A stretch of DNA of 64,000 nt. It comes from Ascidiella aspersa. Lineage: Eukaryota. The notes below the pieces were generated by a model that saw nothing but the letters and a program-made list of their open reading frames with translations, was not told the DNA's origin and did not search any database. Of this stretch, positions 1 to 64,000 are shown one piece after another. Made by a program: the position numbers and the translations under genes. The stretch's first letter is position 1. Each line of letters opens with the position of its first letter. The stretch covers positions 13,578,001-13,642,000 of the forward strand of contig OZ004613.1 of NCBI GenBank assembly GCA_963924565.1, in the 5' to 3' direction.

Positions 1-200
1 GAATCCTACCTCAACGCATATTATTTGGGTAAGGCCAAGGGTGCGGGTTAGTGTTTGGGTTTTGAGTGGGTTATTTTAGGGAATATTATTAAATAATAAT
101 ATATAATATAACTTCACCCACCTGAACCCAATTGCTCAGTCGCACCCTAAACAAACTTATGTTAGCAATATAAACCCCAGACGAACATGTGGTAGGATTT
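1..200. mobile_element. Short palindromic MITE related to the inner arms of 28941-29536
   Basis: AATCCTACC...GGTAGGATT ends; GGGTTAGTGTTTGGGT and ACCCACCTGAACCC motifs also occur at 29090-29330. Confidence 0.5.
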
Positions 201-2344
201 TAGATCAGTGCCGCTAATGATATAATTTAGAAACTAATACACTTCAATTTGTTATTTGTTTCCATCGGTGTATCAGTAAAATGCCAGCCTAGTTTAGAAT
301 CTGTGAGAATATTATTTTTGATTTTTAAATCAATCCTTGTCCAAACAGAATTTTTGCAGCCGTAATTATCGTATGCTAATTGAAAGCGTACTTTAAGCTT
401 TAATTGGATGCGATAAAAGATAAACACCCATACGTGCACAGCAACTATGATCTAGCCGAGTGTTCATATTATTTCATATCGCCCCCTCCTATCTTGCTTT
501 ACTGATACAGTATTACATATATGCCTGTAGTACATAAATAGATAGTTGGCTTTTAATCGTTGTCTAACATTAAAAAGTACATAAAATGAAGAAATGTGTG
601 TTCTCAAACAAACCGGTGTGGTATTATGCAACTAAAATCAAGTTTATCGCTCAAAACGCAAAAAATGCGTCTATTTGGATTAGCCTAGTTGGCGAATCGT
701 TTATCTCAGACGTGTACTTACTGCAAAAAAAATAACACTATTTTCATCACCTAAAATAAATGGCGGTACCCGCAATCACGTAAAAAGTTCGCAAAAAACG
801 CTAAAATGTATATATTAGGTTTATCTTGTAGTTAAATTTGTATAAACGTTACTCATGATACAATAGCCGTGTTTCAAAGTTGAATAGAAAAAAAATACAT
901 TAACTAGATATATTTGGTAGAAAATGCATTTTGCAGAGAGTCTTAAATTCACACAACGTTAGGATGTTGACAGTAGACACCAAGAACAGGTGAAATATTA
1001 CACAGCGCCTTGATGCCGAATACACTGCCAAGCCTTAATGTAAAACATACTATAAAACTAAAAATGAACGCGCAAAGCGCAAAAAAAAATTAAAGTTGAC
1101 AAAAAATATAGTTTGACACTCACTCCGCTCACACATTTGGCACGCAGGACTGAACCACGGTGAGACAACATAAGAATTCTTAGTCACACCAACTTTTAAA
1201 ATACAGTGCAATGAATGTACGTCTATCACGCACAACTACATGATATTCAAAAGTATCTCGCGGTCTACGGTTTACTGACGACTGCTTTAAATAAACAAAC
1301 ATTTTGCCGCGTATAAAACGGTGAAAGGCAACAACAACCTTACATCAAAAAGCTAATTGTTACGTCATAGGTTAACAATGGGCGCGAAGCTACAAGTTCT
1401 CAGTATGAAAGTTGCCATTTAAACCTAAATGTTACATATTACAAGGCTGTTTGATACTATTTTCATGTGAACTGTTTATAAAACTTTGCAGAAAGTGCTT
1501 TTTCGTAACGCCTTCTTATATGCGTTCAGCACCCCCCAAATCATGAAAATACCCCAAACGCCTCCTTGTAACTCGCCAACGCCCACAAGGGGCGGTGCCG
1601 CGCACATTGGGAACCTCTGATCTAGCCCTTCCGAATCGCATTTTCACTAATGATAACGGCTTACGTATCGTTGTACACCGGAAGTCGAATGACATCGCAG
1701 ACTATCCAAGTTTTTGCAAGCAAGGCAGGCTAGAAAAACAATAGCTATCAGTGAGGATCGAATTCATGACGTTCTGTCATACCTGGACCGTCGCTATAAG
1801 CATTAAGCTACACACAGGTTCAGAGAGGAGCGAGTTGAGAAATAACCAATCGCCAATGCTTGCTACATTCTGTTAGTATAAGCAGGCGAAGAGGATCTAC
1901 AGGAGAACCTTATCATTCAATAAAAGACACGCACACGTACATGTACAACAACTGTAATCGAGTGCTAGCTCTTCCGGTAGCGAGACAGGCTCTGCAGTGA
2001 GGTTCGAAAAGTCACTGTAGTGAGGTTCGATCTTATACGACCCGGCCTCTAGAAATAATTAGACGCGACGCTTTAATTTTTGTAGTGATTTGAAGGTCAA
2101 ACAAATGTTTCGTTCGTTGCTTTTGAATGCGATTTGTTAATTACGTTAGATTAGCACAAATTCGATGCTAAAAAATAAAGTCAAATATTGTCAGATTTTT
2201 GAAAGAATTAGCTCATATTTTTTTGATTTTTCGGGTTATAAACAACTTGCCCTAGTTATTTTTAACAAGTATATGGCAGTAAAATTTTTTTAAGAAAAAT
2301 AGTACTGAAATCCCGTTTCCCGTTTGGCGCTGTTTTAGACAAAT

Positions 2345-5300
2345 ATGACGCTTACGGCAACTGTTGTCGTTTATACTCTTGCATTTTGCTTTGTCTATCT
2401 GCTGACGAGATGGTACCGCCGCCCAAAGAATGCCCCACCCGGTCCGAGGGGAATTCCCTTTATCGGAATGGGGCCTTTCTTTGGCACCCATCCCGCCTCG
2501 ATGATGGCCCGATGCGCCGCAACTTACGGCAACGTAATGTCGCTTGGAATGGGAGCAAAAGACTTTCTGGTACTTGGTGACTTGGAGTCGATAACTGAGG
2601 TAACAATAAAACTCAAAACAGGAATTTGTCTCTATTTTTTTAGTAGTTTTATGTGCTTTGAGCTGTAGATCATTCTTGCTGACTCGTCTTGCAAAAAATG
2701 ACGTTATAGTTTACATAACATGAAATCTGCAATATTTGTAAACTATATAGATCAAGTGTGCTACTTGAAATAGACTTGTTAGAAGCGTGTTATTTAAGTG
2801 TGTCAGCGCTGTTAAAAAAAAAAAAAAAAAAAAATTGGAATCTAAAACCCTTTGGTTATGAACATACTAAATCTAAATCGAATATTACGATACTGGCTCC
2901 GTTCGTTTTGCAGGCGTTTGTTAGACAGTCGGAAAACTTTGCCGGAAGGCCGCTGTCTAAGTTCTTCGAGGAACTAACCGGTGGGTACGGAATAGTGTTC
3001 CGCGATATCAGTCCGCAATGGAAAATTCAGAAGAGGTTCGGCTTGCAAGCTTTACATCGGTAAACATACTGTGTTACGCTTATATATGGGTCCTAGTTGA
3101 TTGCGCAATTCACGCCGCAGAGTTGGCGGTGGTCTATCATGTCATGGGTTTTCGTCTTTTTGACGCATTAACGTGACAGCCTCGGAAATATAAGTGAGAA
3201 ATAAGGTGAAAGGTTTCACCAAGATGTCAACCTAATGTAAGAGAGATATCAAGGTTGAATGGATACTCACGTGATGACAGATTACTGCTGGTACCTAATG
3301 CGAAGCTGTCCACAACAATACCATTTCGTCTTTTTTCACAAATTGTCGTCCTTTCTTGTCTTCTTTAGGCTTAGGCATATTTGGTTTGTTATTACCAAAT
3401 TACTGCTACCGGTATTTATTTGTCACTTCAAGCAATGTTTAATGTAATAAGCTTAGTCTCACAAATTGCAATATGGTAGGAGAATCTGATGAAAATCCCA
3501 TTAAATGGGGGCATTTTGTTATGTTGAATGTATGGAAAAGAACAGATTTATGCAGCACTTCTTCATTTAGCTAATCTCATTGTGTCTTTACCTTTTGCTC
3601 ATTCTTGTGGTTTTAGCGCAGATAGGCCTATCACAACATTTAATATAGGCTGTTCTCTGAGACATAATGCAACCTCTCTTCAAATTTAAAACGTAAATCA
3701 AAATTATCTAAATTCGCCGATATCTTAAAAACTATAGCCAATTTGCAAAATCTAATGGCATTTTCCAGCTCAGCGCCCCTGTATACTCTGAAACCGTTCT
3801 TACCTTCCATGCCAAATTTTTTTTGTTGGCCAGTGACTATCGTGAACACTTATACCACTGTAGGCCATGGCTGTTTGTCACACAATGTAGCAAATAGTCG
3901 TTGAAAACAGTGGTGCGTAAGTCAACATCATTGCTCCAGAAAAGATTTTTAAGGGATCAGTCAAGGTCCATTTGTTATGTGTTTTTTTTACTTATGTTTT
4001 CCGCCTACTTGTAAACCTGCAATGTGATATTGTAATAATAATTTATTTGAAGGTGTACAGCAAAGGCTGTCAAACTGTGCGTCGCGACGCCCTGATGCAT
4101 AAGTATAATCTTCTAAAGCAGTGTTTCTCAACCTTTTTCACCCTAGCGAGTCGACTGCTAACTTTGTTTGGATATTTTGTTTTTTACTGGCAGTTTTTAT
4201 TACACCAGGCTCCTAATTTTATTATCTATAAAGAAGCCTGCGGAGTCGGGTTAATTTTAACCGCCTCCCGAGTCTCCGGCTGCCACGAGACGGGGATGCG
4301 AACATTTTATGTACAATGTGCGCCCAAATGTGCACGACAAAATGTGCAAAAAATGTGCGCACATTTTAAACTGCCTTCAAAAATGTGCGCACTTTTGTTT
4401 AACAATGTGCGCACATTTAGAACTGTCTTCAAAAATGTGCGCACTTTTTTAACAATGTGCGCACATTTTGAACTGCCTTCAAAAATATGCGCACCTTTTT
4501 TCACAATGTGCGCACATTTTGAACTGTATTGAAAAATGTGCGCACTTTTTTCAACAATGTGCGCACATTTAAAACTGCCTTCAAAAATGTGCGCACTTTT
4601 TTAACAATGTGCGCACATTTTGAACTGCCTTCAAAAATATGCGCACCTTTTTTCACAATGTGCGCACATTTAAAACTGCCTTCAAAAATGTGCGCATTTT
4701 TTTCACAATGTGCGCACATTTAAAACTGCCTTCAAAAATATGCGCACCTTTTTTCACAATGTGCGCACATTTTGAACTGTATTGAAAAATGTGCGCACTT
4801 TTTTCAACAATGTGCGCACATTTAAAACTGCCTTCAAAAATGTGCGCACTTTTTTAACAATGTGTGTGCGCACATTTTTGAACTGCCTTCAAAAATATGC
4901 GCACCTTTTTTCACAATGTGCGCACATTTAAAACTGCCTTCAAAAATGTGCGCACTTTTTTAACAATGTGCGCACATTTTGAACTGCCTTCAAAAATGTG
5001 CGCACTTTTTTAACAATGTGCGCACATTTTGAACTGCTTTCAAAAATGTGCGCAATTTTTTTAACAATGTGCGCACATTTTAAACTGCCTTCAAAACGGT
5101 CGCACCGGTTGAGAAACGCTGTTCTAAAGGCTTAGCACAAAGATTTCGCAGCGAAACTAAACTGCATTATTGAAATCCTTTCAGATATTATCATTACCTG
5201 CATGACGTATGCATTGAAATTCGGAACTCATTATCACTAAACTCTGACAGTTGATATTTATGATTTAACAATCACATTTTTCAACGATTCACCTCCTAAT

Positions 5301-8300
5301 GCGACAAATAAGGCAGGGAAAAGTCAGTTACACCGTATCATTGCCAACTTATGTTATATAGGAACTGGTAAAATATTGATAAAAAAATAATGTATAACGT
5401 ATAAGTCGTATTGACTTTTATAACATTTTATGGTTTACTTTTTTCTTAAAAAATGCGAAAAACCCTCCTATATATTGTGTTTGCATGGTGGTACAGACCA
5501 GAAGCAGCATCGTGCTTAGTTTGCTTAGACGTTGATATGGATTAATACAATGTATAACTACGTCACGTCACGCTGCTGTACAAGACAAAACGTCACACCT
5601 AATATGTTATGTAAATTCTTGCGTTGTATTGGAATGTGTAGTTACGGTTTGTGTGTTTGTTGTACACAAATACGTTAATAACAATTATAAAATTGCCTCT
5701 TACCAACATAAAAGTTTGAACACCACTGGTATACAGGTATTGGGTACCTTACTGTGTTTTTTAGGTTGGGAATGGGAAAGCATCTGATGGAAGACAAAAT
5801 CAACGCTGAACTGAACGTTTTGCTTGAAAAGATAGCGATGCTTAAAGGGGAGCCGTTTGATGTTGTTGTAAGCAATTTCGTCTTAGGCCTTACTTTATCC
5901 TGTCCTTAACTGAGCCTTGTAATATATTTGTAGTCTTACCTAACGCAGTATGCGGCCAAGGTTGCCGCCAATGTACTGATGGAAAAGCAGTACGAGTACG
6001 GCGACAATCGCCTTCAAGCAATTATCGACAACATGTAAGAACAACTCAAAGCTATACCCTAATATAGTAGTAGCGTACCGATTTAAAAAAAATAACATAC
6101 AGAAAAACAAACTTTTAATTTTGTATTTTGATTTTTAAAATTTTCTCGTTATTCCTATTTCCGTTTTTTTCGAAATTGGCGATTTTAGATGTAATGTTAA
6201 AAGTCATGATTAAACGATTCCCAGTAGAACTGAAACCTTAGCAAATTGTATAGTAAGATAACTTAACTTTGTTGTAGTCCAAAGAAAACACCAATCTTCT
6301 TTATGCCCTGGCTTCGTCATATTCCGCCCTTTAAAGCAGTGTTTAAGAAAGACCTTCAGAATCAAAGAAAGGTGATAGGTAAGACGACAAGCTTCCATAA
6401 TGTTTTCTCTATATACTTTTACCATGCTGTATTTGCTATAGTAATCACTCAAATGTGACGTTCTTTCTTTAAAATTGGAAAAAGTTTTAAAGCAAACATG
6501 CACTATCTATACCGATGCAAGTGTAACATAACCTGTAAACATCAATTAACAATTTACCATATTGCGTTTTAACGACGATTTTGGTTTGAGAAACCATAAA
6601 GGACTTGGTTGGTGAACACGAGACGAACTACGACCCCGAAAATCATCGCGATTTTATCGACGAATATCTCAACGAGTTGCTTAAAGTCAATAGAGACGAA
6701 TCGTTCGAGGTAACTATATTCTGCGGGACTGCTGCAGTAAACGATTAATTTACTGACCTAATGCGTTGCAATTAAATGCAATATTTAATGCTTAAGATTG
6801 CCGGAACTTTGATTTCGACCAGTCGTTAAAATAGAAACAAAAGACAACGGATTTTTTTAACAAACCGTAAACGGTTGCTGTCTATTAGTGTTTACCTATA
6901 GCCAAGTGTTTGCAGCCAGCTATTTTTCTATTAGTTAATTTTTAATCAAATAAACAAAATTAAATTTAATTTAATTTTACCCTTTTTGCCGCAGTACGCC
7001 CAGTGCTATCAATACGTTGTTGACCTTCTGGTGGGAAGCATTGATTCGACAAAGGCGTCGATTTCGTGGGGAATAATTTGCCTTATTCACTTTCCTGAAT
7101 ACCAAGTCAAGTTGCAAGAAGAGCTGGACAGTGTCTTGGGTGGGTATTGACTTTGACTATGCCGATAATACAGTGCTAAAACTATTGTGTAAAAGCATTC
7201 CTTAACAAAATTTAAAAAAAATATTCCTGCCTTAAGCCAGATTATTATAATTACCATCGTGTATTCCGTCTTTACTATGGCAATTAATTTATAGCCTATT
7301 TCTGCATAGTTTCTAGTATTTAGGTTTTAAATACGGAGCTTATTAAAGATGGGGTATATGCTATAATATATAGCAGCTATATTATAAAAGTTATTCTCAA
7401 TAATAGGCTCACCTTTCAGTCCATAAAGGACATTGTAATAAAAGCTTTTTTCTGTTGAAAGTGGAAGAAAAATTTCTAATTTCGCTTAGCTGTTTTTGTG
7501 AAGTTGTAGCAACGATACAAATATACACTAAGTCTGGGTGAACAAATTCTGTGTTTAAATTAGCTTCATAAGCCACCACCATGGGCTTGCTTGCTGGTAA
7601 CTTTATAATCGCTCCCTTTTAGATCCTGATGAAGAGCCGTCTCTTAGTAAACTGCAGGACTTACCTTTTCTCCACTCCTTTATAACCGAGGTTTCACGAT
7701 GGAAGACCGTCGCACCTATTGCTGTCCCGCATGTCACGAAATGCAACGTGCGCTTACAAGGATACGACATTTCGGCCAACACCATGGTAATTATAATCTC
7801 CGCTTGGGTCGTGTGAATGTCCGGTCCTTTGCAATTTATTTAGATACCGATAGCCGGTCTTTTGTGCAAAACAAAGATGTCAAATAATAATGTGACTAAC
7901 GTGAGCAAGGTTTTTACAATTGTTGAGCATAAAGCGTGCAAAGATAATAGGTTTTAGGTTGTTGTGCAACATTTTCTATACAGTTGAGGAATTGAGTTGC
8001 CTTCAATTGTAAATGCATACGAATAGTTTATTTTCCTAAATTACAAAAAAATATCGCTTCACATTCTCTCACGGCACACTAGTGTTCCAAGTGACGACAG
8101 TTTGACAATTACTGCACTAAAATAACGTACGAAGAAGACTCTGATCAAACAATATATAATTTTGTAAATTTCTTTCAAAAAGTGTGTTTGATATTTCGAG
8201 AAAACCCATTCGAGGGTGTAAAAGTGTGCATTTCATGCTATCAGTATATCACTATGGCATATATTGAAACACAGTAGGTTTTGTTTTAAAGTTTGCAAAT

Positions 8301-11300
8301 TATTCGATTACTTAAAAAACAGTGCTTCTCTTCATTTTTTTTTTTCATCTTTAGTATTACTTTTACAGTAAACATAATTAAGGTAAGTTGTGGTCGCAAC
8401 AAAGTAACATTTTCGCTGTTGTTAAACCTTGGTGAAAATAAACCTACATACACGCAAAATAGCAGTTTTAGTACAAGTTTTAGGTAGTTTGATAGGCCCA
8501 CTGGATGAAAAGCGGTAAACTACCAAAATAAAACCAAAAATGTTCTGCAGTTGCCGGCTTGCCCCCCTGAAATTTTTTTTAACCTCAAGTGCCTTGTTAT
8601 GCTACAATGTCTTCTTTCAAAATAATACTCGTAGAACCGCATGGTGTTACGTTTACGATAAGCAAGAAGTTTGTGTATGATAAAAAAATTAAGTACTGCA
8701 CGTTAAAAGATCCAGTTATAATAAAGGGTCGTAATTTAAATAAGAAGTGCAACACTGTGTGCTATTTTATTAAGTTTACCTTTTAACGTTGACAAGGATT
8801 TCCTGATTTTCAGTGATTGAAACGGTCGTTTGTAGGATAGGCCTGTGTTTGAATGCATGTTGTTGTAACAGTGATAAGAGCTATGAGCCTGTGACATGTT
8901 TTTAGGGGGGAAAAAGTACTGACTATCAGTTGACTTTAACGTAGGATGGGAAATGGCAAAAAAATAACCTAGATCTTTCGCGTATTGTAAAATAGGAAAT
9001 AGGCTTGAACTAGAGAGAGCAAAACGAACTATGTGTTTAGCGGGTCGCTGTTTGGTGACGACTGATCTAAAGTTTAAACGAAGTACAAGTGGTCATCAAA
9101 TTATGGCCCGTGCGTATTACTTTTAAAGATAAAATACTTTGAAGTCAGGGGCGGATCTAGGTGGGGGCGATATGGCCATGCCCCCCCCCCCCCCCCCAAA
9201 CTAAAAATATGTACATTTTTTTTACTTAATAGGCAGCTTATTTTCGCGGTTCCCTAGGTAGTATGGTCTATTTTCGCAAAAATAAGACATATTTTCAAGC
9301 TTTGTAGTGGTGTACGAGCTTATGGCGCCATATAATGAATATTTCAAAAAAATGGTAAAATTCGTTTCGCGCACTCGCGCAAAGCGGCGTTTTTCAGATT
9401 TGCAGAGACGGCTGAAGTGACCGTACGCTTAATGCAAATCTGTATCAGAACCATCCTGCCAATATACTTCATCCGGTCCGCCGCCTCTTTGACAAATTAG
9501 ACACGAGTCCATTTTAAATACTTTTTGACTATTTTAAGTGTGTAAATGCAAAAAATTTTCGCGCTTCGCGCTAATGATCTTTGTTACATCCAGTGTGTTT
9601 ACGTTTTGATGCTCTTTTTGAACTAGATCAGCGCTTCTTTACTGTTGCGCCGTGGAAAGCTGCCAAGTGCGTCGCGGACAAACGAAAAACGTATTCAAAC
9701 ATAATCGACAAATATTTTTTAACCATTTTTTTCTTAAAAGTAACAAAAACAAGAAATTTAAAAGAAATACCGGTATACCAAAAAAATCGCGCTCGTTTCG
9801 CCCGCCAGGTGTGCCCCAAATGGCTAACAAACACTAAAATAGATTAACTATAAAATTTATCTCGTTTTCTCAAAGTAGTTTTATTACACTTTTTGAATAG
9901 TAGTAGGGGGATGGCGACGTGTGGACTCGAATTTTAAACCAAGTATACGCTTTTTTAGCGAATTTGCGCCAAGACTTTACTGCCTCCTTAAAAGTAATTA
10001 TAAATACGTTTTTAAAGTGCAAAAAAATCCGAGGCCCACCTGTTTCACAATTGTTATAAAGTTGTAATAAAACAAAATCTCATTTAACATATGTTGTGCG
10101 GCCCGCAGAGACCTTTCTGAGTTTGGTTTTAGCTTGCGACTACTGCACAAAGGTTGCCGACCCTTGTGTAAGGATTTGAATAACCTATCCAATGTTAGGA
10201 TTAACTCTGCATAGAGTTTTGCCCATTTCAGCAACCTTATTTGGCAAAAACCAACTACAGTAACTTAAAAATTGAGAGAAGTGTCATGAAAGAACCACAA
10301 CTGACCGCAGCAGACAACGCTATGGTTTTATTGCGACGTGGCCTCGGCGCTTTTTCGGTGGCATGTGCGGTTGCTCTCGCCTTTTCGGGAAAAAGCAAGA
10401 TGTGTAGACAATAGTCATGGTAGCGTCTTTCAGCGATATTCTTCATACCGGGTCAAACTATGAAACCGGCCCACTGTAGAGGCTAACCTTATTACTTTTT
10501 CGTGCTTTCAAAAGGTCTGTTTTTCGCGTTATTTTGCAGGAGTTAGTTTATTCGGCCAGCCGATGTTACTTTTACCTGAATTATGACGTCACGCAATGGT
10601 ATACTTTTGTGACGTCATATCTGACAAAAATTGTGACGTCATATCTGAAAAATTTCATGGCCCTCCCCAAACTGAAATCCTAGATCCACGCCTGCTTGAA
10701 GTATTGTCGGGCGCTATTCCAGACTAAATTTAACTGAAAATTAAACTGAGAATTTCACCAAGTTCACTTCAGTTTTTATTAAATAGTTATTGATATTTTC
10801 TTCGTTTAACACTAATCCAGCCCGCGATTATTTGGCCGAACAGCTATCCGGTCTATTGTTAAAAAAGTTTTGTGATCCTTGGATAAAACAGTGAACTAGA
10901 AAACAGCAAAGACAACTCATAGCGGAAAAGCAACCTTCATAATGCATCTAAATTGCATTTTGTACTATTTTGGCTCTAAAACTAGGCTATATCTTGACGA
11001 ATTTAAAATGTGTAGTTTGACAAGATTTTGCGTTTTTTGCCAATAAACAAATAGTGACCCTGCTGGTAATAACACATTATTTACAAATAGGTAGACACAT
11101 TGTAACCGTGTTCAATGTTTTAAGGTGATGGCCAATATTTGGCAAGTGCACCACGACGAACGCTTCTGGTCTAATCCGGACCAGTTCAGGCCTGAGAGAC
11201 ACTTGGACGAAAACGGAAAATTCGTGAAGAGTCGTCACATCATTCCATTTTCACTGGGACAACGTCGATGCGCTGGGGAACCAATGGCCAAAGCGCAGCT

Positions 11301-11439
11301 CTTTCTTTTTTACGTGAAATTTTTGAGGTGTTTCACATTCGAATGCGATCCATCTTGGGGCTTTCCCTCGTTCGATACTGACAAAGTGTCATTATTTCAG
11401 ACTCCGAAAAAATTCCAGGCGATAGCCAACGCTCGTTGA
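2345..11439 (+). CDS. Cytochrome P450, CYP2 clan (CYP2J/2U-like), 9 coding exons, 482 aa
   Basis: Exons 2345-2599, 2914-3059, 5765-5867, 5934-6034, 6278-6378, 6591-6709, 6995-7139, 7623-7786, 11125-11439, all GT-AG with consistent phases. Motifs: N-terminal TM anchor, PPGPRGIPFIG hinge, FAGRP, C-helix WKIQKRF, RDFID, I-helix DLLVGSIDST, K-helix EVSR, PERH, heme-binding FSLGQRRCAG. Confidence 0.95.
4119..5121. mobile_element. Non-autonomous hAT (Charlie-like) DNA transposon carrying an internal satellite
   Basis: TIRs CAGTGTTTCTCAACC / GGTTGAGAAACGCTG; perfect 8-bp TSD TTCTAAAG (4111-4118, 5122-5129); lies in CYP intron 2. Confidence 0.9.
4310..5097. repeat. Tandem satellite: about 21-bp half-units / 42-bp units built on the palindrome AATGTGCGCACATT
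   Basis: Repeated AATGTGCGCACATTTT(G/A)AACTGCCTTCAAAAATGTGCGCACTTTTTTAAC; the variant GAACTGTATTG recurs at 4521 and 4774. Confidence 0.95.
9146..10694. mobile_element. Non-autonomous hAT-like element (about 1.55 kb) in CYP intron 8
   Basis: TIRs CAGGGGCGGATCTAGG / CCTAGATCCACGCCTG; TSD TTTGAAGT / CTTGAAGT; subterminal poly-C; no transposase ORF. Confidence 0.85.
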
Positions 11440-12738
11440 TGTAATGTTTGTTTTTTGGGCGCCCTGTTTTGCCTCCTACGACGATGGTTTGTTTCACTAT
11501 TTTACACACCCTTTGTTACAATGTTTTATATGGAACCGAAAGAATTACTTTATCTTTATAGTATGTGACTTTGCTACATAATGTGAGGCTCTTTCGTGTT
11601 TTTTATGTGTAAAATACAAACAGCACTTAAACATCTTAAATTGTTTCTTTTCCGATTCTAAATCTAGATATTTTTTCTTGCATTTATTATACTTGAAAAA
11701 GTCAAATTATATTTAGGTACCGGTAGTAACAATAATATTGTCAACGTGATAGTAGATAAACAAAACATGCAAAAGTGTCTTTCTTTATAATTTATAAATC
11801 TTTGGTTTTGATCGTCTGCTAGTATTTCATGCCGATAATCATCTTCCATTTTCCACAAATTAGGTTGGTGCAACCAATCCCGTTTCGCTGTCATCTCAAA
11901 GAATTCGGTGTAAAGTAGACCATAACAATACAAAATAGATGATATGCCGTTCACAAGTTTAGAACTAGTTGGGCTTGAAAAAAGGGTTACGCATTTATAA
12001 GCATAGATTTAGCGCCTCACATCGGCGAAAAAACATGGCGATTAGCCTGTAAAAAAATTACAAAAAAGGTAAAAAATAGAGCCAAATGAGTATTTAGTGC
12101 CTCAAATGCCTGCAATATTTCATTTATTGCCTCAAATGCCTGCAGTATTGTTTATGAGTGGCGTTTTGAAAATAACAGAGCATGCTTCAGCAGTTATAAA
12201 CTGTTACTTAATTTTTGTCTTTCGACAATTTATTACATGTTTGGAGGGTAAATTCGTCAAGGCTACCGCAGTGTTGGACACAGTGAAACAAAAGCGAAAT
12301 CAATAGAAGTGCTTTGGCGTAGAAAGACGATTGGTGCTCATTTTGTCAATGTGTGGATCACCGTGACATATCCTGTAAAAAAAACGGGTTTCCTGTTTCG
12401 TGAACATGCTTTAAGTTCCACCTGGCGTTTAAGCAAATTCAAACGGATACACACATTTGTAGAAGGGCTGACATTTACCATGAATTATACTCGTTATTGC
12501 ACTCCTTACATTTTATATGGTAAGTATATAGAAAAACAAAGGCTTTTAATTCCCACTGAAATGGTTGGATACGCCATGCTAACCATATATATTGTTTCAG
12601 TTACAGTTTAGTAGCTTTAGCTTCTGCTGAATCATCATGCAGATTTTTACACTGGTCATCCTCGGAATTTTACCTCTGCTGCTTGATAATAAATTGCAAA
12701 GCCAAAAAGGTCGATCTACTTGGCTTTGCAGTTCAGTA

Positions 12739-15700
12739 TCAAGCTACATTACAGATCCGAGCATAGTTTACCTCTGTTTCCTCGGAAAAAGATCCGAACT
12801 CGGACTTTGCCCACGGCTGCTCTTCACCGGAGGCGAAGAGGAGAAAAACGAAAGCTCCCAAGAGTGAGACAGCGGCCGACACCCAAAATGCGATTTGCCA
12901 GGAAGCAATGGAATTCTGGGTGGAAAAGTCGTTTGTGGTATATTCCAATATTGCCTATGTTGAACCTATTTAACTTGAACTTCGCAGTTTATTCGAGCAA
13001 GCAGTTAACTAACGCGGATGTCAAATCGAAAGTGTATTGATACTTGAAGAGTGATGTTCGATTTTGCTTTAATTTATTGAGAAACGCTACATATTCCATT
13101 GCGATACCTACAGCAATGTTATCATCCAGCAACCTCCATAAAATACATGAAATCCAAAGTCGACAATTAAAGCAGGCTTAATACCACAAAGTTTTTTTTA
13201 AGATTTCTACTTATTTAAACACTGCCCGTTTTTTAACAACACAAGAGCTAAATAAACCCTAAAGACTGATCAGAACATCTGAGGCAACTTTATTTGGAAA
13301 CTGTAGTTATAAACAGGGCTGGGAGCCGGAGCCGGAGCTGGAGCCCGGAGCTAAGCATTTTTTCTGGAGCCAGAGCCGGAGCCGGAGCCATTGTTATTAT
13401 TTTTGTGGAGCTGGGTCGGAGCCGGAGCCATTTTTATTATTATTTTTTTTTGGAGCTGGAGCGGGAGCCATTTTTATTATTTTTGTGGAGCTGGAGCCGG
13501 AGCCGGAGCCCTTTTTATTATTTTTGTGGAGCTGGAGCCATTTTTCAATTTGTGGTGCTAAAGCTAAGAAATTATATTTTGTTCCATCTCCAACGTTAGT
13601 TAGCCAAAAGGAATTTTTAAAACTTGCCATTGAATAAGTGACTGGTGGCACAGGAGCTGGACCCGGAGCCAAAGGATATGAGTTTTACTATTCCGGAGCT
13701 GGAGCCGGAGACAAAGGATTGAGTTTTAAGACTCCGGAGCTGGAGCCGGAGCCATTTAATAATTGCCTGATGGCTCCGGAGTTGGAGCCGGAGCTAATGC
13801 TATTTTACGGTGGCTTCCCAGCCTTGGTTATAAAACAGCCATATTATCTGTTCATTTTTATCATAACCCAAACTTTGTGGTTTGAAGTTGCAACCCTTTC
13901 TTACTATAGCCTATGTTGAAGCATAGGCTACTCGCAAAAAAGAAAGTGTCTTAACATACACGCCAAGCATAAATATAAATATACCCCGCTGAGCAGAATC
14001 CATCCGATCACTTGGGGTGCCAGGAAGCCGGGAATGCAGCCGATCGCGTTCCCGATGCCAAAAAGAATCCCTGCGTACCTCGGTGCGATGTCCACTGTGT
14101 TAGACACGCACCCAGGGGCTGAAAAGGCAACATGAAACAGCTTATACAGAATGGCGAAAAAACCCAACAAGTATAAAGCAACACTCGGTTAAACAAGTAT
14201 AAATTTTAACTTAGAAAATAAACTTTAAGGGTGGTAACTGTGAGAAATTTTGTATATTCTCGACAGCCGCCGAAGATGTAATTGTTACGAAACACTTCTT
14301 ACGATGTGGTTAGGATAGGCTAATCTCGCTAAAGCAATATGACTAAATTACCACTCAACGTTAAGTGAATAATAAACGTTAAGTAAACAAATTTACTTAC
14401 GATTAAAATATGCATGCATTTAACATATGCATNNNNNNNNNNNNNNNNNNNNNNNNNNNNNNNNNNNNNNNNNNNNNNNNNNNNNNNNNNNNNNNNNNNN
14501 NNNNNNNNNNNNNNNNNNNNNNNNNNNNNNNNNNNNNNNNNNNNNNNNNNNNNNNNNNNNNNNNNNNNNNNNNNNNNNNNNNNNNNNNNNNNNNNNNNNN
14601 NNNNNNNNNNNNNNNNNNNNNNNNNNNNNNNNNNNNNNNNNNNNNNNNNNNNNNNNNNNNNNNNNNNNNNNNNNNNNNNNNNNNNNNNNNNNNNNNNNNN
14701 NNNNNNNNNNNNNNNNNNNNNNNNNNNNNNNNNNNNNNNNNNNNNNNNNNNNNNNNNNNNNNNNNNNNNNNNNNNNNNNNNNNNNNNNNNNNNNNNNNNN
14801 NNNNNNNNNNNNNNNNNNNNNNNNNNNNNNNNNNNNNNNNNNNNNNNNNNNNNNNNNCATGCTTAAATACAAATTTATATACTCGTCGTACTTGAAAGTG
14901 CGTTAAATCCGACGGAAACACAGAGAAAGGCGATGGCCGAAGTTGCATCACAGCCCACATAGCCGGCCAGGACCACGAAAAGGGCGCTAACTGTCAGCGA
15001 AGTGGTCTGGTTTGCCTTGCGCAGGTTGCCAAGTGACACCAGGCCGCTAGCCATGATCTTGTCGGTCAGGTAGCCGGCGCCGATCATAAGCATCCATTTG
15101 AGAAGGTAGGGCAGCGCGGATAGGAAGCCGCTCTGCAGAAAATGAAAGACACTTTTTATTAGACAACGTAGAACATTTTTCGACCAAAAGATGCTTATTT
15201 TATATATTAAGAGGGGCGGGGGAAGTCTGATAAAAATCCCAGAAAAGTTTTGCGCAAGCCTCAAAAAAGTTTGACGTTATTTTTAGCTTGCCACACTTTT
15301 TAAAGAGTAAAACAGGGTTTAAATTAAAGCAAAGGTCGTGCGCTACGTCCCTCTAAATTGGCCCACAAGAATCTCTTGTATGAAGCATTAGGCTACATGT
15401 CACCAGACCTTCCATAAGGTATCTGGGAGGTTGCCTTAATTAAATTCACCTTTCGACAATGTGAAACAAAAGCTTGTAATAGTGTCTGGGTCAGTTATTC
15501 TAGGTTACGGCTCCAGTTTTAATTAAATCACTTACGGTGGATCTAATTTTAATTTAGCCAACTTGTTTTTCTGTTAAACAGCCAAGTCGGTGACACAGCA
15601 AATAATGCAACGCTCCAGTACAATAAACATAAAATAAACTTTTTATGCCAATACAAAAAAGTAATAAAGGGCCGGTACAATCTACCGAGTGCGACCAAAC

Positions 15701-18700
15701 TGCTGTACAGTTTAGTGCCGCATAGCCACAAAGTTAGATAAATTTCGTTTTCCGTCCGCAATCGTATATCCTGGTAGGTATTGGGCCCTTCATAGAAGCC
15801 TGATTCGGACGCAAACTTGCGGGGAAAAGGAGGAAAACCTAATATTTAACCAGTTATTTCAGCGACTAACCGTGGAAATGTTGAAGTTAAGCACCGTCGA
15901 GATGTAGGTTGGGAGCATGATCTGCATGGCAAAGTTGACCCAGTTGCTGGCGAACTGCGCCACGCAAATAGCTAAAAAAGGCACCGACGTGAAGATCTGT
16001 CTCCACGGCGTTTCTTGACGCGTCGTGACCTAAAACATCAATGGAACAGGGCTCCATGGATGTGAAATTATATCGGACACTATTGGCTCGAGAAACAATT
16101 AGGGCAGCCGTCTGGAACCTATGGCTCTCGAGCCATATATAGCTCTTTTGATGACGCCATATGGCTATTTTGATGATGTAGTCTTGCTCACAGATAAATC
16201 TAAGCTAAATCATTTTTTTAACATGACTTAAATAAAACTGCAAGCTGCCATATAGAAACATTATCTTTTATTGCATATTTTGAATACCAACAAGAAGGCG
16301 TTTTGCAGAAATTGCAATGCTAGTTCAAATAAAAACATTAGGTGAATAAAATTAGGATCAACACTCTTTTCCAAAAAAAATTAATGGTCCTATGAAGACC
16401 ATGAAAAATGCCAAAATGTACTCGTTTTTGTTTTTTGCATGACTGCTGTTTTTCCAGAGTTTATTTTAGCATCTATTATTTATGCTTGGCATTAGACATA
16501 ATTTTTATTCATTTTTCTAATCGATGTTTCTTATTAACAATAAATTAAGAAAAATATTTTAAAGCTAAATAGGTTCACCGCTTTTTTGTACTAATTTTGA
16601 AGTTGAGTTTGCTGAATAAGCGTATTAAATTATCCAAAAAGATGATAAATCCTTTATAAATAACGCTTCATTTGCATTGTACGTTTGGTCCTCTTTTGGA
16701 TAGGTCTACTTAAATCCACACAAAGAAAATGTTTTCAGGAGTTTAAGCACACATTAGACCCCTAAATGAAACTGGTACGTTTTCACCCAATAACAAGCCC
16801 TAATATTTCAATTAGACACCAATGCACGGATATAACCGCATCCCGACAGGGTGGAATTTGAACCGTTTGTTCGCTTGTATTTGTCGACTGTCTGAACTTC
16901 AGCAAACGTGACCCAATCGACAATTATAATTCGTAAAGTGTATAGGATCACGCGCGGGACTGGCACACACACACTGCAGATACTTTGTAATGGCAATGCG
17001 AAAAGCCAAAAAAACGTTTCAGCTTTTTCAAAAATATTAGGCGTATACTATCAAACAACCAGCAATGTAAAATTACCTGCGAATGAGATCACTCTTTTTT
17101 ATGTATATATTTGTGCCTGAATTTATTAGGTCAAGGCTTGTCAACCTTTTTTTGAACTGAAAACCCTTTTACGTTTACTGAAGAATTTGTAGCTATTGGC
17201 GTCATTTACGTGTAAGGGGGAGGAGATTCGTATATTTTACACATTCAGTTTGTCTTCATAGGTCTTGTTTGTGTTCCATTTCAAACCTAAGCGACTAAGC
17301 TCGCTATAGAGTAATTTTTTTTCGGCGAAAAAATTACCACCTACCTGGTACTTTTCTTCGACGTTGCAGCTTCGATTCTGAACGATAAACAACTTTTCCT
17401 GTTTGGATATGCGCGGGTGGCTGTGTGGAGAGTCGTGCGCAAAAATGAGCCACAGAAAACTCCAAATCATCCCGCAGCCGCCTGATATGATATGATTAAG
17501 AACGTTTGCTTCCGAAAATAAAAATGTATGTATGACTCTATTTGTCCGTTGTACCAAGTTCTGTCAAGTGGGCGTATACGTTAACGAATTTCCTTTGTGA
17601 TAAAGATAATATTCCTGTGAGTAGCAAGCTAAAGGACACTGGAAATAGTCACATCTGATTAATACACATCAATCGTACAGTATAAATTTTAAATAAATAT
17701 CCAATCCAAATTAAAACAAACGAGGGTTAAAAAGTGATTATTTTTCATTTATTTCAACAATGTGTATTATATATCTTCATTTGGCACTGCATGCGGATTA
17801 TTGTAAGGCGTATAAAAAACGAAATACTTTTGTTCAACTGTTATTTGGAAAATGATTGTGAAGCTCAACTGTAATATATTTATAAGCTTTTTAACTACAA
17901 CCCAAAGCCATAGCCAAGACCTTCGTATAAAATCTACGCTGTTTGTTATTATACACTATACAGGTAACATGCGACGCTACGATTTAGGTTTAGGCCGCAA
18001 ACGGCAGATTTTAAGCAGCTTTCCAGGAGCCAGCCACAAGCACTTGCCTGTGATTTGAAAGACTGTCTCCCAACCAAGATGCTGTGCTATAAGGCCGGAG
18101 ACGAGCAGGCTGAGACAAGCGCCAACGCTGGTTCCCGATGAGAAGAATGAAATCAGAGAGCTTCTTTCGAAGGCGGGGGCCCATACGCCCCACGACCCCA
18201 CCATGGAGGGGTTGACCACGCCCTGATAATCAGAACAACGCAGTGCTGGCTTTTAACGTAACCTTGGCGTTACGGTCGTTTTACTGACGTAAAAAGTCAA
18301 TGTTCAAGAAGAATAACAGTTTTTAACTGTATTACTTTACGTTTTAAGGACAACCACTAGTAAAGAGAACTGGTTTCGCTTTCATTTAGGGGTCGGCAAC
18401 CTTTTGCTGGTCGTCGACCAAAGCCAAACTTAGAAAGGTCTTAGCGGGCCATAATAAATTTTATGTTGTTTTCTAGGAAAAATGTGTAGTTTTGTGAGGC
18501 ATCTTATGAAAACAACTGATGGTCTCCACGTCCTAAAACTTCTTACATTTGGAAACGGGTCTAATTCCATCAAAGACGGACAGAAACCGTGGGAAAAATG
18601 CGTTTGTTTGGGTTAAACTTTGACTACACACGGCGTTATCCATGATCACGGTGAAAAAGGCTAATAAAAATACTACAACTTTAAATCTGCAAATCACCTA

Positions 18701-20585
18701 GCTCACCTGGTTTCGAGATTTCGAAACAAACAAATGCGATTACCAACAAAGAACAACCAATTTAATGGTTAATAGATTGGCGCAAAGTGCAATAAAAAGT
18801 ATTCATACAATGGTTAATAATTCCAGGTTGTGCACGGCGCCTTTAGGCTAAAAGAGTTTCCCAACGCAAACAATTCGCGCACAGTACGAAAAATATTGCA
18901 TTTACGAAGTTAAATTACCGCAAAAAAAAAGATAAATGGCAGCGTTAGTTTGTACAAAGGGTGCGGACCAGGGACGGATTAAGGGTGCTGTAGGCCTAAG
19001 GCTGTTTACTAGAAACGGGACTTCTTTGCAAACCAAGCTACAAAAAGTAATAAATAAACTTACATGAAAAATTAAAATTATTTAAAATTGAGGGAAGAAA
19101 TTTTCCAGGGCCTAACCTAATGGTTAATCCCGAACTGGTGCCCAGCTGAGTTACATTGCCAAGCTGATCCAACCCGAGGGACGTAGTTTGCCAACCCCTG
19201 CTTTAATGCTTTGATTAAATTTAATGCTATAGTTAATATAATCCAAAGCAAGGATTTGCGGCACCACAACAGTTGTTGAGCGCAGTTTCCACGTAAAACT
19301 GCATAAATTCTCAAACGCTCACGTGCAACAGTCCAAGGGTGACCCGGACAAACACGAGCAGCCAGAAGTTGTAGTAGGCCGCCCACGGGGTGCAGAGGGT
19401 GAGGACGGACGATAGCAGTGACGTCACGCCAATGACGTAGCGGATGCCGAAGCGGTTCGAGAGACAGGCGCCGATAGAGTTGGAGGCGATATAGCCGTAG
19501 AAGTAGCAGCCCAGCACGAAGCCCTGCTCGGCCGTATTCCACGCGAACTGGCCGTTCAGCTGTGAAATTGACAAGCCGGTGTTTTAAAGTTCTGCTAGCA
19601 CTTTTCGGTATTAGCGCTCAACGCTAAAATTTAAAATAAATAAGGTTCTGCACTTAAGGTGCTTTCGGAGCTATGCTGTGGTTTTAGAGTTTGGGACTCG
19701 ATGTAGTGGGTTTTATTTTTCGGGGTCCGAAAATATATAACATACACAGAATTGAAATCGTATAGTGGTTCAACCGGGGTGGCGTGTTTAGGGGTGCCCG
19801 AAAGTATTTAGGAATTTTTAGAAATCATTTTGTTGTTGTATTAGTAAGCCTCTTGATACAACAACTCCTTCTATGTACGATTAAAATAACATAAATCAAA
19901 CTATATTTTCTGAATGTCTAGAATTGATTGTATTGTTTCATATAGATGTTTATTGCGTCAATAGGTTATATACAGTAAATCATTAACGAAATTGTCGTCA
20001 ATCCGTTTATTATTTCGCTGGGGATGCTGTAAGACATAAAAGGGTGCGAACCGCTGTCCTATATACTTATAGGTATAACCTAGCAAAGACCTTTTCTAAG
20101 ATTGAATTATTATAGCTTAAGTACATAAACTAATGATTGCTTATGCTGGAAAAAAAGAAAGTATGCAGAAAAATATATTTTTGTTACAAAGTTAAAAAAA
20201 TGTGCGCGACTTGACTAAAATAGTTGATAATCAAGTTTATAACCGTTAAAGAAACATTCAAATTAGCGCGTAAAACACCCACCAAGTATGAGCCCAAGGT
20301 TTTTTTTCAGCCAAAGCATTTTTGCAATATACAGACTACAGGGTTCCATCCAAGATAATACAAACAAACCTGGTCATCATGAAACGACTGGTTATTGCCG
20401 CGACCGGGACACGAAGTCAGGTTGGCTGCCGTCTCGTCACCGCCCGTTGCCAGGGCGGTCGCGTTTACCATGGCAACAATCGCTATGGTGAGGTTGTTGC
20501 GCATCGCAACCAGGCATACCATGCCGAAGAACTCGAGCACGGCGAGCGAGTGGCGAGCCTTGACATAACATCCGGGACTCGACGC
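12739..20585 (-). CDS. SLC17 family (sialin/SLC17A5-like) MFS anion transporter; first coding exon(s) and exact C-terminus uncertain
   Basis: Minus-strand exons 20585-20370 ([30 protein letters not shown]), 19559-19323 ([19 protein letters not shown]), 18222-18048 (WAPAFERS), 17481-17345 ([14 protein letters not shown]), 16029-15871 (PWRQIFTS...[11 protein letters not shown]), 15132-14892 (SGFLSALPY), 14118-13985 ([12 protein letters not shown]), 12915-12772/12739 (ASGEEQPWA). Phases are all compatible; motifs are typical of SLC17. Confidence 0.93.
13314..13826. mobile_element. hAT-like MITE rich in GGAGCC/GGAGCT hexamers, in an SLC17 intron
   Basis: TIRs CAGGGCTGGGAGCC / GGCTTCCCAGCCTTG; perfect 8-bp TSD GTTATAAA (13306-13313, 13827-13834). 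Confidence 0.9.
14433..14857. other. Assembly gap (425 N) in an SLC17 intron
   Basis: Run of N; the flanking exons still join in phase. Confidence 0.99.
18387..19200. mobile_element. Degenerate hAT-like MITE with a nested smaller MITE (18969-19137)
   Basis: Outer TIRs TAGGGGTCGGCAAC / TTGCCAACCCCTG, TSD CTTTCATT / CTTTAATG; inner TIRs CAGGGACGGATTAA / TTAATCCCGAACTG. Confidence 0.55.
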
Positions 20586-20603
20586 CTAGAGATAAACAAG
20601 AAT

Positions 20604-20850
20604 GTCACAGGCGTTGCGGGCGTTACACGCATTGCGGGCGTTACAGGCGTTACGGGCGTTGCGGGCGTTGCGGGCGTTGCGGGCGTTGCGGGCGTTGCGG
20701 GCGTTACAGGCGTTGCGGGCGTTACACGCATTGCGGGCGTTACAGGCGTTGCGGGCGTTACAGGCGTTGCTGGAGTTCAGGCGTTACGGGTGTCACAGGC
20801 GTTGCGGGCGTTACAGGCGTTGCGGGAGTTGCAGGCGTTGCGGTTACTGT
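20604..20850. repeat. 9-bp GC-rich minisatellite (GCGGGCGTT / ACAGGCGTT)
   Basis: About 27 tandem units ending about 20 nt from the SLC17 splice acceptor at 20586. Confidence 0.95.
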
Positions 20851-21971
20851 GACCAGGGTGCATTAAAAAAAGTTTAAAAGTCAATACGACAAGTTTTAAG
20901 TTCAAGGATGGCTACCTTTCACCACGCGGGCTAACATAAAGCAAATTTTTCGGGCCTACAAAATTAAAAATGTTACAATTGCAGCACTTAGAAAAATATT
21001 TTCCGCGGGGCGCTTTCTATAAGGTAGCTTTATTCATTTCAATGTCTTGAAAATCAACTGTAAGCTAACACAATTATGTTAAATGGCCAAACAAGATTTA
21101 TTACCTAGTTAGCCAACATTGAAACCAACCGCCTAATATTTCAGGAATAAACGAACTACTAACACCCTAAAGATAAGTTAAAGCAATAACTAATTAAGCC
21201 TATATACACTTATTTAAAGGTAAACATGTAATGTACCAAGTAATAGATCGCTAAATGTACACAATAATTATAGGATCAAGCCACTTGAACGATACCGGCT
21301 CAGTATATTGAAAACAGTCTGCCCGCGGTAAGAGTTCAACTTGGCAAATCAGTCGTTCAGTAAAATAAAAATAATAAACTCGAAAGGGTTAGTACAACGT
21401 GGGCCGCATTAAAAAGGTTTAGGGTTGATGTTGCACAGATCATTTGTATTTTTTTATAATGATGAGTTTTCTTGACGCGACTGATCGCAGCTAGTGCAGG
21501 TTGTTCAAAGCAACAATAGTTCGAGACGACAGGCAATTTGAATTTGGGTCGTCGCCCGAAAAGCCCTAGGTGTCAACGACATGAATATAACATGAGTGAC
21601 ATTTTAACGTTTAGAGTTTTAGACAAATTAAAAAAAGGACAATTGAAGGATGGTTGGGTTTACAACAATTAGTAACTGTCTGGTTGGCGGATTTCCTTTT
21701 GCTGCTATTTTGCCTCTAGTGTATAATAGGGTTAACGTTTCGTTTGGTTTCTAGCATGCGAACGAGTTTTTATTGCTGTATTGTGGAGAAAAGGGGTAAT
21801 CCATGAGGGAAGGGGAGTAAAATTTGTGACCTTGAATTGAGAAGTTATGACAAATTAAAATATACAAAATAGTTCACCAATTAATACGTCCGTAATGATT
21901 TTCGTCTGTTCTTATCATAAACAGACGTGCACAGCTGCGTAATAATGTGTTGTCGATACATATATGCATAC

Positions 21972-23739
21972 AACAGAGATAATAACGTCTCCCGATGCAA
22001 TTATACTAAACCTAAAAACAAAGAAACTCTTTTCAGATTGCGGTTAGGCTTATGTAGAAACCAAAAGACCATTTGTGCTTTGCGTTCAACGCTGGCAAGC
22101 ATTGCAGTTTCACAGAACTGCAGTTAAAAAACTTTCTTTCGCAGAAATAATCTTTTGGCACAATAGACGGAGAAGGTTTGACTATTTTAGTTGGTACGAG
22201 GATTGGGCCATAAAACCGAAATAAGAACTACATCAACGTCAATAAAACACAGTTCGAAATAAGACACAATTCGGACTACTACCTTAATGGTTGTAAAACC
22301 GTCAAAATCAGAATAAGTCCTAAACCCGTAGTAATAAGACCTAAATTGACAGAATCAGGCCTATAGAACAGTTTACCCAGCCACAAACCCTCATTAAATA
22401 TATCACTAACTCCCCTGAAAATATTAACCCTAATCCAATTTATAACCCCACCCATTACCAACCAATAACCCGAAACAGGGCCAAACAATCCGGTGCCAAA
22501 ACAGAGGCGCCTTAGCGGCTTCGTTGAAAGTAGGGCGCCCAAACATCGACACCGAAAAGGCCGATGCCAGATTCATGGCCCAGATCGACCCATACTAGCT
22601 CTCTCCCTACAGTTCCACGCGTTATTTTGACCATTTAGGTCTTATTCCGATAAACTCAGGACTAATTTCGTCAGGTTTATGTCTTATTCAGACGATTAAG
22701 TTCTTATTCTGTCTTGAATATTACTGCGTATTTGTCTTTATCATGTCGTTGGCCTTAATCCTATGGTTTTATAGATTTTTCTGCTTTGGGTATTATTGCT
22801 CTTTCGGTCTTAATGTGTGTTCCCGAAAATTGTTTTATATCGCAAAACAAGACACTGCACCACTTCCATATTGATTGCATTGTATAATGTTAAAAGTCTT
22901 AATAGAGCTAGTGCATTGACACATAATGTTCACAAGTCGGTCAGATTGCTCAATGTAAGGCGATTATTATTAGACTTAAAACAGACGATTGTCAACATTT
23001 TTTGTTTCAAGTCAAAATTTCTCATTTGTTGGTCAAAAATAATCTTCCTACTTATAAGGCTTCATAAAAAAACGATGAACGAATTGCAAAATTTTACAAT
23101 AACGTTAGTTTCTGGGTACCGTAATCCCAATGTCAATTTCAATACCTATATAAATATTAGGCTAAAATTGATTAAATATTATAATTTTGTAACCCTTGAA
23201 TCGCTTCAAGTTAAATTAAACAAAGATAATAGGCTATGCTAAAACGTCACACAGGCATGTCAGTTGCCGAAATATATATATATTGACGCTGAGTGTGCTT
23301 GGAACAATAACACGTCGATTAAGTATAGGCGAACGATCTCGAAAAAACGTCGATCAAAATCTGGGTCAAGGGCAGCTTTATCAATGTGAACAATGTGAAG
23401 GTTAAGTCGATAGTTGAACGCAGCCCTTTCACCTTAAGCGAGCTACGTTCTTTTATTTGCTTTGTCGTTCAAGGTCCTGTGTAATTAAAACCGCCCGACC
23501 GTATTTGTTGCCGTATATGTAGATATAAGCGATTTCAAAACCAGATAATAATGTGTCAGCAAATGTCGAATATAGCATATGTCGGCAAAACGAAACAATG
23601 GAGCTTTTCGATGAGAAAAGCCCAAGGTTAAGAAATTAAATTGTTTTGTAGAAGTAGCAACTTACGTTTCAATTACCAATTTATTTTTGTTACAACGACC
23701 TTCACTTTGAATCTCTGAAGTGCAGTTTACAACTACCAT
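21972..23739 (-). CDS. Possible 5' coding exons of the SLC17 gene (23739-23666, 22011-21972)
   Basis: ATG at 23739 (MVVVNCTSEIQSEGRCNKNKLVIET) to a GTAAGT donor in phase 2; a 40-nt exon tttttag|...|gtatgc restores phase 0 for exon 20585. No homology support. Confidence 0.25.
22195..22820. mobile_element. Foldback/MITE-like element, copy 1 (boundaries approximate)
   Basis: Arms with AATAAG/CTTATT inverted motifs; shares AATAAAACACAGTTCGAAATAAGAC, CGATGCCAGA and GCGTTATTTT with 26575-27130. Confidence 0.55.
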
Positions 23740-26426
23740 AACAACGACTGCGTAATTACACGGGGTTTCAGAGTTCTGTTGAACTTAATGCGAGTGCAAA
23801 AACACTTCCTGGAAGTGGTGTAGGGGTTACGCGAAGAGAGAAATATTTTGGTCGATCTATATAAGCATTCCAGTGCATTAGACAACATATTGAATAGATA
23901 ATTCGATCATTCTGTTGGTGATCACCAAACCATCACACCACATGTCATCAACTGTATTCAAAATTCCTGACGCCACACTTAAATTCCACAGCCTACCTCT
24001 TTGATGTAAACTGTTTCCGATTTTCGGCAATCAATTTCATCGTCTCCCATCAAAACTGCATGCCTTAAAACGTCTGGAGTTTAGCGCGACACCTAAATGT
24101 AAACAAAATGCACCCTTGTAAATTTCATTTTATTATAAAGTAAATTACAACCCATACACTGCCTCGATGCCAAGATCGGATAACAACATATGCTATACAA
24201 AATATTAGCCGTGCAGCGCCACTGCACTAAAGCTATATTTTATAAAAACAATCAGTTGTCGTCAAGACTCTTTAAAACTTTTAACGCATTTCATTTAACG
24301 AAAATTGTGAACAAAAAAAGGACCAGCATAAACATAATAAAATGAATTTGTAAAAATTGAACGTTTACGTTATCGTGGTAGTCCCAGCTTCCAAACACTA
24401 AACTACATGGCAAATCGGGAAAATTAGCGTATCCCTTGCAAGGCTATTGAAGTGAATTCTATATCAGCTGGCTTTCTATATAACTTTGCCGGCTATTATT
24501 CAACCGATATCAGAAATTTGCAACAGTTTTCCTCAATAAGATTGCTCATTTGACCTACCAGCGACTATGTGTATCGCACGCCTGTAGAGCAAAAAATAAC
24601 TGCGAACATATTTGACAGCGGTTGCTTTCTTAATGCTGTAAATTATTTACCTTAAGCAAAGCCGACTGAAATGCAGTAGCTAAAATAAATGAGAATCACA
24701 GTCTTCGTTCTATGCTCATTAACTGAAGCAAACGTGAGAAATTTCTTTTAAAAATCCCAACGTTTAGAAAGGGGGACATTGCACGTATAAAACCAGGAAG
24801 GCATACTGACAACCATCCCAAACGATTTAATTAATGAACAGTTTAGAATAGGTAGAAAAGTTTAACACTTTGCGCATATACGGGGCAGCGAATTGCTGGG
24901 TAGTCTATTCTTAAATACCTAATTGCGTCGTTAAGCTGTTTTCCAACCCACAACCCTGTCTACTCAATTTCGCTCTGCCAAGGTCACAAGACCATAAGGC
25001 GATTTTATAGATGCCGGGGACTGGCGTTCGCTTTGTTTTCGCGATGGGCTTTGTTAAACTCATTACGTCGCCACCAGATGATGACCTCATTTCATACTAA
25101 ACACCACAGCATCAGGAAACATTCATAACTGGCGCCTCGCTACTGGGTGGGTTTTGCGCATAGTCAACCAGTCAACATTTTTGCAAACGTAAACAAAGGG
25201 CATTGTTATTTGGTGCGTTGAGTGCGGTTTTGTTTTGATATATACTGCTGAAAGCGCCAGTCGAGAAAATTACGGGAAGTCCATTTAGGGTTTTAATGAC
25301 TTGACTTAATTAGACCAATAGGTAACTGTTTTTAAATAACTTCTGTAGAAATGAAGTGTTTATTGTTTTTATATAATTGAGTTATTTATCTTAATTTGTG
25401 TACAACAGAATTTATTTTGCTGATTTATTGCTCGTAATAATCGGACGGGTTTACTAATTTAAACAGTTTAACGTTCATTTTTATGAGAAGGACTTGACTC
25501 GCTCTAATTATGACTTGACCTGTTATTTATTGAAAAATACTTGACTTGAACTTAAACTATATCACAAATGACTTGGCTGGAACTTGAGTTTCACTTATGA
25601 AGCTACTGTTATTGCTAGTTTGTCAATAACGAACCTTTTTTATGAGGTGATCTTAGCAGTTTGGCTCATCGCATCTTTGATTTAAAAGCCGTCGGCTTAT
25701 TAACTCTTGGTCTATGAAACACAAACGCTATATGCAACAAAAATAAACATACAACACAGTCAGTTAGTCATGCATAATTGTGTACAATAATTTGGTTCAT
25801 TACAGTAACCTTACGTCACAATAAGCATTGTCTGTAAAAATTTAAACCAGTGTCTTTTTTGCCTGTTTATTTTTCGCTAAACCTAAACCACCTTTACAGC
25901 TTACCGGTCATTTTCTATTTTGACACATTTATCGTTCTTTTCTAGATTCTGGAATAGGGACCCACATTTACACTCAACTTGTTTCAACTAAACCAAAATA
26001 TTTGCATAGACCCAGGGGGCATACCCGGCACTATTTTCTTAAAACGCAGATCTGCAATTAATTGGAAAGTATACAGACAGTGAACGATTCCAAAATACCA
26101 TGCACACCACCTGGGTCTTAGTTTGTGGCTAATGTTTTACGTTTCCACAGTTCTTTCCTGTGCCAAAGTAACAATTACCAAATTCAGATTAAATTGGCAA
26201 ACAAAAATTATCCAATATACTTGAGTAAGGTTTTGGGGCACATAAATATGCCCTCACTGAACGACTTTTAATACGAGTCCAATATCACGTTTTGAGTTTA
26301 GGCTATAGTGTTTGCAAAAACTGACTTTGCTTTCGTTTCCCTTAACAAGGAACGTAAAACAAATGTAGCTTTTACGAGGAATAGAAGGGCACATATTTTA
26401 GAGGATCTATGAGGTGTACAATAAAG

Positions 26427-27472
26427 CAGTGCTCCGCAACCTTTTTTTCATTTACGGCACACCAACAGAGCTAAAAGTATTCGTCTGCACACCTACGAAA
26501 TATCTGTCGTTTGACAATAAACAACAAAAGCAAATATCCTAGGCTGGCCAGAACAAAAGGAGCGAATTCTCAAAAGGGACTCCAGCGATAGGACGAAATT
26601 AGAATAATATCAAGGTAGAAATAAAACACAGTTCGAAATAAGACCAAAACAGAACGAATACCGCTTAGTTTTAATTACGTCTAAATCAAAAGTCCTAGCC
26701 CGGCGGCCCAACCTAAGTTCATCAGTAATTCCCCTAATAATTCTAACGCTAATATATTTTCTATTCCTACATATTACTCATCACTCGCTCTATAACAGGG
26801 GCAAACAACCCAATGTAAAAAAGAGTAGGGCTTAACGGCGCCATAACCGCCGTTCAAACTAAACTAAAGCGCCGAAACGTCGACACCAAATCATTCGATG
26901 CCAGACCGTTCGCCCCCAATAGCCATTACCCTATCCCTTCAGTTTTAGGCGTTATTTTTTTCATGTATGACTTATTTCGATGAACTTAGGATTGATTTCG
27001 ACAGGCTTAGTTCTTTTTTATTAGATCTTATTCTGTCGATGATATTACAGCCTAATTATAGTTTTAGTATAGTTTGGTTGTCTTAAAACTATGGATTATT
27101 CTGCTTTAGATATTATATTTCATTGGTTTCGAGCTTATTTTTTCACTTGGGTGTAAAGTTTGAAAGCAATTGATATTTATTTGTACTCCTGCTAGTTGAG
27201 TTAGTCAAAAAAACGTTTAGAAATTCGACTTACGGCGATTGAACCTAACACAGATTTTGCAAAATTTTATATATTACCGGTAAGGAAAGTTCTTAAAAAA
27301 CAAAAGTTAATTACACCTGGAATATTGCATGAGGTCAAAATTCCTGCCTTGAAGTACCGTTTTCGTGTTAATTCAACTGTAAAAAGTGCTCTTATAAACG
27401 CACGTAAAACCACTCCGGGAATGTCGCGGCACACCTGGCATGGTCTCGCGGCACACCGGTTGTGGAGCACTG
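26427..27472. mobile_element. hAT-like MITE containing foldback element copy 2 (about 26575-27130)
   Basis: TIRs CAGTGCTCCGCAACC / GGTTGTGGAGCACTG; TSD CAATAAAG / CAATAAAC. Confidence 0.8.
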
Positions 27473-28940
27473 CAATAAACCACAAAAAACTTAAACCACA
27501 AGGTTTTTGTAAGTATTTTTTGTAATATTTTTTATTGCATGGGGTTACACAACAAAACTCAAAAGTTGTAATGCTTTTTAAATTGCACCACTTTCCGGTG
27601 TATCGTTAATTCTTACAACAATGCAAGGTTTTTAATAGTTAATTTTTACTCGCTATATTTCCGACCACCTACAGGTCGCCACCCAAAATTGAGTACCGTT
27701 TGATTTGGTGGGTCACTGAATGCAGTAGTTTTATATGGTTAAAATGATTGAGAACACCTATATATACATATAAATTATAATATAAAGTTTACGGCATCGA
27801 CAAATAATTTTTAAGACGATATTGAGGCCTACGACAAAAGAAAAGTAATTGCGCAATAATATTAGAGGAAGTTAGACCATATTATGTCTGAATAAGTTAT
27901 AAACAAGTAAAATAAAAATGGTGATAGTGAAAGACCATTATGCGGATGCGCGTAGGCCTGTTATTAAGTTTACAAAATTACTGGTTGCTGAAAACTTAAA
28001 GGTATTAAAAATTCTACGCACAAATGCAAATCGAACCCAAGCTATTTTAAGTTTAGTTGCTTGCTAACCTGCAAACTAGAAAACATTCAAGTAGAATAAG
28101 AACGAAAACTTAGCTCGTTATTTTGATTATTGTCGAGTTAGTCAAAATACTTGCACTGGGTGTTAAACACAGATCTGTTGTATGCAGGGTGGCGCTGTTA
28201 ACAAAAACAAGGCTATATGGCGAGAATATACCAACCCAATTGTGTTGCTACAAAAGCATTTTGCTTGCACTCCAAATTGTGTTCTTACGGTCCCATGACA
28301 GGCTATACGTTTTTAACCACATATATTAATTATCGCGCACTTTGTAGAAATTTTTTTGGTGACAATTATATTCAGTTTATTGCCTTGCACAAATTCTTTT
28401 ACACTTTATAGTTATACCCATCACAGATTTCGTGGAAATGGCGTGCGTTTCCGTTTTCGTAGCTGCCAACCCGACTTTCAAGAAAGAATTCGCATAACGA
28501 GAATGGAAAGTTCAAGACAGGCGTCGCCGCACAACGTTTTTAAATGAAAAGAGAATATAAAGACGTGAAGCGATTTTCTTTGGGATTAGGGCAATCTACA
28601 GACGACAAAAAAATATTACGTGAGATGGTAAACGCGAGACAAAGCATGACATCTTCAACGAAGAAATGAAAGTTCTGTTCTAAAGATCTGAAAAAACAAA
28701 GTATAAGTAGTCGAAAAAACAATGAGTATTAGATCTCAATAAGCTATTTAATATGTAAATATCCTAATATTAAATTATCGTGGCGTTACATTAACGTTTA
28801 ATATTAACATATATACTATGTTAAAAATGCTATTCAAAACAATGCAAAATTTAAATATTCCTAGAGACAAAATTTAATTTTGAAATAAAGTCCGAAACTA
28901 TGTTTGCAAAATTATTTTAACAGTATAATATCACCATCCG

Positions 28941-29536
28941 ATCCGTCAGAAATTAGTGCAGTTCTAAGCAAAAGATATACGACAGTTAGGCCAGCCGAAG
29001 GTTAAAAAAGTCCGACTTTTAGACTTTGAGGTTTTGGCAATGCACTAATTTTACTTAACAAATGTGCATAAGAATATTAAGTTTAATAATACTTGACCCA
29101 CCCAAACTCTAACCAGCACCCTAAGCCAAACAATGTGCGTTAATTTAAAAATTACCTAAAAGCTTCAGGTACCTCTATTTGTGACGTAACAATCCTTGAT
29201 ACAATGGACGAGAAACTATCTTATGCCCACTCGATGCTTGGGCTTTCTTTTCAAGCGTTCAAATAATTGTTAAATTAACGCACATAATATGGTTTGCGAT
29301 TCGGGTTAGCGTTTGGGTTCAGGTGGGTCAAGTGGTATTAATTCTATATCGCTTTTTTGTTATATTTTGTAAATTTGCAGCGAATATTTTCAATTTATTT
29401 AAGCCGGGAGTTTACCTAAAGGTCCAAATTAGTACATTGCCACGACCTCAAGATCGAAAAGTCAGACATTTCTGCCTTTGAATGCCCTTATTGTCGTAGA
29501 CCTTTTTTCTTAAAAAGGCACTAATTTCTAACGAAT
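28941..29536. mobile_element. Palindromic MITE with long imperfect inverted arms
   Basis: ATCCGTCAGAAATTAGTGC...GCACTAATTTCTAACGAAT; the arms also pair internally (GGCAATGCACTAATTT / AAATTAGTACATTGCC; ACTTGACCCACC / GGTGGGTCAAGT). Confidence 0.75.
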
Positions 29537-29564
29537 TGATTTCAGACACATCTTCATTCTTACA

Positions 29565-31574
29565 TTAATTTTCCAACTCTATATCGTCGAGGTCGACGTC
29601 ATACTTGGACTCGTCGTTATCAGCATTTAACTCATTAGCAAGTTCTTCCAAGGCGTCGTCAACTTGTTCAGCTAAATGTTTTACAAAAGGAAAGTTTGAG
29701 TTTAAATCCAACATGGTAAATTTAACGGTTATCTGGCATTATCACACAACGTTTATGTGTAGTCATCTTTCTTTAACAGTATTAAGCAGAATTTTTACAG
29801 GCTGCAAGGATTACTTTATATGGGGCGATATTTTAAATTTAATCGACATATTAAAATGTGCAAACATGAATGTCAGGTTGTTAAAGAACGTCAGAAGTTG
29901 AGTTTAAGCATGAGTTTTTCTAACTGTATAACTTTAAAAGTTGCATTTCCAAAATCAAATGTAAAACAAAACAATAAAATAGCTATGAGTTACACTATTA
30001 AACAGAGAATAGTCTTAAGCTATATTGACAGTACCTTTCAACTCTGAGGAACCAAACCTACGACGTCGAGGGGTGCGACGTCTCCGTCGACGTCTGTATG
30101 CGTCGTCCCCAACTATGAGGCAAACCACCAAAATGAGAAGCAAAATTTTGTTCATGTTTAACTCTCTACTTAAACTCTATAGTTGAGCATAATTTGTATA
30201 CTGTGTTGGGTTTGGTATTGAAAAGACTCCGACTAACGCTATTTCATTAAACAGTTGGAAAGTAAATCAAGAAATTGGTCTATAGTTGAATATTTTTTTT
30301 ACTTAACATCATTTAGCGCGTTATGGTGTACAACGTATGTAAACTTTACTCGTGGTTGTTAAAATGCAACCTCTTTTTATCGAAAATAAGCAAGTGGGTA
30401 AATAAACACTAAGCCTATTTAGATCCTGTCATCTGTAGTACTATTTCCAGCTGTTCTAGTTTGTTGTAATTGCTTTGATAAACCTTTTTAGCCTCACTGT
30501 CCTCATTCAACTCTTTTGTTTTCGAACTCCTAAATATGTCATTCTTGTAGGCTAGATATTTGCAGGTCTGACACAACACATGAGGAGCAAAAACTCTTGT
30601 CTAAAGTTGTGAGGTAGACTTGCACACATAGTTTTTTTAATAATACTTGGTCTTTCGTCAGCCTATATTTCCTTTTATATTATTGTTGAAATGTTTTACA
30701 GTTATTACATTAGTCTTGCAGTGCGACGTAATAATATTTCAGTTTTGTTCAAATTCTTCCTACTGTATACGTTGAAAACGGTCAAAAGAATCGCGGAAAT
30801 GTCAATCTTCTCTCTTATTGTACAGGAAAATTTCACGGTTGGCGCACAAGGATTGGCAGCAGCTAACATTAACTGCAAAACTTCCGACAACCTCACTAGC
30901 TCGTTGATTATACGATGGCTAACAGATTCGGCCACTCTTACTTACAATTTTGGCGTATTAATTAGTTAATGTACAACTAAACTTTTTAACTGCTTGGATC
31001 ATTTCGTCACATGTTTTGTTTCTAAGGGACAATTTGGAGATATTTTAACCGTGTACCATGAAACTAAAACGGTAATTTTACAATATGTTGTTTTTTCACA
31101 AACAACGAGGCAATAGGTTTGTTTGTATGTTATAAAAAGATAAATATTTCGCTATAAAGCATCATCAGTATCTTAATTCGATTTAAATTTTATAACATAC
31201 ATACAAACTGATTTTCGGTTTACTAAGTTCTGTACTTAGTTTAATCTTTATCATTGATGTGCAACCAGAATCGTTTGTTTTCACCATTCGGATTCAGGCA
31301 GATTTTGTTATTCGAAAGAATACTTTGATTAATAACTGTAATAACTTAAATTCATGGTGAAAAAAAGAATTGCAGAAAATAATTGCTTGCCGTTTACGAT
31401 TAACTATGACAACAGTCATGTTTCTTAGTATTTATATATGTGCACAATAAAATCGGAGGTAACGACATAAAAGAACAAACAAAATCAAATTTACCGATAA
31501 AGCAAATAAATAAACGTACTGGCTGTACAAATGGACAACACTGCAAAAGCAATAACTTTCGACCGGCCAATCAT
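29565..31574 (-). CDS. Small secreted precursor, 79 aa: signal peptide + Arg-rich cationic peptide + acidic C-terminal propiece (putative antimicrobial peptide)
   Basis: Exons 31574-31520, 30112-30035, 29671-29565 (GT-AG, both introns phase 1) give MIGRSKVIAFAVLSICTAIGDDAYRRRRRRRTPRRRRFGSSELKAEQVDDALEELANELNADNDESKYDVDLDDIELEN*. Exons 2-3 are well supported; exon 1 is the best phase-compatible candidate found by eye. Confidence 0.75.
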
Positions 31575-32474
31575 GAGATTTGGTCGACGCACAAATTAAT
31601 AAAGCACTTCATGGCCTTCCTTTGTTGAATCTGGACGGGTTGCCCCCTTTTTGGAATAAATAAAATACGAAGGGTTGCTGACGACTGACACCTAGCGTCG
31701 CTTGTAGCGTCCTGAATGCAAGTGGGCGTTTTCGCCGTAGATCAAGTCAAGAACTTGTTGTCTCTGCCAAGAAAAACGTGCACATAAGCGTTACGTCATC
31801 CTTGGATGATGTAACATACGGGCAACGATCATTGGGGCATGCTAAACAATTGTCATAAACGTACATGGATTATGATTATTTGCTTTCAATAATAATAATC
31901 CGTGCGTGATACATTCCTAAATCATTCCAGATGAATAATACCAACGGTATGAACTTTAGTGGTCAACATATGTCGATAAAATAATCTTGCAGCACAAAGT
32001 AAGTGGAACTTGTGTATTTTTGGCTGACATAATTATCGTACACTACATGTATGTCTTGTATGGCATATTAGCTCTTCCACTAAAATTCAATTTAAAATCA
32101 CCCACAGGTTGTTACCATTGAATCTTTAACTTATAATGCCGTAGCAGGCCATAGAAAATGGTTTAGAATCACTTTAGAATCAGCTGTAACCGACAAACAG
32201 TCTAAACTAAAAGGGTTTCGTAATTGTAACTCCAAAAACTGTCCGCAATAGGCTATCGTTTTATATTGTCCTAAAACCCCCTTTTAACAATTCTATTTAA
32301 CTAAGTAACTAAATATCAGATCATACAAACAATGTACTCTTAGCGTATAAGTTGCCCCCGAAGAATTGCCGCGCTGGAATTTTTAAAGCTTAGAAAGTGG
32401 TTGGCGAATATGTTCAACACTGCAAACTTCAGGACTGCGCTACTCTTATCAATCCGGGCTGAGTGAAGAGACGA

Positions 32475-32480
32475 TTTATT
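32475..32480 (-). terminator. Candidate polyadenylation signal (AATAAA) of the collagen gene
   Basis: AATAAA on the minus strand about 1.05 kb downstream of the inferred stop exon, after a U-rich 3'UTR-like tract. Confidence 0.35.
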
Positions 32481-33531
32481 AGTAGTAAACACAAACGCAA
32501 GTATTTACAACCCGCATGGAGCAAAACGCAATTTAAAAAACAAAGACTCGAAAATTTCGGGTCAACGAAAATCGCCCTTCGGCTAGAAGGGCAATCAATA
32601 AATAATGGCTTCGATAAAAAGTAAGTAGAAAACAACAGCAACAACGACAACAAGAACAAACTTAACTTTAAGTGAATCGCTTTAACACAGCGAGCGAATG
32701 ATCTCAATTCGCTGTGTGAACCTTATAAAAACTCTCAAGTAAAATCGTTGAAAATTGCATTAAGCTTCGTTGACTGAAAAACAAATTGTTTCTCAAACAG
32801 GATGATTTACTATAAAGCGGTTATTCTTAAATAACAAGCAGGCAGTGTCGGACAAGGTCCCGCGGGTATTGTAGAAGAGAGGGAGTATTATTACACTGCT
32901 ATACCCGGCTCAATTCGAATTGCTGTCTCTTAAATAAATGTACGCCAGGTAACGATAACTTAGGTAAAAATTGGCGCGAATGACAACATGACACCTTAGG
33001 ATGTGTAAACGGAAGTTAAGCATACTTGTGGTGAGTATGTGTGTGACTTGAGACTGCAAGGCGTGCACTGATTCAACATGAAAGATAAACATTTCAATAT
33101 GACAGACGGTTTAACGAATCTCGAAGGACGTGCAGTGGGCCAAAGATGCATACAAAAAAAGCTAATCAGTCGTATTGTATACAGTATTTGATCGCAAACT
33201 AAACGCAAAAAACGACGTAAATATCATGCAAAACGCAGATCAACTTCGCATGGCGAACAAAGCACTGTGGCGTTCTGTCGACAGGCTGCCAAACAATGAC
33301 GCAAATATGCAACGATGGCGTCATCATAAAGCAACGGATGACGTCATCGTGCAACAGACGCTGTTTCTGGTGTCCGTCGCTTCAAATGGAGGTGTCCTTC
33401 CGCCGCGGAAGGATACGGCGACGTCGCGGATGAATGTTGAAGATGGAACAGGAATCTTGCGGATTGCGGGAGGGATTTCCCTTTACTGTGTTGCTCTATC
33501 TCTAGTGCGCATGCGCGTGCATCGCCATTGG

Positions 33532-36500
33532 TTACCGCCGCTGTTGGATTTTCGAAATTCGACGCCAGGCAGGCAGGATGACGTGGCACGGTGGTATTCC
33601 ACACGTGACAAAGCAAGAGCGCGCGAAGCACACCGATTGTGACATCACACGGGTGAGGTGAGGCACGGCAGCACGCGACAAACAGAAAACAGGGAAAACA
33701 AAAAACAAAACATCTATGGTTAGTGACGGTTAACACACCCATACCGATAAGGTTGTTTTACAGTTAACACATAAATTAGGTTAATAATAACGCGGTTTAC
33801 GTTAGTGTTTATAGGCTTAATGCAAACGTGAAACCACCGTTTGTTATTTCACAATATAAAAACCGGTGCGTGTTCGCGACCGGAAAGTTACAACACCACG
33901 TGTTAAGTAAAAAATCATGTTGTTCTTATATCCCAGAAGGTTAGCCCAAAGCAATCAATGATATAAGTTAAATGAATCTATTTTGATTATGAGTCCAGCT
34001 TATGTTTAACAAATGTAATTAGTGATTTGCTTTAGTAACCAATTATTAGAAACGTTTTAAATCAAGGGTAAAATATGCATAATCTCTTGTGTTTCAAAGT
34101 TCAAGAGCCGGGCTCTACGATTTGGCTGATTTTCGCAGTTTATCAAATTGTTGACGGCCGTATGACAACAAATGCATGAACATGCTCGCCACGTAAATAA
34201 GTTAATAAGGTTATGTCTATTAAAAGACCACCACCCAACGCTCTAGGATTGATCGTTGTCAAAAGCATCTATTGAAACCAGAAAGCCGCTACCCACACAA
34301 AGTTTATGAAGCACGACAACAACGGCTAAGCAACACATCGTCATATGACGTATAAACGTATATGACGTAACGGTGACGTACACAGTGTCCACAACACGCA
34401 AAACAACCAAACCCGGTCAACCTGCAGCTGTCCTCACAGTTTAAGTCGGGTCTATATTTCCGTAACGACTTTAGAAATGTCTGTAAAAACTGCATACCTT
34501 TGTTGCGTTCTAAGTGTCAAAGCTTGGGCTAATTGCAGCTACTTTAAATAAAACAATTTAAACGTTAAATGTGATGCGTCTAACCTGCGTGATAATTCGA
34601 CAGCTTGGCAAAATATCTGAGATTGGCAACAATTTAACGCGCTTAATTACATGACCTTATTTTATCCGGATATCATATAATGTTCATCTGCCTGCTGCAA
34701 GGAGAACTTACGACCTTCCATGAACATGTCGCCTCTCTACAATCAAAAATTATTCTTTTTTTCTTTTTTGGTGACAACGTTCGTTAAGGGGATAAAATAT
34801 GCTCGACCATCACAAATCGACGACGACGAATAGACGCACGACAATTGGTTGGCTTCATACACACAGGTGTTTGCAAACGCGGTGTAATCTCTACACGACA
34901 AACGAAGGGGCGAGGCAATAAAATATAAGGAGGGAGAGAAAACAAGTGGAAACACGCGGGCGCGTAGTAAGGTCATCTCTCAACAAGCAATCAAAGTGTC
35001 ATTTACAAGGATGTGAAGTAAAAGTGTCGTCACATGGCTAAACCTCGTTAAAACATTCGTTTATAGATTGTGACGTCAGCGGTGGTTGAAGCGCACTGAA
35101 CCGGATCAAATCTATCGTTAAACGGCAAAAACGTCGAGGTATAACGCAAAAACCTGAAATTTAAAGCACGAAAGAGTGTCGCGAAACTTTCATTAAAATC
35201 GCCGGCCTGGAAACAAAAAAATTGTGCAACGTGATACAAAAGCGTTGGTTTGACGAATTTAACAAGTCAAAGTCGCCCTACTAAAGAACGAAAAGCGACC
35301 TCTATGGCAACTCGTCCTTAGAAAAAAACAATGGCCAGCCGTGCGATAAAGAAAGAAATAATCGCGAAATTCGTGTGTTGTTGCGCGTTTTGACTGACAA
35401 AACGGACACAGTCAGGAAATAAAGTTGCTTTGCGGGGCGCTGTTTTCGTACTTTTTGCAAACAAGTTCATGTTTTTGAGTAAATAATAAGTTGGCCCGCC
35501 ACAAGGGTTCCCAGCCGAGGCCCCGTTCAGGGCCCGGTGTCCCCGCGCCTGGCCGGGGCGCTTCGCTTTTTGGCCCCCGCCGACTTTCGGGCGCCCTGGG
35601 CCTTTCTGTTCCCGCCCCGTTTCCCCCGGAAGCGTCTATTCACCTTTTGGTAACATCCAGCCAGCGGAAGTCCGTCCGTACCCTGCGAAAGAAAAACAAA
35701 TAAGGGTGTCAGTTTCGGAAATATAAATGCGGTTTAAAATTCGCAAAAAATCACCTCAGCCCACATTGAGGTTGACGATATGTAAACAAATATATCTTGT
35801 AGTGTTTTAATCCTTTGAAGTTTTCTGCTATTTTTTTCACAGTTTAAGCTGATCGATTCGGGTTATTCTATCTTTCGTTTTAACAAAAACTTGCCAGGAA
35901 CATTTAGCAAAACATTAAAGTAAATAATAGAAATGCTAAAAATATATCTATATGACTATTGGCATCAAATCATAAAACCTAAACAAAACTGTTTAAGGGT
36001 TGCCCAAAAGCAGGAAAATACTTCCCACACAGCATATAATACGCAGGCACACGTGATACACATATTTCTCACATGTCACCAACAACTACACACATTTTCG
36101 TTAGGCCTAACTCATTTGCAAATTCAAGTTCGATGCGATAAAAAGGCAGGAAACTCTGTAAAGATTCCAGACTTGAAAGTTTGCCCGTAAGAAAATTCTT
36201 TCGTGCCCAAGTATTTAACATATTCCCATTCCGAGTCGACCTCCAATACCCAAGGACAATAACGACCGTACCAGAGAATTACAATCCGGTATCGCGTCCA
36301 GTCCGTCCAGTCCGGCGATGCCCTGGTCACCTTGTCTGCCCTTGAAACCGCGTCGTCCGCGCTGCGCCAATCGGTGTGAAAAGAAGGTATATAAGAGTGT
36401 GAAGGTACAGTGTACAAACATGTTATTGTTGTCGTGGGGTGATGGTGTTAAATTGTCAGAGAATTGCGGCCAATTAGGATAAACCATTTGACTGAGTGTC

Positions 36501-39500
36501 ATTTGTTTCGTGCTTTCTTGTAAACAGAAGTCATCTAACTTTTTAACAGGGGACAAGATTAATTTAAAAGCAATGTAAATTTTGTTGACCACAATACTAA
36601 ATTTCGACAATGGTTAAGCCAGAAAAAATTTTTTTTTTTTTTTACAAGACAAAATTTGTTTATGCCTCAAATACAAATTTTAAATGTAGGTTTTGGTTTA
36701 CAAATTTTTTTAGTGTTTGTCGTGCAGTGTGACAACTGATAACTTTACGGGCCGGTATGGCCAACCGTTGATCAGGATAGTCTAATTGCGGGTCAAGGTA
36801 AAACAAAATGTGGCATGGAACGTTCATATTGAATATAAAGGGTAAATATTTTTTGAGTGGGTAGAAATGATCTGTTTGTGTTTTTGTTGTGATTGCGTCA
36901 TACGCCAAATGTGGCGAGCGGGACGGGCAGAGCAGAACATACCAGGCAATATTGCACGGCAAACCATGGGACGACTGTATTGCTCATATATGGCGGGTTA
37001 GTAGATTGACTGCAAACTGATCGATCGATTTCATGCACACGCCTCGGCTTGTTGCGTCACGCACCTATGACGTCACACGCACGCACACACGCGATGAACG
37101 GGCGCGAAGCGCGTTCTCGCGACTTCGGGGCATACCACATGACACAAAACGCTGCTTGGTTAGACATGATCCATGTCGCACACGAATATTCCCCGGTGAC
37201 GAAAAAATGGCTTTTTCCTGGTCGTGACGTCACTATGACGTCGTTCAGTGACGCAATACTCACCAGTGGACATGGGGAATCGATTCCTGGTGCTCCTTGG
37301 TCGCCTTGGACGCCCTTGAATCCGCGTCGGCCCCGTTTGCCATTCTTGCCCCTCTGAAATGACGTCACGAGCACAAGGCAGGGTTAGCGAGTTAGTAATG
37401 ACGGCACACAACAAGCAGGTCCTGACCCCATCAGGTTTTGGCGCGAGGCCAAGCGATACAGGCAAGGGGTGTGGGCACGCAAAAAATGCAGTGCACACTC
37501 TTTTGAGACTTGGCGTTCTCTTGCATGTTTAAAAACACACAAAAAACGACGAACGTGCATGGAGGTGAAACGTCACCCTTTTATGAAATATTTGGAAAAC
37601 AGTTTTTGAGGGGAACGTGTCGATTAGGTTTGCTGTATTTGTTTAAAGCTTTCTTTGATAATCCTAATTTGTGTGAATATTTTTTCATTGTCTTACTTTT
37701 TCTATAGAAGCCAGAAAAGTTTACACGTTCCCTTCAATAAATGGTGGGCATGCAATTTTACAAAATACGAGCAAAGTTGTTTTTGTGACTGCGGCGTGTT
37801 GTGTGATACGTATTTCACATATGAATTTACATCAATTACATATAGTTTGGGATATTTTTGATGCTAAACAGACACAATTTATGTTGCTGTAACAGAATTT
37901 AGTACACAATATAACAAAAATATATTTTGGTAAAGTGTTACGCAGACTTTATATAGGTTTAAATTTAGAATATATTAGACAACACATTTTCTGTAATTCA
38001 TAGTAAAACTAGACAAACTAAACAATTGTGTCGCGTGTAGAAATAAACAAGAATACATTTTTACCAACTGCATCTTACCTTTCCAGGTGGTCCCTGCAAA
38101 TAAACAGAATCTCGTTTAGACAAAAAACGTAGAAAATAAAAAGTAAGAGTCTAACTTAATAAGATCGGTAAACACCGTAAGAGCTTATAAGTTAATAACT
38201 TAATATCGCAACATTTTACGTTCTACGTTTGGCATCATTAGGTGTTGCAAAGAGTCATATTGTAGCTGTAGCTAATAGGCCTACCAATCTTAAGTAAATT
38301 AGTCAAATTTTGCGGAACAAACTCCGACGGGCGCTGATATCTTAACATCACATGCTTATTAAGACGGTTAAACGTTAAGAATAGTAAATTAAATGAACAC
38401 TTACTCTTTGTCCTCGATTGCCACGGTCGCCTTTTGGTCCAGTGAATCCAGGTGGACCCTGTAACACCAAAGTATCGAATTTTATCGTTGCACAGCTCAA
38501 ACGCGTTTTTTTGACAGCGCCTAATTATAACCTAGACGAAAAAAACATAAAAACATAGAACGCTAACTTACGACTGGTCCGAGCGGTCCCTGGTCGCCTT
38601 TGAGGCCAGCTGGTCCTGGAAGACCCTGCAAACAGAACAGAGGTTTTAACTTACAGTTAGCCAGAAAAACATTACGAATTTTGTACAGCCGTCACTTACC
38701 GTTGCGCCCATGCTTCCCTTGGGTCCCTGTAATAAAAAATCCAGAGGTTATTGGTCGGCTTGCACACATATGCGACAATACACGAACATACATATCGAAG
38801 TTTACCATTGCGTTAACTTAACAAATACTGTAGGTTTGATCAACAAATGTTGTTTTCAATTATTCGACAGCGGTTGAAACTAATTTTACCAATTAGTTGT
38901 GTATATCTGTCGTCAGAACACCAATTAACCAAAATATAAAAAACACCATTTTAAACTTTAGGTTTTAGGCATCGACAATAATAATCGCAAGAATTTACAA
39001 AAAAAACGCCACCACCAAACAACAAAATCACCTTTTAATTTTTACAACGAAGTAGTCCGAGCCGAAAATCGTCCTAAACGCGGCAATAAACGGTAAAATG
39101 AGGAAATCACCGAGGAACAAGCATGCGTTTTATATAAAATAGGCCACCGTTTTCAATCAAACTTCTCGCCGCCCCAAATGACACCCGGTCGTTACCAATC
39201 AGTTTCTACCTTATCACCCGGCAATCCATTTAGGCCGGCCTCTCCAGGGTAACCGTCAAGGCCAGGGGAGCCCTGTGTGTTCAAGCGAGACAAACGAATG
39301 AAAAAAGGTTTGATCGGTATTGGTTAGTATAAACTCGAGCGGCGGCATTGCATTGCTTCTTTCAACTTAATGTAGTAAGTTGGTTTTGAGGTACATTAAA
39401 GAAGGGTTTAATGCACTCGTAATACATAAACCTTAAACCTGCTAAAGCCATTGATCAGCCTTAACTCATTTAAACAAGAGCCTTCAGCCAATGACAAACG

Positions 39501-42500
39501 GATTGAAGCGTTAAGATATTAATGTAACCAGAATTCCGCCTATTTTATTTTTAGTAAACTTACGGGAAGGCCGAGAGATCCTCGTTCGCCTTTTTCTCCT
39601 TTGCCGTCTTTTCCGTTGAGACCCTAAAGTAGCAAAACAAAAATGTTATAAACCGCCTTTAACTATAAAGGCAAAAGTGTACGATCAAACGCGAACGAAT
39701 CGCTCGCTGATTGGCCGCATTATTGCATACTTACGTCACTACCGGCTACTCCTCTCGGTCCACTTGGTCCCATCGGTCCTGGGGGTCCTCTGGGGCCTGG
39801 AATCTGTAACCAGCAGAACACAAAGGGGGTCAGGCGAGGTCAAAGCGAGTCCGCGGTGTTCGGGTCCCGAGAGACCGACACCGGAATGCCGTAGTAGGAC
39901 TTGAAGGTTGGGGAAGTTAAGCCTCTAACAACTTTAGCAAGTTGGAAAGTGCAAACCCGACTCAAAGGAGGATTAACGAGGAATGCGTTGGGCGTAAGGA
40001 GCAAACCTTTTTTTGTTTCCAGTTGCAAAACGGCACATACAGCATGCAGCAAGTATATGAAAACAAGTGCTGCAACAGTGCAACATGTTTTCTTGTGAAT
40101 ATGCTTTACAACTGGCTGATTTTAATCAATTTATTTAGCTACCAGTAATTGATTAGCTATCAGTAATTGATTAGCTATAGAATAAGTTTAACGAATAAAC
40201 CAACAACTAGGGACAAAAGTTAAAATGCAGTGTGAGAGCATTTTGGATTAGTCAACTTTCCAACGAAAACACAGCAAATGGAATGAAGTTTAGTATCTTA
40301 CAAACAACAGAGCACGAGACTACAAACGACAAAAAAACTTATTTTGACATAACAAAGGCTAAACAAGAGTATTATTGATGAGCGTTAGTATTCACGATAG
40401 CGGCAAACACATAGTTAAGCTGAATATCTGGAATATCGCCAACACCCTGTCGCATTCCACAGGATTTTATAACGAGATATTGCACATGCGATAAAAACGT
40501 GCAGTCCAGATGCCGAAAACAGCAGGCATCGGTCAGTGCCTATACAAGAGCGACATAAAATAGACAGCTAGGCCGTGGGTGTTAGGGATGTCCATAAGTA
40601 TCGAACCAGAACCAATAACCAATTCTAGTAAAATACCTTTACCCTACATAAAGGTTTATTGACGTTTCGACATGAACTGTAGGATAAAGATTTTGGCCGA
40701 TTTTTTTAAACGACTTTTGACTGGACAGTACCATTTGGTAATAAATAACACGCTTTTAACAGCAAGTGGTAACACGTTTTAAAGTTGAGTACATCTATCA
40801 TGGCTTAATATAGGTTGCTATTTATTTATGTTTTAACTTTAACGACAAAATACCACGAGATTTTGCCGTGAATATGTATTCAATTGCTATATTTCCTATG
40901 ATGCCATCAATTACTATCTATTTTTTAAATCTAGTAGCGATGCAGTAAACTTAAATAGGACATCCCTACATTTGCAAGAAAATAAGCAAGAGCATGATGT
41001 TATAAATTAAAGAAAACAAGCTACAAAAATGGCAGTGCAACGGCAGCCACGCCAACAAAAAACCGAGCAAGCGACAACAGCGAAAACACCAAAACTGTTA
41101 CAATGGTGTGTATACTAAATACGCACGTAACGTCCTCTTGTGACTCCGATAGGTGCCGGGCCAGGCGCACAAGTACAGCTCTGGGCAAAGTGGAAAAAGC
41201 TCCAGGGTTAGATTGTTTTATCCCGACAATAAATCACACGTAATCGACCAGCAGTTAGAAACTGGTAAGGTCTATTACTTGTGGTTTTGATTTTAAGGTT
41301 TAAGAGCTAGGAATTTAATAGGACCAAAAGCTTTTGCTAAACGTCTAATAAAACAACAATAGCTGCGTAAACTATTTTTATATAATCAGTGCTAGATTAA
41401 GTTGGAGTCGATAAAGAAACCGTTTCGTTCTTCTAATACACATCTAAATTCCTTCTTTCAACACTACCAACGGCTATAATATTTTAGGCAAATACAAATT
41501 ACTTTTTAACTGATTAATTTCGCTCACTTAGTAACTGAAATACGTTTTTATTGTCGTTGATCTGCATAAGAGCAGGACAGGACAAAATATTGGCTCTGAC
41601 TGAATTCTATAAAATTTGTTGTTAATCTCCGACCAAATCTTTTTAATCACTTACTCCAGTTCCGTTTAGTCCAGGTGTTCCGTTCAAACCAGGTAATCCA
41701 TTTTCACCCCTTAAGCCGGGGTCTCCCTTTTCTCCGGCTTTTCCCGGTTGACCCTGAAGACGAAAAAAGAGCTCGGCGTAAAATTCGCAGGCCAAATATA
41801 CACCGGGTGCAAAATTAACTGTCGAAACTTACCACTGGACCTTCTGGGCCCGGATTCCCCAAATCTCCCTTGGGTCCTTGAAGGCCCTGACCACATGCAA
41901 AGGAAGAAAGTGAAAAATATGCAATTGCAAAATTTAAGTTGCCCAAAATTGATTTAATTTACCTGTGGACCTGGTGCTCCGACCAAACCGTCCAAACCAG
42001 AGTAGCCGATTTGACCCCGTTCGCCCTGGAAAGGTAAGATTGTTTAGCAAATAAAGCACACAGAAAAATCGTATGGTAAACCACGATTATATATCAATGT
42101 CATCAGTAACTGTATAGCTGTATAGGTATAAAGGTAACAACAGAAATGTCCCGAACCATGCAATTACCTTGGCGCCATCTCTTCCTGATGTACCTTCTTC
42201 TCCCTAAACAAGCGTAGAACAAAAAAAAATTAAATAGCGAAACTCATAATGGTGAAAAAGCGATTGTCAAAAGCGAAGCTAAGTAATAATATTGATATAT
42301 ATTGTCAAGAATAAGGAAAGCAGCCTACTTTTGCGCCGTTCTTTCCGGGTAGGCCAGGAAGTCCAGGTGGTCCTCGAACTCCGTAAGAGGGTCCCTGTTC
42401 GCATTGAAATAAACAGGGATAAAAAACGATTTCGCGCAATTGGTTGCAACCAATAAACGTACCAATTTGTATCTGCATTTTTTTAGCATTATTGTTACAA

Positions 42501-45500
42501 CGAATCACATCAAAACATGTTTAATTTCGTCATAATATTCTCCGAACGAAGATAATAAAACAGTTTAAAATAACTGCAGAGCACAGCTGAACGCCGCTCA
42601 TTAGGCGCTCATAGGTTACACTTCGCAACAGCATCACAGCAGCAACAACAACAGCAGCAACAATTACTACAACGCAAACCATGTACGGCCAACACGTAAA
42701 GTTAGAAGGAACAGCTATGAAATAGGTTAGAATTGAGAGAAAAGTGTATGACGCACCTTTAGGCTGGCCTGCACGTCCTAAAGTTGGAGAGGGAAACAAA
42801 AAGAACACACGAGAGTTAGTGCTAAAGCAAGAATGGGTTACTGGGAGAAACACATAGAGTTTGTTACTACACACTTGCTACACGCTTGCTGTGTTAACAT
42901 GGATACAATTATGGTCGAGAAATGAAAGTGTTGGTTAATTTTAAACATAACTTTACTAACTATAGGGGTTTATAAAATTACTACGTTAAAGGCGTTCATG
43001 TTTTACAGGCATGCTGATAAAAAGTATAGATCTCAATCGGTAAAACTATTATTTAAAGATTTTATTTGCCTGAAAGTGAATTAAGTATAAATGGCGCATT
43101 TTATGCCGAGTTTTATCGGTGGGAATAGTTAATAGCAGAGCTTCCCAAACTGTGGGTCACGACCCTGAGATACCGGAAAGTCTTTAATAAGGCCCAGCGA
43201 ATTTTTATACAAAGTGTTATATCTACATAAAATGTAATTTTTTCACATCGGATATGCATAAATTTAATAGTTTTGCAAAACACTTTTCACACTGAGTTGC
43301 AGACTGCTTTAGCAAATGTGTGTAGAACCATAAAGTCTGTCCACTCTAAGAGGTCTAAAAATATAATGAAACCTTAATGGGTGAAGGACTAAATAGTTTG
43401 GGAAGCTACAGAGTTGTATGAACAAAATCATATATAGGCATGCAAAGGGGAAGTACCTCGGGCGTTAGCAGAAGTAGGGACTCGCCGGGCGGGCCCTGCA
43501 GTATGATGTCACAATGGGTTGGATGACGTACACGGCAAGGGGGTGCGATGCAAGCAACATGCGGGAAGGGAAAATAGCAAGAACGACAAGGTTAGTTGAT
43601 TAGTGGGTTAGAATGTAACGAAAGATCGTTGAGCGATTTTCGTGGTAAATCTCTAGAAATCTTGTTTCTGAGAGCAATGCCTGGGATGCAGGATTTATTT
43701 CATAGCTTTCGGTGGCAAAAACGATTTTCCGAAGGATAACGACATTTGTTTTGTCCTGACTTGCCCTCAGAAACGACATTTTTAGATCACTGCGCTCATC
43801 AAAACAGCAAGGGGCACGCAGTTGCACTTCACAAACACAAAAAGCTACCTCGGCCGCTAAAATCGCCACAAACGTCAAGACAAAATTAATCGACGAACGG
43901 CCCAATGAACACGATGATTCGACACAGAGCCAATTCACGAATGCAAACAATCACAACGGATTTGATTCGGCGGAGTGCGGAAAACTAAGGGCTTGCTAAA
44001 ATTTAAAAATGAAAAAATACGTGTAATCCCTAGTGAATTTAAACGAGAACGATAATAATCGATGGTTTGAACAAAATTTGCTACCGCCCGATTCCAAAAT
44101 GACGCCATTACTTTGGTCAAACAAGCGAAATAGATAAAAGTGAATCAATCCAAGTTAAGTTTTAGATTAATTCGGCAAAAATTTATCAGCGTTTAAGAAG
44201 TATAGTTTCTTGACGATGTTCGATTTTTCGTTAAAGTAAACCGTTGAAATTATTTTACAAATTTGGCAGTACCGGATGAGAAGGATTTCTGGACGTATTG
44301 CAAGTATCAATACTAGAGGTATAGGGTGAGGGCTCCGATCTGATGAACACGCAAGAACTCTAATTTCCGCAGTCCACCGATTCCGCTCTTTTGTCGATCG
44401 ACGGCCGCACACACAATACAGCACGCGCAATTGAACGTTGAGCGTCAACGGCCGTCGCAATGGCGGTACACGTCAGGGTTGTCAACTAGCTTACACGGCA
44501 AAGTTCCGGAACTCACATGTTCCCGGCGCCCGTGTCGGCACACAAAACGAAACAAAACAGAAAAAAGGCGCCCGGGAAAGGCCAAATCAACCACTGGTGG
44601 CCAGTGTTATGCACAGCACTAAAACAGCAAATATATACCGGCTGGAGTGGGTGCGGACTGCCAAAAATCCTGCTACCGGAGAAGAGAGGTGGAGTCGACT
44701 AGGGAGAAATCGAAAATCACATCGCGCAAAAAATGATTCGGCACGATCGAAGAGTTATTTCGAAAGGAAGTTTATTTAATAAAAACTATTGCCGTTGTTT
44801 TCTTGTCTGGATGCTATCATAGCAAACACCGTGTAGGAAAATGTGACGCATTTTAAACGACAATTTACTTGCATTTCGTAATACGACTTCGTACGGTTTC
44901 GCAAACCAGACGCTACAATACTTGAACGGTTTAAACAAAGGCGGACGTAAGTAACGTTAATGTACGAATGAACTTGAATAATTATTGAGTTCAATAAAGA
45001 AAATCAATTAACTTACCGCATGTCCAGGGGCGCCTTGTGAACCCTGTTGGAAAAACACTCTTTGGTAAATAACACTTAGGTTGAAAAAGTTATAGCAAAT
45101 ATTATGTGAGATGAACATCAGTGTGCTGGCCCGGTAGAGACCTGCTTCAATACGACGTAAACTAATGCCTACAAAAAATAGAAATAAACAATACTGAACT
45201 TACTTTTTGGCCTGGCTTTCCATCAACTCCCGGTGGGCCTGCAATCTAAAACAAGGTAAAAAATATGTCAGTTTGAAAACATCGACTAAAGTTGAGACCT
45301 GAAGAGTTGTCACTGAAATCGTTGTTTTTTTCTTGCTACTTACGGCTGGGCCTGGGGGGCCTGGTGGTCCGGGGGGTCCCGGTAGTCCTGGTGGGCCTCG
45401 GTAACCCATCTCGCCCCGGTCGCCTTTCTGTACGCTACTCGTCCTGTCTGACGGCGAATACTGAAAACAGCGATCAACATAAAAAAATGCTGATGAAAGC

Positions 45501-48500
45501 CAACACAATTGACATGAACAATACCTAAAGGTTCATTACGTAATTTGACTCAGGAAAACACAGCAAAAAAAACAAAAGTGTGAATAAATCTGATAAAAAT
45601 CCATCTGGACCAATATTTACCAATAAACTAGTTTGTCCCAAGACTGTCTTACCGAATTCTGACTTTCTTGGAACTTTTTCACGCTCATCACTCGTTGGAT
45701 TTGTTGCTGTAAATTTACAAGATAGAAATTAGTAAATAAGGCTTGTTGCTTTAGGTTAAGAAAAAAAATACACACAAAATAAGCAACATCAAACGTATAA
45801 CATGCAGTTAATGGCGGTATTCTTGCATGCAGATAAAAACGTCACATATCGTCGTTTTATCATCAAAAAGACTACTGCATTATATATCTAAAAAAATAGT
45901 ATTTCTTTCATGTTTTTTTTTTATAAGGCTTTGGAATGTTATTTCGGCCGCAGGTTTCTATTTAGTCCAAAAACGAGGGAGAAAATATGGCGATATATTA
46001 TTAATTTCTGAATGTCAAATATCAAAATCGAGTCACGTTTTTGGACAAGCTGTGTTACAAATAATGGTAAAAAACAGTTACAACTGGTTTCGGTTAGCGT
46101 GCAAAAACTAAGGGTTTGGAGTAAGTGGTTCATGCTGTGCCGGTTCTCTACCTTGGCCACCTCGTTTTTATGGCGGAAAATTTCCAGGCCGTCCAGGGAC
46201 AACCGGGCGCCATCTGGAAGCGCGACGATCGGTTCGGCGACCTGCCGGATATCACAGGACAACCGGTCATGAAACAAGCATGCATTGTTCTGATTGTCGA
46301 TTGTTTGTTTTTTTGAACGAAAACAAAAACACCCAACACCACGTAAAACACAAAGCATCATAAAGCTGCTGTTTTTTTCCGGCTTCGGCGGGCGCTTTTC
46401 GCCGGCGGTTTACAGTTGAGGCTGTTAGGGATGGGATTTGTGTTTTATGAGTTTATGTTGTTTATTTTTAAGTTTTAAATAGTTTTTTTCAATTGGTAAA
46501 AATTGCATGTGTGTAAAAAACTAGATGGGAGTATGTCATTTGTACAAATACAACATATGTCAAGAAATAATACCCGAATCGATAAAATTCCGCTTATATT
46601 GGCCACGTTACGTGTATTTATTCCAGCTATTTGTTTAGAGGATCACTCTTATCACTCTTTAAAATCCCATCCCAAGCTGTAAAGTCTAATAAAAGCCACA
46701 GTCAGCTTATGCTACATTCATAATTAAATTGCAAGGCGGGAAAACAAAAATGTGCAGAAGGGTGACTACTGATAACTTATAATCATAACATAATTAGTCC
46801 TTCTTTTCGACACCAAGTTTACAGAATTTCCCGCCTTGACAACGAAATCACAACACTGCAAAATACATGTCAAACAGGTTCCGCAAATTTTGTGGCCGTA
46901 AAGGACGTTTATGTATAGTTACAAGGGAGTGCGATAACAAATTCTGAGCAAGTATAGCGTAGAAATGTTGTCAACAGTATCGAGATTTGGGAGTTTTTTG
47001 GGTTATTCCAACAGCACATTGATAAAGGTATGAATTTTCCGGTAATTAAGTTAGGTGGCATTTTATTTATGGTAAAATTCGCGGAACCCTGATGTAACGG
47101 CACGCGGAGTCCGCATACCACAAAATGAACAAATGACTTCACCATCGAGCAACCAAGCTAGCAATGCATTCGATATTATGTAATTGACTCAATGTCGCGG
47201 ACAATGAGTTGCGATATGTGACTATGTGACGCTGCACTCGCACCGTCGACTCAAGCAGCTGTTCCAGTGACGTAACAATACTACGGCGCGTGACGTCAAT
47301 GGCTAATCGATGCTGAGCTCGCGCTTTGTATTCTGCGTTATGGCGCCCGCGACAAAGCACGAAACACACTTACCTGAGATGATCTGAAGCCGTTTCCAAT
47401 GTCACCCTTCTCTCCCTTTTGACCCTTTTCGCCCATTTCCCCTTCAAGTCCTGTCAGACCCTGAAATATTGCATGTCATATTGGTTATTGGTTACAGTTG
47501 GGCGTGATGATACTGCATCTTATTCAAAAGCGAAAAGGTCACACTGCAGCGGGCGCATCGCTTAAAATAGATGGCAGTAACGGCGCTATGGAAGTGAATT
47601 AACCCGATGATATAAATCACGTCATCACAACAAATTGCCCTCCATTGCATTGACTGACGTTGCAAACTTATAGGTAGTTTTATCATGCACTTTAAAATCA
47701 ATACAGTCCAAGGTAAATGTATTTTGAAGTAATTTATAGCCTTTCAAACGATTTTCAGTTTTCAGAACGGCCTAAATTCTAATGTGAAAATGTATCAGGC
47801 TACATTTTCGTTGCAATGAAAGCTTGGCTTTGAAGAGTTAAGCGAACCTAAAAATGAAAATATTGGAAAAACATTTTCGTTCATCTTACCGGAATGCCTT
47901 TGGCTCCTTTCAGTCCAGGAAGGCCATCGCGACCCTGCAAGACAAAACAAAGTGGTTTGTCGTGTAAGTCGGCGGATATTACGTGCACCAAGGAAAAGGA
48001 AACGGTACGACTTACCGGTTCGCCTTTGACACCTGGCAATCCCACTAGACCCTGTGTGGAAAGGAAGCAAACAAGTTAGAAGGGGGCCAATGCTTCATGT
48101 CAATCTCTGAAATTCTTAGGTTGATTGGATTAGACGTAATGCCGAACGGTGTTGTAGACTTAATCCCGGCTAATTTCCGGAGGGTAAATGCACTTTTCCG
48201 CTTAGTAGGCCCACGGGTTAAATTAGGCTTAGGGAATTTGTTTTAGGAAAGCGATTTAATTTAGTAGGTAATAAATTTATTATTAAAAACAAACATACAA
48301 TGAAGTAATTTGAACTTGAAACTTACCGGTTTGCCTGTAAGGCCGATTGGACCCTATAAAAACAAAAAAAATACTTTAGACTGCATTTTTTAAAATAAAT
48401 AAAAATATAGGGGGCACGTTGCTAAAGAAATAACTAAAAATGGTGGCAACAGGTTAGGTATCTTAAAAATCCCAACAAAGTAGAAATCCAATGGAGGTCG

Positions 48501-51433
48501 CATCACTGTACAAACCGGATATCCAGGCAATCCGCCTTGCCCTTTCGCACCCTGCAATGCAAATAACAGGTGTTTATTTCACTGGAAATGTTACTAAAAG
48601 TTTCTATAACAATATAAGTATAGGTGGTTTATTATATTCTCGTTGTAAGTCATTTAGTTTGAATGTCAAGTAAAATGATTACCTTAATCCCTGGCCGTCC
48701 TGGTATCCCAATTGGTCCCTGAAATCAAACAAACCTTCACAATGTAAAACTTGATATACGAAGATTGTTTAAAATTGTTACTGTGGGTTTGACACGGAAA
48801 ATAAAACCGGTTGATTTATTGTGTTGCTTTATCAAGAACAGGCATCAAGTAGACCTAAATATTTTTATCATGCCGAGAACATAGGTTATGTTAGAAAAAG
48901 CTGTCACTACAAAACCAAAACCCGCTAATACATGCTTTTTGATTGGCTTGTAAACGATCGAAAATCGATTCAAAAACGGATTGTATCAAAATTCATGCTA
49001 AGAGTGGTTTAATCATTTTGGTGGATTCCAGTTAAAATACATATTTTTATGGAATTTTATTCAAATAAAATCTCTTTAGGCGGCCGAACTAGGAGAAAGC
49101 CAACTAATAGAATTATAGGGTCTAGAAATATCCAAGTATACGAATTACAACAACGCGTTGTTTTAAAATGGAACATGAACTCACCATCACCAATAGCATG
49201 CCGTATCCTCTTCACGTGATTTTAGCCGACCAATGGAAGGGTCGGAAAAGGACTCTTTCCCATACAAAAACCTGTCCCGTTACCACCATTTCGTTTATGC
49301 AAATGTCAGTAAAATAACTTTTACTAAATAATAAAATGCAACATGGAAACTATTTGCGTGGAATTGCTAAATGTAGTTTAGGCAGAAGCGGGGAGGGATT
49401 ACACATTCCAAATGCTGCATGCAAGATGTCATGCCAATTGAAAGAAGTAAATGCGTTAAACATAGACTCGGTGAAAGTTTGTTTTACGTGCGTGCAAATA
49501 TATACTTTTCAACAAATTGTGATCGATATGTTGTCTTAAACATGCTTTTCAAGATGCAATTACAGTTAAATAGCGATTACGTTGCAATCACCGAATAGAA
49601 AATTAGATAATGACAGAATGTAAAAGTCTATTCAATACGCTTTACAGTGATGGTAGTAACCACAATGCGATGATTAAATGTAATTAATTAAAAGGGTACT
49701 GTTAGGCCCAAGTTTCATTATATCGCGGAAACAAGGAAAAATTATAAATCAGGAAAAACGTAAGAACTGTATGTCAGTTTTACGCCACACTACATAGTTT
49801 ATTTTCAAAAGAGTTTAAAATGGTCTACAACCTCTGCTTCAAATTTCTTGCCTGATTAAATTGTTTATGTATAGTCTGAGAATGCTTTACTTTGCTAAAT
49901 GCTAAATCAGCTATGCGGTGAGCGAAAAAGTATAAACGTCTCAGCCATATACATGCAACAGTTAATAGCAAGCGAGCGTTTAAGAGGAACGTGCACTTTG
50001 CGGCATGCATCACAAATCAGAAGGTATAAGTACCGGAAATCCATTTTTGCCTGGTCTTCCCTTTATATCCAAATACAAAAAGGTTTCGTGATTATTCCGA
50101 TAGTAGTTGAGGCAACAAAAAGAAATCAAGATTTCTCTCGTTTTTACCAGCAGATAAGCTAAGCATTAGTTTCAGTAGTCGATACGTTGGTCGTATAGGC
50201 AGTTAATAAATTATTCCATGAAAAATGGCCATCGAGGCGATTGCGCAAGATTCTTTAAAGTGTGAAATCAAAAGCGTTATTAAAGCAAAATAAAAAAGGT
50301 TTTGAAAACTGAACGGTTGATTTAGAACAAAGAATCAAAAAAACAACTAAAACGTTTTTAATCAACTTTGCGTTTTGAAAACTAAACGCCACCGCAGGCA
50401 ACAAATTTCGGGACAGAAAACATTAACAATACGGTCGTGATTAACACGTGGTGGCGCCAAAGATAAATATTGGGGGAACAAATTCTTGTCGAAGTCGCAA
50501 AATCAGTGTGTTCTCACCTGTTTTCCTGAAAACGAAAAACAGGGTGTTAGTTTGGTTATTTTGTAAAACAATCAGCACAAAATAATAAGTAACATCGGCA
50601 GATTCGTAAAAGTAAGATTGGCAAAGCATATGGTTTTACAGTTGTTTTACGATGTACTGCTTTAGAAAACGCAATTTAATTCTGTGACAAAGCAAGAAAT
50701 CAATCGCACTTGACAACTCGGGTTGCGCACGTGCCAAATCGGCTGTTATTCAATCGCTGGCGAGCGGAGTTTGGTTGCCTGGCACTTTTCGATTAAAGTC
50801 GTGCCAAAAGCGGGTACACCACAATTTCACAGCACCCGGGGGTAGTGTTTCGTAACACCCGAAACGCAGGGTTTCCGCGAGGCGGCATCACTATTGCGAG
50901 CCGAACTGGAAGAGCAACCAAGGTATACATCCTGTAAATCAGCAAAGGTCCTAAACACCCTGTAAATTCGCACAGGCCCCATCCCCCCTCAAATTAACAC
51001 AGGCCCCATACATTCTGTAAGTCAGCATAGGCCCCATACACCGTGTAAATCAACACAGCCCCATACACCAGTAGTTTGCACAGCCCCCATGCACCCTGTA
51101 AATCAGCACAGGTCCTTAACACCCTGTAAAACAGCACAAGCCCTGAACACCCTGCAAATTAGCACAGGCCCCATACACTCTGTAAATTAGCACAGGCCCC
51201 GGTTGCAGCCGACTGCTGCTGTCAATTGCCTTGCAGAAAAGCTGGGCCCTGGTAACTCAACGCCGACGCCGGTTTTCGATTTCTGGCATGCTCTATCGCG
51301 ACAAAGAGCAGCCGATAAACGAGCCTATACCTACTCGGTTAGTACACGCGTAAACAAAAAATAAAACAGAGCAAAGAAAGGCTCTTCGTCTTACCTCGGC
51401 GTCGTCCGGGCCTCCCAGGTCTTCCTGGCGCTC
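33532..51433 (-). CDS. Membrane-associated collagen with interrupted triple helices (collagen XIII/XXIII/XXV-like), about 30 small exons, N-terminus outside this span
   Basis: Minus-strand exons: 51433-51395, 50525-50518, 48718-48683, 48551-48516, 48353-48327, 48051-48016, 47934-47890, 47460-47374, (46241-46152), 45706-45653, 45460-45344, 45245-45204, 45043-45017, 43495-43457, 42777-42757, 42394-42329, 42203-42168, 42025-41963, 41886-41833, 41753-41655, 41180-41127, 39803-39735, 39623-39564, 39272-39210, 38726-38700, 38625-38572, 38458-38405, 38093-38079, 37353-37264 or 36361-36272, 35682-35644, probable stop exon 33540-33532. Gly-X-Y repeats with non-collagenous interruptions; C-terminal [21 protein letters not shown] matches the MACIT NC4 motif (PCxLGxDGLPxxGC). 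Confidence 0.9.
40583..40968. mobile_element. MITE with TAGGGATGTCC TIRs in a collagen intron
   Basis: TAGGGATGTCC / GGACATCCCTA; no recognisable TSD. Confidence 0.5.
43136..43410. mobile_element. Degenerate hAT-like MITE in a collagen intron
   Basis: CAGAGCTTCCCAAACT / AGTTTGGGAAGCTACA. Confidence 0.55.
46426..46675. mobile_element. MITE with TAGGGATGGGATTT TIRs and 5-bp TSD
   Basis: TAGGGATGGGATTT / AAATCCCATCCCAA flanked by GCTGT on both sides. Confidence 0.65.
46875..47091. mobile_element. Short hAT-like MITE
   Basis: CAGGTTCCGCAAATTTT / AAAATTCGCGGAACCCTG; degenerate TSD ATGTCAAA / ATGTAACG. Confidence 0.55.
50925..51200. repeat. About 28-bp minisatellite, about 10 copies, in a collagen intron
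   Basis: Consensus ATACACCCTGTAAATCAGCACAGGCCCC. Confidence 0.9.
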
Positions 51434-54400
51434 CTGCAAAGCAGAAAAGAGAGTTAGACTTGGAACCGGGATAGCGGGAATAAACAGCTATACGTTACAC
51501 TCGGCACAATTGGAAAGGCACTCGCGGGCCGGAAACGCCTTTTGTCTTGTCGAGGGCCCCAGGGCGCTTCCTAAAGCCACAACGTCCCGTTCAAGTGCGC
51601 CCCTTGAGGAGCTTTCGAAAGAGGGGCGAATTTTTGGGCGACAGCTTCATAGCGGTGCCTCAACCTTCGATTCGGAAAAGCGACTTAAGAATGAATTTCT
51701 GGCTCGTATTTGGTGTTCTTGTGTTTAACTGCCGACAAGCGCTTTTCGGGTTAACTTTACAATTGGATATTGAAGCGCAACCTTTCAAAGACGTTTTCGG
51801 TGACCTGCCAAATATGTTTTTAAAGGGACATATGCTGTGCATAACGCCTAAAAGAGCAAGTTGCATAACCAACTTACCGAGAGCCAGATTTTCTTTAAAA
51901 TCATTTTGAGTCCCCTTCGCCCCTATAGCTTTAATAAAGCAGCCACAAGTTTGTTAAACTTCAGTTTTTATATCCGACCGAAATAATTTTCTAATATAAG
52001 GTGCCAAGCGAACCGGTCTGCCGCACACGCGCGCTGAGCTATTATTAGTCCCACTAACATTTACACGTCGTATCCTGGTTACTCGGCGCGGTTTACATTT
52101 ACGTCGCCGGTGCGCTTCAGTTTACGCGGGATGAGATTAGGCGAGTGGCGCGGGTCAAGGACACTTCAAATTCGCGACATCGCCTTGCGCCTTTCGCCTT
52201 TGTCGCAGAACGAGGGGGCAAAGGGCCCGCGGGGCAGATGGGAAGCGGGCCAAATGGCGGGATCGAAGCACTGGACGCCGACAAAGGCCTGCGGATTTGA
52301 TTACGCTAATATCGACGGCGCGCCGAGTTTTAATTGGCGAGCTCTTGTTTGGATATCGCGCATCGACTTGCAACGGAAGGCAAGCAAACACCCAGGTTCT
52401 AACCCCGCCTGGTTCCAATTGGCAAATGCTACAAAGTGTCCCGTGGGGCTCACCGCTTTCGGGACAACATTGGGGGTAACCTGAACCCCTTGGCAAGGAC
52501 CCCGGCTTAGTAGGAAATCTCTTGCGGGGTTTGGTGCCGCACGCGCGGTTCTTTATCGCCGAACGCAATTAAGCAAAGACCGGAACAGTTCAAGTGCGTA
52601 ATTGGCCTGGCACGCTTTAATAAAAACGGCCGCGCTGGGTTTCTTTTCGCCGTCATAGACAGCAAGGCGCCTTGGATGCGGACACCCAAAACCCCGGTCC
52701 CCGACGGAGCACAACAGTCCTCTACTTGGTACCCCCGGTGTTCCCGTTTTGTCATCATTAAAACGCTGCCAATGCCAAGGCAAACAACCCAAGAGGCGCA
52801 TTACTGTCATTGGGGGCAAGGTGATATCTGGGGCATGCGGCGGGGTGTGTCGGGTGTAAATTTGGCAGCCGATCAGAAACCGGCTAAAGATTTCTGCTAA
52901 GATCGGGGCTTTTTATTAAAACTTTTTAAGCTGTTTTAGAGCGATAACGTTTTTGCTAGATTGCCGAAAAACGCGAATTTGACACACTTTGTGTTTGAGT
53001 AGTCTAAGTGAAATCGTGTTAAAGGACGCTAAACCCGAAGCAGGCATTTATATTTTATTTTACCAAACAAGAATACGACTTAATCTCACAGAATAAAAGC
53101 TCTTTTGACAAGCGGTGGCAATTGTGGGATTAAATCAATATAAACAGCTACTGCCAAATATAGCCGCAAGTCATACACGGATTTGTTACGCTCAACAACA
53201 GAACACAAGGGGTCTACACAACATGGGTGATGCAAAAAGAACGCCAATCCCTTTTCGCGGGACCCACACAGCAGGTATTGTGCAGAGAGGCGACTAATTC
53301 GGTCCGCTACATTTCCCATCGGAAGCGCGACGAGCGATTAGTTACACCTAGTTGAAACTGGCGCGCGGCCGCAGCAGAAATTGACAATTTAAAGCCAATT
53401 ACTTGCCGCTTTGTGATTTTAACCTGGCGGCGCGCACGCTACAGCTCATGAAACGCCGATCAATCGTTCGCCACCCGAATCATAACGATCGACTGCAAGG
53501 ATCAGTCGTCGTCGCTTTCGAAAGACAAAGCAGCTAAACATTGCCTTTATTATTCATTGTGCAGCTTTTAAGTCTTATTTAATAATCTGGCCGCGTGCCC
53601 GCGCGTAGCAGTGCTCTACCAGAGACGGTGCAAGCTTAAAATAGACTTTCTAGACCCGCCTCGCCCTTTGCCAATACCCAATCCTTCTCCTTCTGTTGCC
53701 TGTTATTCTTGCACGAGAGTTGCGGCTGCTGTGGGCGCTTCCCACTGTTTACCGACGAGCGCCGTTCACCCGACGTAAGGCTTAAAGGGAAAGCTGTCGT
53801 TTAACACTTCCGCCCAAGCCGATTGCCGTCTGATAGGCGAGATTGCCCTTTCGTACGATTTTTGTCGCTATCGCCCTAAGCTATACGGGCCTTAGTTAAG
53901 TTTTAAGCGACAACCAACAACGAATTTTGTTACTGAAGAACGCACAAGACTTCGGTGGAGAAAGTTTTTTCAAACTGTTTCGATTTGTTTAGGCTCTAAT
54001 TATATCAATTAATGACATCGCAAGCTTTGGCATCCAAGTCGATAGTAGGTATAGTCGTTCAGTGAAAAAGTGATTTCACACCATTATGAATTTTCACCTT
54101 GCGTTAACTTAATGCCACAGAGTGTGGTTAAGTCTAGCAATTTCGCAATAATAGTCGCAGTATTGTCCAGCATACACTTTCCCTGTTGGGTCGAAGTCAT
54201 TGCGGCAGATATGACCCCGTGTGTCCCCGTGGGGTTAAACGGCGCCATGTTCGCCCAAGTTTAAAAGCACCCTAACGCGACCCAAATGAGTTCCGGTGAC
54301 CCGATACGACCGGGCCGGCCCAGATTGCAATCTACCCCCCTAACCAGAGCTATCACCCCTTGACATACCGGCGCAATGGACGTGAGCGAACAAAGACAGA

Positions 54401-57400
54401 CAAACCGCGTGGTCTGGCGAAAGTCAATATCGCCAAAGGTCAAAGTTAAGCGGCTTGTCGTTGCAGGTTAAGTCGGCAAAGGTCAAAGGTAATGGGCGAT
54501 TTATGAGATACTAAGATTAAGCAATGGGCTGTGGAGTGAATGGTAGGTGCAGGTTTTTTTTTTTTTTTCTTTTTTTTTACCGCAAGTGTTTCATTTAAAT
54601 ACCAAAAAGTTGCAAGTCCAAAATTTTGGAAACCGCTGGAGAAATTTGGGGGACCGTTTCGGTCCTTCTTACATTTCAAAGGAAGTAGACTATTTTCAAC
54701 CACGTTTTACTTCTATTTCCCTATCGCTCGGGATTTTATAAGGCCAACCGAGTTACAGATCAGCCAACCAAGAGGACCACGTTGCTTTTTAACTCAAATC
54801 GGCCTGGATTATTTCGGTTGCTCGACCACCAGAGAAGTTAATCGTCGTTTGTTTGGTTTCATGATTGACCTGGCTTCGCTTCGACAGCGATTATAACACA
54901 ACCGTGTGTGCGGCTCTGATTTGGGCATATGAAATAACGCGATTGGCACGATCGAGCAGAAAAAAAAACATAAAAACACGAACCGATTTGTCGCCGGTGG
55001 TCCATGTTGTGTGTGCAAACGACGTTTACCTAATTTTTTTATGCCGGATCTAAATCAAATCAGAGCACCGACGCGCGCTGCTTCGATTACGGTTTTTCTG
55101 CTTATCTAGTCTCGCGCCAAAGGCGAATACATCACTCTTTGGCGTTGGATGCGGGTGAGAATGGGTACTCATACTGGATACGCTTACAAAAAACGTTACA
55201 ACGCTGAAATGATTCTTTAGGCAGCATCACGTTGAAAGTCTTCGTGTTGTTCATCAAATTCAGGCCGAAGTTTCTCTACATCTGGCAAAAATTACCTATG
55301 TATTTTTCTGCCGAAATTTACCCATATGTATAAAATTTACCCATATGTATTACTTTTAAACACCCGGAAGTATATTTTAGTTTTTGTTGCGATACACCAG
55401 CACTAGTGAATAACAAAAACCTAATTTTTAGATTTTGATTTTGCGAAATGCATCTTTTAATTGTTTACAAGTAAATATCTGCAACTGGTTTATGACAGAA
55501 ACTGAGACGAATTATTGTGGGCCAAAAATCCGTAAAGGTTTTATACGTTTGGTTTGGTAACCTTGACCAACGTCTATTAAACTTGCGTGCTTACTAAACA
55601 CAATACGGTATTACCGTGCCAACCCTAAGCGCCACCTTTGCAACCGATTCACACTGGCGCAAAAGAAAGAGAAGGAACAACAATCGCCTCGCATAGCTGA
55701 AACGGCAGGACAGTGACACACACGCCAGCGAACAAGCATCGGGAGGTCCCGGGAATGTATTGGCTGGGCACACAAAGCAAACCGCCTCGGGCTGCCGTCA
55801 GGTCGTCGCCAAGGCCGCGACCCAGAGGCTTGTGAACCGACGTGAACCCACACAGAGCAAGGTTATGTTATTATTAGCAACGTCTTACAATTTTGACATT
55901 TTTATCGCCCCATAAATGTCGGTTGCATTTGGATACGTTTCGCTTAGCCTGGTCATTGTCTGAAAACGGTTGTTTAAAAATTGGCCCCTAAGCCTGTTTT
56001 AATTTCTTGTGCAACCTAAATTGTTTGGCTATTTTAACGAATTCTAATCTGGTACAACGTTTATAAATTAATTTAAATGCTTGTTTTTAATACTGAACCG
56101 ACGATTCAATCGAAAGTACATAAACTCAAACACCAAGCTATTTACAGTACATCTAATAGAACCGTAATAAGGGTGATAAAAGCTCCAAATTTGGGTTGCC
56201 CTATGGGTAAACTATGGGTAAACCAGACATTTTTCTTCTTGGGTAATCAGAGGTATTGGTGAATACACAAATGCTTTTTGACTAATGGTGGCCGGCCTGC
56301 CTATTTACTTAGGTATGAGTGTGGTTGCCAGTCGGTTTAACGACGAAAATCTAACAGCCAAACACACTACGTAGCAGTTTCTAGGGTTGTTTAAACTCGA
56401 CCGCTTATATCTAAAGGATCCGGGTTGGGCAAGGCTGCTGGTTTGTCGCCGGGCCGTAACTCTATTCGGTTCTTTTAGGCAGAGGTATAAAGAGCGTGGA
56501 GCGGCAGCGACTTGTTCAACAAAAAATAATTCAATTGATAGGGGGGAGGGTGCCGTTGATTGTTCCCTAACAGGGGCTGGCAGATCTGGTGACCAGAATT
56601 GGCGTTTGGCGAGCAAACGTGATCGTTTACTGTACACAGAGGCCAAAACAAATAACGGCCTTTCAGTTTCAAAGTAGGCCTTGTACAATGCCAACTGATT
56701 CGGGAAAGAAACTGTCAACTGACAACATATAACTGCGTGGTAAGTCAAACGCCAATTGACAAAAGTGTAACCAAAAAAGAACCGCTTAAATTTGTTGCTT
56801 GTTTTCCTGTCATTTGCTCACCCCTTGGACAATTTACCTGACTCTTATTCGAGTAAAGGAGATGTTAAAACGGGATAATAATGATAAAGAGGCGACCAAA
56901 CCTGTCTGTTTGCGTCTTTGTCCTATCCTTGGCGTGCTAACGAGGCGGTATATGGTCACAGGTGTAAAAACCCATGCGCACAAAACAACCGGATAAGCGA
57001 CGTTTAAGTCATCCTTTTGTGGAGAGGCCAAGGCCGTTTTTTCAGGCGTCAAACGGAAATTCCAAATAAAGGTTCGCGTCCTATTTAAAATGAGCTTCTT
57101 TTCAACATTGTGTTTTAAGATTGCCGCTGATCACGCAATGCTTTCCAAACGCAGCTGTTCGCCTAAAATACAGTTCTAAATTTGGTTCCTATAAAAGTAA
57201 ATTGCTAAGTGTTGTCTTTCGGGTATATGGGTTCCATTTAAACCTACGCCCACGCCGTTCGATTTCCACACTGTCTCTCTTTAGAAAGTGTGGGTTATAG
57301 AAGGGTGACGTCACACTTTGGAGAAAAAGTCGCCCTAAAACCGGGATGAACACCAATTGACTGGGTGAGCCACCGAGATAAGCCAGCGAAAAGAGTACTG

Positions 57401-60400
57401 AGCCGCGTTGCGCGTGCCGATAAATTGCCGGCTTTGCGTTGCGTCATTAACAGGGGCCGCCATCAGCCCGGGCCTAACGGCAGGGAAAGAAGGATATTCG
57501 AGACCCCCCCCCCCCCCCCGCCGATGAGCACCACGAAAGGCCACACGACGAGATGAAAAATTCATCAAGGGTCCGTTATTGCCGCGACAAAGCGCCGTCC
57601 GAATCCCGCGGCTTAGAGCGCCACCAAAAAGCGGCGAAATTGGCGCGCCCAATTTGCCCGTCGCGCCATGTTCGTTTCTTATGAATCAGGCGCGCGGAAA
57701 TTTTTGCCGCCGGCGCGTGCCTCTATTAATTTTTGATGATTCCTCGATCCCTCTCGGTCTTGGGGGGCCGTCAATTTCGCGAACGGTATGGCCAGACGAA
57801 AAAAGCCGCCTCCCCCCAACAGTTTTCCGCCGAGGGTGAAGTAATCGCGCCAACTGTTGCTCATGTTTTGTTTTTTTTTTACAGACACGCGGCGTTTGAT
57901 TTCGTTCGGGTCGTCTGAACGCCGGATTACTCGCGAAATGCATTAAAACGGAGTAAATCTTTTAAGTATAGTGTATATTTTTTACTTACAATGTTTCTCA
58001 GGAAAAAAAATGGCATACGTGAGTAGTCCAACTAGCATTCCATGTTGGTGCCAAAATTACAGCATTTCAACACACTATAACGAAACAGACTATAGGTAAA
58101 GTGAATTTAGGGGAATCATTCAGGATTTCTTACTGTCTAGCGAGAAAACTGAAAGAATGATGAATAAAACCGTTCGATATAGGCGAATCGTGCAATTGAT
58201 TGCCTTTGAATGCGAGGCATTCCTGTCCATTGCAAAGATCGATCGGTGCTGGTGGTATACACATTAAACGACATTAAAGGTTGATGGATGAAGCCGCAAA
58301 CGCGGCCAAGTCAGATCAATATTAAACAAGCTCGCTTTAACGACAACCAGAAAACACCAACTGGCGCGGCCCCATTAAAAATAAAACGCCAAAGCGACAG
58401 ATGGAAATCCCGTTGGCCGTTACCCTAAACATAGTGGTCGCGGAAGCGGAAATTCCACATACGCCTTGTAACAGCAGTTGCCTGAACCGCCGTGTTAATC
58501 TATGCACGGCCACAGTCAGCTGCAAGGCGATCGAGCGATAGCGGACAGACAGTAATACATCTTGTGTGGTTTTTGTCTATTTTTGTTTGCCGTTGGTGCG
58601 ACAAAGGTGTTTTTTATCAGGGTTTGAGTGATGTTTAAACGGACGTCCTTTGCCTTCGGTAAGTTTTGGCTGATAAGACAACAAAAAATGCTGTTTTAAT
58701 ATGGCAGTCAATGTGAATTGCCGTATTTGGCTTCATCTAAATAGGGTAATCAGGTGACACTATTATTAAGACAAATTGTATTCTATTTTGGACAAGATGT
58801 CGCACAACCCTGCTTCAGCAGGTCACAGTAGAAAATACAATACAATTTGTCTTTATATAATGCCACCAAATTACCCTGTTTAATTTGGCATGAATTTTAT
58901 CTTATCTGTTTTTCATATTCGGGTAGTTCAGCGCCACGTGTGATTATACGATTTTGAAACTACCTCATATATAGGCCTATATATATTATTTAGGGGGTTG
59001 CACATGAAACCGCGCAAGACTTTATGACGAAATCAATGGAAGTAGGAAATCGGCATTTTTTTTCTCGCTGCGGCTTGCAACAACACGAAAGCGGTGACGT
59101 TTTCCGGCGTCGGGCGGTAATACGTTTGACCGCGAGGAATGTTTACGAGGCGACAGGTTGCGCGCGAACTTCACAGCGTGGGAAAGTTTGCCCGCAACGC
59201 GGGGGCAATTTTTTCCGTTGCTGTACAAACGCGTTATACTTGTAGGATAGGGCTACCCGTGTGTTAATGGCTATTTAGATAGTTTGGTCACTGGCGTTTT
59301 CTTTAATGTGCGATTGAAAACAATATGAAAAAAAGCCAAAATGTGAACTTAAAAGCCCCGCTCCCAGGGTTAGATATTATATTAAAATGTGACATAGGGA
59401 GAATATAGGCTACCACAGTCGCTATAGTAATACATTGTCGTTAATACTCTTAAACGCCGCATAAGATCTAAAATATTCAAGCAAAGTGATAGGTCAGCTT
59501 TAAAAGCACTGCACTAGAAGAAATCGATCTGGTTCGTTTGTTCGTATTGCTTCTTGTTTACCCTCGCCGTAAGCCGACCCCAGGCAAATCCAGGCGCGTG
59601 CCCAGGCACTTGAACCCCTGTTTACCGTGGGGGCCCCTTTTAGCCCCTGCTATTTCGCGAATCGTGTCGCTCTGCTGTCGCCCAGTGATTTGCAAGGGAA
59701 TCGCACTGCGGTTTTGAAAATTTAAACGACGCCAAACACGATTGTTGCGTCACTTACAGCCTGTTGACGCTTCCGGATTCCTAGTCGCATCTTCGGTCAA
59801 AGGCCTGTTTTGTCGCAGGCTATTCGACCCGAAGGCAAAACAGACGAGTCACGAACGCATGAGTCATCAAATCCGCAAGCAGAAAATAGAAGCTTAAATA
59901 AAAAAATGCTTGGGGCCAAATGGGTACAAAGCGATCCTCGCGATTGCAATTATGCGGTTTACACGCCACATTCGAACGTTTGCCAAAACCGGAGAGCCGG
60001 TGTTCACATCTGTTTTGCTTTATGTCGTTTCTGTGCACAACTATTGCACTGAATTTTGTGCGTATACTTTGACGAGGGTTATCTCATTCAATAAAGAACA
60101 CTGTGAATTGCCTATACTTCATGTTTGCAATAACACATTATTGTAAAAACACTTTTAAATATTTTGGATACTCCGATCGCTTCTAGAAATCATACACGCA
60201 ACCCTAGAGAACACAACGTTAAGAAACTCTGTATGAGACGCGCCGGACTCATAAAAATAACAAAATGGCTTCTTTAACCAAAAAACGCAATTGGCAACAC
60301 TTATTCCACGTGATTTCACTGTGGGAAAGTCGTAAATGCGGATGCGCAAAATTCTCGCTTTGACTAGGACGAAAACATCCTAACGGATCCGACGCCATTG

Positions 60401-62014
60401 TGGGGAGCCTGTCGCGTCAACACCAGTTCACCGTAAAGAGAAAGAGATGCAAAGGCAGGATGCCGCAAGGCGCCGGAATGAGCTGCCGCAATCGGAGATA
60501 ATGCGACTGCTGGAAAGTATGCGTCTGCCGCGTCGCTGTCTCCGGCCTCTTGTAGTTGGAGATCATCCAAGTCAGGCCAATAGCGATACGGTGCTGTCTT
60601 CCGGGGCCCAACTGTTGCGATTGGGCTGTCACAAAAGGCGGCGCGATATCTCATTTAAGGTTTTGATAGTAATCAGCTATTTTAGCTTGCTTGTCTTCAC
60701 TTAAAATTACTTGCTGTGGCGCTTATCTGTATTGAAACCAGTGCTCAATCAAGGACGTTTTGTTGCCCTTGTATAGGTTGCGTTTTTTGGTCACCAGCAT
60801 GCGAAGAGCTCTGTTTTGAACATTTCGACGCACGGAAGAACCCCCATTTGGGTAGTCACGTGATGGCGTGCAACGTGTACATGACGTCACTGTGAAAATG
60901 TAATTAACGTCATCACATCGAGGTCATCAGATGTCGCCATAAGGTCGCCGACTTTACAAAAGTGTAGCATGTTTGCTTCTGGGTGACACTGTTAATAATG
61001 TTGCAGGTAATCGAACAGAGCGCTATACCTTATGAAAAGTATTGACTTATACCCTTCACCCACTAAACGTTAGGTCAGTGCCTTACACGGCTTCTATCCG
61101 GTTCAAAAAGTTAGCTCTAATGTGCAGAAATCGCATCGACTTCAAAAAGGTCGAGGCAAACCAGCCCAAAGACAAACAAAGCACACTTCTAAAGGTTTGG
61201 GCGTTTGCTATTTCCAGTGTTATTATTTGCTGTTACGATTTACGTCAGCGCGTTTGCTGGTGAACAATTGCTGAATAGTCATGTGAGTCAGGGGTCGTGC
61301 GTTTGGACATCGCGGGCTACACGCACCATTTTAAAAGCCGTTGTGTATCCGCAAGCAAGGCTAAAAGAGGAACGGGGTGTAGGGTTACATAACGCTATGG
61401 TATCCTCTAAGAAATTAAAACACTGACCATAGTTTGTCGCGTATGTTAACTGTTTGTCGGTGTGTTTATCCATGATCAGAATCGGTTACATGGAATAATG
61501 CTTATGAAGGGTAATTCCTGCAAAGCATAAGGTAAATTTACAACTGCTAACTGTTCACTCTACTCTATGGACGAAGCAGCATTCCAAACTTGTGGAACCT
61601 TCTAGAAAATGTCGACAAGCCGACGCCCAAGCAACTCTCCCAACGAAAGAAAAGCACTCGCACGGACACCTGAACAAGCGCGATGGCCCAGCAGGGTCCG
61701 TGAGGGAAATGAAAACATCTGGACGCGACCTGTTAGTCAAAGTGCTAGCGAGAAACGACAATATTGTTGTTGGGCCGTGGAATGTGGAGCAACCGGCACC
61801 CGCGCGCCAATAACGTTAGCTCGCAACGCGAAAGCCCTTTGTAGAACTAATCCAGGATCTTTATTATTAAGGTGGATTGCTCTTTGCGCGCTCAAATGGA
61901 GGTAAAGGGCGTGGTGTGTGGTTGCCGCGCACCAAAAGGTATAAAAGTGTGATCGGGTTTGGTCAAATAACGATAAAGGTGTGTATCTTACGGCGTAACG
62001 CAATGTCCTTTTAC

Positions 62015-62111
62015 CTGGCGCAAGATAACAACTGCGTGACGTGCGAAGTTCGACGGCGTGGGATAAACAACTCAAAATCGCTGTAGCGCAAAAATATTTT
62101 CCATTAATCAT
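62015..62111 (-). CDS. Candidate first coding exon of the collagen (signal-peptide-like + RxxR + Cys)
   Basis: MINGKYFCATAILSCLSHAVELRTSRSCYLAP-G ends at CAG|GTAAAA in phase 1, matching the phase-1 start of exon 51433; acceptor-like TTCACAG lies 6 nt upstream of the ATG. Confidence 0.4.
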
Positions 62112-64000
62112 GAAAAACTGTGAACCGCCCCGTTAAAACACTAAACCTGATTTCCATAAAGGTAAAATATGATACACAAAGTACACACCCATACGTTGTA
62201 CAAAAGCGATTACGTATTTTGGTTCTCACGAAAAATGTAGACGACTCGAGTTTGTCTCTTCATTGAAGCACTTAGCGACTGTCGATTTTTAGGGCCTTGG
62301 TAATATATGAGGGGCTGAGGGCGCAAAGACGACTCGCTATCAGATACACTCTGACCATAGTCGTAGTTTCGCAAATTGGTCATGAAATCTTTACTACGGC
62401 GTATATCTCACAAAAATCAAAGCGAAATCGCTTTCGCCAGGAGACGAGGCTGCCAGTTAGCGCTAGCGCTTTACTTTCTTTGCCGACAGAGCGCAACAAA
62501 ACAATTTCGGGTTCGAGGGGCTGTCAGCCCCAGCTTCCTGTCACCCACACTATGTCGTGCCTGGGGGTTTGTGGGAAAGGGGGGCGTAGGACCTGCCCAG
62601 CCCAAGCACAAGCTACGTATAGGGCTGGTTCTGGGCAGTTTATCACGCGACACGATAACGCTGTCAGAGCGGATCGGACAGGGTTTTGGTTTTGCGGCGC
62701 GAAATCAATTGCGCCTCTGGCTTTTCTCCGCCGCAAAGCGACCGCTTAATCCCCAGCGATTCGATGCGGACAAAAGCCACAGCCCCTCGCGCAAAATTGC
62801 TGGCACCAGCGGGCTTAATTCAACATGCGACGGCGGCCTTTCATTTCGAGATGCCCTTTTGCGTCTGGTCTTTTTTGTCGCGAGCGCATGCTACGTCACA
62901 ATTGGCGAGGCGGCGGGGGCAAACATTAAACAAGCGCGAGCGTGGGTGCCTCGTACGCACACAAGGGGAGCGCGCATACGGCGAGGCCATTACGCTAGAT
63001 CGCGCTACCATTGTTGCTGCATTCTGCGAAATAGGCCTTCTTATATAGAGACCGCCCCGGCAATCGTAGGTAAATAAATATAGGGCCTGAGCGCGGCGTT
63101 CGTTTGATGCCCAACGCCCCCATTTTCCGCCTGACAGGCCTGTGTAATCGCGCACCCCTCTCCCCGGGCCGTTGTCCCTCACCCCCGCTAATGGCGCCTG
63201 AACCCCTCTATAATCCGGGCGCTTAATCGGAACCGATTGCCGTCGAAATGGATTTCTTTCGTGTCCCGCTTAAGAGCTGGCCTTTTGTTGAACGCACAAC
63301 ATCGTAAGCGGTACTTTGCAGCAGGGAGAGTGCTTTGTTACACCCCTCTCTCTCCACTGCGTTCTTGTCATTCGAACCGCACGTAAATGGCATAGTTGTA
63401 CATCTTTTCAAGGGGCCATTGCAGCAATGCAACGCATCTAACACAATATATGGAAGACGGTTGATGCACAATGTTAACTTTGAATGCGCCCTGTTGCTTT
63501 AAATCTGACTTGACAGTAATGCTTTTTCGTTCCGTTAGCATCAAGTTTTGATATAATCCACTACCATTATTAGCAGACGCTAATCAGTAATACGACAAAG
63601 TGTAGAGATATTAAAATTGCCAAACATTAAACACCATGAGAAATAAGCTCGCTCTGACTGTGCTTTGAACAAAATCAATTTTCAAAAACAAATCTTTATT
63701 TACTCGCGCGCGTTTTCGTTAGCCCACATCAACAACCACCCAGCAAGATGGGGACAATACTTCTTCTGCACGCTTAACGTCCAGGGCGAATAGACAATCG
63801 GCGCTTTTACCCTAGGTCGAGGTCACGAGCGAAATTGCAATTCGTGACGAGTAAGGAGTGTTTAGGAGCTGTCATCCCGAGTGAACGCTCCTTGAAGGGA
63901 AAGAGACAAAGCGCGAGCAAATTGAGATGTTCCCGAATAAACCAAAACCTGGCGGTTGTACAAGCTAGATAGCACGGGATAAACAGCAGCGACTGTACAG

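Follow-up and report, generated by a model that had tools for sequence, protein, structure and literature searches.

Which product is encoded where, in the ascidian Ascidiella aspersa, a run of arginines lies between a hydrophobic start and an acidic tail, and what could such a product be used for? The locus occupies positions 29565-30155, on the minus strand, of the 64,000-nucleotide stretch of DNA analysed here, which will be referred to as the window. A sequence-only reading had described it as a three-exon gene for a secreted poly-arginine peptide, proposed as a candidate for a new host-defence or cell-penetrating peptide. The best overall explanation, to which we assign a probability of about 0.55, is that of a secreted precursor encoded by two exons, in which an oligo-arginine would be neutralised by the tail and later freed as an effector of the host-defence type.

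Exon structure and signal peptide

The gene is very probably real, and its predicted structure comprises two exons coding for 75 residues (Table 1), a model that we prefer to the earlier one. Both exons, which were searched separately as queries, are intact and in the right phase, and the gene has a start codon, a stop codon and a downstream AATAAA. Upstream of the ATG, the GTTTAAG/T motif may represent a trans-splice acceptor or the acceptor of an intron in the 5'-UTR.

Table 1. Features of the Arg-rich gene, in window coordinates
Feature	Position	Strand	Basis or remark
Exon 1	30155..30035	-	signal peptide, Arg core, Gly and linker; phase-1 end
Start codon and signal peptide MNKILLLILVVCLIVGDDA (19 aa)	30099..30155	-	predicted cleavage after DDA; n/h/c layout in sequence
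Cationic core Y-R7-T-P-R4-F (15 aa, +11)	30054..30098	-	read from sequence; same place in paralogous loci
End of exon 1: Gly (30053-30051), linker SSELK, G at 30035	30035..30053	-	first base of split Ala codon; phase 1
Predicted intron, 363 nt, GT...AG	29672..30034	-	sequence; position and phase common to L002 and L003
Donor GTACTG	30034-30029	-	sequence
Exon 2: acidic tail (A)EQVDDALEELANELNADNDESKYDVDLDDIELEN and stop TAA (29567-29565)	29565..29671	-	homology to L002 tail
AATAAA, candidate polyadenylation signal, 165 nt past stop	29394..29399	-	sequence motif only
GTTTAAG/T motif, 13 nt 5' of ATG	30168..30175	-	identical octamer 20 nt 5' of ATG in L002 and L003
First exon of the earlier model (MIGRSKVIAFAVLSICTA)	31520..31574	-	translatable; unsupported as part of the gene

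Exon 1 opens with a sequence that, on a heuristic reading, has the build of a cleavable N-terminal signal peptide, namely MNK as n-region, then a core of 12 hydrophobic residues and a c-region whose last residue is A (MNK + ILLLILVVCLIV + GDDA), and this sequence lines up with the MNK... signals of paralogous genes (alignments A1 and A2). The cleavage after DDA proposed earlier agrees with a pattern found throughout the family at the end of the signal, ...D-x-D-A followed by W/Y-Rn, and the paralog sites cut before W satisfy the -3/-1 rule (for instance V-D-A or T-D-A, then W). Further, the head made of signal, W and poly-Arg precedes TSP1 domains in another locus of this genome (L061) and in a Ciona protein (P0022), as well as a class-3 lipase in Sycon (P0003), and a head of signal, W and R7-10 is also found ahead of His-rich and Cys-rich peptides. 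Since the TSP1 and lipase cargoes are extracellular, the hydrophobic start would act as a secretion signal, and the product of the window gene is probably secreted. A reversed signal anchor, in which the positive charges after the hydrophobic segment would keep the C-terminus cytosolic, was rejected as the main reading because of the core of only 12 residues, the conserved small-x-small cleavage motif and the disulfide-rich TSP1 domains placed after the same head. Likewise, a protamine or another sperm nuclear basic protein was discarded on account of the signal peptide before the Arg run, the acidic tail after it and, again, the extracellular TSP1 domains.

The gene family in the Ascidiella aspersa genome

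By its sequence, the window gene belongs to a large family that has expanded in tandem. A search of the genome with an exon-1 profile gave 90 matches, largely in tandem arrays. In about 35 distinct loci that were inspected, mostly tandem, the signal peptide is followed by W/Y/F and R4-13, and many family loci carry downstream an acidic reading frame in the phase set by the donor. Its members are characterised by a conserved 'MNK...DA' signal, by an aromatic residue and Arg run opening the mature part, by a cationic part that changes fast, and by an acidic tail encoded on the following exon. The window gene has the conserved signal, then an aromatic residue and at least four Arg within exon 1 (alignments A1 and A2). 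With splicing as predicted, exon 2 continues in the phase that the donor of exon 1 dictates and supplies the acidic tail, which is homologous with those of L002 and L003. The window exon reached E = 3.1e-15 in the profile search, but it was itself among the sequences from which the profile was built, so that the independent evidence for family membership is the matching build of the paralogs.

The close paralogs L002 (C4) and L003 (C6) lie on other chromosomes and have the signal, the aromatic residue with its Arg run, the phase and the acidic tail in common with the window gene. Their exon 1 stops after ...SQMR in phase 1 and leaves a split Ala codon, as in the window gene, whose donor is weaker than their GTAAGG. 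The overall build proposed earlier is thus supported by paralogs in the same genome. The first exon of the three-exon model and the tail exon, used as queries against the genome, each matched themselves alone; the tails of L002 and L003 were found by inspecting the DNA downstream of their first exons. The tail of the window gene shares 40% identity with that of L002 (E = 5e-6), and its alignment with the paralogs (A3) contains 12 invariant columns. No protein of the collection searched shares words with the open frame of the tail, which indicates that the product and its close orthologs are absent from that collection and is silent on the reality of the gene. The peptide precursors match no Pfam family, and queries of the ESM Atlas with exon 1 and with a coral relative described below (P0012) returned sub-threshold noise only.

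Comparing L002 with L003, seven mismatches in 40 bases and a 6-nt indel were counted in the cationic part, against 47 mismatches in 778 bases of the intron (Fisher p = 0.012). The tail exon differs at 3 of 101 bases, a proportion not significantly different from that of the intron (p = 0.26). Judged from these two sequences, the divergence is the pattern of conserved prepro parts combined with a fast-changing mature peptide.

Charge balance, processing and alternative readings

Eleven of the 13 residues between Y and F are Arg, as had been noticed, and all six kinds of Arg codon are used (AGA CGT CGA CGG AGA CGT CGC CGA CGT CGT AGG). Because of these mixed codons, the core is not a simple repeat. 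It belongs to the only ORF of such kind in the 64-kb window, since a scan for 8 or more Arg within 15 residues picked out, besides the gene, the frame antisense to it and two stretches unrelated to it. With 11 Arg in 15 residues, an internal Pro and no hydrophobic face, the core does not have the features of an amphipathic alpha-helix as mature peptide. By contrast, the order in which a cationic segment right after the signal is followed by an anionic, helical C-terminal region does apply: AlphaFold2 predicts a helix at residues 2-18 of the tail (mean pLDDT 71.5). The Gly following the core and the 40 residues after it, 16 of them Asp or Glu, are present as described before, and the net charges of head (+11) and tail (-14) nearly cancel each other in the precursor.

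In the mechanism that we favour, the precursor would enter the ER, where the signal would be removed after DDA, and the acidic tail would neutralise the poly-Arg head intramolecularly, keeping it harmless and soluble during transport and storage. The tail would be removed later, by a cut either at the Gly, leaving ...RRRRF-amide, or behind the Lys at the end of exon 1. Outside the cell, the freed oligo-arginine would bind polyanionic surfaces, for instance the envelopes of microbes, nucleic acids or a sulfated matrix. It would thus represent an effector of host-defence type and not a classical pore-forming amphipathic helix. Against this effector reading counts the fact that the salt of seawater screens purely electrostatic binding; further, an Arg run in the secretory pathway is a potential substrate of furin-type enzymes and may be lost. 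We advance a defence-type function of the window peptide tentatively, short of even odds; the peptide may also, as suggested earlier, enter cells and bind nucleic acids or ribosomes.

The residues around the Gly bear on a first alternative, namely that of an amidated regulatory peptide, similar to a hormone or neuropeptide and acting on a receptor, be it an RF-amide or, in corals and Lingula, a W-R8-(N/S)-amide. The coral and Lingula precursors do exhibit, with W-R8-10-(N/S)-G-K(K), the classical signal for amidation and basic cleavage, the coral tail is conserved between species, ...RRRFGRK is read in L006/L011 and L023 of the present genome, and the window gene, too, contains R-F-G. This R-F-G, however, is single, and its Gly precedes SSELK-A-EQVDD, whereas RFamide-type precursors carry a basic cleavage site directly behind R-F-G, usually in several copies. 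The RF-amide suggested earlier is therefore uncertain: neither an acidic nor a basic residue adjoins this Gly, and the nearest paralogs, L002 and L003, lack a Gly at the end of the core, while many other paralogs show x-G-D/E at the exon junction, or FGRK. Since a large, tandem family with a fast-changing mature part is more in keeping with defence or toxins than with a ligand and its receptor, and since amidation is common in antimicrobial peptides too, we regard a regulatory peptide as improbable.

The conservation of the tail and the variety of cargoes raise another question, that of which piece is the functional one. The Arg run could be an N-terminal handling tag, that is a propeptide or furin-type cleavage element with several sites, a convertase-modulating element, or an element of retention in matrix or mucus, in which case the acidic peptide would be the functional piece, or the gene would modulate processing enzymes. 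The same head is indeed placed ahead of unrelated cargoes (TSP1 repeats, class-3 lipase, His-rich and Cys-rich peptides), and the tail exon is the best conserved part both between L002 and L003 and between corals. Runs of the R-x-K/R-R type are cut by furin, and oligo-arginines are known to inhibit this enzyme, which also counts for a tag. Yet the window gene, L002 and L003 hold almost nothing besides the Arg run and the tail, and a tag devoid of cargo would be odd; the charge matching suggests that the tail serves the head and not the reverse; and the higher conservation of the tail relative to the intron is, as given above, not significant. A mere tag thus has a low probability, but if it were one, it would provide a new rule for reading invertebrate secretomes.

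The position of the start codon bears on the choice between our two-exon model and the three-exon gene in which the exon 31574..31520 would supply the signal peptide and be spliced into 30112. The three pieces of the latter (55 + 78 + 107 nt) together make 79 codons and a stop, all in frame, the minus-strand exons 30112..30035 and 29671..29565 being read as claimed; a GT is present at 31519 and a pyrimidine-rich AG at 30113, and the upstream piece is hydrophobic. However, the acceptor would fall within the conserved coding sequence of a signal peptide for which exon 1 supplies an ATG (30155, preceded by A at position -3), and the frame is open from there through the supposed acceptor. The in-frame ATG yields a signal of its own, MNKILLLILVVCLIVGDDA, which makes the upstream exon redundant, and the latter has no relative besides itself in the window or the genome. 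Paralogs begin at the homologous ATG, the similarity starting at 30155 in protein and DNA alike (5 nt earlier in the DNA comparison with L002). The three-exon gene is accordingly very improbable, and the idea of one module per exon falls with it, signal and cationic core lying together on exon 1. Lastly, a silent or decaying stray copy without product, to which the solitary position away from the tandem arrays, the weaker donor and the missing database protein might point, is highly improbable in view of the intact, phased exons with their start, stop and AATAAA, the 12 invariant tail positions, and the CGN-rich codons, which would quickly decay without selection.

Relatives in other animals and known cationic peptides

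The build of signal, cationic part, Gly and acidic part put forward for the window gene recurs in the paralogs and in similar proteins of other animals. Uncharacterised proteins of Ciona (P0023 / H2XX75, P0005 / XP_002129013.3 and P0014), of the brachiopod Lingula (P0018) and of the coral Oculina (P0012 with its tandem copies) are built in this order, with a signal, W, R7-10, often a Gly, and an acidic tail. Among precursors with an Arg-run-only head, heads of +7 to +11 face tails of -7 to -15, for a net charge of 0 to -4. The correlation between head and tail charges is weak over all database relatives (rho = 0.2) and reaches rho = 0.96 in the Arg-run-only class, that is in nine proteins of which several are close relatives, so that the sample is not independent.

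Like the window precursor, those of Oculina patagonica (KAL9989221.1 and tandem copies) and Lingula anatina (XP_013381668.1) consist of a signal, an Arg run, a Gly and an acidic tail. Their signal ends in ...DSDA and is followed by W-R8-10, and their net charge is close to zero; the Oculina proteins, encoded by genes in tandem copies, also share the MNK start. They differ from the window gene by the canonical G-K(K) processing site and by W instead of Y, and their tails have no sequence relation to the window tail. Similarity to the window exon amounts to 36% across 42 residues (pairwise E = 0.004); like the other resemblances across phyla, it is too short and too biased in composition to prove common descent. 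A profile search of a 5.8-billion-protein set with alignment A2 returned nothing, the query being swamped by poly-Arg words. A doubtful, broader proposal is that the aromatic-capped oligo-arginine behind a signal may be an old, reusable secretory module, present in a sponge, cnidarians, a brachiopod and tunicates. Its minimal form, as in the window gene, would be released, often amidated; elsewhere it would have been shuffled with its exon onto TSP1, lipase, His-rich or Cys-rich cargoes, directing them to polyanionic targets (microbes, mucus). If this were true, nature would have used 'R8-type' peptides with acidic safety tails long before the cell-penetrating peptides of the laboratory.

The closest characterised systems are those of tunicates. 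In Ciona intestinalis, Ohtsuka and Inagaki (2020) described LCAMP precursors composed of a signal, a cationic region and an anionic helix, cut N-terminally of D, and haemocytes express precursors of this build (PMC7387483). One group of them has the conserved signal peptide MNKSALLxLLxxGLxVLxExxxA, and the Arg-rich members are KH.C7.94, KH.C1.640, KH.L63.9 and KH.S1007.2 (PMC7387483). The likeness to the window gene includes a length below 110 residues, the MNK-type signal, the succession of a cationic and an anionic helical part, and Arg runs that are in some cases flanked by aromatics, as in the window core (KH.L63.9 reads F-R8...R9-W). The resemblance to tunicate cationic precursors that had been pointed out fits these data (PMC7387483), and 'new' was an overstatement, as the family is large and both databases and a published screen already contained Ciona members of the same build. 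The proposed defence role is weakened by them: KH.C7.94, which is Arg-rich, has an MIC of 6.25 uM, but the Arg-run-dominated KH.L63.9, KH.S1007.2 and KH.C1.365 show weak or no activity on E. coli (PMC7387483). The window peptide is unlike the LCAMPs in being essentially Arg only, with almost no hydrophobic residues and no amphipathic helix. The Ciona proteins P0005, P0014 and P0023 match the family profile; direct sequence similarity to the window is marginal, and the KH precursors were likened to it by their published description. In sum, the gene fits the ascidian kind of 'signal, cationic peptide, anionic tail', with a non-amphipathic core.

Clavanins and styelins share with the window family the signal, the cationic peptide and an acidic C-terminal extension, which in their case is cut N-terminally of D/DD (PMC7387483); their Gly amidation signal may have a counterpart in the x-G before D/E of many paralogs. 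Their mature peptides form amphipathic helices rich in His/Phe or in Lys, whereas the window core is an oligo-arginine followed by Gly and then SSELK; they were set beside it by their described build. Digitiferin, a coral antimicrobial peptide considered as a relative, is an unrelated ShK-domain peptide. The literature searched yielded no description of peptides that are encoded in a genome, secreted, composed almost purely of arginine and paired with an acidic tail of matching charge, and nothing specific on the Ciona and Lingula accessions.

The oligo-arginines known so far are mainly nuclear protamines and cell-penetrating peptides of synthetic or viral origin. With R8/R9, the basic region of HIV Tat and the protamines the window core has in common a run of seven or more Arg; such peptides bind polyanions strongly, and aromatic caps like those of the window core are known to improve the uptake of oligo-arginines. 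If the window peptide is made and released, it would offer a natural test case for the safe production and storage of sticky, potentially toxic polycations, a new candidate class of effectors at the animal-microbe interface of sessile marine animals, and, in the recurrent N-terminal module, an element that can be tested directly for its role on lipase and TSP1 cargoes. The cell-penetrating peptides and protamines are laboratory peptides or nuclear proteins devoid of a signal, whereas the window peptide is encoded in a genome behind a predicted signal and together with an acidic tail that would neutralise it.

Probable two-exon structure of the window gene

We favour a two-exon gene coding for 75 residues, with a probability of about 0.85, because similarity to its paralogs, in protein as in DNA, starts at ATG 30155 and the upstream exon proposed earlier has no relatives. 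The sequence-only reading had spliced 31574..31520, 30112..30035 and 29671..29565 into a 79-residue protein, with a separate upstream signal exon. The sum is correct (55 + 78 + 107 nt = 79 codons), but this structure is very improbable, as 31574..31520 matches only itself in the 308.6-Mb genome, and the acceptor at 30113/30112 falls inside an open, ATG-initiated signal-peptide coding sequence. ATG 30155 has an A at -3 and an in-frame stop seven codons upstream, and the 19 residues that it opens are arranged as n-, h- and c-regions, like a secretory signal. The octamer GTTTAAGT, found 13-20 nt 5' of the ATG in the window gene and in its two closest paralogs, L002 (C4:3.61 Mb) and L003 (C6:21.66 Mb), is possibly a trans-splice or 5'-UTR acceptor. 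Downstream, the stop is followed after 165 nt by an AATAAA.

The 11 Arg residues use all six Arg codons, so that the run is not a simple repeat, as already proposed from its mixed codons. Across the 64 kb of the window, no second open frame with this combination of features was found. Read in antisense (plus strand, 30025-30186; …RRRGVRRLRRRLYASS…), the Arg run is also Arg-rich because CGN codons read alike on both strands; this antisense frame, lacking a signal peptide and paralog support, was rejected as a by-product. With regard to the neighbourhood, a GVT/GVA-type triplet repeat at 20637-20842 (plus strand) scores as Pfam Collagen (28.6 vs a cut-off of 27.2 bits) but resembles a simple repeat more than a collagen exon; positions 14433-14857 are all N (425 nt), either an assembly gap or masked sequence.

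Features of the window gene, its surroundings and related loci in the A. aspersa genome (G000)
Feature	Position	Strand	Details
Exon-1 open frame, no stop	30155..30036	minus	Translates to MNKILLLILVVCLIVGDDAYRRRRRRRTPRRRRFGSSELK
Last base of exon 1 (G)	30035	minus	GTACTG donor directly after
Predicted intron, 363 nt	acceptor AG at 29673-29672	minus	CT-GAA... after AG completes Ala codon
Exon-2 frame	stop TAA at 29567-29565	minus	EQVDDALEELANELNADNDESKYDVDLDDIELEN, direct translation
Multi-exon collagen gene	47460 to 36296	minus	Many Gly-X-Y exons; just upstream of the window gene, same strand, separate from it
TSP1 locus L061	G000:C5:28794496-28795507 (L061:497-631 and L061:1173-1508)		Signal-W-R8 exon (MNARLLCVLLFLICLAHFGNA-WRRRRRRRR...), TSP1 exon ~540 nt later
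Tandem array, ~9 genes	G000:C7:11222764-11329889 (L010, L013-L015, L019-L021, L024, L026, L033)		Poly-Arg head with charge-matched propiece, confirmed from its sequence
Array, ~14 genes	G000:C1:8899924-9055007 (L041-L043) and C4:27718645 (L058)		MNKFLLLALLLGILLL...GDA-FYY-R6-GWIFG-RRR-YYG-DAVKDDDE...

Paralogs and relatives in other animals

The two exons of the window gene were used as separate search queries, and paralogs of the exon-1 product were found on other chromosomes. L002 and L003 share with the window gene an MNK signal peptide, the Arg run and a same-phase donor preceded by a basic residue at the end of exon 1 (...SQMR / ...SELK), and the acidic second exon of the paralogs aligns with the window tail (40% identity, E = 5e-6, 12 invariant columns). 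A profile of eight exon-1 products yielded 90 genome matches, many of them in tandem arrays (C7:11.22-11.33 Mb, C1:27.81-27.85 Mb, C2:11.30-11.33 Mb, C3:2.0-2.36 Mb, C1:8.9-9.05 Mb, among other places). The roughly 35 separate loci inspected code for a signal peptide, typically MNKLxxFALLFAVLLLADVDA, followed by W/Y/F, R4-13 and a variable cationic stretch often ending x-F-G at a GG/GTAAGA or GG/GTGAGT donor (slash, exon end). Many have an acidic reading frame downstream in the phase set by the donor, exon-2 calls being heuristic and unreliable at some loci. In the C7 array, the signal peptide precedes W-[GS]-R9-13 and a cationic peptide with two Cys, whose ...RAFG end meets a GG/GTGAGT donor; acidic exons lie downstream.

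Searching 1.84 billion representative proteins with an HMMER profile gave 28 matches at E ≤ 1e-3 (best 4e-10); in all of them an N-terminal signal peptide, closing in ...D-x-D-A or similar, leads into W and an Arg run. In Ciona intestinalis, the 62-residue P0023 (H2XX75) reads W-R4-C-R3-YY-G-D... before an acidic tail, and P0005 (XP_002129013.3) and P0014 (LOC100184112) carry a longer cationic head, also followed by an acidic tail. The C1/C4 array may be the counterpart of P0023, since its ...RRRYYGDA(E/V)K boundary matches. Poly-Arg heads with acidic tails also occur in the coral Oculina patagonica (P0012, KAL9989221.1) and the brachiopod Lingula anatina (P0018, XP_013381668.1), which have ...SDAWRRRRRRRRNGK in common (57% identity over 42 residues). 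Oculina has at least 5 tandem copies. The proteins P0012 and P0040-P0052, all unnamed and encoded by tandem genes of stony corals (O. patagonica and coral-like contigs), read ...SDA-W-R8-10-(N/S)-G-K and close with a conserved acidic tail whose last residues are EEYDIHPKHAI. Descent from one ancestor across phyla is possible only, because pairwise similarity between the window exon and the foreign proteins is weak and signal-plus-polyArg composition in itself raises the profile score. For the poly-Arg peptide precursors among these matches, neither a Pfam family nor a described function was found in Pfam or the literature.

The same head is also borne by other cargoes, namely a Cys-rich peptide in the sea anemone Actinostola (P0008), a class-3 lipase in the sponge Sycon ciliatum (P0003) and the 'papilin-like' TSP1 protein of C. 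intestinalis (P0022 / P0038). At L061, the TSP1 exon (Pfam PF19028, E = 2.8e-16) indicates that the head serves an extracellular-domain protein in A. aspersa too, as in the Ciona 'papilin-like' XP_002127480.1. Both TSP1 and lipase are extracellular domains; the hydrophobic start with its Arg run would thus work as a secretion signal rather than as a reversed membrane anchor.

Charge balance, divergence and possible function

Counted exon by exon, the window gene has a head of +11 and a tail of -14; L002 has +7 and -7. Database precursors with an Arg-run-only head (P0023, four coral proteins, Lingula and P0015) have heads of +7 to +11 and tails of -7 to -15, for a net charge of 0 to -4, and in members with long cationic heads the net charge stays positive. 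Across nine proteins, the charge of the tail tracks that of the head (rho = 0.96), which we treat as descriptive only because several of the nine are close relatives.

L002 and L003 are 88% identical over 1.85 kb. Their cationic part differs at 7/40 bases plus a 6-nt indel, against 47/778 in the intron (Fisher p = 0.012); for the tail exon (3/101 mismatches), the lower rate than in the intron is not significant (p = 0.26). A fast-changing mature part between conserved prepro parts is typical of defence-peptide and toxin families. The CpG-rich Arg codons could have a higher mutation rate, so that selection is not the sole possible cause.

The product may best be read as a host-defence-type effector: the acidic tail of a secreted precursor would mask the oligo-arginine head until processing, after which the polycation would bind anionic surfaces outside the cell. 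The cleavage site in the window-gene precursor is uncertain. In the wider family, the boundary is x-G then D/E, implying amidation; the nearest paralogs lack the Gly but share the basic residue ending exon 1. In corals, an amidated W-oligo-arginine peptide is predicted from the G-K site. A less probable reading of the product is an amidated regulatory peptide, favoured by the G-K(K) sites of the coral and Lingula proteins. Likewise less probable, the Arg run could be a tag at the N-terminus for handling, retention or convertase modulation, in line with its presence on unrelated cargoes. Lastly, and improbably, the window gene could be a silent copy.

Comparison with the Ciona cationic peptides

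Ohtsuka and Inagaki searched Ciona for small cationic peptides that are secreted (PMC7387483). The majority of their candidates run from signal through cationic region to anionic helix, one group having the conserved signal peptide MNKSALLxLLxxGLxVLxExxxA; the boundary has no basic processing sites, and ascidian peptides, cf. styelins and clavanins, are apparently cleaved N-terminal of acidic residues (PMC7387483). Against E. coli and S. aureus, active concentrations were 6.25 uM for the Arg-rich KH.C7.94 (+11) and below 3.125 uM for KH.C1.640; in haemocyte RT-PCR including both genes, LPS induced KH.C1.640, not KH.C7.94 (PMC7387483). Activity on E. coli was absent or weak for the most Arg-run-dominated peptides, KH.L63.9 (F-R8-His-rich-R9-W), KH.S1007.2 and KH.C1.365 (PMC7387483). 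In the literature, we found no description of a near-pure oligo-arginine product, a family-wide aromatic cap or cross-phylum recurrence. The general precursor kind is already known, and polyArg-type members have already been seen in Ciona. AlphaFold2, run on three aligned tails, places a helix at residues 2-18 with modest confidence (pLDDT 71.5), and this predicted tail helix of the window gene and its paralogs would fit the "anionic helical region" of the Ciona precursors (PMC7387483).
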